From: Hypanus sabinus
Lineage: Eukaryota
Length of the DNA stretch: 64,000 nt
Direction: 5' to 3'
Assembly: GCF_030144855.1 (NCBI RefSeq)
Contig: NC_082715.1
Span: 131,440,001 to 131,504,000, forward strand
Positions 1-64,000 of the stretch are shown here, one piece after another (the first letter of the stretch is position 1; each line of letters starts with the position of its first letter). The translations under genes and the position numbers were made by a program. The notes below the pieces were generated by a model that was not told the DNA's origin, did no database searches, and was given only the letters and a program-made list of their open reading frames with translations.

Positions 1-629
1 TAGAAATCGCAGCTCTCCTCAAAACCTTCCCTTCCATCTGTCGTCAGGTGAAGATGATCCTTGCTTGTTGTTGTCCTGTAATGACAAAAGCGCAGTTTTG
101 ATTATCATCAGTTCATGACAAAACACACAATTAATCAGTTCTCTTTTGGTCAATTTACCACCATCTACACGAATGGGTTTCTTGGCCTTCTGTGACATGA
201 CCCAAAAGGCACTGCCATTGCTGTTTTTTACTACCTTACCCTGATGTGGGGCTTTGGTAGGCCAGCTCACCCATGTGTTTAGTCCTGCTGGAGGAGACTG
301 CTCTTCCCCCAGCTTTGATTCAGGTACGACAGAGCGGGTTGATGGAATCATCTTGCTCATTTTGGTGCCCAAGCGTCTGGGTCTGTTGTTAAGATTATAC
401 AAGGCAGTTCATGAATTTGCTGTTCAGGAGACAATTCAACCTTTCTCTCAACCCAGTAGCTTGAGGATAATGGCAGTTTGAAAAACTGAGTTCGCACCAT
501 TTTGTACAGCCCATTCTTGAACTTGTTGCCCGGTGAAATGGCTTCCATTCTCTGATTGTACTTCCACAGGGACTCCATATGTTTCAACCAGGCTCCTTCG
601 TCCTTTAATAGTGCTTTTGTGGTCTGCTC

Positions 630-1436
630 AACCTGGCAGTCAATGTCAGTAAGATGAAAGAGCTGATTGTGGACTTCAGGAAGGGTAGGACAAAGGACCG
701 ATCCTCATAGAAGGATCAGAAGTGGAGAGAGTGAGCAGTTTCAAGTTCCTGGGTGTCAAAATCTCTGAGGATCTAAACTGGTCCCAACATATCGATGCAG
801 TTATAAAGAAGGCAAGACAAGAGACTATGCTTCATTGGGAGTTTGAAGAGGTTTGGTATGTCAACAAATACACTCAAAAACTTCTATAGATGCACTGTGG
901 AGAGCATTCTGACAGGCTGAATCACTGTCAGGTATGGGGGGGGACTACTGCACAGGACTGAAACAAGCTGCAGAGGGTTGTAAATTTAGTTCAGCTCCAT
1001 CTTGAGTACTAGCCTTCAAAATACCCAGGACATCTTCAAGGATCGGTGTCTCAGAAAGGCAGTGTCTATTAATAAGGAACTCCATCACCCAGGGCATGCC
1101 CTTTTCTCACTGTTACCATCAGGAAGGAGATACAGAAGCCTAAAGGCACACACTCAGCGATTCAGGAACAGCTTCTTCCCCTCTGCCATCCGATTCCTAA
1201 GTGGACGTTGAACCCTTGAACACTACCTCACTTTTTAAATATATATCATTTCTGTTTTTTTGTATGATTTTTAATCTATTCAATATATGTATACTGGAAT
1301 TGATTTACTTATTATTATTAATATATTTTGTTTTTTTCCGCTCTATCTTATGTATTGCATTGAACTGCTGCTGCTACATTAACAAATTTCACGTTACATG
1401 CCAGCGATAATAAACCTGATTCTGATTCTGATTCTG
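630..1436 (+). mobile_element. Rex1/Babar-type LINE 3' fragment
   Basis: C-terminal HPGHALFSLLPSGRRYRSL...FRNSFFPSAIR motif and (GATTCT)n tail. TCTGCTC is duplicated at 623-629 and 1433-1439. Splits the ERV integrase. Confidence 0.85.
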
Positions 1437-1972
1437 CTCGAGCAGGTGGGATTGCCGTCAATACTCCTGAATGCCCACCATAGTGAGTAAATATGTAAGG
1501 TTTCAGTGGGGAGGTAAGGGCCCCATGTAATCAATTAGACACATCTATGCCCGTCCCTCCCCTCGTGTGAGATGTCCTGTCGTCTGGCAATTTGTTGCTG
1601 TGGGGTTTTTGTTTGCTGATAGGCCTCACATTTTACCACCTCAACTTTTACAGTGTCATAGGGTACAGCTGCTCCTTGTCTCTTTGCTCTTTTTTCCATT
1701 CCAGCCACCCCCAAGTGTCCAGACACTTCATGAACCCACTTGGCTAGTGGGGATAAATCCTCTTCCACCCCTGTTGCCTCACTGCCCCACACTGGGTGAT
1801 CTGCATCTTTGTTGCCCACCACCACATGATCACCCCCTCCTGTAGATGGACCTCCACATGCAAAACTGCGATCTTTCGAGTCCAGGCACAGGCCCATGAT
1901 CCGGATGTTACTCACTGTTCCTTTTAAGGGCAAGGTTACGGCTCCCAGATCTGCCAGTGAGGACTCCTTTCC

Positions 1973-2057
1973 ATAGAACGCTGCCTGGCCTGCTGGGTTC
2001 CTCCAGCGTTTTGTGTGAGTTGCTCGGATTTCCAGCATCTGCAGATCTTCTCTGTCT
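1973..2057 (+). repeat. Penelope-like element terminal-repeat fragment
   Basis: gctgcctggcctgctgggttcctccagcgttttgtgtg...tttccagcatctgcaga, the same motif that ends the PLE copy at 53040-53600. Confidence 0.6.
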
Positions 2058-2059
2058 GG

Positions 2060-2560
2060 TACAACGGTGGTGATCTGTTTCTGCGCAGATTGTCACAGGA
2101 AAGCAGCATCTATCATCAAGAACCCCTACCACCCAGGACATGCTCTCTTCTCACTGTTGCCTCAGGAAGAAGGTACAGGAGCCTCAGGACTCACAGCAAC
2201 AGTTATTACCCCTTGACCATCAGGCTCTTGAACCAGAGGGAAAAACTTGACTCAGCTTCACTTGCCCCATCATTGAAATGTCCCCACAACCTATTGACTC
2301 ACTTTCAATGACTCTTCATCTCACGTTCTCAATATTTATCGCTTACTTATCTATTATTATCATTTCTTTCTTTTTGTATTTGCACAGTTTATGCCTTTGG
2401 CACCTTTGTTGAAAGCCCAAACTGGCGTGGTCTTTCATTGATTCTGTTATAGTTATTATTCTCAATTGGATTTATTGCGCATGCCCACAAGAAAATGAAT
2501 CTCAAGGTTGTATGTGGTGAGAGACATGTACTTGGATGATAAATTTACTTTCAACTTTGA
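2060..2560 (+). mobile_element. Rex1/Babar-type LINE 3' fragment
   Basis: SGRRYRSLRTH motif and a 3' tail ending ataaatttactttcaactttga. Confidence 0.75.
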
Positions 2561-3204
2561 GGTCCCCACCAGCCACATCTTTTCGCAGACCTGAGCAGGA
2601 TAGTTAGATGGGGTATATGCTGCCACCAAGAAAAAAAAGCAGGCCAGCAAACATCAGCGCTTCTGTCTTATTTAATGCGTTTTGCTGCATTGAGCATCTT
2701 AACCTTGGCAATACCCGGGATGGCTCTCTGACCTGAGCTCCAGCCAAGAACCAAAGCCTGAACAGCCTTACTGGGCCATTGAACCTTCAGAGGGTTGATG
2801 TGTTCCTTTAACACACAGAGAGCCTCCAGCACCTTCTCCTTGCATGGCTCCCCCTTACTAACGTATCAGCAATGTAATGTCCACCCTGTGTGCTGTGCAA
2901 GAGACAGCATTGATCCTGGCCCTGAACCACCAAAGGGCGACGCGAGCTCGGGCTGCGAACGTACCCGTGGGAAGCGCGTACCGCCTTCCCCACCAGTCCT
3001 GTCAGCGGACATCCAGCGGGATTGAGAAGAAGGCATTAGACAGGTCAATCACAGCATAGCACTCGTCTCCACCAGGGTAATGACTGTGGCTAAGGTCAGT
3101 GTGTGCTTGTTTAACTGTTGATCATCATGCTCCAACTCCCATCTGATTTCTTCACTGGCCAGACAGGACTGTTGCACTGTGGTGTGGCTGGTCTTACCAA
3201 GCAG

Positions 3205-3460
3205 TGCCGTTCCCATTCCCTGAGGGTCTCCGGAATTTCTTTGTGCCCCCCTCGGATTCTATACCAGAGGGTGCAGCCTCAGAGGGACATCCCTTTAGAA
3301 CGGAGATTCTGAGAATTCTTTGTCAGAAGGTGCTGAATCTGTGGAATTCATTGCCACGGACGGCCGTGGAGGCCAAGCCATTGAGTATATTTAAAGCAAA
3401 GATTGATGTTCCTAATTAGTCAGTGGGTCAAAGGTTACAAGGAGAAGGCAGAATAATGGA
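3205..3460 (+). mobile_element. CR1 LINE 3' fragment
   Basis: VLNLWNSLPRTAVEA, the CR1 ORF2 C-terminal motif. Confidence 0.75.
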
Positions 3461-4405
3461 GCCCCTCTGACCCTCAACACAGGTGCCCCTCAGGGTTGTG
3501 TACTAAACCCCCTCCTTTACTCTCTGTATACCCATGACTGTGTTGCCACCCACAGCTCCAATCTGCTAATTAAATTTGCTGATGACACTACATTGATTGG
3601 CCTAATCTCAAATAATAACGAGGCAGCTGCAGAGAAGTCACCACCCTGACACAGTGGTGTCAAGAAAACAATCTCTCCCTCAATGTCGCAAAAACAAAGG
3701 AGCTGGTTGTGGATTACAGGAGGAATGAAGGCAGGCTAGCCCCTATTAACATCAATGGATTGGGGTTGAGAGGCTGAACAGCTTTTAGTTCCTCAGCATA
3801 AACATCACTGAGGATTTCAAATGCTCTGTACATACCGGCTGTGTGTGAAAAAGGCACAACAGCGCCTCTTTCAACTCAGACAGTTGAAGAAGTTTGGTGT
3901 GGGCCCTCAAATCCTAAGAACTTCCTATAGGGGCACAATTGAGAGCATCCTGACTGGCTGCATCACTGCCTGGTATGGGAACTGAACCTCCCTCGATCGC
4001 AGGACTCTGCAGAGAGTGGTGCAGACAGCCCAGCGCATCTGTAGGTGTGAATTTCCCACTATTCAGGACACTTACAAAGACAAGTGTGTTAAAAGGCTTG
4101 AAGTTTCACTGGGGACCTGAGTCACCCCAACCACCAACTGTTCCAGCTGCTACCATCCAGGAAACGGTACTGCAGCGTAAAAGCCAGGACCAACAGGCTC
4201 CGGGACAGCTTCTTCCACCAGGCCATCAGACTGATTAATTCATGCTGTTATAATTGTATTTCTATGCTATATTGACCATCCTGTTGTACATGCTATTTAT
4301 TATAAGTTACTATAAATGGTACATTTAGACGGAAATGTAATGTGAAGATTTTTACTCCTCATGTATATGAAGGACATAAGTAATAAAGTCAATTCAATTC
4401 AATTC
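3460..4405 (+). mobile_element. Rex1/Babar-type LINE fragment
   Basis: RT motifs TGAPQGCVL and IKFADDT; (CAATT)n tail at ~4390-4405. Confidence 0.8.
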
Positions 4406-5679
4406 ATTTCATGTACTCAGCCTAAAAAAAAACAATCTTCACATTAGACATGCTGAAAATGATCTCCCCTTCAGCACAATCACTTCATTCCTGTATTGTG
4501 GCCAGACCTGCAAAAGATATTGAGGCTGTGGTCTAACTAGCGTTGTTTACTATTGTGGTGGTTGAAAATACCTTCCAGCAGCCTAGACCTTCTTTCTCAC
4601 ACACTTATCTGTTTTGGTGTCATTGGAAAACATCTTATTGGCAGATCCTCCATGTATCCGATAGAACGTTAAATACTGTATAAGGACCCAAATGTAGAGC
4701 CTTGATAAATCTGACCACATATACCCTCTGGACTCCAACACTATCATCTACGATTCCCCTTTGCCTTCACCCACAGAGCCATATTTAAACCGACATCACT
4801 TCCCTGGGTTTCATTTTACTTATCTGCTACATAGGACTTGGACGATCAAAAATCTTGCTTAAAATCCATATACCATCCGCGTCATTACTCCTTGCTGCCA
4901 GCTGGAGCCAGGATATAGAATTTAGTGCAGAAAACACATAGAATTCTCGCAAGTCAGGCAACATCTTTAAGTGCCTTGAAGATGGCCCTGTCATTAAAAT
5001 CAGTCATCATTCAGGCCAATTGGAAGCCATGGCCGATGGCCAAGGTGCTGAAAGAATGGAATGCCGCTTTCAATTCTGTGGATAAGTTGGCTGTCAGGTG
5101 AGGGAGAGCTGTGCCTTCATATGCCATCAGGAAAGCAAAACACAGAGAATCTACAGCATTTCTGTGACACCAGGGGCACACGGTGAATGTGGTAGGGTAC
5201 TCAGACCATAATGGACTACAGGATCATTTTGCGTGTAATGACTGAAGACCCAGTTAAGCTGCCGGGTCTGACAACATTTCTGGTTGGGTTCTCAGTGACT
5301 GCACGGCCCTGCTAGCAGATGTTCTCAGGGAGATCTTTAACATCTCTGGGACAGTCCGTTGTCTCCTCAGGCTTCATGACCACCACCATCATCCTGCCCA
5401 AGAGACTGACAGTAACCCACCTTAATGACTACCGTCCAGTGGCACTGACCTCAAGAATAATGACGTGCTTTGAGCAGCAGTTCATGAACTGCATCAAATC
5501 CAGCCTTCTCACTACATTGTACCCCTATCAGTTTGCACATCACCCAAATTGCTCCACCAATGATGCAACAGCCTCTGGCATCTACTCAGTCCTGTCCAAC
5601 TGGAGAATGGTGTCTCCTATGTCAGAATGCAGTCCATCGACTTCAGTTTGGTGTCCATTATGATAGTTCCTTAGACGCC

Positions 5680-6290
5680 TGTCATAGACTCATGGAAACA
5701 GGCCTTTCGGCTCATGTGGTCTGTGGCGGACTAGTCCCACGCACCGGCATCGCGATCACAGCCCCTCCACGCCTCTCATCCAGGCACCCATCTCATTCCT
5801 CTCAAATTGAACCACTTCCACAGGCAGCTCGTTCCACACTTCCACCACCTTCTCAGTGAAGAAGACCCCCCTCAGATTCTCCTTAAATATTCCACCTTTC
5901 ATCCTGTACCTGTGAACGATAGTCCTAGTCTCATCCAATGTCAGGGGTTTTTGCAAGCATTTTCCCTATCTATACCCCTCATAATTTTGCTCTATAAGAT
6001 CACACTCATTCTCCTACACTCCAGTAAATAACATCTGAATCTAGTTTACCTTTCACTATAACTCAGACCCTCAAGTCCCAATAATATCCTTGTAAATTTT
6101 CGCTGCACCCTTTCAAACTTATTGATATCTATCTTACAGGTAAGTGACCACAACTGCCCACAGTACTCCAAACTTGGCCTCACCAATGTCTTATAAAACT
6201 TCAGCTTAAGATCCCAGTGGCTATACTCAATTCTTTGATTCATGGAGGTCAAAGTGCCAAAAGCCGTCTTCATGATCCTTTCTACCTGTC
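5680..6290 (-). mobile_element. CR1 LINE 3' portion
   Basis: LVRPSLEYC...ERVQRKFTR and FFTEKVVEVWNELP on the minus strand. Confidence 0.85.
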
Positions 6291-6725
6291 CAACCTTTCT
6301 ACTAACGCCTGCCTCAGTAGCTGGATCTTGATGGAGTGGCTGGGGACGGTCTGTGTCGCAGCAACATCTCTAGCACCGCCACGGTGAGTCCCAGCACTCC
6401 CCAGAACGGTTCGCACTGCTGATGTGTGACTGTACTGCCGGATCCATTAATTTCGCTGATGGCAGAACAGTGCTTGGCCCCATCAGCTATAACGATGAGG
6501 TGGCACACCGAGAGGAGGTAGAGCGGGTTGTGGACTGCTGGGAAAAAAAACAACTTGAGTCTCAGTGCGGGCAAAACTGAAGAGATGTCTGTGCACTTCG
6601 GGAATGAGCAGGGCGACCACTCCCGACTGTACATCGATGACTCCTCTGTGGAGAGAGTCAGGAATGCGCCTCACTGACGATCTCACCCGGTCCCTCAACA
6701 CCACCTCTTTAGTCAAGAAAGCACA

Positions 6726-7036
6726 AAACCTTCAATTCGCTATTTAAGCTCAGATGTTGGCTATTATTAATTTTTATTATATAAGAAGGTATCTACCTTC
6801 TTTTCTCCTTAATGAACAGCTTCGGTCTTGGTGGGGGTTAGATTCTTTTTTTCTTTTGTAATAAATTAGTGTAGTTCAATATAACTATTGATTAACTTAT
6901 ATGAATACGGGGTAATGTAATTGTTATTATGAATAGATATAATGTGACTGGTAGTTTTAAAAAATCTTTTCTGACCTTTTATATACACTTTCTTGTACTC
7001 TGTATTCTTCTATGTAGAAACTAATAAAATATTGGA
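6726..7036 (+). mobile_element. 5'-truncated L1-type 3' end with TSD
   Basis: AT-rich 3'UTR-like insert ending AATAAAATATTGG, flanked by AAGAAAGCACA (6715-6725) and AAGAAAGCGCA (7037-7047). The host LINE continues on both sides. Confidence 0.6.
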
Positions 7037-7466
7037 AAGAAAGCGCAGTGGTGCCTTTACTTCCAGAGGAGACGAACCACATCCCACTGGAGTTCTATTG
7101 GAGTGCGCTCCTGACCAGCTGTATCACCGCCTGGTGTGGAAATTGCAAAGCATTTGACCACAAGATCATGTAACGGATTGTGAGGGCTGCTGAGAGAATC
7201 ATCGGAGTCTCTCTCACCACACCACACCCCACCAGCCAGGACATACACCAGAAACAGTGCATTTACAGAGTCCTCGGCACTGTCAGGGGCCCCTCGCTAG
7301 AGTCCCACAATCTCTTTGACCTCCTGCCATCGGGCAAAAGGTAAGAACAAGGCTGGGTGACTGCTTCTTTCCTCAGGCTGTGAGCATCTGCCTCCGCCCA
7401 GTACGCAATATTTATGACCAGTCAGAGTAATACTGTTATAAATGTCGTAAATGCACTTTATGTTTA

Positions 7467-7800
7467 CTTCAAAGTAAATTTTATTATCAAAGTACATATA
7501 CGTCACCATATACAGCCCCAAGATTCATTTTCTTGCAGGCATTCTCAATAAATCCATAATAGAATAACTATAATAGAATGAATGAAAGACCGCACCAACT
7601 TGGGCATTCAACCCGTGTTCAAAAGACTGTGCAAATACAAAAAATAAATAAATAAATAAATAAATAAATAAATATTGAGAACATGATATGAAGAGTCCTT
7701 GAAAGTGAGTCCCTTGGTTGTGGGAACATTTCAATGTTGGAGCAAGTGAAGCTGAATGAAGTTATCCCCTTTGGTTCAAGAGCCTGATGGTTGTGGGTTA
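7467..7800 (-). mobile_element. Rex1/Babar-type LINE 3' tail with (AAAT)n tract
   Basis: Reverse complement of the tail at 2220-2560; (AAAT)n at ~7642-7673. Confidence 0.7.
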
Positions 7801-8230
7801 CACCTAGAGAATACTATTTTTTTTATCTGCTAATATTATTTTATGATTTGTATGTGATCTGAGCTTTGAAACTTCGTTCCTCAGGAACGTTGTTTCATTT
7901 AGCTGTAAACGTGCACAATTGAATGTTAATAAACTTGAAAAGAAGCAGAATTAACATGTTAAATGACTTAAAAGCAGAAAAAGAGTTTCGTTACGACAGA
8001 TTTTAAGAAATCCGGAGGCGAGGAAAAAGAGGGAGTAGGATAAAATTGAACGTTACGGAGGTGATGCAACAACGTTCATGAGGGTACACGGGCAGAGTGT
8101 TGCTACCATAAACCAACAGACTAGACGTACTAGAAACTTAAAATAAAAACAGAATCGATTTGGAAAGTAACAAAACTGACGTTGATAGTCAGTGACAACA
8201 ACTAGAGAAAAAAGGGGGGGGGGGTCAGGG

Positions 8231-8302
8231 GACCACGTGACACGACGCCCCGTGACGTCACGGCCGGAAGCCCCGCCCCGTGACGGCGCTGCCGGAAGCC
8301 CC
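8231..8302. promoter_or_regulatory. CLEAR/E-box + CRE + tandem ETS sites
   Basis: GACCACGTGAC at 8231-8241 (GTCACGTGGTC on minus); palindrome CCGTGACGTCACGG at 8250-8263 (CRE core TGACGTCA); CCGGAAG at 8264-8270 and 8292-8298. Confidence 0.75.
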
Positions 8303-8376
8303 GCCCCGCCCCGCCCCGTCCCGCCCCGCCGGTGGAGGAGAAGTGCGCAGGCTCGGCCGGGCTGTGCGGAGTGGTG

Positions 8377-8760
8377 ATGTCGGGCGCCGTGCTGTTGAGT
8401 GGCTGTCTGCTGGCTGTGCTCGGGGACGGGGCCCTTGGCTTCTCCTCGTCCGCCGGACTGCAGCCTGACTTCATCCGGCGCGGTGACGGCAGCCACCAGG
8501 CCGCCGCCTGGGGCGGTGTAGGTGGGCCGCTGCGGGAAGGCGGAAGCCCGGCCGGCTGGTGGATGGCCTCTGCGCTGTTGGACTCGGAGTTGCTGGTGGA
8601 CGGGGCGGTGAACCCGAGGTGCCGGCAGCTACTGAACGAGTTCGGGGAGAGCTGCTCGACCTTGCTGAGCTGCTTGGTGAAGAACGCACGGCCGGTGCGG
8701 GTCTGCGAGAGGTGTTTCTCCCACTTTAACAACTTCAGCGATGTCTACGACAAAATCGCA
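8377..8760 (+). CDS. OSTM1: OSTM1 coding exon 1
   Basis: ATG at 8377 inside the CpG island. Signal peptide [21 protein letters not shown], then [32 protein letters not shown]. Donor GCA|GTACGT at 8760/8761. Confidence 0.93.
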
Positions 8761-11700
8761 GTACGTGCAGGGAAACCGAGTGCCCCGGCCCGCTGGATTC
8801 GTACACAGTCTGTCCTCTTGGTTGTTTGTCAATCTAAATACTACTGCTCTTAGAGCAATTTGGGAAGCTCTGGATAAAATAGGCCGTACTTGAGGGGAAA
8901 TCTTGCCTGAAAAATATGTTGGAATTCTGCAAGGAAATAACAGGCAGTATAGAGAAAGGAGATTCAGTGGATGTTGTTTACTTGGAATTTCAAAAGGCCT
9001 TTGACAAGGTGCTGTACTTGAGGCTACAAGATAAGAGTGCATGGTATTACATGACAGATATTAGTATGGATAGAAGATTGGCTGATTGGCAGGAGGCAAA
9101 GTGTGGGAATAAAGGGAGCCTTTTCAGGTTGGCTGCTGGTGTCTAGTGGTGTTCTGCAGGGGTTGGTATTGGGATTGCTTCTCTTCACGTTATATGTTAA
9201 TGATTCAGTTGGAGTTGATGGCTTTGTGGCCAAGTTTGTAAGTGATACAATGATAGGTGGAGGGGCAGGTAATGTTGAGGAAGCAGGGCGTCTGTAGAAG
9301 GATTTAGACAGATTAAGAGAATGGTCAAAGTGGCAGAGGGAATATAGTGTAGACTGTTTCCTAAAATTCACAAATCAGAGAGTAATGTACTTCAAAGGAA
9401 TACAGGTGTAGACTGTTTTCTAAAATTCACAAAGAGGTGCAATGGGGTTTGGGAGTCCTCATGCATGATTGCTTAAAGATTAGCCTGCAGGTTGGGTCAG
9501 GAAGGCAAGTGCATTGTTGGCATTTATTTTGTGAGGACTGGAATATAAAAGCATGGATGCAATGCTGAGGCTTTGTAAGACATTGGTCAGACCACGCTTA
9601 GAATATTGTGAGTGGTTTTAGAGTTCAAAGTCAATTTATTATCAAAGTACATATATGTCACCATAAAGAGCCCCGAGGCTCATTTTTCTTGTGGGCAATC
9701 ACAGTAAATACAAGGAGCACAATTGAGTATGCCCCTTGTTTAAGAAATTATGTGTTGGCATTGGAGAGGGTCCAGAGCAGGCTTATGAGAATGATCCTGG
9801 GAATGAAAGGGTTAATGTATGAAGACTGATGGCTCAGGACTTTAGAAGAATGGGGAGGGGGGGAAGTCTATCACATATTGAAAGGTTGAGATAAAGTGGA
9901 TGTGGAGAGGATGTTTTTGATAGTAGGGAGTCTGGGACCAGTGGACGCATTCTCAGAATAGAGGGATGTTCTTTTAGATCAGAGATGGGGAATTTCTTTA
10001 CCTAGAGGGTGGTGAAACTGGAATACTTTGCCAAAGACAGCTTTGGAGGCTGTCATTGGGTTTATTTAAAGCAGAGATTGATAGGTTCTTTATTACTGAG
10101 GGTATCAAGGAGAATAGGGTTGAGGGGGATAATGAATCCACCATGATGGAATGGTTGAGTGGACCCAGTGGGTGAGTGGCCTAATTCCGCTGCTATCTGA
10201 AGCAATGCAAGACTGGAGGAATTCAACAGGTCAGGCAGCATCAATAGAGTGAAATAAACCCTTCTTGTTTCAGGTCCAGGTTTTTCAATTGGAAATGTTG
10301 ACTGCCCATTTCCCTCCTCTGGTGTTGTCCATCTTGCTGATTTCCATAAGTTGGAAAAGTGTCTGCTTCATATTTTCTTTGCCCCCTTGGCTCCTAACAA
10401 CTTCAGCCTTAATGTAATTAATATGAAAATGAGGTTCAACTGTTATAGTTAATATTGAGTGATTCCATAAAATCTTTGTATAGGATCATAAAAAATTTAT
10501 GACATGAGAGGGTGTCCGACCATTGCATCTGCGCCTTGAAAATGTTCTCCAACCTCATGTCACTTTCTAACATAAGGTCAGTAGGTCACAGCTCATTGAG
10601 ACCCCTACCATCAAATGGGGGAAAAAAAAGTCTTTCTCTTAATTGTATATGATGTATCAAAGCTATGCTGAGCAAAATAATGTATTTTTTCCAATATACA
10701 TCATTCAGTGTTCTCAATGTTTCTCCACTATGCTGGAGAAACCAAATGTAGATTAGGAGTCCAGTTTGTGGAGCACCTGCAGTCGGTCTATGAGAATAGT
10801 TGTAAGCTGCTTCCATGTCTTTATTCTTCTCTCCAAAGACCGAATTTCATAGCATTTATGAACAAAGGAGGGTGATCTGTCACCCTACCTGACCATCTGA
10901 CCATGGTTTCTAATTTATCCCCCTGGCAGTGTTGGCCTTGTGCTTACAGTGATAATTCATTTGTTCTTCCCTCCACCCCCTGCATTTTAATTGCAACTTA
11001 ACATTAGCTTGGTTTTTCTCTATTCCCGTTGTAATGAAGGGTCTTTGACTTGAAACTTCTGCTTTTCATTCCACATTTGCTACCTGATGTGCTGACTGTG
11101 TTTTGGTTTTGTTTGAGATGCAAGGGGCATTGGTGGGCTGAATGGCCTAATTCTGCTTGCATGTCTTATAGACTTCAATCCTGTTCGTTACCATCTTAAA
11201 AGAAATTAGTGTAAGACTATTTTCTGTTGTATCTATTCATAATTTCGTATCTTTGCTCTTATTTAATCCCTTTCCCCAGCCAATTTTGTTTGGGGAAATC
11301 TAATTATCCTTTTTTTAAAAAAAGAGCTTTAAATTAGATAAAGATAAAATCCTCAATTGTATAGGTTATACTGTAATGAGTGTACTCTGGACTTTGTACA
11401 CTTATTCAAAGGAGGGCTCAACAATCTATTGTTTCTGTGTGAGATCGTGGAATTGATCTTCATGTAGTGTAAATTGGAAATGCTAAACAATGAAGTCAGC
11501 AACATTAAGGCTTTAGAGTTGCTAAAAGATTTGACTGAATGTCATCTTAATGGATAGTCTGTTGAAATTGTAATCTCCAACATGGACTGCTCCTTCTTAT
11601 CCAAAACTCTGCTGATTGTGTATGGTCCTGTTTATCTTTCGTCTTTCCTCATAGACCACATTATGTCAGAGTCCAATCCTTTTTATATATTCTTGCCCTG

Positions 11701-14700
11701 TTTTGATTGTTCCACATTGGCGGTTCTACCTTAGGCTGCCAAGACTTAAACCCAGGAACTCCCTTTATATTTATTTTGTTTCTCCTATTCCTCTAGAAAT
11801 GTAATTGCAACTGTAGCAACTCATCTTTTATACCATTATCAGAAATTCACCAAGATTCAGGATGTTGATGGAACTGGAAATTAAAATTATATTGGTGAGC
11901 TGTGATGCCTCATGTAGATAATAGATACTGAGTTGTAGATAATTGAGTTACAGTCATACAATAGCTAGATATTGGTCAAATAAACAGCTGTTTTGGTTGA
12001 TGTCACTTCAATTTTGTAATGCAGCTACACCCAAAAGGTTGGGTTTTGTGGGATCAGGTAGTCATCCTCTTTGTTACATAATACTTGTTCTCTGCCCAGT
12101 TCTTGCAAGCTCATGGTCTTATATTAACACTAAGATATAGAAGCAGAAGTAAGCCATTCAGCCTATCCAGTCTGCTCCACCATTCAATCATGGGCTGGTC
12201 CCACAGATTTACCAACCCCTGACTAAAGTAATTTCTACACATCAGTTCTAAATGGATGTCCTTCAATCCTGAGGTTGTGCCCTTTTGCCCTAGACTCCCC
12301 TACCATGAGAAGTAACTTTGCCATATCTGATTTGTTTAGGCTTTTAATGTTTGGAATGTTTCTATATGATCATAGAAACATAAAAAACCTACAGCACAAT
12401 GCAGACCCTTTGGCCCATAAAGTTGTGCCGAACATGCCCTTATCTTAGAAATTACCTAAGGTTACCCGTAGCTCTCTATTTTTCCAAGCTCCATGTACCT
12501 ATTGAGGAGTTTCTTAAAAGACCCTATTGTATCCACCTCCACCACCGTCGCTGGCAGCCCATTTCATCCACTTTCTGCGTTTATATAAAAAAAATCTTAC
12601 AACTGACATCTCCTCTGTACCTACTTCTAAGCACCTTAAAAGTGTGCCCTCTCGTGCTAGCCATTTCAGCTCTAGGAAAAAGCCTCTGACTATCCACACG
12701 ATCAATGCCTCTCATTATCTTGTCATCCTCTATAAGGTCACCTGTCATCCTCTGTCACTCCAAGGAGAAAAGGCAGAGTTCACTCAACTTATTCTCATAA
12801 AGCATGCTCCCAATTCAGGCAACATCCTTGTAAATCTCTTCTGCACTCTTTCTATCGTTTCCACATTCTTCCTGTAGTGAGGTGACCAGAACTGAGCACA
12901 ATACTCCAAATGGGGTCTGAGCAGGGTCCTATATAGCTGCAACATTACCTCTCAGCTCCTAAACTCAATCCTACGATTGATGAAGGCCAATGCACCGTAT
13001 GCCTTCTTAACCACAGCGTCAACCTGCACAGGAGATTTGAGTGTCTTACGCACTTGGACCCCAAGATCCCTCTTATCCTCCACACTGCCAAGAGTCTTAC
13101 TATAGAGAGTACTATATTCTGCCATCATATTTGACCTACCGGAATGAACCACTTCACACTTATCTGGGTTGAACTCCATGTACCACTTCTCAGCCCAGTT
13201 TTACATCCTTTCTAAATGTCCCACTGTAACCTCTGACAGCCCTCCACACTATCTACAACACCCCCAATCTTTGTGTCATCACAACATTCTCAACCCTCCA
13301 ATCCTTCGGAATCTCTCCCATCCTAATTGATGATGCAAAGCTCATCGCCAGAGGCTCAGCAATCTCCTCCCTCGCTTCCCACAGAAGCCTGGGGTACATT
13401 TTGTCTGGTCCCGGTGACTTATCCAATTTAATTTCTTCCCCCCCCCCCCCCCCCACCGTTCTCCTGAATTCCAGGGAATAGAACCCAAGAGCTGCCAAAC
13501 GTCCCTCATACAGTAACCCTTTCATTCCTAACATGTTCATTTATTGATGATTGCTTAGTAGGCTCTCTGTTAGATGTTGCGTCCTAGCTGTCTATGCAAG
13601 CCAATGCGCAAGTATGAAATGGAGTGTCAGCTGTTGTCCATGTAGCAGACTTCACCCCCCCCACCCCCCCTTCACGCAGCTATTGATTCCAAAGAACAGT
13701 TGAGACTGATACAGTTTAACACCAGTGGCATCACAGGAGTTGCCAGTTAGCGTTGAACTCAATGCAAGACTGCCTTAAGACTCCAGCTTCAGATTTTTCC
13801 TCGGGGTTTACACCTGAAACTTCCCCATGAGTGCGTATAGCCGCATGGTGGCGAAGTTTTGAGATCAGTTTTCCATCTCCTGGGTGAGCTGCCAACCACA
13901 GCTGACAAGCCCCATCTGCCTGAAGCAACTGGTTTTAAGGTGCTGGTAACTTTCTTTGCCCCTTTCCCTGTCAGTAGAAACTGTTCCACTGAGAATAATG
14001 GCTAAGCCACACATAATGGCCAGAAATTGGCTTGGTTGTTGGAGGCTGTTTGAGATGTGCACCATTGGGAGCATTTAGTAGGTAGTGGGAGCTTATCTCT
14101 GCTACCTTCCCTGGCTGTGACAACCTTGCGGAATCTGATTGCTTAAATGATGAGATAGTGAGGAATGAGACCTGGATAGATCAGCCAAGATCATATTAAA
14201 TGGCAGGCAGGCTGAATAGGCCTCAGGGCCTACTGAGTTTCTTGAGTTGTGCTTTTGTGTGGTGCCTTTGTCCTCCTCCACTGCCAAACTTTTATTTTCA
14301 TGATCAGTGAAGTTGCCCTGCTAACCATACAGCCAGGCAACCTACAGAAGCAACTTTTCCTGTCAGGGGTTCCCAAACTGGGGTCTTTGGTAAGAGTCTA
14401 TGGCATAAACCCCTGGGTTATATTAGATTTATTATTGACTAATATGTTAGCTATGGTGAAGAATTGCCTATTTTCAATCATACTGTGGTTAAGTTTAGCA
14501 AAGAACTCTTAAGGGAGAAATGTAAAAGTGCTGCTGATTATGATTTAGGCAGGTCTAAGACAGATTGAATAAGAAAAACTGAGCAAATTTAATAGATGAA
14601 ACCACAGTGGAGCTATAGGCGATATTCGCATTTACTGTGAGACGGAACTATTTTGTACCCCTAAAGAACAAAAGCTGCAGTTGCCGGATAACAACCTCAG

Positions 14701-17700
14701 TTGATTAAGGTATTGGAAATAAAAAGCAAAAGTTAAAATCTAGTATAGATCTTGACTAAAATGTTGAATATAGTGAAAGTAGAAAATGCTGATCAGTTCA
14801 GGCAGCTTCTGTGAAAAGAGAAACAGGTTGAACGTCAAAGTCACTTCATCAGAACCGTGTCCTGACGAAGGGTCTCGGCCCGAAACGTCGACAGCGCTTC
14901 TCCCTATAAATGTTGCTTAGCCTGCTGTGTTCTACCAGCATTTCGTGTATGGTGGTGTTTAAACAGAATTCAAGTTAGTTTTAAGTTGCCTTGAAGGTGA
15001 GGACAAAAGGGTTAGAGGACCAAAGTTACCGTGAGGATATCATCTGGCTGAAGCGTTAATGAAGTTGTTTAGAGGGGAAAATAAGAATAAAAGGTATGAG
15101 GGCAGACGGACAATGATAATGCAGACAAAAGAATGTGAAAATGAGCAAAATACACGTGCCTAGGGCATGCCTGGCTTGTCCCTTATTTCATTTTCGGTAA
15201 CTTGAATAATCACTTGGTGCTACGAACAGGAAGGCACCTGTTCTCAACCTACAATGGCATTAGGGCATTGTTATTGCATAGAAGTTTGGGGGGGGGGGGG
15301 AGTTAGCCATTCACAGGGTAAACCTATACTGCCTATAGTATCAAGGTCAATTAATATACCCTCAGGATACTCTGGGAATGTCAACAGGTCTGCATTATTA
15401 GAAGGATGCCAGCATTTTGTTTTAGTAAATTGGGAAAGGGAAGTTTCTGCAGAGTTCTCTGAAATGTTATATTTCTCCATTTGCTGGGAATTGAGCAATA
15501 GTGGAAACCATGTGATTGTCATTCACAGTATGCAGTTCCAATCAGGAACCTGACAAGCCATTTCCAGCAATTTCTATTTTTTTTATGATCAACATTTGCA
15601 GTTCCGTGGACAAGCCACATTTTCTGGTAGTGGTTTTAGCATTTTAATCTTGAGGTGTGCACTGCCATTCCCAATTCCATTGGAATTCTCAACCTGAGTA
15701 TCTCTGTATAGTGCACACAAAATGCTGGAGAATTCTGCAGGCCAGGCAGTTAAGTGAGTAATTCTATCGGTATACTGAATGTAAATTCTATACATTTTAA
15801 TACTTGGGTTGTTGAAGCAATTTTGTGTTGCTCCATTAATTGAACTGTCTTTTATTTATGCAAATACCTAATCTTTGGCTTTTTCAGAAAGATTCAGGGA
15901 ACGTTAGTTGTACAGCCCAACTTTTGAGATCTGATCGTTTGCAAATAGTCCTGAATACACAGAAATCTCTGAGGACAATTTGGACTGATGCCCAATGTGA
16001 TGGTATGCCTGCTTTCAGTAATCAACAGATGATAGTTGATTTCTTTTAAGTTATACTGACTGAATTAATTCTATATTCATACCTAACACTTTTGTCTTCT
16101 GGTTGCCCTGTCCTTTCTGGTGCACCGTGCTTCATGGAGGATGCCACCTGAGTGCAGCTTTTTTATTTGACTGGGCAAAGTACCAATGCATTTACTATTT
16201 TCTCTGTTGTTATCACTCTGTGTTTGCTATGTTAACCCTTCCATTATAATTGTACAGGATTCTAACTGAATGACCAATGGAAGATAATTTGTTGCAATAT
16301 AAAATAAGGTTATTTATTATTCCCTCAATATTAATCTTAGCTAAATTTATTTTAGTTGATTGGTATAATCTTTGGCCTCAACTGTACAACATTTTGAATA
16401 ATTTTGATTGCTCTATGTACAAAAAAAATAAAATGTTAACTTCAAGTATACAGGGGTCTAGTAAGTAGATGAATCAGTTAATTTGATATCTATGGATTGA
16501 GAAATTGTCAACCCTCTGAACATCAGTCATTTTTCGTAGAGATCTTTGTAAATGACAAGAAGAGGTCAGTTAATCAGAGTCAAAGTGGGTAAATGGGAGA
16601 AATGGAAAAATAATGAAATGGCAGCTTACTGTTTCTCTATGCATCGTATGATGATTGTTCTACTCAAGATTGTACTATGCAGTTTAAGACTTCCAATAAC
16701 TCAAGCCTATGAAACAAGGTTATGAAGCTAGCCGTCCAAATCACTTTATTTACTTCACCTCTTCACACTGTGAAAATAAATGAGTTTTTTAAATGTCTAG
16801 TTAGAGGAGTCTTTTAAAAATAAATTGCTGCTTAAATAACTAGAAAAAGGTGTCTTTCTCTTGGTTTGATAGGCTGGAGCAGGTAAGATGCATTAATCAT
16901 TGTCTTATTCCAAACTCAAATGCAACAGTAGGTTTATGCTCTTTACAAAGTAGGTTTACAAATATGACATGTTGCAAATTCTATCCCAAAGCATGATGTT
17001 GCCAGTAGTCTGACCTTACAGTGAAATGCAGTGTTGTGAGTATATGCTACTCATTTTGACAAATAGTCTCGATTTCACATTGGGAATATTAAGAGCAAGC
17101 TCTTAAAGGTAGCTTCTTTAGCCTGAAAGTTTCTCGAGCATCTTTAAAAGACACTTTATTTAATCCAATGCAAATATGAATGTTTGCTTTTTAAACTTTA
17201 TACTAAATTGCTATATGGTACAAGGATTTTTGACTGATTTACTGTAAAGTTTCAAGTTGTGAAAACGTTTGAATTAACCAGAATACCACCTTCAGGTTTG
17301 GGAAGGAAGGTGATAACCAGAATAATCTTAGTTCTGAATATTAAAATATTTTAATTCCAGGTATGATGTGATTAAACATGTATTTCTTTATTTGCTAATC
17401 TGATATCCCTTTTCTCCACCACCTTCCCTTAATAGACTGTTTAAATGAAAACAAAACAGCGCTATCGACTGATACTGTAATCTTTAAGAAGTTGCTGAGT
17501 GATTCTCTGAGTTGTTTTGAACAACACTTTTCGGTAACTTAAAAAATCATTTGTTCTGCTTTTGTCATTGGGATTTGGTGATGAATCAACAGTGTCATTA
17601 AGCAACAGATGTTCATGTTTTCTATTCTTTCTCTGGCTCTGTTTTCACTTTGATCAGCTTGGCTGTACTGATGCTGAGACCAGTACATCGGTAATATAGC

Positions 17701-20700
17701 ACAATTCAGCCTGCTCTTCCATACCTTCTTCCTATCACCTAGGCCATATACAATTAATTAATTAGAATCTTTGTGGATAGTTGAGATGATAACTGCGTTT
17801 TGGAGCAGCTATTAGTTTATTCTGCCAGCACTGGTACATTTCAAGCTTGAAAGAAACTGGCTTACAATGCAAGGTGAGATAAACGACTGAAAGATAAGTT
17901 TAAATATCCAGTCAAAGGGGAAAGATTTTCTGCAAATCCAAAGCAGCATGCACAAAACTCTGGAGGAACTCAGCAGGTCAGACATCCTCCAAGGAAATGA
18001 ACAAACAGTCAGCGTTTTGGGCTGAGACTCTTCAGGTTTGGGAAGGAAGAGGGTGGTGGGACAGGGAAAGGGCTGGAAAAGAAGGAATCTGATAGGAGAG
18101 TGAACTATGTGAGAAAGAGGACTGGCACTGGGGGAGGTGATAGGAGGTTGAGGTAAGAGGCCTGAGTGGGGAAGAGAAGGGGGAAGGAAACAAATTACCA
18201 GGAGAAATCAGTGTTCATGCTATCAGGTTGGAGGCTACCTAGATGGAATATAAGGTGTTGCTCCTCCACCCTGAGAGTGGCCTCATCGTGGCAAAAGAGG
18301 AAGTCATGGGCCAGTATGTTGGAATGGTGAGTAGAGAGGTGACTTGTTAGAGGTGTATAAGATGATAAGAGGCATAGATCGAGTGGACAGCCAGAGACTA
18401 CCCCAGGGCAGGGCCGAAATGGGTAATGCGAAAGGAAATAATTTTAAGGTGATTGGAGAAAATTACAGGGAGACTATCAGAGTTGGTTGTTTTTTTTAAA
18501 CAGAAGACTAGTGGATGGAAGGTACTGCCAGAGTTGGTCGTAGTGGCAGATACCACCAGTCCTGGCAGTGCAATCCATGCACCCACCATTCTATGTTTTT
18601 TTTGTAAAGGTCTAATGTACTCAACCAGGTTAACATACAAAAATCTTAATTATTTACCCCATTCCCCACAGTTTGTTTCCTAGAATGTTTCATGGTGATC
18701 ACAAAAGTTTTGCATTTTGCTCCCTAATCCCCAGTTGCTTTCACCTTTTCAAAGTGCTTGAAAATATTCATATCCTGCCCAATTTTAGTAGTCCATTTCA
18801 TACTGAAATGGATAAATGCCACAAAAGATGTTCAGTGTATTCTGACAGAGGTAATGCTCGTCAATATATATGTAGCTTCCACAAAATCTGTGTGTGGAAA
18901 GCCATCAGTGTCTAAAGTCTGCACAAAATAACACCTGCTTAATGCTTCTTACAAATTTTTAAGCTTGTCTTTTAAGAGAGAAAGATTTCCCCTTAAGCAA
19001 TCTTCCCTTAAAAGACATTCACATTTTGTTTTCCAAGGCTAAATGTTTTTAGAGAACAAAACTCTCATCCATCTTTTCAAACATAGGACATTAAGCCTTG
19101 GTAAGTCATGTATTCTGAGCCAAGTAGTACTTGGTATTTGCTGAATACCATCAGCAACTAAGGTTTTTAATGTTAACTAAGTTGATTGATGTAACCCAAT
19201 AACAGTTGTCTGTTCTTTTATATTGGGGAGCATATTTTGCTCGTGCTTAGAACATAATGACTTCAATATTAGATTATTTTTTATTATGTTAGCTTCAAAA
19301 GGTTAAATTTTACATTTGCCAGGCATTCCTTTCTCATGGCTACAAACTTGGTTTATTTGCTCATTTCTAAACTCAGTTCTCAAAGTCACACTTTCCATTG
19401 TCAAAATTTAACTGATTTTTGACATTGTGACTATACCATGATTTCACACAATTATAGACTTTCAAGTTCAAGCTTTGACTGTTATAAATATTTTCCTGTT
19501 GTATATGGCATCTACCTTTTGTTTTTAAACCATGTTTGTATGAACCCACATCAATACTTTTTCCTATTTTCTGACCAATAATCTGTTTCATCTGTTACAT
19601 ATTAATGTGGTGGTCTAAACTTTTATACTGTAAAATGATGATATTAATTTTTGTATTGTAGAAACATCCAGTTCACAGCAACCATTCAGAAGTTTGCATA
19701 AAGTGCCACAGCTCTTACAAAAATTTGACTGAATACTATGATAGAATGAAAAACAAAGGCAAGCTGTGCATAGACACCGATGATGCAGTAAGTACAATGA
19801 AAATTATAATGTTTGTGCTGCCGAAAGTCTCCATAACAATGTAAGGTAGAAAATGCTGATAATGTTCAAGAAGTCAGGCAGCGTCTGTGGAGGGAAAAAA
19901 AAGAAATTAAAATATTTGTGGAACTTGTCCAGAATTGCTGCCTGTATACAGCGTAGTTTGATTTTGATGTTTTCAAGTGAGTCATTCAGCATGTTTAAAG
20001 TGGCTCTCGGTCTTGTTCTCATGTTTTATGACATGGAAGGAAATCTTTCAGCCTGTTAAGTTTATGCTGGTTCTTGGAGCAACCCAGCCAGTTCCACAGG
20101 AAACTGTTCACTTTAGGGAAAACTATATGGTCAGAAAGAACATATAAATGTCACCTAAGCTGGGTTGCTGGACATATGAGACAGCAGCAACACTTGCTGT
20201 CACTACAGTACCCTTGGATTGAAGAATAGATCAGTATAAGAACAGACCCTTTAACCCATGATGACTGTGATGGTAATTTATATGACTGGTCTGCCTACAC
20301 ATGTCGTGTATTCTCTTCTCCCTGTGCCTTTCTAAATGCATTTTAAATGTTGCTGTTATATCTGCTTCCACCACCTCTGCAGTGAGTTCCACCACCTCTG
20401 TCACTCTCTGTAAAGAGAAAAAAAACAATAGTTATTCATAGGTCAGTGCATTTTTGACTTTCAGCATTGCAAAATTAAAGGCTTTCCCTGGGTTATGAGC
20501 TTCCAACGTATGGTTACCTGTGCCTTTGAAGGCACAAGTATTAAATTCAAAAGTTGGTACATGCATTCCTTCCTATGAAGGACAGAACTAGTTTCCTCTT
20601 TCATTTCTAGTAATCTTTTAAAAAATCAGTTGTGTGCTTTTGATGCCATTCATAACAAAACTGGAGGGAGATGGTATATGGAATGAATTTTTGTACAAGT

Positions 20701-22328
20701 CCAATGTAAGTTGATGGACATCTGTAGAAATGGAATCTTTTCACTACCAGTTCAAATTTTTATAAATCCCCTTGTCATTAGTTTACAAAATATTTGAGAA
20801 GCTGCCCATGATCACTCACTTTATTTATTTTTTTTCTGTTCATCATGAATTGCATTGTACTGCTGCTGCTAAGTTAACAAATTTCACGACACATGCTGTT
20901 GATACTAAACCTGATCCTGATTTGCTTTAGCCTCAGTTTGATTCTTCCAAAAATATTCTTCTGTTTGGTGTTTTCAGATGAACTTGACACGTCAACTATG
21001 GAGCAAAACTTATAACTGCACTGTCCATTGCCGTGATATGGTTTCGGTCATTGCGATTTCAACGTTTCTTCTTTTTCTACCGGTTATCTTCTATCTCAGC
21101 AGCTTTCTTCACTCTGAGCAGAAGAAATTGAAACTTATAGAGCGTGAGTACATGCTATTTGGAGCTTCAAACTTAACAGTTTTTAACTGAAGCTAACTGC
21201 TAATGAGTTTTTGCATGTCTCTGCTGTTTAGTATTAATGTGAACTTCATTCTTCAATTCCTATTCGAGAAGGATGACCAGAGATAGTTCTACATTGTGGT
21301 TTGCATGAACATTCACAAATAGAGCCCCTTTCCAAACACACAATACCTGTATGTTTTTTCCAATTTATGTCCTTGGGTAATGTTGATTGATGTCAAAATT
21401 ATACTGAAAATGAGATTCTGTTCTTCTAGCGAAGGAGGGAGTCAGCAGCAGAACCAGTGATAAATACAGATCACAGCCAGATAGTAATATTCTTTGTCAG
21501 AGGACACAATTTGCTGGACAATTACAAGTCATGTAGAAAACATTGTGATCAGCACAGTGAATTGTCAATTTATTGCATTTTAGTCACATACAGTGCACTT
21601 AGTGATTTTGGCCTGTTAACCCAGTGGAAGGGAGCCAAAATTAGTGGAATTAGATGATGGAATATTTTCTTCTGCCTTGGGTAGAGCAATGAAAGGTTAA
21701 AAAGCATTGGGTTTGGCTGAGTAAGCCTGGGTACCAACCCTTACCACTGGAGGTGCTGTTGGCATATAAAATTCTGACAGACTTGAAAGACTAATGCTCA
21801 GAGCTGGCTTTTCCTTTAGAGAGTTTAGTAAAGATGCCAACGTGTCAAGTTAATGGATCGGCTATTTTAAAAACAGACGTAAGTTGTACAGCGCCAAAAT
21901 TGAGACGCGAAAATGTTGTTTCCCTCAGTGTTGAGAATCTTTGGGATTTTGGCATCCTCTTGTGCTCCGGATTCTCACAGTTGTACAGCACCAGAATAGG
22001 CCCATTCAGCCCAATTTGTCCTTGCTGGCCAAGAATGTCTATTTTAGCTTATTCCATTTGCTTGTGTTATATCCGTATCCCTAAGCCCAGTTCTTGTCTA
22101 TATTTCAGACCAGGCTCAATAGATTTTTGAACATGATAGAGAAGATTAGAAAATGGTTGAATGGAAATGATCATATTATTAAATTGTGGAGCAGGCTTGA
22201 AAGGTCAGAGAGCCTGCATGTGCTTCTTTTTTCATAATTTTCTTGTGGTAATTGGACTAATTAACTTCTGGTATTTATTTGCAGCTAAACGCCTGAAACA
22301 TTCCAGCAGCAACACCAGCATGCGTTGA
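8377..22328 (+). CDS. OSTM1: Osteopetrosis-associated transmembrane protein 1 (ClC-7 beta-subunit), 6 coding exons, 310 aa
   Basis: Exons of 384+115+98+126+166+44 nt = 933 nt give one continuous frame with GT-AG introns of phase 0,1,0,0,1. The protein has a signal peptide, a Cys-rich luminal domain ([39 protein letters not shown]), a single TM helix and a basic tail ([16 protein letters not shown]), all recognisable as OSTM1. Confidence 0.97.
8880..10195 (+). mobile_element. CR1 LINE ORF2 3' half (OSTM1 intron 1)
   Basis: [36 protein letters not shown] small antisense Rex tail is inserted at ~9620-9720. Confidence 0.85.
12135..13540 (-). mobile_element. Nested CR1 LINE fragments (OSTM1 intron 1)
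   Basis: [45 protein letters not shown]1 tails catagaaacata at ~12371 and ~12135. Confidence 0.85.
13550..14130. repeat. Non-coding interspersed repeat, family unassigned; inverted relative to 41025-41550
   Basis: Shares reverse-complement blocks with 41025-41550 (ctccagcttcagattttt/aagatctggagctggag; agccccatctg/cagatggggct; atacagttt/aaactgtat). Confidence 0.65.
14780..14950. repeat. Inverted pair of Penelope-like terminal-repeat fragments
   Basis: A degenerate antisense copy (~14780-14855) abuts a sense copy (14856-14950). Confidence 0.55.
14858..14893 (+). ncRNA. Minimal type I hammerhead ribozyme-like motif of a Penelope-like terminal repeat
   Basis: TGTC-CTGACGA-A-GGGT-CTCG-GCCC-GAAA-CG-TC-GACA. 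Both core motifs CUGANGA and GAAA are present, with stem I TGTC/GACA, stem II GGGU/GCCC and a palindromic ACGT in place of stem III. Confidence 0.6.
15888..16002 (+). CDS. OSTM1: OSTM1 coding exon 2 (115 nt)
   Basis: Acceptor ctttttcag|AAA; [38 protein letters not shown]; donor G|GTATGC. Confidence 0.95.
17436..17533 (+). CDS. OSTM1: OSTM1 coding exon 3 (98 nt)
   Basis: Pyrimidine tract plus aatag|AC; (D)[32 protein letters not shown]; donor TCG|GTAACT. Not in the ORF track. Confidence 0.93.
17930..18325 (-). mobile_element. Penelope-like element 3' fragment
   Basis: Reverse complement of the GIY-YIG C-terminal region (gaggccactctcagggtggaggagcaacacc) plus the terminal repeat. Confidence 0.7.
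18326..18550 (+). mobile_element. CR1 3' fragment
   Basis: gaggtgacttgttagaggtgtataagatgataagaggcatagat, matching 57390-57430. Confidence 0.65.
19662..19787 (+). CDS. OSTM1: OSTM1 coding exon 4 (126 nt)
   Basis: Acceptor tattgtag|AAA; [42 protein letters not shown]; donor GCA|GTAAGT. Not in the ORF track. Confidence 0.93.
20978..21143 (+). CDS. OSTM1: OSTM1 coding exon 5 (166 nt, TM helix)
   Basis: Acceptor ttttcag|ATG; [55 protein letters not shown]; donor C|GTGAGT. Confidence 0.97.
22285..22328 (+). CDS. OSTM1: OSTM1 coding exon 6 (terminal)
   Basis: Acceptor tttgcag|CT; (P)[13 protein letters not shown] then TGA at 22326-22328. Confidence 0.93.
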
Positions 22329-22869
22329 AGAAAGACTTTTCTGAAAATTTGCTGACATGTTAATATTGACCAGGAAAAATGTGTTTGAAACAAAAGATGA
22401 GGGTTTCGTAACAGCTATGAGAACATGGTCTTTGCATCTGTACTTGTTCTTAGCTTAATTATTTTATCATATTTCAGAAATTGTCCTGAAAATTTGCACT
22501 TTGGAATTGTTACGATCACCTTTATTATTTTTACAACATCTGTGGTCCCTTTTTTTTTTACCAACTAAACAGTTTCGGGTAGGGTGTTGCGCCAGAGCAG
22601 GATGATTCAAACATTCAGTTTCAGTTTAATCAGTTAATTTTTTTTGTTTCTGCAATCAGTGTAGTTCTGCTATTGTAAAGTTTAGTAGATCTAGCTTCTG
22701 ATTTAATGTTGATTATTTCTACTGTTTACATTTTAAAATAAAGCATTGCACTGAAAGAATTGCAAGCTTTTTAAAAAAAATTCTAAACTTTAAAAAAAAA
22801 ATGTATTATTGCAAAAAGAAGCTGTGAAACAGCTGAATCAAACCACACTGGACGTTCCAGAGACATGAA

Positions 22870-23000
22870 ATTCTGCAGAAATGGGAAATCTTGACCAGCA
22901 CACACAAAATGCTGAAGAAACTCAATGGTGAGGCAGCAACTACAGAGGAAAATGAATGACATGAGACCCTTCTTCGGGACTGGGATCCAGAAATTCTTTG
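22870..23000 (-). repeat. Penelope-like terminal repeat fragment in the OSTM1 3' UTR
   Basis: cacacacaaaatgctgaagaaactca...gagacccttcttcgggactgg. Confidence 0.6.
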
Positions 23001-23624
23001 CTGCTGTTTGTTTAACAATGTCTGAATTTTAATTTGAGCACTAATTATTGCAAAAGGTAGGAACATGGTAGTTGCCAATGTCCAATGTTTTTTTTAAACT
23101 CAGCATCTAGACCACTGATTCTTTGTCTTGTGTTGAATAACAATACACAGCAAACAAGTAGTTAACAATGAAAACAATATGGTGAATTCTTTAAAATTTC
23201 ATTAAGGAAAGCCAAGAATTAGGATAAAAAATAAAGTAAATTTACAACAAATTTAGGATTGATGTCCTTCAAATAAGATGTCGATTAAAGTACCTGGATT
23301 TTATATTTTAAAAAATTTGAATCCTATGAAGGAGGTTGGAAGATGTGTGGAAGTATGGATAAAATGGCTTTTTATATTTAAGCTTGTTTTGTCAAAGTCA
23401 GTATTTTTGAGAAAGTATATTTTTATAATATAGAGATAGCATTAGATTCTTTTTGTGTTTAATGTATTTGTGATTATTGGATCACTTTAAATATGTCTGA
23501 AGCATTCCATAATGTTTCTAACAGTGTGGTTTATGTGTGTTTTCCATTTTATTGTTTAAATATTCGTTAACATGATGTTTTGCTCAGCTGTTGTATTGAA
23601 GCAGAGCAGTATGATATCTTGGTA

Positions 23625-23630
23625 AATAAA
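23625..23630 (+). terminator. Likely distal polyadenylation signal of OSTM1
   Basis: AATAAA followed about 25 nt later by GTGTGTTTTCTTTTTCTCTGTG. Confidence 0.6.
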
Positions 23631-23779
23631 ATGTTTTGGAAATGATCATCCAAGTGTGTTTTCTTTTTCTCTGTGCATTAAAATTAGCCTGCTATTTCAT
23701 GAGAAAACTTTTGTTCATCTTAAAGGGTTGATTTGTTTTATTTATCTGGGATGAGTGAAATAATTATCAGTCAGATCTA

Positions 23780-24030
23780 AGCAACAACACAAAATGCTGG
23801 AGGAACTTGGCAGGTCAGGCAGCATCTATGGAAAAGAGTACAGTCAACATTTCGGGCCGAGACTCTTCAGCAAGACCTTATGTCCTGTTGAAGGGTCTCG
23901 ACCTGAAATGTCGACTGCACTTGTTCCCATAAGATCCTGTGTGCCCTGCTGAGTTCCTCCAGCATCTTGTGTTTCAGCATCTTGTGTTGTTGCTTGGCTT
24001 TGCAGCCTCTGCATATTTTCTCTTGATTAC
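23780..24030. repeat. Palindromic (MITE-like) element built from inverted Penelope terminal repeats
   Basis: Left arm acacaaaatgctggaggaact...gagactcttcagcaagac is the imperfect reverse complement of right arm gtcctgttgaagggtctc...agttcctccagcatcttgtgt. Confidence 0.7.
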
Positions 24031-24339
24031 GATCTGTTGGGTCTACATATTTTTCCTGTATGACAGCCATTTGACCTTCAGTTTACCTCCAAAATGTTCA
24101 CATTAATTTCAAAGATTGCACTACAAAAGTAGGATATATTTAGCCTGTATTATCAAACCTATGCCTGTAATAGATTTTCAACTAAATCAGCCAACCTGAA
24201 TATACTGGGCTGATTTTACACAACAATTTAAGATTACATGTCCCAGAATGGCAGAGAGTTGATCTAATATTTTTGATTGTGAGATATTAGCAGTGAATGA
24301 ACACACGTAACTATAAGCTAATCATTCAGTTATTTGTAT

Positions 24340-25287
24340 ACGATCAACACTAGTGCACCTCTGCAGTGTGTGCTTAGTCTACTGCTGTGCTGTACTCTAC
24401 CCATGTCTGTGTGGCTAGGCATTGCTCAAGTACCATGTATAAATTTGCTGACGATACAACCATTGTTGGTAGAATCTCAGATGGTGATGAGAGCACATAC
24501 AGGAGTGAGATATGCCAACTAGTGGAGTGGTGCTGCAGCAACAACCTGGCAATTAACATCAGTATGATGAAAGAGCTTCAGGAAGGGTAAGACGAAGGAA
24601 CACAAGCCAATCCTCATAGAGCAGCTTCAAGTTCCTGGGTGCCAAGATCTCTGAGGATCTAACCTGGTCCCAACATATCGATGCAGTTATAAAGAAGGCA
24701 AGACGAGAGACTATGTTTCATTAGGAGTTTGAAAGATTTGGTATGTCAACAAATACACTCAAAAACTTGTATAGATGTACTCTGGAGAGCATCCTGACAG
24801 GCCGCATCATTGTCTGGTCTGGGAGGACTACTGCACAGGACTGATAAAAGTTGCGGAGAGTTATAAACTTAGTCAGCTCCATCTTGGGTACTAGCCTTCA
24901 AAGTACCCAGGACATCTTCAAGGAGCGGTGTCTCAGAAAGGCAGCGACCATTATTAAAGACCTCCAGCACCCAGGGCATGCACTTTTCTCACAGTTACCA
25001 TCAGGTAGGAGGTACAGAAGCCTGAAGGCACACACTCAGCAATTCAGGAACAGCTTCTTCCCCTCTGCCGTCCAATTCCTAAATGGACAGTGAACCTGTG
25101 ACCACTACCTCACTTTTTTAATATATATCATTTCTACTTTTTGCATGATTTTTGATGTATTTAATATATATATGCTGTAATTGATTTACTTTATTTTTGT
25201 TTCTATATTATGTATTGCATTGAACTACTGCTTAGTTAATAAATTTCATGAGACATGCTGGTGATAATAAACTTGATTCTGATTCTA
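24340..25287 (+). mobile_element. Rex1/Babar-type LINE 3' portion
   Basis: YKFADDTTIVG, HPGHALFSQLPSGRRYRSL and a (GATTCT)n tail. Very similar to 630-1436. Confidence 0.88.
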
Positions 25288-26939
25288 ATACTTTATCACT
25301 TGGGTAGATGTATGTAGGACTTTTGATGATGCTGCAAGTGATTGTGCTTAGTTATTTGCATTGAGGTGAACTTGCTGGGAAGCTGGGCACTTCACCTATG
25401 GACTTCTTACAGAGCCCAATGTGGGAGCAGTTGGGATGAATAGCTTAATATTTGTGAGTGGGCCATTGGAAATGCTTTGTCGTTTTGGCTGTACCCACAA
25501 AAGATACTATATAGTATTGAAGTGAGTGTTGAAAATTCATCTGTGCTATTAGATGGCAATGGTTTTAGTTTATTGAAGGTTAGATGCAGAAAATGGTCAG
25601 ATGTTTTGGGCCGTTGGTCTAAATTGGCCTACAAAGAATTAAAATAGAGGAATTTCTAGCTTGCCTAATCCAAAGTTTCAAAGTCATGGTTCACGTAGTA
25701 CTGGTATCAGATGATGACTGTATGTGATCTTTTGACTGCTGTTTATGCAATTTGCCGCAATACAGCACAGCTCAACACAGAAATTAAGGAATTAAGCACA
25801 ATCTCTTAAAGCATGATCAAGTAAAAAATTATGAATAGTATGCCACTACTCATGAATGTTTAAATTTTGTTGGAATTTCTTACCTTACGTGGATTTAAAG
25901 AATTAGCAATGGAAAGAGTCTAAGTAATATGTTTCCTGGGGGAGATAATGAATTATTTGATTAAGCACCACAAAGTAGTGTGCAGTATGTTGCATTTGAA
26001 AGGAAAAGATTGCTAGTTATATTAGAATTTCAAATGGTGATTATAAATACATAAATTCAGGAAATGCTGTCCAACAAGGGAGGTTATGATAATGTAAAAT
26101 GCCCTGCTCCCAAAACCATGCACAAGATTGAACTGAACTAATTATGAGAGAAATCAGCATTTTGATGGATGTTAGAGCATACCCTTAAAGGACACTAAGG
26201 ATAAAATTACGATGAGGAAGTAGGCATCAAAGCCAAATAACCTATTATATGGATGGTGCCTACATTACAGCAATTTGAGTAATGGAACTTTGCCCTTTTG
26301 GAATTCACAAATCACAGCCAAAAAAATCTGAATTACTGAATAAAAATTTGCTCTCACAGGAGTTATGTGGAGAAAAAGAAACATTTTTTTTCTTGGAGTG
26401 TGTGAGAATGTAATGAAAACTCATGACTCATGCGGTCTTCTAGGAACACAAACCCTTCTCCCCTGTAATACAGGGGTCTCCATTACTTGTTTTAATTTAA
26501 TTTACCATGGGCTTTCAACTGATTCAAAATAAAAAAAGAACTTATTGTCAACTGTGTCAAATTCTCGGCTGAATCTAACTACTACTACCACCCCTTAACT
26601 AAATCTGAGAATATTTTTTGTTAGAACTGATCACACCTCTTGTTTCTGTTCTTGGTCCCAAGATCCCTTGTTGTGTTCTAGTATATTCTTTTATGCTGTT
26701 TGTGTTTTCCTTCCTCATATTTCTGTAGTTACTGATCAACAATGTTCAATTTTGTGTATGTTTATGATGAGATTTTTTTGGCAATTGGAGCAGGAATTTA
26801 CTAAAGCATTCATTGAAGACTATGAATCATCAATTCAGTGTTGGCTGAGTAGAGTTATGCTTGTACTATATTCCAAAATCTGCTATCTTATTCCTAAATT
26901 AGAAAGGAACCAATCAGGTAGATGTGAATTCTATTCCCA

Positions 26940-27300
26940 GAGTTCAGAATCAGAATCATGTTTAATATTACTGGCATATGTTGTGAAATTTGATCATTTT
27001 TCAGCACCAGTACAATGCAATACATGATAATATGGGAAAAAATAAGTAAATCAATTACAGTAAGTATAATATGTTTGTTATATTAAATAATTCAATTAAA
27101 ATTGAATTGAATTAAAATCTTTTAAAAAATTGGATAGGTATATGGACAGGAAAGGAATGGAGGGTTTATTGGCTGAGTGCAGATCAGTGGGACTAGGTGA
27201 GAGTAAGTGTTCGGCACGGACTAGAAGGGCCAAGATGGCCTGTTTCCGTGCTGTAATTGTTATATGGTTATATGGTTAAAATAGTGCAAAAGCACAAATA
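26940..27300. repeat. Antisense Rex tail with an inserted CR1 3' end
   Basis: (AGAATC)n at ~26945; CR1 end ggataggtatatgga...(TTATATGG)n at ~27130-27277. Confidence 0.6.
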
Positions 27301-28385
27301 ATATTAAAAAAAACAACTCTTACAAATAAAACGTCTTGATCCATGTTGTCATCTTTTCTGAAGTGAACATAACCAAGAAGCAAAGATTCATTATCTGGCA
27401 AAGTTGACTCATCCAACTGCAGAGAACAACTCTGTTGTCCAATGTGTCTTCCACATTCTCAGACACTTAATCTATTCATCTTTGAGCAGAGTTGTCGCTG
27501 AGTAGAATTGCTTTAATTAATTGATCTGGTGACTTAGGCAAGACCATACTCAGAACCTCACTTACTGCTAGCAGAATTTGTTCTTCTCCAACTTAGCAAC
27601 GAACTGTAAGAAGCATACAAATCATCACTGTTTTGTTGTAGAGTGCTGGCAAATATGTTTTGAAATGATTGAAAATAAGCCAAGTTTTTTGTTTGATTTA
27701 TCACAGAGTACTTTCTTCAAATGTTCAAGCAGCCTGGATGGTTTCATTGCCTCATTTGAAAAAAAACTTTTTCACAGAACAAACACATTGGGTGTTGTTG
27801 GTTACTTGGTGCTTGTATAAATCTATATTTCAGATACTCATACTGTCCAGACTCCCGTTTTGTTTGGTCTGCTTCTGCCATTTTTGTATTGGATTAATGA
27901 CCACAGTCAATCCACCTATTGTTTAAGTCCAACCTCAAGCACTACAATCAATAAAGGGGAAAGTTATGACATCATAAAAACTCAGGCAAAATTTGACTCT
28001 CTGCCTTAAGATACATAAAGTGGAGCAGTGATATCTCGGTTGGGCAGTGGGCTACAGAAATGCAGTCAAGGGCAGATTCTGAACCTTACCCCATTGAAAG
28101 CCATACCCCAGTTCACAGGAATTGCCACACTGTGTGATTAGCGTATGGGAATGGTACCAGCTAACACTGTATTACAGTAGTGAACAGCAATAATGCATGG
28201 GTCAGAACTGGAAATAACACTGTTATCTCATTATATGCCAAATACAGAAGTGTCATATTACTTTTCAACAACTGTAACACACTTCAAGCAAAGTCTACGA
28301 AAACAGTGGGTTAGCAAGAGACGAGATGATTACGTGATCATTGTAATCAATTATGAGGCACTAAGGATCAAATGTTTATAAGAAG

Positions 28386-28580
28386 TACAATGGATTCTGG
28401 TGAATTGGGACACATCAGGATCTGTACATTTTGGCCCAATTAAACGACTGCCCCAATTAGCTAAAGTTTCATGGAAGTAGTTAAAAAGGTATAAAAAAAG
28501 ATAAACTACTGTTCAACTGAGTAACAAATTATGCACTTAAATGAAATACAGAACAAGTTAGAACACAACCAGTTCTACTG
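28386..28580. mobile_element. pogo/Tigger-like DNA transposon terminal fragment
   Basis: TA followed by caatggattctggtgaattgggacac with internal sub-terminal ccaatta repeats. Confidence 0.4.
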
Positions 28581-28679
28581 GTGGCTGTGCGTTGTATCTA
28601 ACAATGACAGAAGACCCATGTGGGAGAGATTTTAACGTTGAAAAGCCATTGCACTGGGGCATTTCCACACTCTCAGCCC

Positions 28680-29835
28680 CGGTAATGTTTCCCAGCTCTT
28701 CCTCCCATTGGCAACTGCATAGGTCCTGCTTCATGCACCCATGCTGAGTTTGTCAAGTTCATTATCTTTGACTCTAACTTCCACCCTGCCCTTAAATTCA
28801 CTTGTTCATTTCAGACACCCCCCACCTTGACTGTACATCCCATCCTGTCTCCTGTAAAAATGCTATTCCCTTTCCCCAGTTCCTTTGTCTCTGGTGCATC
28901 TGTTCCCAGGATGCAGTTTCTTTTCCAGGCTGTCAAAGGTGTCCTCCTTCTTGAAAGAAAGGGATTTCTCTTCCTCTACCATAGATGCTGCCCTCACCTT
29001 CATTTCCCAAACATCCATGCTCACTCCACCCCAATGCCTCAGCAGTGATAAGAGTTCCTCTTGCCCTTGTCTAACACTACATGGGCCTTTGCATTCAACA
29101 CGTTTCCTCAGCAACTTCTGCCATCTCCAAATAGATCCTACCACCATACAGTATCTTTACCTACGCCCCTCTCACCACTTTCTTCAGAAATTGCTCCCTC
29201 ATCCCTGTCCATTCATCCCTCCCCATGAACCTCCCTCCCAGCACTTATCCCTGCAAGTGGCCAAAGTGCTCCACCTGTATATCCACCTCCTCCCTCACCT
29301 CGATTCAGGGCCCCAATCAGTCCTTCCAGGTGAGACAATGCTTCACCTGTGAATCTGCTGGAGTCTTCTATTGTATCCAATGCTCCTGATATGGCTTTCC
29401 CTACACTGGTGAAACAGTGAGACCTGTTGTAAATTGGAGGACTGCTTATTTGAGCACCTCCACTCCATCCACCAAAAGCAGACTTCCTGGTGACCAAATA
29501 TTTTAATTTTGACTCCTGTTCCAGTTCTGACATGTTGGTCCATGGCCTCCTCTTATACAAAGATGAGGCCACCTTCAGGGTGGAGGAGCAACACCTTATA
29601 TTCCATCTGGGTGGCCTCCAACCTGACGGTATGAATATCATTTTCTCCTTCTGTTAAAACAAAATTCCCTCTGCTTCCCTCTTCCTCTATTCCCCACTCT
29701 GGCCTTTTTCTCTGCCCACCTGCTTATCATCTCCTTCTTCCCTGTCTCACATGGTCCACTCTCCTCTCCTATCAGATTCCTCCCTCCCCAGCCCTTTACC
29801 TTTCCTACCCACCTGGACATCACTGTTTCCTCCAG
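28680..29835 (+). mobile_element. Penelope-like retroelement (RT C-terminus and GIY-YIG endonuclease), decayed
   Basis: SSFLKERDFSSSTIDAAL; FQVRQCFTCESAGVFYCIQCS..YTGET (GIY-YIG); pyrimidine-rich 3' region. Confidence 0.8.
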
Positions 29836-31229
29836 CTAGGTTCCCGGTGCAGTCTTCCACTGGTAAGTCATTTCCCGACACACCAGTGAGGCCTAGAGCA
29901 AGTGGCTAGAACAGTGCAGGCTCTGGTGAGTCTCTGCTCTCCACCCCACCAGTCAGCTGTCAAACTCACTGCTTAGATGGATGTTTATCAGTGTTTCTAA
30001 ATTCAGCAACATTTAAATTTTAATCTCTCTTTTCCCATACAAAAATGTAAAAATTAAGATTAGTTAAAGGTTCAAAGTTACCCGAGTAAAGAAAACATAC
30101 TCAAGCTATTTAAATGATTAGATAACTCAGTTAAAAACATTTACTAACCTTTCTCCCTTGCAACTGTTTCTCCTGTTGAGTTGGATGGGTCCATTATACT
30201 TGCCCCAGATTATCGGGCATGGCTTCGTTCAGTGGGTGGATTTCTCAGCCTGAGAATCTAGAGCTCTGCAAAGGTCACACTGCACCATTCAACTCCACGA
30301 AGAGACAAGATGGCAGCACCATGACCATTGTCCTGCTCTACGCCACCTGTATTCAGGAGATGTCGTTACTGGCGTTCCTGATGGCGCTGTCATAGATCTC
30401 CATGGAAGGTTTCTCCCCAAGTGAAGGAATGCAAAGTTTTGTAGTGGAAAGAGGAAATGGGATGTCACCAGGGTACAAACTCAGATGGGTAAACTAAAGT
30501 GACAAATTCAACTTCATCTCTCACTTCCAGTGGAAAATATTGATGCAATTGGAAGAACATTCAACACGATTCCTCTGGTGCAAATAAAAGTTCTGTTTAG
30601 TGTGATTTAAAAAAGCATTTAACATTTAGCATTAGTAGTGAAGTTTCTGATAATCATTCGATGCAGTTGGCAGAATACATTTTTTTTAACTGTTTTTATC
30701 GTCAGCAGTAATTCTGAATAGTTTTCATTAAGAATGAAAAGATTAAGGGAGAGAAGGGGTCAAATAATAGATTATTACTTTGAAAAGAGAAGTGCCATTC
30801 TGTATTTTTGGTCGTTATTTATAGACTGCAATTGTTGCCCATTACACCATGTCTAATAGCATTATGTATATATCCTGCATCATATGATTTCTGGATCCTG
30901 AAAGCCATCATTCATTGCCTCTGGTAAGCTATTTAACATGTGGTGGGTTCAAGAATGACAGCTTTGATGCTGTAAGTAGTGGCTTTTTGAACACATTCAT
31001 GCTAAGTAGGTCTGAAAGTCATTACATCTGTAAGCAGTGAGGAAAGCCGCTTTTCTTGCCTTTGTGCCTGTTAAAGCCTGAAGAACATATTCATGTGACT
31101 TGAAGAAAAAGTTCAAATGATGTAACAACTCCAAAGGAAGCTGTTATTAAGAGCCTTGGTAATTCTGTGCTAAGTTGTTCTTATTAATTTAATCACATCC
31201 TGAAGGTCAATTTCCATATTTCCTTGTCA

Positions 31230-31500
31230 GATGGAAGAAGGAATTCAGCCCATTAAATCAATGCCTTCTCACAGAGCGATCCCACTTCCCCACTAACTTT
31301 CCCTAGAGATTATTGTTCCCATATTCCCATCAATTCTACCAATCAGGGGAAATTTACAGTCCTCGATTAACCTTCCAAACTGTATTTCTTTGGGATACTG
31401 ATATGGTCACAAGAAAAATGTGACCATACTGGAAATTAGATCAGAACCCAATTCACTGGAGTTTTGAGGCTATGGCTCTATTAGCTGTGTCACTCTGCCA
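31230..31500 (-). repeat. V-SINE (HE1-like) remnant
   Basis: Degenerate match to the SINE at 44740-45015. Confidence 0.45.
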
Positions 31501-31596
31501 TCCGTACTTAATTTTACTAGATCAGAACCAGAGTCATATATAATATCGTCAGCAAGATGTCATGAAATTCATTAACTTTACGGCAGCAGTACAATG

Positions 31597-32362
31597 TGTT
31601 ACGTACCTCGTAACTGGGTCACTTACCAGCAAAGATAGAGAGTCCGTTGAAGTCTGATGTTACTATTTTTAACAGTATTTATTGATAAAAATACACAAAA
31701 ATAATATCAATGCAAACATACAGATAATATACGTCGTCAATACTAAATCTAAATATAATAATAATCAATAAGAAATAGCTCTATCGTTGTCTAGGGGATA
31801 ATGTATTGTCCGATGGAAATATAAAAGTCACTCAAGTTCATTCAAGCTGCAGCTTTTGGTTGGAGAGAGAGACGGAGGTTTAACTTGCCCATTCCTTTTA
31901 CGATGTCGATCCTTTGAGAGTCGTTGGGGCTGATTTCCCCTTTGTTGTTAGCTAAAGCCATTCTTCTGTGGCAAGGCCACCAATTCCGAGGCAAATGGAA
32001 AAGGACACACGTGGCTTTCCACCGGCTTTCGCTATTACGCTGTTACAGGATTTCTAGCGTTTCTTCTGGTGCGTCTCAAGGGCTGTTCCCCAGACCCTCT
32101 TTTATCCTGACTCACAGGGTCTCAGATGTCACTCAGGGTGGAATGATGCCATCCCCCAGCCAGCCCACATTGCCTGAGGGCTTCCACGAAGTACAGTACT
32201 CAATACACAATTCCATCTCCAAGAGACAATGACCTGTTCCGTGGCTTTGTATCTCTGAGGGCCAGGACATTCCAAACGTCTCTCTCTCATTTCCTGGGTC
32301 TCCTGACCTGACTTAATAGCGATCTTGTGATTCTCAAAAAGGAGGGGACCACGGGCGTAACA
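31597..32362 (-). mobile_element. Solo LTR (copy 1), 766 bp
   Basis: TGTTACG...CGTAACA termini; 4-bp TSD AATG (31593-31596 / 32363-32366). Inserted in an antisense Rex tail (31520-32600). Confidence 0.9.
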
Positions 32363-33936
32363 AATGAAATTGAAGATAAATAAATATAGAGATAAAGCTG
32401 AATTACACTAAATATATATATATGTCTATTAAGTAGTTAAGTTAAAATAAGGAGTGCAAATAAAAGGTAGTGAGGTAGTGTTCATGGGTTCAATGTCCAC
32501 TTAGAAATCCGATGGCAGATGGAAAGAGGCTGTCCTGAATGCTGAACGTGTGCCTTCAGGCTTCTGTAACCACGAGAAGAGGGCATCACTGGGCAAGGCT
32601 ACTTGTGTGCACATACAAACCAGAAGAGTGCAGTCAGCTTCCGTTGTAGAGTAGCTATTGTTCTGACCAACCTAGTTATCATCAACAGATTGTGCAGTTT
32701 GTAACATTACAGAGAGCAATACCTCTATATAACATAATTCACAGTTTGGAAGGAGATGGAGCAGCACCGGGAGTCGCTGATTTCCCATTTATTCCATAAG
32801 ACCTTAAGACGAGAGAAGCAATAATTAGGCCACTCAACTCATCATGTCTGCATGATTCATTTCACAGAAGGTTTCACTCAGTAACGGAGGAGAAATACAG
32901 TGTACAAGGATGCTAGAAATCTGAACTAAGCACCAAAAATGTTATTAATACTCAGCAGATTAAAGGGCCATCTATGGTCAGATAAATACTTCATGTTCAT
33001 GATCTTTCATCAGAGCTGCTGAATACTCTTTATATTTTCTGTTTTAACGTTACTGTCTCACAGGTTGGTTCCTGGGAAATGTTATGAAGCTGGGTTCAAT
33101 CACTTTCACAACAGGGAAAGGCTATTAATGAATATTGCATCGACAGGTTAATGGAGTTGAGGTACATACCTAATTGAAAGACAGCACAGACTCAAGGAAT
33201 TGAATACTGTATCTTTGTTCCCGTGTTCTTATTCAATGTACTAACCCTTAAACAGGAATTTAAATTAGACAGTTTTAAAAATCTGCATTGTAATATATTA
33301 TGTGAAAATGGATTTTGAAATAAAATTGAGGTGGCTTCTATCATTCTGACCCCTGAACATTAACAGAAATATTTCCCTTTCTGCAGTAGTTGCAGTATAG
33401 TTAGTGTAAGGATAAAACAATTAACAAGAAAAATCATTCTCAACGTGCCACTTTGGCAGTGATCCCAACCACCTTAATCTTTCAAGATTTCATGAAAAAG
33501 TATTGAAAGTGTATTGAGTACCTATTTCCTAAATGAGAAAATATTTTAAAAATGAATGTAACCATAAACTGATTTAATGTGACAACCGTGTGCAGTATAA
33601 TTACCTTGTTAACATTAACTCTGTCATGAGCTTAGCTGTATTATTAAAATGAAGCAAGATTAAAATTGATTCTTGAATGTTAGGATTAACGAGAGATGGC
33701 TCTGGTCCAATTTTCCCCATCAAGTGCCCAAGCAACAATCAGTTAACTTGGGCCGCTTTGGATAGAAAAATCTGGGATGCTGCACATTTGGCTGAGTTAG
33801 GGATATTATGCCATGCAGCTATAGATATGGATTCTTAACACATATGCAATGAAATTTGTTCCCTACTATTATAGCAGGAGTGTTAGCACACTTAAAATAA
33901 ATCATCAACATCTCCACTAAATTAATGCCTTACGTT

Positions 33937-34110
33937 AGAAACATAGAAACCCTACAGCAAAATACAGGCCCTTCGGCCCACAAAGCTGTGCCGAACATGT
34001 CCTTACCTTAGAAATTACTAGGGTTACACATAGCCCTCTATTTTTCTAAGCTCCATGTACCTATCCAGGAGTCTCTTAAAAGATCCAACACCGTTGCTGG
34101 CAGATTCCAA
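33937..34110 (-). mobile_element. CR1 3' tail
   Basis: tagaaacatagaaaccctacagc...gtgccgaacatgtcc, similar to 12372-12560. Confidence 0.75.
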
Positions 34111-35033
34111 TTGCTCGTAAGGGATGTGTTAGGCATTCCCCTTTGCCCTGAGAAGAAGATATTGGCAGGCTTTTTCTTGGACAATTACATAAAACAGTTT
34201 AATACAACATAGTGATTTCTTGAGAATTGGGTGAAAATTTTATTTAACTAGTGCATTTTCTAGTAATAAAACAAACTCGGCGAGCAGTTAAACTATGGAG
34301 ACTTAGAATATAACAACAGAAAGAAGTTTGGGCCACTCAGAAAGAGAGGAAGTATCTTACAGAAGTAAGTAGTTCAGGTTGATGATCCCTTCTCAGAAGT
34401 GTTGGCAGGTTCAGAGGCCCACAGGTCGAGAAGCCTGAGCTTATATTTTTATTTTTATTTCAGAATCCGATTCAGGTTTAATAGCACTGACATATGTTGT
34501 GAAATCTGTTAACTTAGCGGCAGCAGTACGATGTAATACATGATAACACAGTGTAGAGAAAAAAATAAACCATTACAGTAAGTACATATATGTATATTAA
34601 ATAGTTAAATTAAAAATAGTGGAAAAACAGAAGTATTTTTTTTTAAAAAGTGAGGTAGTGTTCATGGATCCAATGTCCATTTAGGAATTGGATGGCAGAG
34701 GGGAAGAAGCTGTTCCTGAATCGCTGAGTGTGTGCCTTCAGGCTTCTGTACCTCCCTCCTGATGGTAACAGTGAGAAGAGGGGATATCCTGGTGAGGGTC
34801 TTTAAGAATGGACACTGCTTTTCTGAGGCACCACTCCTAGATGTCTTGGATACCACGGAGGCTAGTACCCAAGATGGAGCTGACTAATTTTACAACTTTC
34901 TGCAGCTAATATTGATCCTGTGCAGTAGCCCCCCCACCCCCACCCCCATACCAGATAGAGATGCAACCTGCTCTCCATGGTGCATCTGTAGATGTTTTTG
35001 AGCATTTTAGGTGACAAATCTCCTCAAGTATAG

Positions 35034-35979
35034 TGTTACGAATGTGGAGCAACTCTGAGGGGCCGAAGGGTGCAAAGTCGCCCCCTCCTTTTTGAGAATC
35101 GCAAGATCGCTAGTATTTCGGGTCTGAGACCCAGGAAATGAGAGAGATACACAGCATGTCAATATTGAAAGAGACACAGGAACAGCAAGGGCGGTTGTTA
35201 CAGACACCGCCAAATACACAAGGTTTGGAATGTCTCTTAACAAAAGCGGAACGGAACCACTGATTACCGTTGTTGTCTCTTGGAGAAGGAATTGTGTATT
35301 GAGTACTGTACTGGTCATTGAAACCCCTCAGGGGGCAGCCAGAGTGGTCTGGTTGAGGGATTGCATCATCCCAACCTGATTGACATCTGAGACCCCGTGA
35401 GTGAGGATAAAAGAAGGGTCTGGGGTAACACCCCTCAGATGCACCAGGAGAAATGCTAGAAATCCATTGACAGCGTTTTATGGCGAAAACCGGTGGGAGC
35501 TCGTGTGCGTCCTCCCTTGCCTGGGTGGCGGGCTCATCACGGAAGAACTGTTTAGCTAAAGGAAAGGTCACACTTGAATGGCCACACCAACGAGACCCCG
35601 ATGGATCGAAACCATAAAGGAAGGTTGGCAAAACCCGTAGCGGTAACTGTTCCCATTCAATTCCTATCTCTCTCTCTCTCTTCAACAATTGCAACACAGC
35701 GACAACCAAACGACGGCAGCCTGTGTGAACTGCAGTGAACTTTATATTTCCATCGGACAATTCATTATCCCCTAGACAATGATAGAGCTTATTTCTTATT
35801 GATTATTATTATACCTGCAGTTTTAGATTTAGTATTGACGACATATATTATCTGTATATTTGCATTGATAATATTTTTGTGTATTTTTACTAATAAATAC
35901 TGTTAAAAATAGTATCACCAGACTCCAACAGACGTCTCTATCTTTGCTGGTAAGTAACCCAGTTACGGGGTTCATAACA
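35034..35979 (+). mobile_element. Solo LTR (copy 2), 946 bp
   Basis: TGTTACG...CATAACA; TSD ATAG (35030-35033 / 35980-35983); TATA-like GATAAAAG at ~35406 and AATAAA at ~35892. Confidence 0.9.
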
Positions 35980-36518
35980 ATAGTCACTGTATTGTCTTCT
36001 TTATAGCTGCATCGATATGTTGGGACCAGGTTAGATCCTCAGAGATCTTGACACCCAGGAACTTAAAATTGCTAACTCTGTCCATTTCTGTTCTCTCTAT
36101 GATGATTGCTTTGTGTTCCCTCATTTTACCCTTTCTAAAGTCCACAATCAGCTCTTTGGTTTTACTGACATTGAGCGCAAGGTTGTTGTCGCGATACCAC
36201 TCAAATGATTGTTCTATCTCGCTCCTGTACGCCCTCTCGTCTCCATATCAGATTCTGCCAACAATGGTTGTATCATCAGCAAATTTATAGATGGTATTTG
36301 AGCAATGTCTCGCCATACAGTCATGGGTATAGAGAGAAAAGAGCAGTGGCTAAGCACACACCCCTGAGGTTCGCCAGTGTTGATCGTCAACGAGGAGAAG
36401 ACATTATTACCAATCCACACAGATTATGGTCTTCCGGTTAGGAAGTTGAGGATCCAATCGCAGAGGGAGGAACAGAGGCCCAGATGCTCTAGATTATTGA
36501 TCAGAAATGTGGGAATGA

Positions 36519-36980
36519 TCAAAAGGTTCAAAGGTTCATTTATTATCAATGCATGTATCCATATACAACTCTGAAATCTGCCTTCTCCAGATAGCCTTGG
36601 AAGAACATAAAACTCATTCAGACCCACCACCCACCCTGCACACAAAAAGAACAGCATCCCGGTCTTCAACACCTCCTCCCCAAAACACACCTCTCTCCAC
36701 ACAAAACGGAACAGGAGCATCAACCCCTCTCCCGCACAAAAAACTAACAGAACATCAGACCCCAGGCACCCTCCCCGTGCAAAACAAAAAGGAAAAAGAA
36801 CAGACGATAAAAAAAGTATAAAAACCATGTCTGAGAAAAGTCCATAGTCCATAAGCACAATAGTCTAATCCATAAACGCAGAACCACAATACCATCCCCT
36901 GATATGACTGACATTCATCGAAAGAGAGGGACACCACATGAGGCAGCGAGGCCGACCCACCTACCACAGCGAGCCACACA
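36519..36980 (-). mobile_element. Non-autonomous retroposon with LINE-type 3' tail, related to 43613-44585
   Basis: Tail ttcaaaggttcatttattatc...tacaactctgaaatctgccttctccagatag and A/C-rich internal repeats (aacatcagacccc), all shared with 43613-44100. Confidence 0.6.
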
Positions 36981-38129
36981 GCAATGGTGTTAAACGTTGA
37001 GCTATAGTCAACGAATAGCACTACGACATAGGTGTTTGCATTTTCCAGGTGATCTAAGGCTACATGAAGAGCCATTGAGATTGGGGTTGCCGTTGACCTA
37101 TTTTGGCGATAGAAAAATTTCAGTGGGTCCAGGTCCTTGCTGAGGCAGGAGTTGATTCTAACCATGACCAATCACTCAAAGCGTTTCATCACCTTAGATA
37201 TGAGTGCTACTGGATGATAGTCATTAAGGCTACTCTTCTGAGGCACTGGTATAATTGTTGCCATTTTAAAGCAGGTGGGAACTTCTGACCATAGCAGTGA
37301 AAGGTTGAAAATATCCTTGAATACATCTGCCAGTTGTAGTCGACTTAAGTTTTCTGAGCTTTACCAGGTATCCTGCCACCTTGCGAAGGTTCAACTTCCT
37401 GAAAAGACAACCTGACATTGGCCTCCAAATCAGAGATGACAGGGTCACTGGATGCAGTAGGGATCTTCACAGCTCTCGTTCAAAGTGGGCATAAAAGGTG
37501 TTGGGCTCATCTGGTAATGAAGCATCACTGCCATTTATGCAATTAGGTTTAACTTTGTAGGAAGTAATGTCCTGCAAATCCTGCCAGCGTTGCAATGTCA
37601 CCTCCAACCTTTGCTTTTGAAATAGCCTCCGCAAGTCATACCTGGTTTTCTTGTGCAGACCTGGGTTGCCCGGGTTAAATGCCACAGATCTAGTCCTCAG
37701 CAGACGATGTACTTCATGGCTCATCCACAGCTCTTGGCTTGGGAACGTACAGCAAGTTTTCACAGGCACACACCCATCAGCAAACGGTTTGCATGAAGTC
37801 TGTAACAACTGCTGCATTCTCATTCAGAGTCGAAGATTATTCCCTGAATCGTCCCGACTCAAAGCAATCCTGTAATTACCAGGTTAGAGAAATCGATGCT
37901 CATGACATCAGTCTGGAGGCTAACTAGATGGAATATAAAGTGTTTGCTTCCCCAACTTGAGTTTGGCCTCATTGTGGAAGTAGAAGAGGCTACCCATGCC
38001 CTTCAGGGAAGAAATCTGCCATCTCTATCCCAGACTGTTTTCTCCGTAACTGCAGATCCACTTCATTTGGTAACCCAGTAATGTACACTACTTGTGGGTG
38101 GAGCAAAGTAATATCGCAACCAATGCTTC

Positions 38130-40170
38130 AGATCAAAGCTCTGCAGTTCTAATGCATCTAGTCATTAACAGTGGTGACTTTCATTCATCAGCAAAGTGAT
38201 GGGAAGTATCAAGCAGCACTTACAGACCAACAATCTACTCATGATATCCAGTATAGTTCTACCAAGAGTACTTGGTTCCAAACCTCATCACAGCCTTGGG
38301 TCTATGCATGGTTTTGAGCTGAATTCCAAAGATGAGGTTAGTCATTTGGCCAAGTATAGTCTCAAACACCCTTGGCAAAACTCAACCTTCGAGGGAAAAC
38401 ATTCCAATGGTTCGAGTCATCCCTTAAAGGAAGGTGGTTGTGGTTCTTGAGTTCCAAGACTTCATATAAGGTGTTCTTCAGGTCAGTGTCCTCATCAATG
38501 ACTTATCCTTCACTATAAGATCAGATATGGGATGCTTGCTGATAATTGCACACTATTCAATTCCATTTGCAGTTCCTCAGCAAAGAAAACAATTCCTGCT
38601 TGCATGCAGCAAGATTCAGATAACAGTCAAGCATTACCTGATAAGTGGCAAGTAGCATTTAATCTGCAACGTGCCAGGCACTGACCATTTCCAAAAAGAG
38701 AAAGTTAACTTTCTTTTGACACTCAATGGGATACCCATTGCTGAGACCCCACTATCAATATCCTGAAGGGGGGGGGGAGTGGGCTGTCATCATTAACCAG
38801 AAATTCAACTGAACCCACCACATAAATACAGTGACTACTTATCCAGAGACTGTATAAACTGTGGTTGGTGAATTGCCTCCTGACACCTCCAAAACTTGTC
38901 CACCACCCGCAAGGTACAAATCAGGGTTATGATGGAATTTCCTTCACTTGCCTGAATGAATGCAGCTGCAACTATTCTCAAGAAGCTCAGCGCCATCCAG
39001 GGGGAAGTCACCCGCTTGAGTACCACCGCTCAATACCCTTAAGTGCTAGGTTCCTTCACCACTGGCGCACAGTGGCTGCTGTGGACTGTACGTGCAGTGT
39101 TACATCCGTAGCCCCCTCCTTTGTGAGAATCGCAAGATCACTGTTGGGTTGGGTCAAGGGGCCCAGGAAATGGGAAAAGAGATGTGCAGGCTGGCTCATT
39201 TCCCCGGCAATGTAAATCTACAGGACATGGCCATTGTCTCTTGAGACCAATTTGTGGATTGAGCTACTATGCTACGTGAACACCCTCAGGCAAAATGGGC
39301 TGGTTGAGGGAGAGACTGCACACCCCCAACCTGATTGACATCTACGACCCTGCGAGTCAGGATAAAAGAGGGTCTGTAAGAACAGTCCCTCAGACGCACC
39401 AGAAGAAACGTTAAGCGACCACATAACAGCAGGAAGTCATCTGAAGGAGGCCACGTGCGTTTAATTCCGTGGCTGGAATTGGTGGCTGGAACCACGGAAA
39501 ACAGCTTGTAGCTAACAACAGGGGAATCCGCTCCCCTGACTCAACGGATTGGCATCATAAAAGACCCAGGCAAGTTTAAACTGCATCGCTCTTAAACCCA
39601 ACAATGCTGCAGCTTGAACGAACTGATAGTGACTGTTATCTTTCCATCGGACAATACATTATCCCCTAGACAACGATAGAGCTATTTCTTATTGGTTATT
39701 ATTATACACGCGCTTTAGATTTAGTATTGACGACGTATATTATCTGTATGTTTGCATTAATCTTATTTTTGTGCCCTTTATCAATAAATACTTTTAAAAA
39801 TAGTGCCATCAGACTTCAACAGACCTCTCTATCTTTGCTGGTAAGTGACCCAGTTACAGGATTTCGTAACAGCAGTTACACACCTAGGCTATTCTGTCAG
39901 GCATAACTTCTACCACCAAGATGGATGAAGGTAGGTGCTTGGGAATTCCACTGCCCACAGATTCTCCTCAAGTCACACACCATCCTGATTGGAAATTCAT
40001 TGAGGGTGTTCCAGCAGCAATTAAGGACAAGCAATGAATGTTGGAACTCTGTGCAACAGCACGATGGAAGGACTTCCTACAAAATGACTCCAATGATTCA
40101 AGAAGGTGGCTCACCGCCAACATCTTAGGGGGAATTTGTGATGGGCAACAAATGCTGACCTGCCCGGTGA
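38130..40170 (+). mobile_element. Old CR1/L2-clade LINE fragment interrupted by solo LTR copy 3
   Basis: Decayed GVLQ.SV / ADNCT-like RT motifs at ~38470-38560. Related to the minus-strand 57870-58910. Confidence 0.55.
39098..39871 (+). mobile_element. Solo LTR (copy 3), 774 bp
   Basis: TGTTACA...CGTAACA; TSD GCAG (39094-39097 / 39872-39875). The 3' ~250 bp is nearly identical to copy 2. Confidence 0.9.
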
Positions 40171-41024
40171 CGCCCAGATTCTGGAAAAAGAATAAATAAA
40201 ATAAATATAAATTCAAATAGGATGTTGAGAGTGTAAGTAAGGAGGTACCATTTCCATTGGAATGGGGATGTAAAAAAAAGGATCTAAATTTAAGTTAATT
40301 GACGAATGAGCCAGAGGAGAGATAAAAAGCAACACATACAAAATGGTGGAGGAACTTCTCCAGCATTGTGTGTGTGTTGCTCTGGATTTCCAGTATCTAC
40401 AGAATTTTTTAATGTTTCAAAAAATATTATTAATATTTTAAGGAATATTGAAAAATGATTCACTAATAGCTTGGTCAAAGTTAATTGGATACATAATTTA
40501 AAAAGAAAAAAAAAGACAGCTATGAAGTAAGGGCAGAGATTTGGGATTAATTGGAAAGCTTTCAGAAGCTGCTTACTCAAACAAAATGGGCTAAATGGCC
40601 TTTCTCTGTGCCCTATGATTCCCTGATACACAGAGTTACATCAGAAATGGATCATTCAGTTCAACCCAACTCTGTGGACAAGACCCTTCCATTCGCTTTC
40701 ATTTAGCATTCCTTTCTATGCTATTTGACTCAGTGGTAGTGGGTTCCACAATCTCACTAAAATCTGAGTTTCTGAATTCCTTATTTGACTTGTTGCTGAA
40801 ACTCCTCTATCGGTGGTCTCCATTTTTTCTATCCCCGCATGGAAACGTTGTCCCTTGTATCTGAAGTTATGGTTGTCGTCAATGGCACACATGCAAGGAA
40901 GATGGAAAGAAAAATTTTCAATGTGAGACAGATGCAGTCAACTTGAAATTGTTCTGAGGAAGTTGACAAGACTAATTCTTATGATGTTGCGTTTTAAGTG
41001 GTGTGATGCAGTGGTTCCTTAAGA

Positions 41025-41550
41025 TTGTCATAGCCAGGGGTGGTGGTGGAATAAACTCCCAATATCTATTAAGTGCTCCCAATAGTGTCCACCTCCAAAA
41101 CCTCTGACAACCAAGTCCAACTCAGGGCTTAGCTAATAAACCTGGTGGAACCATTTCTACTAACAAGAGCAGGGGCAAAGGAAGGCTATTGGTGCCTTAA
41201 AATCAGTCGCTTCGTTCAGATGGGGCTTGTCAGCTGGGGTTGGCTGCTCATCCAGTACAGGGGAAACTCTGATCTCAAGTCTCCACTGTTTTGCAGCTGA
41301 ACCCATACATCGGGAAGGTTTCAGGAGTAAACCCTGAGGAAAGATCTGGAGCTGGAGTCCCTCAGGCAGTTCAACGCTGACTGGTAACTCCTGACAATGC
41401 CTCTGTTGCCAAACTGTATCGGTCTCTGCTGTTACTTTGAAATCATCAGCTGTGTGGAGAGGGGGAGCTTGTTCTCCATTTCATACTGTCCTAGCTTGCA
41501 TATCATGTAGACAGGTAGGATGCAATATCTATGGTCAACACCAACCAACA
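41025..41550. repeat. Non-coding interspersed repeat, inverted relative to 13550-14130
   Basis: See 13550-14130. Confidence 0.6.
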
Positions 41551-43612
41551 GATGTTTTGAATATTTATTGTTCTTTATAATAAAATTTGAACAATGAAGT
41601 GTATTGTTCAGGATATTATTGCTTTCATATATTTTAAGCCAAAAACAAAAATTCCAGACAAAACATCAAGAGAAGGGACAGAAGGAATCATATTACTCAC
41701 TGCTTACCCTTGGACAATATAGCATGGCTCTATGTTGACAGCAAGTGCAGCTCTCAATTACGGTTTGCAAAACGAGGCCAATTAGTTCCCTGTTCAGGTT
41801 GGCTCATAATAGGCTGTGGCTATTTTAGCTGCTCACCCCCATTCCCATTATTTACCCTTCTTCCTTGAATGCACAGAAGGGGTCAGATGGTACTTTGAGT
41901 ACCAATGCCTTCCTTCCAGCAAATCAGATATTTCTCACTCTGGTGGCTACACTCTGTGCCAGTCCAGACTTCCTCGCACTGGGAGAGCCAGGCGGATTGT
42001 CAGTGAAGAGTTTGTTCTGTGACACAGACAAAAGTCAGACTCTGCAGGCTTTGACATATGATCTGACAGCTGCAGTGTCAGCAACAGCTGACACAATGAT
42101 GAGATCTGAGCTTAAGGGCCAATGGAGAAGTCTTGTTTGTCATTTCCCAAGCTCCCGTCCCCCTGCTTCAGAAGTATAGAGCTTAGCACAAGACAGGAAA
42201 TGTTAAATCAGTCGTTAATACCATAATCTGCAGCCCTACACCTGAGCTGATACAAACGAGAGAAAGTTCATTTATTCAATTGCACATGCTGTAAAGCCAC
42301 AGAAGCTTTGTGTTGAAATAATCCAAAGCATATTGCAGTAAAACAAAGCAATGCATTCATTGGTAAAATCATCTGCAGCAGTTTAAAACATGCCCTCTTA
42401 TTAGGACAATTATATGATCCACATGCCAGGAAATGCTGTAAGGATATTGTAAAATTAATGTCATTAATATTTGAATGATCTGGAAGTCAGAGTAATGGGA
42501 TTTATTAAATCCCTCCTGATATGCAATTCAAGTCACACAACAATATTCAGCAAATAATTTTTAAAAATACTTTTGTACATTTACAGAATAAAAAGAGCAT
42601 AAACTCACCTTACATTTTACAGTTACATGATATGAATCATAGCAAAAATAATCCAGATGTTTTTTTTACCTGATTGGCTTTGTTTGCTTAAGAGTAGGGA
42701 AGCTTTGATAATGACATTCAAAACTTTGAGGGATTCTGAGAGAGCACAGAGCGAATAATTGTTTCCACTGGGAAGAAGGGTCAGGAACTAAAGACCACAC
42801 ATTCAAGAATACTTGCAAAAGTGTCAGTGGGAGATGAAGTGAATTTTATTTAAACACCAATCTGAAAGAGAAGTAGAAGTGCATTTGATTGTAGCTTGCA
42901 CAAAGAAATTAAATATGTACTTAAAAAAAAACTCTGTGGCCTTTAAACAATCAGAGTTGCTCAGAGAACCATTAATTTTTAATAAAGATTTTTAAAATCT
43001 ATAACGTTGCATCTATGGAGATAAAAATGATACTGCAGAATAAATTATCCTATCTAATACTTTTAACAATTAATGATAGGGAACAAGAGAAAATGTCTAT
43101 ACTTTAGTGTAATAGGTCCTGCAACATTGGAGATTGGAGATTTATGAACGGAACCAGGCAGGTGTGGTTGCATTCAGTTAGATCAAGAGTTTGTGGATGA
43201 TCAAGACACTAGCAGATCAAAGACGATGGCAGGCAATAGATTATTTTTTTGTCAATAAAACATGGAATGCTTTAATAGCTTCAGCAAGATCCATTTCTGT
43301 TTGGAGGAAAGATGGGTAGAAATTTGGGAGGCTAAGATACATTCAAGGGTTATGCAGAGGAGATATAATTTGAAGATGAAGCACTAGGATGGAGGGATTA
43401 TATGTTGGCATTTCTGACAAAAGGGGTAATAATGTTCTTTCCTGGCACCTTCCTGCTCAAACTTAATGACCTTAGAGTGGGCTCAACTGATTTAAAGGGG
43501 TACACCAACCACCAATTTTGTCAAACACAGCCTTATGAAGAACACATTATTACACAAATACAGTAAAAACCTAAAATTCTATTGTAAGTATTCCCCCTAA
43601 GTAATTAAAGAT

Positions 43613-44585
43613 TCAAAGGTTAATTTTTCTTGTCAAAGTATGCATGTACAATACAACTCTGATATTTGTCTTCTCCAGATAGGCAGGAGGTACAGAAAAA
43701 CCACAGGTGTCATAGAAAGAAAAGACATCAACCCCCCCCCCCGCACAAAAAGGAAAAAAACAAAACTCACAAACTGTAATCCCCACTCCCTCCTTCACAC
43801 GAAAAAAATTAACAGATTACCCACACGAAAAACGGCAGGTATAACACCAAACCCCAAAACCCTGAACCCTGAACATCTCCCTTGCAAAAAAAAACATTGA
43901 CATAATGCCAAACCCCCAACCCCTTTCCTTGCATAAAAGAACAGCGACAAACCCCTCTCTCTCACACAAAAACTACAGATCACACACAAAGATAAAACAA
44001 CTGGAACATCAGACCCCAAATCCCCAACCCCTCCTTCCCACAAAACCTAACATACTGCCACTGGGAAGTGCAACCCGTCAATTGTGACAAAAAGAAAGAA
44101 AATGCAGAAAACCGAAGGAGAGCAATTAAACTACAGTTCATTCCCATGAATCTTAGAATCTTAGAAACGTCCTCCCATCAGAATCCAGGAGAGTGAGCAC
44201 CTGAACTCAGTCCTTCTGTGAGGAGTGACCGTTCTGCGGCCTTCTGAACACCGCCCACTCGACTACCAGCCGCCGTTGACCCATGGCCTCCATGGAGAGC
44301 AACCGCTGACCTCCTCCGCCTTCACTTTGATGCTTCAGTCTCCTTCAGTGCTTCGACATGGAGTCGATCGTGGCTCCCTGCCCCGTCTCTGGTCTTCTGA
44401 GCCAGGCAGCTGGTGCTCGTGGTCCTCTCCGGGGCCAGCAGAGCACTTGGTTGTTCGGTCAAACTCCAGCAGAGGACAAAGAGAACAAGCAGAAGGCATG
44501 GAAAAAATGAAATAATTGAAGAGGTTGACTACCTGGAAGATTTTGCCAAAGGAATCATTCACTGGCGCCATCTTGACTGGAAGTC
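43613..44585 (-). mobile_element. Non-autonomous retroposon: L1-like 5' end plus Rex-type 3' tail
   Basis: The minus strand starts GACTTCCAGTCAAGATGGCGCC and ends in the tail shared with 36519. Candidate TSD AAGAT (43608-43612 / 44586-44590). Confidence 0.55.
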
Positions 44586-44739
44586 AAGATAGGAAAGCCT
44601 ATGTTGTAGATTTACAACAGGATGGCGTGCATTCTTTTCTTTTTGAACATGTTCCCTTATCATCAGGTTCAAAGTGCTGAAACTCCCAATATAAGAGCAG
44701 TATTGGATTACCTTAGAACGTCATCTGAGTAGTTAGTCC

Positions 44740-45015
44740 TACAGGCTATCAACCACCCATTTAAACTAACCTTTCACTAATTTGAACTTACTCTCTGCAT
44801 ATGCACATCAGATCTTCCCAGATTCTGCCATTCACCTGCACGTCAGGGGCAACTGTCTTTGGAACCCACATGTCTTTGGGACGTGGAAGAAAGTCCGATC
44901 GCCTGAAGGAAACCCATGTGAGAATGTTACTGACTCCATACAGATCGAAACTGAGGTCAGGAAGGAACCTGAGTATCTCATGCTGTGGGGCAGCAGTTCT
45001 ACTAACTCCATCGCT
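44740..45015 (-). repeat. V-SINE (HE1-like tRNA-derived SINE)
   Basis: Minus strand ggagttagtagaactgctgccccacagc...tgggtttccttcaggcgatcggactttcttccacgtcccaaagacatg (V-domain). Confidence 0.65.
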
Positions 45016-45139
45016 TTGCTGCCCATTCAAGATGGTGGCTCTAGCCCTTCTGCACATTAGCCAGCAATGCTGATAGACTAAGTACTTTAATTTCAAAAAC
45101 ACACTGTATTTTCTAATTGGGGATGTGTTTCTATTTTTA

Positions 45140-45350
45140 AAATTTTATTTACTGTGATACAGCACGGAATAGGCCCTTCCAGCCCTTCAAACGGCACGGC
45201 CCAGCCTAATCACAGGACAATTTATGATGGCCAACTAACCTGCCAACTGGTATGTCTTTGGACTGTGGGAGGAAACCGGAGCACCCGGAGGAAACCCACG
45301 CAGTCACGGGGAGAACGTCCAAACTCCTTACAGGCAGCAGCGGGATTTAA
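45140..45350 (-). repeat. V-SINE-related element
   Basis: Well-preserved V-domain reverse complement: tctttggactgtgggaggaaaccggagcacccggaggaaaccc. Confidence 0.75.
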
Positions 45351-45756
45351 GTAGTTTGTTTTTATTGGAAGCTGGCCGCTCTTGTAAGGGTTACAGCTAA
45401 TATTTTAAGATAAATGGTTGCATTTTGGAGGAGAAAGGGAGTGGCTAAGTGGACTGTCCAATAGATTACATGGCACAGGGTGAGGACAGGCAAAATCCAC
45501 TGAAAAGGAGTTGCAGGGAAGGTTTGAAGAGAAGCAGTTTCAGGATCTCTGTTTGCTGGATGTTGAAATGGAAATGCTGCAGTGTGGAATGGACACATGA
45601 TGAACTCCATTCTTCGATATCCCAAAGCATCATCCCCAAATGCAACAAAATTGATGGAAACTCATTTCAACAACACATTACCTATATCAAAGTACTGGTA
45701 CAGAATCAATTGGTAAATAGCTTTCTGTGATATATACCATTCCATGATAATGTTCA

Positions 45757-46222
45757 ATGCTTGCAGGACTTGAAACATATATCTGGGGTGCTTAATACTT
45801 TTGTACAGGACATAGTAATTTTATGCATTGCATTGTACTGCTACCACAAAATGAAAACAAATATTATGACATATGTGAGTGATGATAAATCTGATTCTGA
45901 TGTGGGTCTCTATAGTGGAGTGAGAGAGGAATCATGGTTGGGAAAAGGGGTAGGGAGAGGGGAGGGAGTGGGAAGCACTAGAGCGACATTCTGTAATGAT
46001 CAACATACCAATAGTCTGGAATCAAATGACCTTCCTTGCCAGGGGTCTCAGGGCTGGGTGTGTCTGCACCCGCACCAGCCCCTACCCCGGTACACCTCTG
46101 CCATCTGTCTCAGACCCCTCTCACAGCGCTCCACCTTCACCATTCCTAACATCTTTTGCTCCCACCAGATTTACAAACTTGCTCTCTACTGTGCAAAGGT
46201 CTTAGGCACCCTAGCTATATAC
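45757..46222. mobile_element. Tc1-type-TIR-bounded composite repeat (copy A)
   Basis: ggggtgcttaatacttttgtacag on the left and tactgtgcaaaggtcttaggcaccctagctata on the right; interior shared with 63509-64000. Confidence 0.6.
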
Positions 46223-46227
46223 AATAT

Positions 46228-47008
46228 GTGGAGAGGGTCAGTAATTTAGATTCCTCAGCATTATCATTTCAGAGGACTTTTCCTGGGTCTAGTACATAAG
46301 TACCATTACAATGGACGAACAGCAGTGCGTCTACTTTGTTAGAATTTGCAAAGACTTGGTACACCATCTAAAATTTTGACCAGCTTCTATAGATGTGAGG
46401 CGGAGTGTATATTGGCTGGTTGCATCACAGCCTGGTATGGGAAACACCAGTATACTTGTATGGAAAAGCCCACAACAAATAGTGGATATGGCCCAGTCCC
46501 TCATGGGTAAAACCCTCCCCACCATTGAGCACAACTACGAGGAGCGTTTTTGCAGGAAAATAGTATCCATCATCACATACCCCCACCAACCAGGCCATGC
46601 TCGCTTCTCACTACTGCCATCAGGAAGGTGGTACAGGAGCCTCCAGACCTGCACCACCACGTTCAGGAATAGTTATTTCCCCTCAACCATCAGGCTCTTG
46701 AAGTAGACAGGATAACTTCACTCACCCCATCACTTAACTGTTCCTGCACCCTATGGACTCATTCGAGGACTCTTCAGCTCATGTTCTCAATATTTATTGA
46801 TGATTAAGTATTATTATGACTTTATTTTTCTCTCATTTGCATTTGCACAGCTTGTTTTTTGTTGCACTTTAGTTGTTTAGCATCCTGTTGGGTGCAGTCC
46901 TTCATTGATTCGAATGTGTTTCCTGATTGTCCACATGAAAACGAACATCATGGTTGTAAATAGTGACATATACAGCATGCACTTTGATATTAATTTACTT
47001 TGAACTTA
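46228..47008 (+). mobile_element. Rex1/Babar-type LINE 3' portion
   Basis: HQPGHARFSLLPSGRWYRSL...FRNSYFPSTIRLL; tail ending tttactttgaact. Confidence 0.85.
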
Positions 47009-47999
47009 ACTCAGTGGAGTTTATCACTCTATAGAAGGGCAAGGGGAAATATTGCAAAATGTATGCATTGGGATAGAGCAGAAAAGATGCTGGGGAGGGG
47101 GGGTGGTGGGGGAGATTAAAATCCAAGTGTTCTAAATCAGAGATCCCTAAAGGTTTATGGCCTGAAGGAATTGTGAAGGAGAAAGAAGGGAAGTTAAAAT
47201 GCAGAGAGCTGTGAAACAAAAATTCCCCGTAAAAATAGATTGCTGGTGTTCAGTTACAATATTGCATTTATGTTCATCTCTACATAATTTAAGAATTTGT
47301 AAAGATGCACAATAATAATAACAAAATTAGTTAGTTATTTTGAGTCAATTGTTGGTCAACTGCCTTCCTCCTGTTGTTCGTGCCAACATGTTTTAACAAA
47401 GAAATTTTGGAGATAGTACTGAATAAATTTTATTCAAACATCATAGACTGCAGTACAAGTGTACCAAAGGGTTTCTCCGTATATCAATCTTTAAAACCCA
47501 AAGCAAACTCTGGAAACCCTTCTCACTTTATGGAAAGGCCTTCTCCCTATATGCAAGCTGAGTACTTCATTTAACATTTCATTATTAAGTTTATGATTTG
47601 TCTTTATTTTCTCCAGAACAGCTTAAATTGTAACAAAGGCACATTCTGTGGTTAAATTTATTTCCCTGTATCATTGGAATTATACGTTAATTCCCCGTGG
47701 TCATTGTTGTTTCAGTTATTTAATTCTTGCGCAGGCATTTCTTTGCAGACAATCGTGCAGCTTACAGGAACAAATTGCTCCATTATCTGACGGATTGCAA
47801 TCTGGCGTAACTCAATGACAAATGTTGGGGAGTCTCTAGCCAGTATTTTTATACGGTTTCCCATGACGTTGATCTATTTGGTCACCAGTGCTACTTGATG
47901 TCACATTCACTCATGGACAACAGTTTAGAGATTTTGGTTATCTTTGATCCAGGCTAAAATGAGGAGTAGAGTAATTATTCTGGTAGAATCCACAATACA

Positions 48000-48388
48000 A
48001 TCCATCAGGAAGTAGGTACAGGAGCCTCAGGGCTCACACCACCAGGTTCAGGAACAGTTATTACTACTCAATCATCAGGCTCTTGAAACAAAGGGGTAAC
48101 TTCACTTGCCCTATCACTGAACTGTTCCCACTGAATGGGACTCACTTTAAAGGACTCTTCATCTTATGTTCTCCATATTTATTTATTATTATTATTATTT
48201 TTCTTTTGTATTTGCTGTTTGTTGTCTTCTGCACACCACTTGTTTGCCTCATTGCATGTGGTCTTTCATTGATTCTATTACGGTGATTGGATCTACTGAG
48301 TATGCCCGCAAGAAAACGAATCTCATGATTGTACGTGGTGACGTATACAGTATGTAGTTTGATGATAAATTTATTTTGAACTTTGAAG
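48000..48388 (+). mobile_element. Rex1/Babar-type LINE 3' tail
   Basis: ccatcaggaagtaggtacaggagcctcagg...ttttgaactttgaa. Confidence 0.75.
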
Positions 48389-48491
48389 CATCTGGCAGCA
48401 GGTTACTGCAGGTTATGTCAATGATTCCTAATATTCTGCTGCTGATTGAGAAAAAGTGGGTTTCAGGCTAATTTGGCCTGAATGGATTTAG

Positions 48492-48990
48492 ATCATCGGA
48501 CATTGGAGCAGAATGAGGCTTTTCAACTCGTCGAGTTTGTTCCGCCATTCAATCATGGCAGATTTATTTTCCCTCTCAGTCTCACCCTTCTTTTCTCCCA
48601 CAACCTTTGACACCATCACTAATCAAGAACCTGTCAACCTCCTCTTTAAATAAACCCAATGACTTGACCCTCACAGGCATCTGTGGCAATAAATTCCACT
48701 GATTTGCCACCTCTGGCTAAAGAAATTCCTCTTCATCTCTGTTCTGAAGGGATGTCCTATTCTGAGGCTGTGCTCCCTGGTACTAGACTCCCCCGCTATT
48801 GCAAACATTCTCTCCATGTTCAACTCAATCTGGAATTTTCAATACTTGGTAGGCTTCAAAGAGATTCCCCCTCATTCTTCTAAAACTTCAGTGAGTACAG
48901 ACCCCAGAGCCATCAAACGCTGTTTGTACATTAAACCTTTAATTCCTTGAATCAATCTCATGAACCTCCTCTAGACCCTCTCCAAAGCCT
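48492..48990 (-). mobile_element. CR1 LINE 3' portion
   Basis: Reverse complement of the CR1 ORF2 C-terminal region and tail. Confidence 0.75.
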
Positions 48991-50269
48991 TTTATCTTTT
49001 TTTGTGTGTGGAAAGGAGATATGTGATAGATTTTCTGTTTTGATGCAGGTGCCAGTGTTGTGTCCGTCCTGGATGATGTTGTCTGGGTTAAAGTTCTACA
49101 GCACATCCACAATTGCCTGGAAGTGAGGAGGCTGAGAGCCAACTACTTGGTTTTATATGGAGGCACTCGGGAACTGACATCCTTCCTTGGAGAACATTAA
49201 TAACAATCTAACGGGTTTGTGGTTACTGTACATAAGGCTAGCACTTTAATTCCAAATTTAATTTATTTGTATTTAAATTCCCTAGCTGTCTCTGGAACTG
49301 GTTTCTAATTCAGTAACCTAACTACAATGCCACTGTAGCATACTGCATAAGTTTACAGCTTTATTATGCTGCTGCTTCATTTTTCATCAATGACGCTGTT
49401 CCTGGGCAACTTCTGCACCTCTCATGGCCTCTGTAGCACCGATGGAAAGATTTGCTAGGCCCTGATCTTACAGGGTTATGATGGAACACAAGCTAATAAA
49501 GTTGATTGAGTATGGTAGCAAAATGGTTAAATCACAAGTTTTTCACAAGTTTTCAGAGATCCAGAGATATGTAGAGATGGCTGCTGAGCAATATAAATCC
49601 AAGTAAGTAGTTAATCAGACCTGCAATAAAACAAAGCCGTTAATGGTGACTGTGAAATTACTGGTTTGCCAGGCTGCTGACAGACAACCTAAATAACAAT
49701 TAGAAAAAATGTGCAAATAAATCTGAGCAAAAATCCCATGAAATTGGCTGCTTCTTTTATTCAATTCTGTGCTCGATAAGGCACAATGACAAGCAGGAAA
49801 CTCCCCTACCTTATCCTCCAATCATGTTAGCACTTGCATTGCATAGCATCAAGAATATTTACTGACGTTTGTAGCCACCTAGTGGTGTTTTGTTATCAGC
49901 TGGGTAAATATTTGTGATCATTATGCTTGCTATGAGCAAGGTTCCCCTTCAATTATGATTTTGTAGAATCTGTGTACTCAACAATATTGACCTCTACCAC
50001 AATGCTTTTATTAAGCCAGCAGTACCAAGACACCCTGACTCACTCTCACCCCTGCGAACGTCCCCTTCCAGTGAACTTTGGCCATCTCCCCTCTCATGCC
50101 TCTACAGTTATCTTTACTCAACTCCCATACCGATTCATCCAGTTTTTGCTTTTCCTTTTCAAACTGCAGGTGAATTCTGTCATCTTGTTATCACCGTCTC
50201 CGAAGGGCTTCTTCACTCTAAGCTCCCAAATCAAATCTGGTTCATAACACAACATCCAATCTAGAATTG

Positions 50270-50915
50270 CCTCTTGAACCAGAGGGGATAACTTCACTCA
50301 ACTTTTATCTATTTATATATTTGGGTAGCAATACAGTGCAGGGTAGGCCTTTCCATCCCTTGAAGCCTCACCACCCTGCAACCCCACAACTCCAATTAAC
50401 TCTAACCTAATCACAGGATAATTTACAACGACCAATTAGCCTACCCTGTACATCTTCGGACTGTGGGAGGAAACCAGAGCAGCCGGGGAAAGCCCATACA
50501 TTCCATTTTGAGAACGGAAAGGGTCTGCTTATAGAATGGCAGTGCAATTGAACTCTAAACTCCAGAACGCGCTGAGCTGTCAGCACATCATGCTAACCAC
50601 TATGTCACTGGGCTGCGCAACTTCATTCGCATTATCACTGAACTGTTCTCACAACCTATGGGCTCACTTTCAATGACTCTTAATCTCGTGTTCTCAATAT
50701 TTATTGCTTATCTATTTATTATTATAATTAATATTTTTCTTTTTGTACTTGCAGAGTTTTTTTTTGCATGCTGGTTGTTGCCATCCTGTTGGGTATGGTG
50801 TTTCATTGATTCTATTGTGTTTCTTGTACTAACTGTGATTGCCCACAAGAAAAAGAATTTCAGGGTTGCATATAGTGACATATATGTACATTGACAATAA
50901 ATTACTTTGAACTTT
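50270..50915 (+). repeat. Rex-type 3' tail with an inserted antisense V-SINE-like element (~50305-50620)
   Basis: ctcttgaaccagaggggataacttcactc...tactttgaact, split by a V-domain-bearing insert. Confidence 0.6.
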
Positions 50916-51664
50916 CCCTAGCTGGCTCAACCACAAGCTGCTCTAAAAATCCATCTCATAGGTATTCTTCAAATTCCTTCTCTTGGGATCCAGCATGGAC
51001 ATGATTTTCCAATCTACCTGCATATGGAAATCCCCCATGATGAGGATTTTACATGCTCTGCTCCGAAGTCACTTCTTTCTAAGGATTTGATTTCACTTTT
51101 TACCTACAGAGCCGCCTGCCTGTCCTTTCGATACGATGTATGTCCTTGGATGTTAAGGTCCCAATTGTGATCTTCTTTCAACTACAACTGTGATGCCCAC
51201 AACGTCGTATATGTCAGTTCTGATGTGGGTTATTACTAGTACACAATGGTTCGGCATTTATTATTTTCAAATTTTTAGAGCTCACATTTTTTATCTGGAG
51301 TATATTTGTTAAACAGTGGTGTACTAAGGATTTTAATTCACTGACTATTATGTATACTCAAACTACTTTTAAGGACTGAATAGAAAACAACTAAGTTGGG
51401 AAAAGAAGCCCTAGTGGTGACAATAATTTTCTTTTTAATACTTGTAATTTTTTTTCAAATCGCATTCATTGTCAAGCCTAATTGCTTTAGTGGTAGTGAG
51501 CCATTTCTTGAATCACGGCATTTGTGTGTTGAAGGTAATGGTTGGAAGTTCTGTTGTTTTCATCCAGTAACGATGAAGGATTGGTGACATATTTTCAATT
51601 TAGGTTTGTGAATGACTTGGAGAGCAACATGTAGGTGGTGGTAATGCCAAGCACATATTTATTT

Positions 51665-52222
51665 TAGAACATAATAAAAACATAAGAAATAGGAGCAGGA
51701 GTAGGCCATCCGGCCCATCGAGCCTGCCCCGCCATTCAATAAGATCATGGCTGATCTCTCCATAAGTTCAGCTCCATCTACCTGCCTTTTCTCCATAAGC
51801 TTTAATTCCCTTAGTATGTAACTGTATCTTAAATATATTTAGTGAAGAAGCCTCAACTGTTTCCCTGGGCAGAGAATTCCACAGATTCACCACTCTCTGG
51901 GAAAAACAGTTTCTCCTCATCTCTGTCCTATATCCCCTGAATCTTGAGGCAATGTCCCCTAGTTCTAGTCTCACCTACCAATGGAAACAACTTTCTATCT
52001 TATTCTATCTTACCTATCCCTTTCAAAATTTTGTATGTTTCTATAAGATACCCCCTCATTCTTCTGAATTCCAGAGAGTATAGTCCCAGGCGACTCAATC
52101 TCTCATCATAGGTTAACCCCTTCACCTCTGGAATCAACCTGGTGAACCTCCTCTGCACTGCCTCCAAAGCCAGTATACCCTTCCTCAAGTATGGAGACCA
52201 GAACTGCACACAGTACTCCAGG
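51665..52222 (-). mobile_element. CR1 LINE 3' portion, relatively young
   Basis: QFWSPYLRKGILALEAVQRRFTRLIP...GLYSLEFRRMRG; FSQRVVNLWNSLP; cataagaaataggagcagg tail. Confidence 0.9.
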
Positions 52223-53039
52223 TTTACTTATTTATTGATTAGAAGTCTTGGGCATAGGAAGTATTGTTAAAGGAGATTTAGAAGTTGTTGCAGTACATGC
52301 TCTGTGGACATTGTGTCGATGGTGGGGCAATGGATGCTTTGGCCAGTCAGTTGTAGTGTTTGGAGCTGGGGAGCTCCTTGGTCTCTCCTCTTTGGACTGT
52401 TTGGCATGGTGACCCTTCCAAGGGCCAAAGCAAAAGGCCCTGACTTCAGCCAACATACTCTCTGGGTCATTGAGGCACACAAGCCAGCAAACCACACGGA
52501 GGTTATGGTCCTCTTGGAGGAAAATGCCAGTGAGTTAACTGATATTTCCATATCTTTTACTCCTCTATTGTTTTGTTTTCAAATTTTACTCTTAGCCTGT
52601 ATTACTCTCTTCAGCTCTACATTGACTCTTTTGCTTTAAGCATTGCTTTGTATCTACCTGGTGAAGAATAGGATCAAGTCATATTTGTGAAAAGTAAGTG
52701 GTTCCTGCTTAATGTAAAATGAACATAGATATCCCAGTGAGTGAAATAGTTGCAATAGAAAATGGTGGAACACGTTGTGTGTGTGTTTTGTGTAATTACC
52801 TCCTTCTCCAATTTTCCAAGAAGCTGTCCTTTTGTACCATTGAAGTTAAGGGTTTTTTTCCAACAGGGTCCCAGAGTTAATGTAAAAGTATTCATTTGAT
52901 TTTTGGAAACAATATCCTGTTTTTGCTCCAAAGATAACAATGTCATCTTAACCGCTCTGAAATGAATTATGAAAATCACTAGAAATCATATTTATGAGTG
53001 CCAGACTTTGATCCAGTCTTTACACTGGACAGGAATGTG

Positions 53040-53600
53040 AAGATAGTGCTCTCCATTTTAATTCTTATCCCCATTCCCATTCTGGCAAACCAGTTCATGA
53101 CCTCTTCTGCCACGATGAGGCCACTCTCAGGTTGGAAGAGAGTGGTCTGGGTAATGTCCAACCCTGATGGCATGAACATCGATTACTTCAACTTCTGGTA
53201 GTTTTTCCCTCCCCTTCCCCTTTCTTCTATTCCCCACTCTGGCCTCTCACCTCACCCGCCTATATCCTCCTTCTGCTGCCCCTCTTCCTTCCTTTCTCCC
53301 ACTTGCCTCTTCTTTCAGTTTCATTCTCCAGCCCTTCACCTTTTCCACCTATCACTTCCCAGCTTCTTACTTCAGCACTCCTCCCTCACCCACCTGGTTT
53401 TTAGCTTGTCCTCTTTCTTCTCCACCCACCTTTTTATTCTAGCACCTTCCCCCTTCCTTTCCAGTCCTGATGGAATGTCTCGGTCCAAAACATCGACTGT
53501 TTATTCATTTCCATAGATGCTGCCTGACCTGCTGAGTTCTTCCAGTATTTTGTGTGTGTTGCTCTGGATTTTCAGCTTCTGCAGAATCTCTTGTGTGTAC
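53040..53600 (+). mobile_element. Penelope-like element 3' portion with terminal repeat
   Basis: gatgaggccactctcaggttgga...aaccctgatggcatgaacatcga; degenerate hammerhead core at 53462-53500. Confidence 0.75.
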
Positions 53601-54099
53601 GATTATGAAATGGGTTTTGTTCAAATTTCCTTTTATTCTAGTTTTGTTCCACCTGCTTGAATATTGGTTGGCTCATAGCAGATATATTTAACCAGGAGAA
53701 ATATTGCCACATTTATTTGCCAGCATATTGAATATCTTGTCCTCCTGTGTTCCTTGACTTGAGGCAGCATGAACATTTTTGCCCCCTAATTTGCACTGTG
53801 CAAGTTGATAATGCAATGTAATATCTCTGATCTCATTGTATGGTGGGTCCAGGAGCTTGGCCTTCTTTTGTGTCATCAGAAATATGTATTCTTATCTCCA
53901 CAAGCAATGGGATTTAAGGTTTGGCCAAGATCTACAGGAATGATGAGGAATTTCAGTGAACTATATTGAGTACTGCAGAGAAATAAAGAGGGAAGGAGAG
54001 CAAGGATAAAAGAGAAATTTAAATAAGACAGAGTTGAAAAGTACAATAAGTATTTAGATGCTTGTGCAGCAAATTATGCCATGACCATTCTTCTACAGG

Positions 54100-57000
54100 G
54101 CTGTGTTTCATGTGTCATCCTCAGAGAACAGGCGAAGAGAACGCTGTACCACATTGGGAAGTCCGGCAATACAGGGTGTAATTACTACGAGATTTCATAA
54201 GTAAGATAGCCGCAGGAACAGCTCAATGGCATAGAAGTGATTCCACATAATGTGTTGTCTCCCTGGTGCCAGTACCGAGGATACCACTGGGTGGCTGCAG
54301 AAAAATTTGGAGATTTGAACATATTAGTATCCCAGAGATTTTAAGGAGAAAGAAAAAAGATTAAGACACAGAACTGCGAAGGTTGAAACCTCTATACTAT
54401 TTCCCGTGGATAGAGTGAGAGGATAACACAGAAAAATACATGATCGGAGAAATGATATAAGAGGGAGATGTGATTGTATATGGATGGATTGAATCACAAC
54501 AGAGCCAGGATCATTGTCCCGATGTCCTCGCTGGAAGTTCCATTCGTGAAGTCATGGGGAAGTTGCTTTCTGTAATAGTTGTGTCTATTTCAATTCAAGG
54601 CATATTGTAGGGTAAGGTGGATGAGCTTAAAGCATGGACCAACATGATATATAGCTATTAGCAAGACCTGGTTGCAGAAGTGATAGGACTAGTAGCTCAG
54701 TGCTCTGAGCTTCTGTTGTTTCAGACATTATAGAGAGGGAGGTATAAAATGGGGGAGGGATAGCATTACTAATTAGGGAAAATGACACAGTGGTGCTCAG
54801 ACAGGACAGACTGCAAGGCTTATCTACTAAGGCTATAAAGGTGGAACTGAAGAATAAGAAAAGGATGACCATGTTAAAGGAGTAATATTATAGACCACCC
54901 TATAGTCAGTTGGATCTAGTGGAGCAAATCTGTAGAGAGATAGCAGAGGGTTGCAAGAAAATTAAGGTTGTAGTAGATTTTAATTTTCCACATATTGACT
55001 AGGACTCCCATACTATAAAAGGACTGAATGGGATAGAGTTTGTCAAATATGTTCAGGAAAGTTTCCTTAATCAATATATAGAGGTCCAACTAGAGAGTGT
55101 GGCACCAGATATCCTATTAGGGAATGAGACAGGGCAGGTAACAGAAGTGTGTGTAGGAGAACATTCTGGATCTATTGATCATAATTCAATAGTTTCAAGA
55201 TAGCTTGTATCTATGTATACAAGCTATCTTATGTATTTATATGTATTGAATTTTTTATTTGTTTTCTTCATTGTGATTTTTTTTGGCTGCATCATATGCA
55301 GAATGAGAATTATTTTCATTCTCATTTACACTTGCGTATCTGGAAATGACATTAAACACTTATAAACAACCTTAAATTTAACAATATTAATAATGGTCAT
55401 TGGACTGAGATTATAAGTTTGTGTAAGGCCAACCTTGATGGTGTTAGAACAGATCTGGCAAGTGTAGATTGAGACAGGATCTGTGTTGGGTCCATTGTTG
55501 TATGTCATCTATATCAACGATCTGGCTGATAGTGTGGTAAACTGGATCAGTAAGTTTGTGGGTGGCACCTAGATTGGAGAGGGGTCTGCACTAGATGGAA
55601 AAATGAGCTGAGAAATGGCAGATAGAATTTAATGCATATCGGTGGCGTGCCGCACTTTGAGTGATCAAACCAAGGAAGGACTTGCATGGTGAATGCTAGG
55701 ACACCAAGGAGTACTGTAGTTCGGAGGGATATGGGAGTACAGATTCATAATTTCTTGGAAGTGATGTCACAGTTAGATGGGATCATAAAGAGAGCTTTTA
55801 GCACATTGGCCTTCATAAATCAAAGTACAAGAGTTGGGAAGTTATGTTGAAGTTGTATAAGGCGATGGTGAAAGCAAATTTGGAGTTCTGGTCACCAACC
55901 TCAGGAAAGATATCAACAAGATTGAAAGAATCCAGAGGAAATTCACAAAGATGTTTCTGGAACTTGAAGACCTAAGTTATCGGGAAAGGTTGAATAATAG
56001 ACTTTATTCCCTGGAACGTAGGAGAATGAAGGGAGTTTTGACAGAAGCATACAAAATTATGAGGGGTATAGATAGGGTAAATACAAACAGGCTTTTCCCA
56101 CTGAGGTTGGTTGAAATAGAACTAGAGGTCATAGGTTAAGGAGGAAAGGTGAAATATTTAAGGGGAACCTGAGGGGGATCTTCTCCACTCAGAGCATGGG
56201 GTGAGAGTGTGGAAAGAGCTGCCAGACACAACGCGATGGCTGCAGGCTTGATTTCAAGCCTTAAGAAAAGTTTGAATAAGCACGTATTGAGGGCCTATGG
56301 TCCAGTTGTGGATCATTGGGCCTAGGCAGAATAACAGTTCAGCATAGTCTAGATAGACCAAATGGCCTGTTAATGGTCTGTAATTCTATGACTCTATTGG
56401 AGGGTGACAAATGTGATTACTCTGTTCAAGAAAGGTAACAGGGATAACCCTGGGAATTATAGAACAATGAGTCTTATGTCAGTGGTGGGCAAACTATTGG
56501 AGAGGGTTCTTAGATACAGGATTTACAAACATCTAGAGAAACATAGTCTGATTACGGACAGTCAACATGTCTTTGTGAAGGGCTGCTCATGAGCCTGAAT
56601 TCTCTGAGGAAGTGTCAAAACTTATTGATGAAGGCAGAGTAGTGGATATGGTGTATATGGATTTTAGTAAGGCATTTGACAAGGTTCCCATGGTAGCCTT
56701 ATTCAGAAAGACAGGAGGCATGTGACCCAGAGAAACTTGTCTGTGTGGATGAGAATTGCCTTGTCCGCAGAAGGCAGAGTATGGTAGCTGATGGAATGTA
56801 CTCTGCCTGGAGGTTGGTGGCCAGCGGTGTTCCACAGCGAGCTATTCTGGAACCCCTGCTCTTTCTGGTTTATATAATTGACTTGGTTGAGGAAGTGGAA
56901 GGGTAGGTTAGTAAGTCTGCAGATGACATGGAGGCTGCGGATAGCATTGAAATTTGTTGTGGGATGTAGAGCTGACTGGAAAGTGACAGATTGAGCTCAA

Positions 57001-57750
57001 TCCGGAAAAGTGTGAAGTGGTTTACTATGAAAGGTCAAAAGAAGACAGAATACAGGGTTAATGGTAGAATTCTTGAAAGTGCGGAGGAACAGAGGAATCT
57101 TGGAGACTATGTCAAAGTTGCAGCATAAGGTGATAGGCTGGTTAAGAAGGTGCTATGTTGGCCTTTAATGGTTGGGGGATTGAGAAAGATAACGGAGCTC
57201 TATGAAGCTGGTTATACCACACTTGGAATATTGTGTTCAGTTCTGGTTGCTTCATTATGAGAGGGATGTGGAAGCTTTAGGGAGGGAGCAGGAGAGATTT
57301 ACCAGATGCTGCCTGGATTAGAGAGCAAGACTCATGAGGATAGGCTGAGCAAAGTAGGGGTTTTCTCTTTGGAGAGAAGGAGGATGAAAGGTGACTTGAT
57401 AGAGGTGTATAAGATGATCAGAGGCATAGTTAGAGAGAGTGGACAGTGCCTTTTCCCAAAATGGCAATAACTAATACTAGAGGACATTGGAGGAAATTGG
57501 AGGAAACTATTGGGGGATGTTAAAGATATGTTTTTTTTTGCACAAAGAGTGGTAGGTGCATGCAACAAGCTACAAGAGATAGTAGAGGCAGATACATTAG
57601 GGACATTTAAGAGACTCTTAGATAGGCACATGGATGAAAGAAAAATGGAGGGTTATGTGGGAGGGAAGGGTTAGATCGACATTAGAGTAAATTAAATGGC
57701 ACAATATCATGGCCTAAAGTGTTGGTACATTCTACAGTATGTTCTATGTT
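54100..57750 (+). mobile_element. Cluster of decayed CR1 LINEs (ORF1 esterase remnant, EN, RT)
   Basis: CCLPGA-like remnant at ~54250; EN motifs YYRPP and DFNFP at ~54890-54990; two RT-to-tail copies (55470-56395 and 56398-57750) with LFKKGNRDNPGNYR and YMDFSKAFDKV. Confidence 0.8.
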
Positions 57751-58244
57751 CTGTATGTGTGTTCATTATAGAAAGCCAGCATGAATTTGTTGAAAGAGAT
57801 CATATCTAACCTTGATACAATTTTCTGATGAAGATGACAAATAGGATTGATAAGGAATATGCATTTGATTGATTTTTTGTTAGCCATTTTTGGAATGGAG
57901 GCACCATTGGCAAGGCATGCATTTGTACTGATCTCCAATTGCCCCTGAGTAATGGTGGACTGTCATGTTGAACATTCTACAGTTTATCTGGTGAAGATAC
58001 TCCCACAGTGCAGTTGGAAGGGAGTTCCAGGATTTATACCCAGCAATAATGAAGGACCATTGAAATATTTGAAATTCATAATAGAGTGCAACTTGGGTAG
58101 GAAAGTTGCAGGTATTAATGTTATGAGGCCTTTGGTACCTTGTTGGGCTGGTACTTTGTGTGAATGGGATGAGTACCTGCAAGATATTTTGTGCACGGTA
58201 CTCACTGCAGCCACTGTGATGGTGGAAGGAATGAATGTTTAGAA

Positions 58245-58325
58245 CAGGGTTTCCCAACCTGTGGTCCACAGACCGCTCGGATAATGGTAGGGGTCCATGA
58301 CATAAAAAAAGGTTGAGAGCTCCTG
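58245..58325. mobile_element. hAT/Charlie-type MITE, 81 bp
   Basis: CAGGGTTTCCCAACCT...AGGTTGAGAGCTCCTG TIRs; 8-bp TSD GTTTAGAA/ATTTAGAA. Related copies at ~62776-62850 (inverted) and ~14364-14415. Confidence 0.7.
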
Positions 58326-59188
58326 ATTTAGAATCTAAATAGGATTCCAATCAAGCAGGCTATTTTGTCCTAGGTGGTGTCAAGCTTTTTGAGAGTGGGT
58401 GTAATTGCAATGGTCAAGACAAGTAGAAATAATTCCATCAGGCTTAAATGTCTTGAAGATGATAAAAAGCCTTCGAGCTATCAGTCTGTTAGTCACTGGC
58501 CACAAGATACTCAGCCTCTGATCTGCTCTCCCAGCACAGATTTTAAATGGCTTTCTGTTAATGGAAACAACTTAAAACACTGATGTAAGGTGAGATAGGG
58601 CCAATGAATACCTTGGTGTGGGTGGTTAGACTCACTTGATGCAGATCATTATCTGGCTTCTTTTGCATTGTGAATATTCTTTGCCACTCATTAGCATAAG
58701 TCTGAATACTCTCTAGATCTTGCTGCATGAAAGCTTAAAGTACTTAATTTGCTGTGAAACTGGAAATGACATTGATCAGTGATGATTGCACAAGCATTAT
58801 CAATGACTTTCAAGATGCCAGTGCATAGGACATTGCCCAGGTGTCCTGGAGCTGGGACAATTGACCTCTCATGACCACAAACAACTTTGTTGATGCACTC
58901 AAAGTGCAATGGAATGAAGAATTTATTTTTTTTGTAATTTTTTTTATTGAAGTTCATCATCAAACAAACATTTCCATGAGATGTGTTTCAGACATTGTAC
59001 ATATATATCATATATCATATATATCACAAATCTCCACAAAGTATTTATTTGAGGTACACACTTATAGAAAAGAGTGGAGAGAAAAAACAAGCAAAAGGGA
59101 AGAACTATGTACAAGTAGGGAGTGATCTTTTGTTTTTATAACATACTCATTGATTTGTGAGAATAAAGTCATGCCTATGAGGCATTAT

Positions 59189-59314
59189 TTAGTTCAACCA
59201 TTTTTCCCAGTATGAATCAAATTGTTCCAAATTGGATAAAATTCTCTTACGTTTGATTGGATTTAATAGCCCATTGACATTAAAAGAAATTAATTTTACC
59301 TTGTCCTTAGCCAT
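59189..59314 (-). pseudogene. Collapsed L1 ORF2 (41 aa, N-terminus fused to C-terminus)
   Basis: MAKDKVKLISFNVNGLLNPIKRKRILSN-LEQFDSYWEKWLN*. The APE endonuclease start motif (SFNVNGL) is joined in frame to the terminal F..YW..W motif of ORF2. Confidence 0.75.
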
Positions 59315-59629
59315 CTGTATTTATCTGTCAATGTACCATTGAAATTAGAATAAAACTTAATCAATCTACTCCCTGAACAAATGTGAACCGGGAAATGCAG
59401 ATAATAACAAAAATGGCAACGAACGTGTGATTCCCAGGCTGAGGTCACTAGTAGATGACCCTACGTTGAGCTAGAGGAAATGTCTAGCTGTGGGGGATAA
59501 CCCCTTCCTACTTGTGAGTTGAGGGCCCCAAATGCAGTATTCATAAAAGTCAGTGAACAAATCCATTATGCAGAAAAGATTTCCCTGTGTACTCCTCCTA
59601 TATATACACACACACATATACATATACAC

Positions 59630-60291
59630 TGTAGTGTTCTCGCTCAGGTGTAAGAGAACTCTGAACTAAACACCGAGGTAAACCGTAGTCAATGAAAACA
59701 GGATTGCAGTAAGATTAACCGTTTACTGTTCACTCTTCCACATTAACGTATGGTGAAAACTGTTGATAAAACAATACAAAATGTATACAGTATTTGTTTC
59801 CTTCTTGATATCACATTTACATTGTAAATACTTGCAAAAGTAAAACTACAACTACATTACATTAAAGTGCAGCATACAGTCAGAATCTACCTACACCATT
59901 GACTGCTTTAAATACACTTCAACACAAGCTATCCGCAACTCTTTAACTAACGAAAATATAAACCTTATCAACCGTCATTACTTTTAACAGAATCAGCATT
60001 AACATTTTTAATTCAACACATCGATTATCTCACTAACTTACGGCGTTGCTTCACTGATGTTTCTAGTGCGTAGAAAGAAAACTTTTCTTGCGCCGATCCT
60101 GCACATGTGAGCCCCCTTCTTCCCGTTTCTCCAAACCGGTATTTTCCCACAAGACGGGTGTGATGTCATCGCATGCCGCGATATATCATAGACAACGAAT
60201 TTACTTTAATCAATCTTAACTTTAACTAGAAAATGCTAACAAATGAATTACTAAAGCGAAAATATTATAAACTAAACAAATGCCATATACA
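59630..60291 (-). mobile_element. Probable solo LTR of a second family, inserted in the L1 inter-ORF spacer
   Basis: TGTA...TACA termini, ~660 bp non-coding with retained CpGs. Sits in a (CA/TA)n tract; the TSD is ambiguous (CAC/ACAC). Confidence 0.6.
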
Positions 60292-60474
60292 CACATTACA
60301 TTCATATATGTATATTCATTCTCATTTTGGTGGGGAAAAAGGAGTAAGTGAGCGAATAAAGAATAACTACTAATTAATATAAAATCCACATTATAAGTAT
60401 TTCTTGAGATAGGTATATCACCGTGTACTTTTGCTTTAATTTAGCTTCTCAACATTTTAAAAGTTAGCCAAACC

Positions 60475-61482
60475 TTATGGCTCTTCTGAAGGGGGTGAGG
60501 ACTGTCTTTGGGAAACTCCTGGTCTCTTCCTGATATATTTCTCTCGGCCTCCTCCCGTCTCCTGCCTTCTCGATTCTCGCACTATTTCCCAAGCAGAGCG
60601 GGACAGTTCCTCAGTCAGACTTTCCCTCATTTTGGTGACACTGACGGGCAAACCTCTGGCCTTCAAGTCTGTAGTTGCCTCTTCCACCGTCTGGTACAAC
60701 TGTGTCCTGTTGTCATAAAACACTCGAAGTTTAGCAGGGTACAGAGTTTGAAATCTAATCGTATTTTGCTTTAGTACTCGCTTTACTTCAGAGTATTCTT
60801 TGCATTTCTGCAGGACCACGGGGGGGGGGGGGTAATCTTGGTCGAAATATATTAATTTATCATCGAAAAACACTCTCTTCTTACCCCAGGCCCTTTGTAG
60901 AATCTGCGACTTGGTGCTGTACCGAAGGAATTTAATTATTATAGAGCATGGCTTTCTGTCCTGGGTAGGTTTTGGAACCAGCGCGCGGTGCGTCCTCTCG
61001 ATTTCCAGCTCCATAGTTGAGGGAAGATCCAGCGCATCCCGCAGTAACTTTTCGACAAACTCAGTCATAGATGAGCCCTCCGCTCCTTCGGAAACGTTGT
61101 AGATTCTGATATTTTTCCGCCGTGATCGTCCCTCCAGATCAAGCAGTTCACCTTCTTGGTGATGTATTATTTTTATTGTCTTGCTCAGTATCTGTTCCAC
61201 GTTTTGAACGCGATCTTCCACCTTCTCAATTCGAGTCTCTGCCACTGCTATTTTTTGATTAATGCTGGCAAGCTCTGCCTTAATATCCCAGAGCTGCTGC
61301 TTTATTTCTTTCTGGACCTCCATTATCTCTTTCAGGATTTCGAACATATTTGCCGCTTTGACTGAACGAGGCCCAGCAGCCGCCTCGCTAGCACGCGGTC
61401 GGGTTGGAGAGCCGCTCGCTGCACTCCTCTCGGACCCAGGCTCCGCAGTGTCACTTTTTAAATTTCTGTTCCTTTTCCCCAT
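60475..61482 (-). CDS. L1 ORF1p-like protein (coiled coil, RRM, CTD), 335 aa
   Basis: Heptad region followed by LEGRSRRKNIRIYNVSEG, IERTHR, IIIKFLRY, IYFDQDY and LYPAKLRV, all L1 ORF1p hallmarks. No stops. Confidence 0.88.
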   Translation of the reverse strand: MGKRNRNLKSDTAEPGSERSAASGSPTRPRASEAAAGPRSVKAANMFEILKEIMEVQKEIKQQLWDIKAELASINQKIAVAETRIEKVEDRVQNVEQILSKTIKIIHHQEGELLDLEGRSRRKNIRIYNVSEGAEGSSMTEFVEKLLRDALDLPSTMELEIERTHRALVPKPTQDRKPCSIIIKFLRYSTKSQILQRAWGKKRVFFDDKLIYFDQDYPPPPVVLQKCKEYSEVKRVLKQNTIRFQTLYPAKLRVFYDNRTQLYQTVEEATTDLKARGLPVSVTKMRESLTEELSRSAWEIVRESRRQETGGGREKYIRKRPGVSQRQSSPPSEEP

Positions 61483-63508
61483 TCTTGCCCCTCTTTTCAG
61501 TTCAAATATTTTTCAAAAAGTATTATATTTGATGGAATAACGGGGCTTAATACGCGCTTTTCCAGAGGAGCTAGTGCCTTAAGCTGCCATTCTCGACGAT
61601 TATGACACCGGAACCGGAATGAAGAACTTAATGTGAGAGGGAACTGGAAGAGAACAAAGGGAAGGTCTGTGATAGGGTGGAGGCTAAGATCATCCACTAA
61701 TCTTGTTTGTGGTGTCTAAGAGACTGATGAATGCTTTATTAATTTTGACTGATTTATCTGCAAATATAAGTTGGGGCTAGAGTAGTAAGAAAACAATGCT
61801 GGAACTGAGAGATGCAGAACACCACAGTTGCAGAAGATCTGAAATGAAAGAGTATGCTGAAAACAGTCAACAGATCAGTAGTCTCAACTGGAGAGAAATG
61901 AGTTAATGTTACAGATGCATAATCTTGCATGAGAATAGCCAGTCTCACAAAAAGAGAAAAGCTGCTTCTCTGAAACTGTTAGATTCAATATTGAAACCTG
62001 AGAGCTGCCACTCGATTTGACAGCAGATGAGGTGCTAATTCTCATACTTACATTGAGCTTCATTGGAGGAGTGTTGGATGCTAAAAATAGAGAAGTCATA
62101 GAGGGAGTTAGAGAAGAATTAAAAGGACAGGCAATTGGAATTTCAGGATCAGCATTGTGTATTGAATAAGGACATGCTGCAGAGCTGTTAACTCACCTGC
62201 ATTAGGTTTCTCTGCAGGAGGGGAGACCACTAGCGAGCACCCAAGGTGGAAGAACAGGGAGTGATTTATCACTAAACCGAGGTGGCCTATTTGGGTCTGT
62301 TGTTTGTGGGAAGAGATGAGATAAAAAGATAGGTATTGCGTCTGCTGCAATTGTTCATTTAGCAGCAAACCAATCTATTTTACTAACCGCACCTTGATTC
62401 CACATGTTGCACTTGTTGTCGGTAGTCCATTATAAGGGCTCCTTTTCAATTATTTTCAGAAATGTTAATACTTTACCTGCACTTTATTACTCTCTACAAA
62501 GAATTCATTGCTTGCTAGGTATGATTTCCTGTTAGAAATCCATACTGACTAAATTTTAATGTATTGTTAGTAAACACTCTTCTATAAAGATACCTTTCTT
62601 GCAACAGATTTTGCTAGTTTGTCTAGAGTTCTGCCTTCTTCTTTAAAGAAGAACTAAAAATGTTCTGCCTTCTTCTTTAAAGACTTCGATAACCCGTTTG
62701 GAAGTCCTCAGAGAAAGATAAGTTTCTCATGAATGAAAAATACTGCCTTTGCTGTTCCTTTACTCATTTTACTTCAAGGGTCCCCAACCTTTTTTATGTC
62801 ATGGACCCGCTACCATTAACTGAAGGGACAACGGACCCAAGGTTGGGAACGATTTGGGATGCAATCTTCTCCCTAAATTTGATAAAAAATTATTAATTAA
62901 ATTTCCCCTCCACTTTTTATCTTAAATGTCTTCATAGATTTCGAGACTTTTCCCTAATGTATTAATTCCATTAACTACTTATGTAAAAACATTATTATGT
63001 TTCTACCAAACTCAGTGAAGTCTTGCACATCTCTTGATAGTCATATCACAAAACTAATTTTCTCTGTTACTTATTTTTCAGTGAGGCACGCCTTAATATT
63101 ATGTCATTAAAACCCCATTAGGAGAGTGATATCAGATCCATTTTGAAACAATGTATACCTACATTTAGGACCATGGATGCTGATGGTGCCAAAAACACTG
63201 TTTCCAATTAAAATATGACATTATACTGAAAGTAGTTCTCTGTTTAAAAAAAATTCAGACAAAACCACGGAGTGATATCTGTTTGTTGTGATGTAACTGT
63301 AAGATGAAAAATGCAGTACTTAGCTTTGTAACTCATCTTCTTCAAATTATAAGCTAACAGCAATTTTGAATCAGAAATTACCAAGGTATTATATTTCTGC
63401 TCCTAGTATGCCGACCTTCATGGTGGATGTCGAGCAATGCACTTAAGATTAAAAAAATATGTATACATAGATTCTCTAGCATAGAACAATTATCAGGGAG
63501 CCCAAGTA

Positions 63509-64000
63509 AAGTACTGGGCAAAATTCTCAGGCACATACATATATATGTATAGCTAGGGTGATATGACTTTTGCACTGTACTGCTGCCACAAAACACCCCA
63601 CAAATTTCATGATATAAGGGAGTGATAATAAACCTGATTCTGACAGAGGTCTTTATTGTGGATTGAGAATCTGAAAGGGGCAGGGAGAGGGGTATCATGG
63701 TTGGAGAAACAGAAAGGGAGAAGAGAGAGCGCGGGGAGCACCAGGAAGACATTCTGTAATGGTCAATAGTGCAATTGTTTGGAATCAAATGTGAATCAAA
63801 TGTGTCATTTGGTGTCTCAGGGCTGGGTGTGTTTGCACCAGCATCACCACCCCACCTCCACTGCCACTGGCACTCCTTCTCTGCCACCTGTCCCATACCC
63901 CTCCCTCCCGCGGCACTCCACCCTTGCCATTCCCACATTTCTTAGCTCACTCCAGATTTACAAACTTGCTCTCGACTCCAGGTTGGCAAATACAATACTG
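63509..64000. mobile_element. Tc1-type-TIR-bounded composite repeat (copy B, cut by the window end)
   Basis: Mini-MITE agtactgggcaaaattctcaggcac-(TA)n-ctagggtg..gacttttgcactgtactg, then an interior collinear with 45757-46222; ends in caatactg. Confidence 0.6.

What the first reader, a model, noticed from the sequence alone, without database searches (positions are those of the whole stretch)
58911..61626. Complete TSD-flanked L1 with intact ORF1 and ORF2 collapsed to an in-frame 41-codon minigene (HAL1-like non-autonomous L1)
Seen: an 11-bp TSD (GGAATGAAGAA), a 5'UTR, an open 335-aa ORF1, and an ORF2 ATG at 59314. The first ~27 codons (endonuclease motif SFNVNGL) join in frame to the extreme ORF2 C-terminus (LEQFDSYWEKW), followed by 3'UTR and A-tail. 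The element is ~2.0 kb once the nested LTR is removed. Known: L1 ORF2 is normally about 1250 aa, and ORF1-only HAL1 elements have been described mainly in mammals. Inference: this may be a non-autonomous L1 lineage that keeps ORF1p, stays translatable across a mini-ORF2 and borrows ORF2p in trans. It could instead be a one-off post-insertion deletion.
Basis: partly seen in the sequence, partly recalled or inferred. Interest (0 to 1): 0.72.

Follow-up and report, generated by a model that had tools for sequence, protein, structure and literature searches.

The report
Stingray L1 copy lacking nearly all ORF2
This is a young, complete-ended copy of a stingray L1 jumping gene that keeps its first gene but has lost 96% of its copying-enzyme gene; it resembles the "half-L1" parasites of L1 known from mammals, but I could not test whether it belongs to a spreading family.

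Summary
The anatomy is real. On the minus strand, an 11-bp target-site duplication occurs only twice in the window and brackets a 2.7-kb L1-clade element. Its 5' end matches a related full-length fish L1 from its first base. ORF1 is open (335 aa, L1 ORF1p type). A 290-bp conserved block lies upstream of ORF2, followed by the ORF2 ATG and an A-rich tail.

ORF2 is reduced to residues 1-27 joined in frame to its last 28 residues; about 1,212 codons are missing. The "41-codon minigene" is really a 55-codon relic with a premature stop at codon 42.

The "nested LTR" is not supported. About 0.68 kb of the inter-ORF spacer is extra compared with relatives, has no LTR hallmarks and is of unknown origin.

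CpG content shows a young copy.

The key question is whether other copies share this junction.

First readers of this scan noted similar ORF1-only L1s on other pieces of this genome. Two have a 55-codon fusion and one carries a 3' transduction. These notes are unverified here.

Best reading (about 0.65): a HAL1-like copy made from an RNA that already lacked ORF2 and inserted by ORF2p supplied in trans.

The parts
61616..61626 (.). Target-site duplication, copy at the element's 5' side (GGAATGAAGAA on the + strand)
   Evidence: Exact 11-mer found only here and at 58911-58921 in the window; 0.11 matches expected by chance.
61483..61615 (-). 5'UTR, 133 nt, complete at its 5' end (starts GGTTCCGGTG)
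   Evidence: Homology to the related full-length L1 L001 (1702-1752) begins at the first base after the duplication. CpG observed/expected is 1.06.
60475..61482 (-). ORF1, open, 335 aa, L1 ORF1p type (coiled coil, RRM, C-terminal domain). Contains a 13-nt C run (60820-60832) on which the open frame depends.
   Evidence: Human L1 ORF1p 2yko, E 6.9e-07, residues 72-260. Full-length coverage against 325-346-aa fish ORF1 proteins; 74-80% identity to stingray gene models. CpG observed/expected 0.79.
60296..60474 (-). Inter-ORF spacer, 5' part
   Evidence: Lies between the ORF1 stop and the extra segment; not alignable to L001.
59613..60284 (.). Approximate bounds, flanked by the low-complexity 11-mer ATATACACACA.
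   Evidence: The spacer is 1160 bp here against 438 bp in L001. No LTR hallmarks, no Rfam or tRNA match, no ORF2-like coding remnant. CpG observed/expected 1.11.
59315..59612 (-). Conserved 3' part of the inter-ORF spacer, directly upstream of the ORF2 ATG; includes the invariant palindrome AGCTAGA-N7-TCTAGCT
   Evidence: 69% identity over 283 bp to L001 2976-3246, E 2e-20; alignment. This matches the identity of the ORF1 coding DNA (67.6%).
59234..59314 (-). ORF2 codons 1-27 (MAKDKVKLISFNVNGLLNPIKRKRILS), the start of the endonuclease domain
   Evidence: Residues 6-31 align to human ORF2p residues 8-33; all six PDB hits are L1 ORF2p or its endonuclease. 65-77% identity to residues 1-31 of P0098-P0107.
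59147..59233 (-). Last 28 codons of ORF2 plus the ancestral stop (NLEQFDSYWEKWLN*IMPHRHDFILTNQ*). Premature TAA at 59189-59191 (codon 42). Deletion junction between 59234 and 59233.
   Evidence: Translation. Matches the C-termini of P0078 (78%), P0100 and P0101 (67%) at residues 1241-1267.
58922..58947 (-). A-rich tail (AATAAAAAAAATTACAAAAAAAATAAA in element sense)
   Evidence: L001 ends in a similar AATAAA-rich tail.
58911..58921 (.). Target-site duplication, copy at the element's 3' side

Best explanation
This is a young retrotransposed copy of an L1-clade LINE in a stingray genome. It has the complete 5' end, an open ORF1, the native spacer upstream of ORF2, the native 3'UTR, an A-rich tail and an 11-bp target-site duplication. 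ORF2 consists only of its first 27 and last 28 codons, joined in frame; about 1,212 codons holding the endonuclease, reverse transcriptase and C-terminal domains are gone.

The deletion was most likely already in the RNA template. On that reading this is one of several ORF1-only, HAL1-like copies in this genome. The RNA could make ORF1p but had to be reverse-transcribed and inserted by ORF2p supplied in trans by a full-length L1 of the same lineage.

Shown: the anatomy, the simple two-breakpoint deletion, the complete 5' end and the youth of the copy. Inferred: that the deletion came before insertion, that the copy belongs to a family, and that it was mobilised in trans. This copy has since gained a stop at codon 42 of the 55-codon relic and carries about 0.68 kb of extra spacer.
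For: - Target-site duplication: unique in the window and placed exactly at both ends.
- 5' end: homology to full-length L001 starts at the first base after the duplication.
- ORF1: full length and of L1 type.
- ORF2: relatives match only residues 1-31 and 1241-1267, with no other ORF2 remnant anywhere in the element.
- Youth: CpG observed/expected is 0.79 in ORF1 and 1.06 in the 5'UTR. An intact relative gives 0.71 and 1.24, while the flanks give 0.09-0.17.
- Length of the relic: my own read-through gives 55 codons. Two first-reader notes on other pieces of this genome give the same number (s1-189587, s1-213586).
- Other copies: further notes describe other ORF1-only L1s and a 3' transduction by an ORF2-less L1.
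- Other runs: 20 runs from 13 studies hold 9-45% of the stretch's 31-mers.
Against: - No second copy with this junction was seen by me.
- The notes on other copies are unchecked AI notes without sequence.
- No 55-aa fusion protein exists in the protein collections, though such short ORFs are rarely called.
- A full-length partner was found only in other fish, not in this genome.
- The in-frame join has a 1 in 3 chance by itself, and the frame is broken in this copy.
Confidence: 0.65

Rival explanations
1. One-off deletion after insertion. A full-length L1 inserted here, and about 3.6 kb inside ORF2 was later lost by replication slippage or repair between short similar sequences. The element never propagated in this form.
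For: Only one copy is visible in the window. Both breakpoints lie next to similar codons in relatives (ILS-K-M/V-KKEQ against NH-K/N-LEQF), which allows a microhomology-mediated deletion. An in-frame outcome has a 1 in 3 chance.
Against: Two unverified notes report a 55-codon in-frame ORF2 fusion at other loci of the same genome, matching the length I derived independently. The copy is young by CpG content, which leaves little time for a large deletion.
Confidence: 0.2
2. Recurrent by-product, not a lineage. Full-length L1 RNAs repeatedly lose ORF2 at the same places, by splicing (as in SpIREs) or by a reverse-transcriptase template jump. Each such RNA gives a dead-on-arrival copy. The copies share a junction without descending from one another.
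For: A first-reader note raises a spliced RNA for a similar copy (s1-223269). Gene models in Mobula hypostoma join the ORF1 N-terminal half to pieces of ORF2 (P0075, P0078), which hints at splicing within such L1 RNAs. SpIREs are documented in human (PMC5860796).
Against: In the related full-length L1 L001, the N-side breakpoint is not followed by GT and the C-side has no pyrimidine tract, though L001 is only about 70% identical. A followed-up note reports a 3' transduction by an ORF2-less L1 (s1-193300). That implies an already deleted source locus was transcribed and copied.
Confidence: 0.12
3. Assembly artefact. The junction was created by a collapse of reads from a full-length L1.
For: The element contains a 13-nt homopolymer and microsatellite-like runs.
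Against: The join is a clean in-frame link of two coding ends, with no other disturbance, inside an element with matching target-site duplications. Similar structures are noted at other loci.
Confidence: 0.03

Closest known systems
HAL1 (half-L1) elements of mammals (Smit 1999; Bao and Jurka 2010, as cited in PMC5753468 and PMC13756887)
   Same: Derived from L1. Keeps an ORF1 and lacks a working ORF2, so it must rely on ORF2p from autonomous L1s. HAL1s arose independently several times (PMC5753468).
   Different: This one is in a cartilaginous fish and derives from a fish-type L1 lineage. It keeps an in-frame stub of ORF2 (first 27 and last 28 codons), the conserved spacer upstream of ORF2 and the native 3'UTR. 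Copy number, selection on ORF1 and activity were not tested. The Bao and Jurka paper was not held, so details of HAL1 structure rest on my own knowledge.
Full-length fish L1 of the same lineage (L001 from a metagenome contig; ORF2 proteins P0099-P0109, e.g. Sparus aurata, Astyanax mexicanus)
   Same: Same 5' terminus (GGTTCCGGTG), ORF1 (54-61% aa identity), conserved block upstream of ORF2, ORF2 start and end, and A-rich tail.
   Different: Those carry a 1264-1281-aa ORF2 and a spacer of about 440 bp. The window copy lacks about 1,212 ORF2 codons and has a 1160-bp spacer.
SpIREs, spliced integrated retrotransposed elements of human L1 (Larson et al. 2018, PMC5860796)
   Same: L1 copies with a target-site duplication and tail whose internal deletion was already in the RNA.
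   Different: By my own knowledge, SpIRE junctions lie in the 5'UTR and ORF1 at GT..AG sites. Here the loss lies inside ORF2, and splice signals could not be checked in the true parent.
Internally deleted non-autonomous LINE derivatives such as RIME/ingi and NARTc/L1Tc of trypanosomes (own knowledge)
   Same: Both LINE ends are kept, the middle is deleted, and the parent's machinery does the mobilising.
   Different: Those keep no complete ORF. Here a full ORF1 is kept.

Membership tests
L1-clade LINE | ORF1p with coiled coil, RRM and C-terminal domain (type II ORF1p) | tested here: met
   Residues 72-260 align to human L1 ORF1p 2yko/2ykp (E about 7e-07) and mouse ORF1 2ldy. 97 homologues were found, several named L1 RRM domain proteins. 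Pfam's own model did not report a hit.
L1-clade LINE | ORF2 with N-terminal APE-type endonuclease and reverse transcriptase | tested here: not met
   Only the first 27 and last 28 codons remain; no other ORF2 segment is present in the element. The stub matches the ORF2 N-terminus of L1. So this is a derivative, not an autonomous member.
L1-clade LINE | Insertion by target-primed reverse transcription: A-rich 3' tail and a target-site duplication of variable length | tested here: met
   26-nt A-rich tail and an exact 11-bp duplication. The target site is not the mammalian TTTT/AA type.
HAL1-like (ORF1-only non-autonomous L1) | L1-derived, ORF1 open, ORF2 absent, both element ends kept | tested here: met
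HAL1-like (ORF1-only non-autonomous L1) | Many copies share the same deletion but have different flanks and target-site duplications (a propagating family) | not testable with these tools
The only support is unverified notes of other copies.
HAL1-like (ORF1-only non-autonomous L1) | ORF1 kept under purifying selection across copies | not tested
   No DNA of sister copies was available. The open ORF1 here is explained by youth alone.
HAL1-like (ORF1-only non-autonomous L1) | An autonomous partner L1 with matching ends in the same genome | tested here: inconclusive
   Full-length relatives exist in other fish. Ray gene models hold ORF2 pieces of this lineage (P0075, P0078). No full-length ray ORF2 turned up, and the source genome could not be searched.
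SpIRE-type spliced L1 copy | Deletion bounded by GT..AG in the full-length parent | tested here: inconclusive
   Only the distant relative L001 could be inspected. It has no GT after the N-side breakpoint. The true parent is not available.

The most novel reading that the evidence does not exclude
The 55-codon mini-ORF2 is not an accident. It would be the selected core of a successful ORF1-only L1 family in stingrays, with on the order of a hundred or more copies. On this reading the family keeps the conserved spacer, the ORF2 start and the ORF2 end so that ribosomes still reinitiate and run to the 3' end of the RNA. There the RNA, coated by its own ORF1p, would capture ORF2p made by full-length L1s. 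This would be an independent, mechanistically informative reinvention of HAL1 outside mammals.
Probability: 0.15. Interest if true: 0.7.

Novelty: new member of a known kind. Interest (0 to 1): 0.42.

Why it matters
ORF1-only L1 parasites (HAL1) are described from mammals, where they arose several times. A comparable family in a cartilaginous fish, derived from a different L1 lineage, would show that this route to parasitising L1 is general among vertebrates.

Two features are retained here: an in-frame ORF2 stub, and an upstream spacer as conserved as coding sequence. If they recur across copies, they would give a natural experiment on which parts of an L1 RNA are needed in cis for ORF2 translation and for capture of ORF2p in trans.

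As a single copy it is an ordinary, well-preserved, deleted L1.

Tried and rejected
- Nested LTR: no TG..CA element with a 4-6-bp duplication stands out in 59300-60490.
- The 11-mer AGATTGATTAA (59357-59367 and 60206-60216) looked like the duplication of an 838-bp insert. It is rejected because L001 homology runs through its 3' copy for a further 200 bp or more.
- The other candidate, ATATACACACA flanking 59613-60284, is low-complexity and stays open.
- Rfam and tRNA scans of 58000-62500 found nothing.
- Pfam gave only coiled-coil noise for ORF1 and nothing for the mini-ORF.
- The word search with the 41-aa mini-ORF found no candidate.
- The whole-library search gave one hit, P0098, an ORF2 N-terminal fragment.
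- The N-terminal search with the L001 ORF2 gave 11 full-length fish ORF2s, none named as from a ray.
Those places were sent to no outside search afterwards. They were only part of local script comparisons of the whole element.
- The Bao and Jurka 2010 paper is not held.
- Folding of the conserved spacer gave z = -1.56, not significant, and covariation from two sequences is too thin.
- Findings look-ups by sequence and near this place were blank.
Full report
**Observation**

The element lies on the minus strand between 58911 and 61626.
- The 11-mer GGAATGAAGAA is found at 58911-58921 and 61616-61626 and nowhere else in the 64-kb window. Chance expectation is 0.11 matches, and none of 100 shuffles reached two.
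- Read in element sense, the order is: the duplication; a 133-nt 5'UTR; an open 335-codon ORF1 (60475-61482); a 1160-bp spacer; an ATG at 59314; a short ORF; about 200 nt of 3'UTR; a 26-nt A-rich tail; and the duplication again.
- ORF1 is by far the longest ORF in the window. No other part of the window resembles the element.

**What the parts are**

ORF1:
- It aligns to the solved human L1 ORF1p from the coiled coil through the RRM and C-terminal domain (2yko, E 6.9e-07) and to mouse ORF1.
- The word search gave 97 homologues. The nearest are gene models from stingrays and a devil ray (Hemitrygon akajei, Hypanus sabinus, Mobula hypostoma; 65-85% local identity). These are followed by many 325-346-aa L1 ORF1 proteins of teleosts at 55-61%.
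- In a multiple alignment the window protein is full length, while the four stingray models are truncated.
- Notes of this scan also call the genome a stingray.

Reference element:
- A metagenome contig (L001, 7.2 kb) carries a full-length relative. It has a 5' end near 1702, ORF1 at 1820-2743, a 438-bp spacer, a 1269-aa ORF2 at 3182-6991, and an AATAAA-rich tail.
- Ten further full-length ORF2 proteins of 1239-1281 aa came from the N-terminal search.

5' end:
- Homology between the window element and L001 begins at the first base after the target-site duplication (GGTTCCGGTG...). The copy is therefore not 5'-truncated.
- This lineage has a short 5'UTR of about 120-130 nt.

ORF2 remnant:
- Translation of 59140-59314 gives MAKDKVKLISFNVNGLLNPIKRKRILSNLEQFDSYWEKWLN*IMPHRHDFILTNQ*.
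- Residues 1-27 match the first residues of ORF2 in the relatives (MASDKVK.ISFNVNGLLNPIKRS.ILS...). Weakly, they also match human ORF2p residues 8-33; all six PDB hits are L1 ORF2p or its endonuclease.
- The rest matches the last 28 residues of ORF2 (...VNH[K/N]LEQF..W.KW.NY..P.RPDFI.TNQ in P0100, P0101 and the Mobula model P0078).
- tblastn with seven ORF2-bearing proteins hits the element only at residues 1-31 and 1241-1267. This is therefore a simple deletion of about 1,212 codons with the join between 59234 and 59233.
The ancestral relic had 55 codons and ended at the native ORF2 stop (59147-59149). In this copy the mini-ORF2 frame is therefore already broken.

**The spacer**

- The last roughly 290 bp before the ORF2 ATG are 69% identical to the L001 spacer (E 2e-20). 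That is as conserved as ORF1 coding DNA (67.6%). The block includes an invariant palindrome, AGCTAGA-N7-TCTAGCT.
- This disposes of the AGATTGATTAA pair as the duplication of an insert.
- Relative to L001, and to the 5.5-kb contigs that carry other full-length relatives, about 0.7 kb is extra. It lies roughly at 59613-60284 and is flanked by a low-complexity 11-mer.
- The extra segment has no LTR hallmarks, no RNA-family or tRNA match and no ORF2 remnant. Its CpG observed/expected ratio is 1.11.
- Whether it is a nested insertion or native to the stingray lineage is open. The label 'LTR' is unsupported.

**Age**

- CpG observed/expected is 1.06 in the 5'UTR and 0.79 in ORF1. The intact relative L001 gives 1.24 and 0.71.
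- The flanks give 0.09-0.17 and the whole window 0.32. The duplications are identical.
- The copy is therefore young, and that alone explains the open ORF1. The openness is not evidence of selection.
- It also depends on the exact length of a 13-nt C run (60820-60832). One stingray gene model (P0004) loses the frame exactly at that run.

**Family or one-off**

This is the crux, and I could not test it directly.
- The public collections on hand hold no stingray genome.

Indirect evidence:
1. First readers of this scan noted similar elements on other pieces of the same genome. Two have ORF2 'collapsed in frame to 55 aa' or to 'a ~55-codon N/C-terminal fusion' (s1-189587, s1-213586). Others are ORF1-only L1s (s1-188075, s1-188160, s1-223269). 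A followed-up note reports a 3' transduction by an ORF2-less L1 (s1-193300).
2. I reached 55 independently from the Mobula C-terminus, so the agreement in length is not trivial.
3. Twenty runs from 13 studies and about ten organism labels hold 9-45% of the stretch's 31-mers. That fits a repeat shared among related species, but it could not be localised.

All of these notes are unchecked leads. I put about 0.65 on a deletion that preceded insertion and recurs in the genome, 0.2 on a private deletion after insertion, 0.12 on recurrent splicing or template jumps without a lineage, and 0.03 on an artefact.

**Mechanism**

If the RNA already lacked ORF2, it encoded ORF1p only. It must then have been inserted by ORF2p from a full-length L1 of the same lineage, as proposed for mammalian HAL1 (PMC5753468, PMC4161310).

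In relatives, both breakpoints sit beside similar codons (ILS-K-M/V-KKEQ and NH-K/N-LEQF). This would allow a microhomology-mediated template jump or slippage. In L001 the N-side breakpoint is not followed by GT, which gives no support to splicing, but L001 is too distant to decide.

The idea that translation through the mini-ORF2 matters is untested. The in-frame join has a 1 in 3 chance, and all copies may descend from one event.

**Comparison and verdict**

- The closest known kind is HAL1. The structural criteria are met, but the family-level criteria (shared junction, selection on ORF1, a partner in the same genome) are untested.
- I found no report of ORF1-only L1 derivatives in fishes in the paper library. 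This is not proof of absence, and the key HAL1 paper was not held.
- I file this as a new member of a known kind, of moderate interest. Interest would rise if the junction proves to be shared by many copies.

Noticed in passing
window 59315-59612 (minus strand); L001 2930-3181: The roughly 290 nt upstream of the ORF2 ATG are as conserved between the stingray element and a distant fish L1 (69%) as ORF1 coding DNA (67.6%). They include an invariant 7-bp palindromic hairpin, AGCTAGA-N7-TCTAGCT. This may be a cis element for ORF2 translation or an internal promoter. A scan note (s1-181526) mentions promoter motifs in the L1 inter-ORF spacer of this genome.
   Followed up: partly
window 61606-61615 (minus strand); L001 1702-1720: The L1 5' terminus GGTTCCGGTG is identical in both elements. 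In L001 it is followed by a perfect CRE-like TGACGTCA, which in the window copy reads TGTCATAA. The 5'UTR of this lineage is only about 120-130 nt.
   Followed up: partly
window 60820-60832: A 13-nt homopolymer (G on the + strand) inside ORF1 encodes PPPP. The open frame depends on its exact length, and the Hemitrygon model P0004 loses the frame at this point. It is a likely frameshift or sequencing-error hotspot.
   Followed up: partly
proteins P0075 and P0078 (Mobula hypostoma LOC134350161, isoforms X2 and X1): These gene models join the N-terminal half of an L1 ORF1 (up to ...RRAWG) to an endonuclease piece or to the last 120 residues of ORF2. They reflect either spliced L1 transcripts or another internally deleted L1 locus.
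   Followed up: no
window 59613-60284: The extra spacer segment is CpG-rich for this genome (22 CpG, observed/expected 1.11). It contains a CRE-like GATGACATCAC and a GTAAGT donor-like site. Its origin is unknown.
   Followed up: partly
window 36029-37171 (minus strand): A reverse-transcriptase-like ORF remnant (FVDYSSTFNTI motif) with a weak tblastn match to L1 ORF2 residues 660-777. It probably belongs to another LINE clade.
   Followed up: no
L001 510-1607: Upstream of the L1 on the metagenome contig lies an endonuclease-type ORF of a different LINE. The contig is therefore fish host DNA in a metagenome.
   Followed up: no
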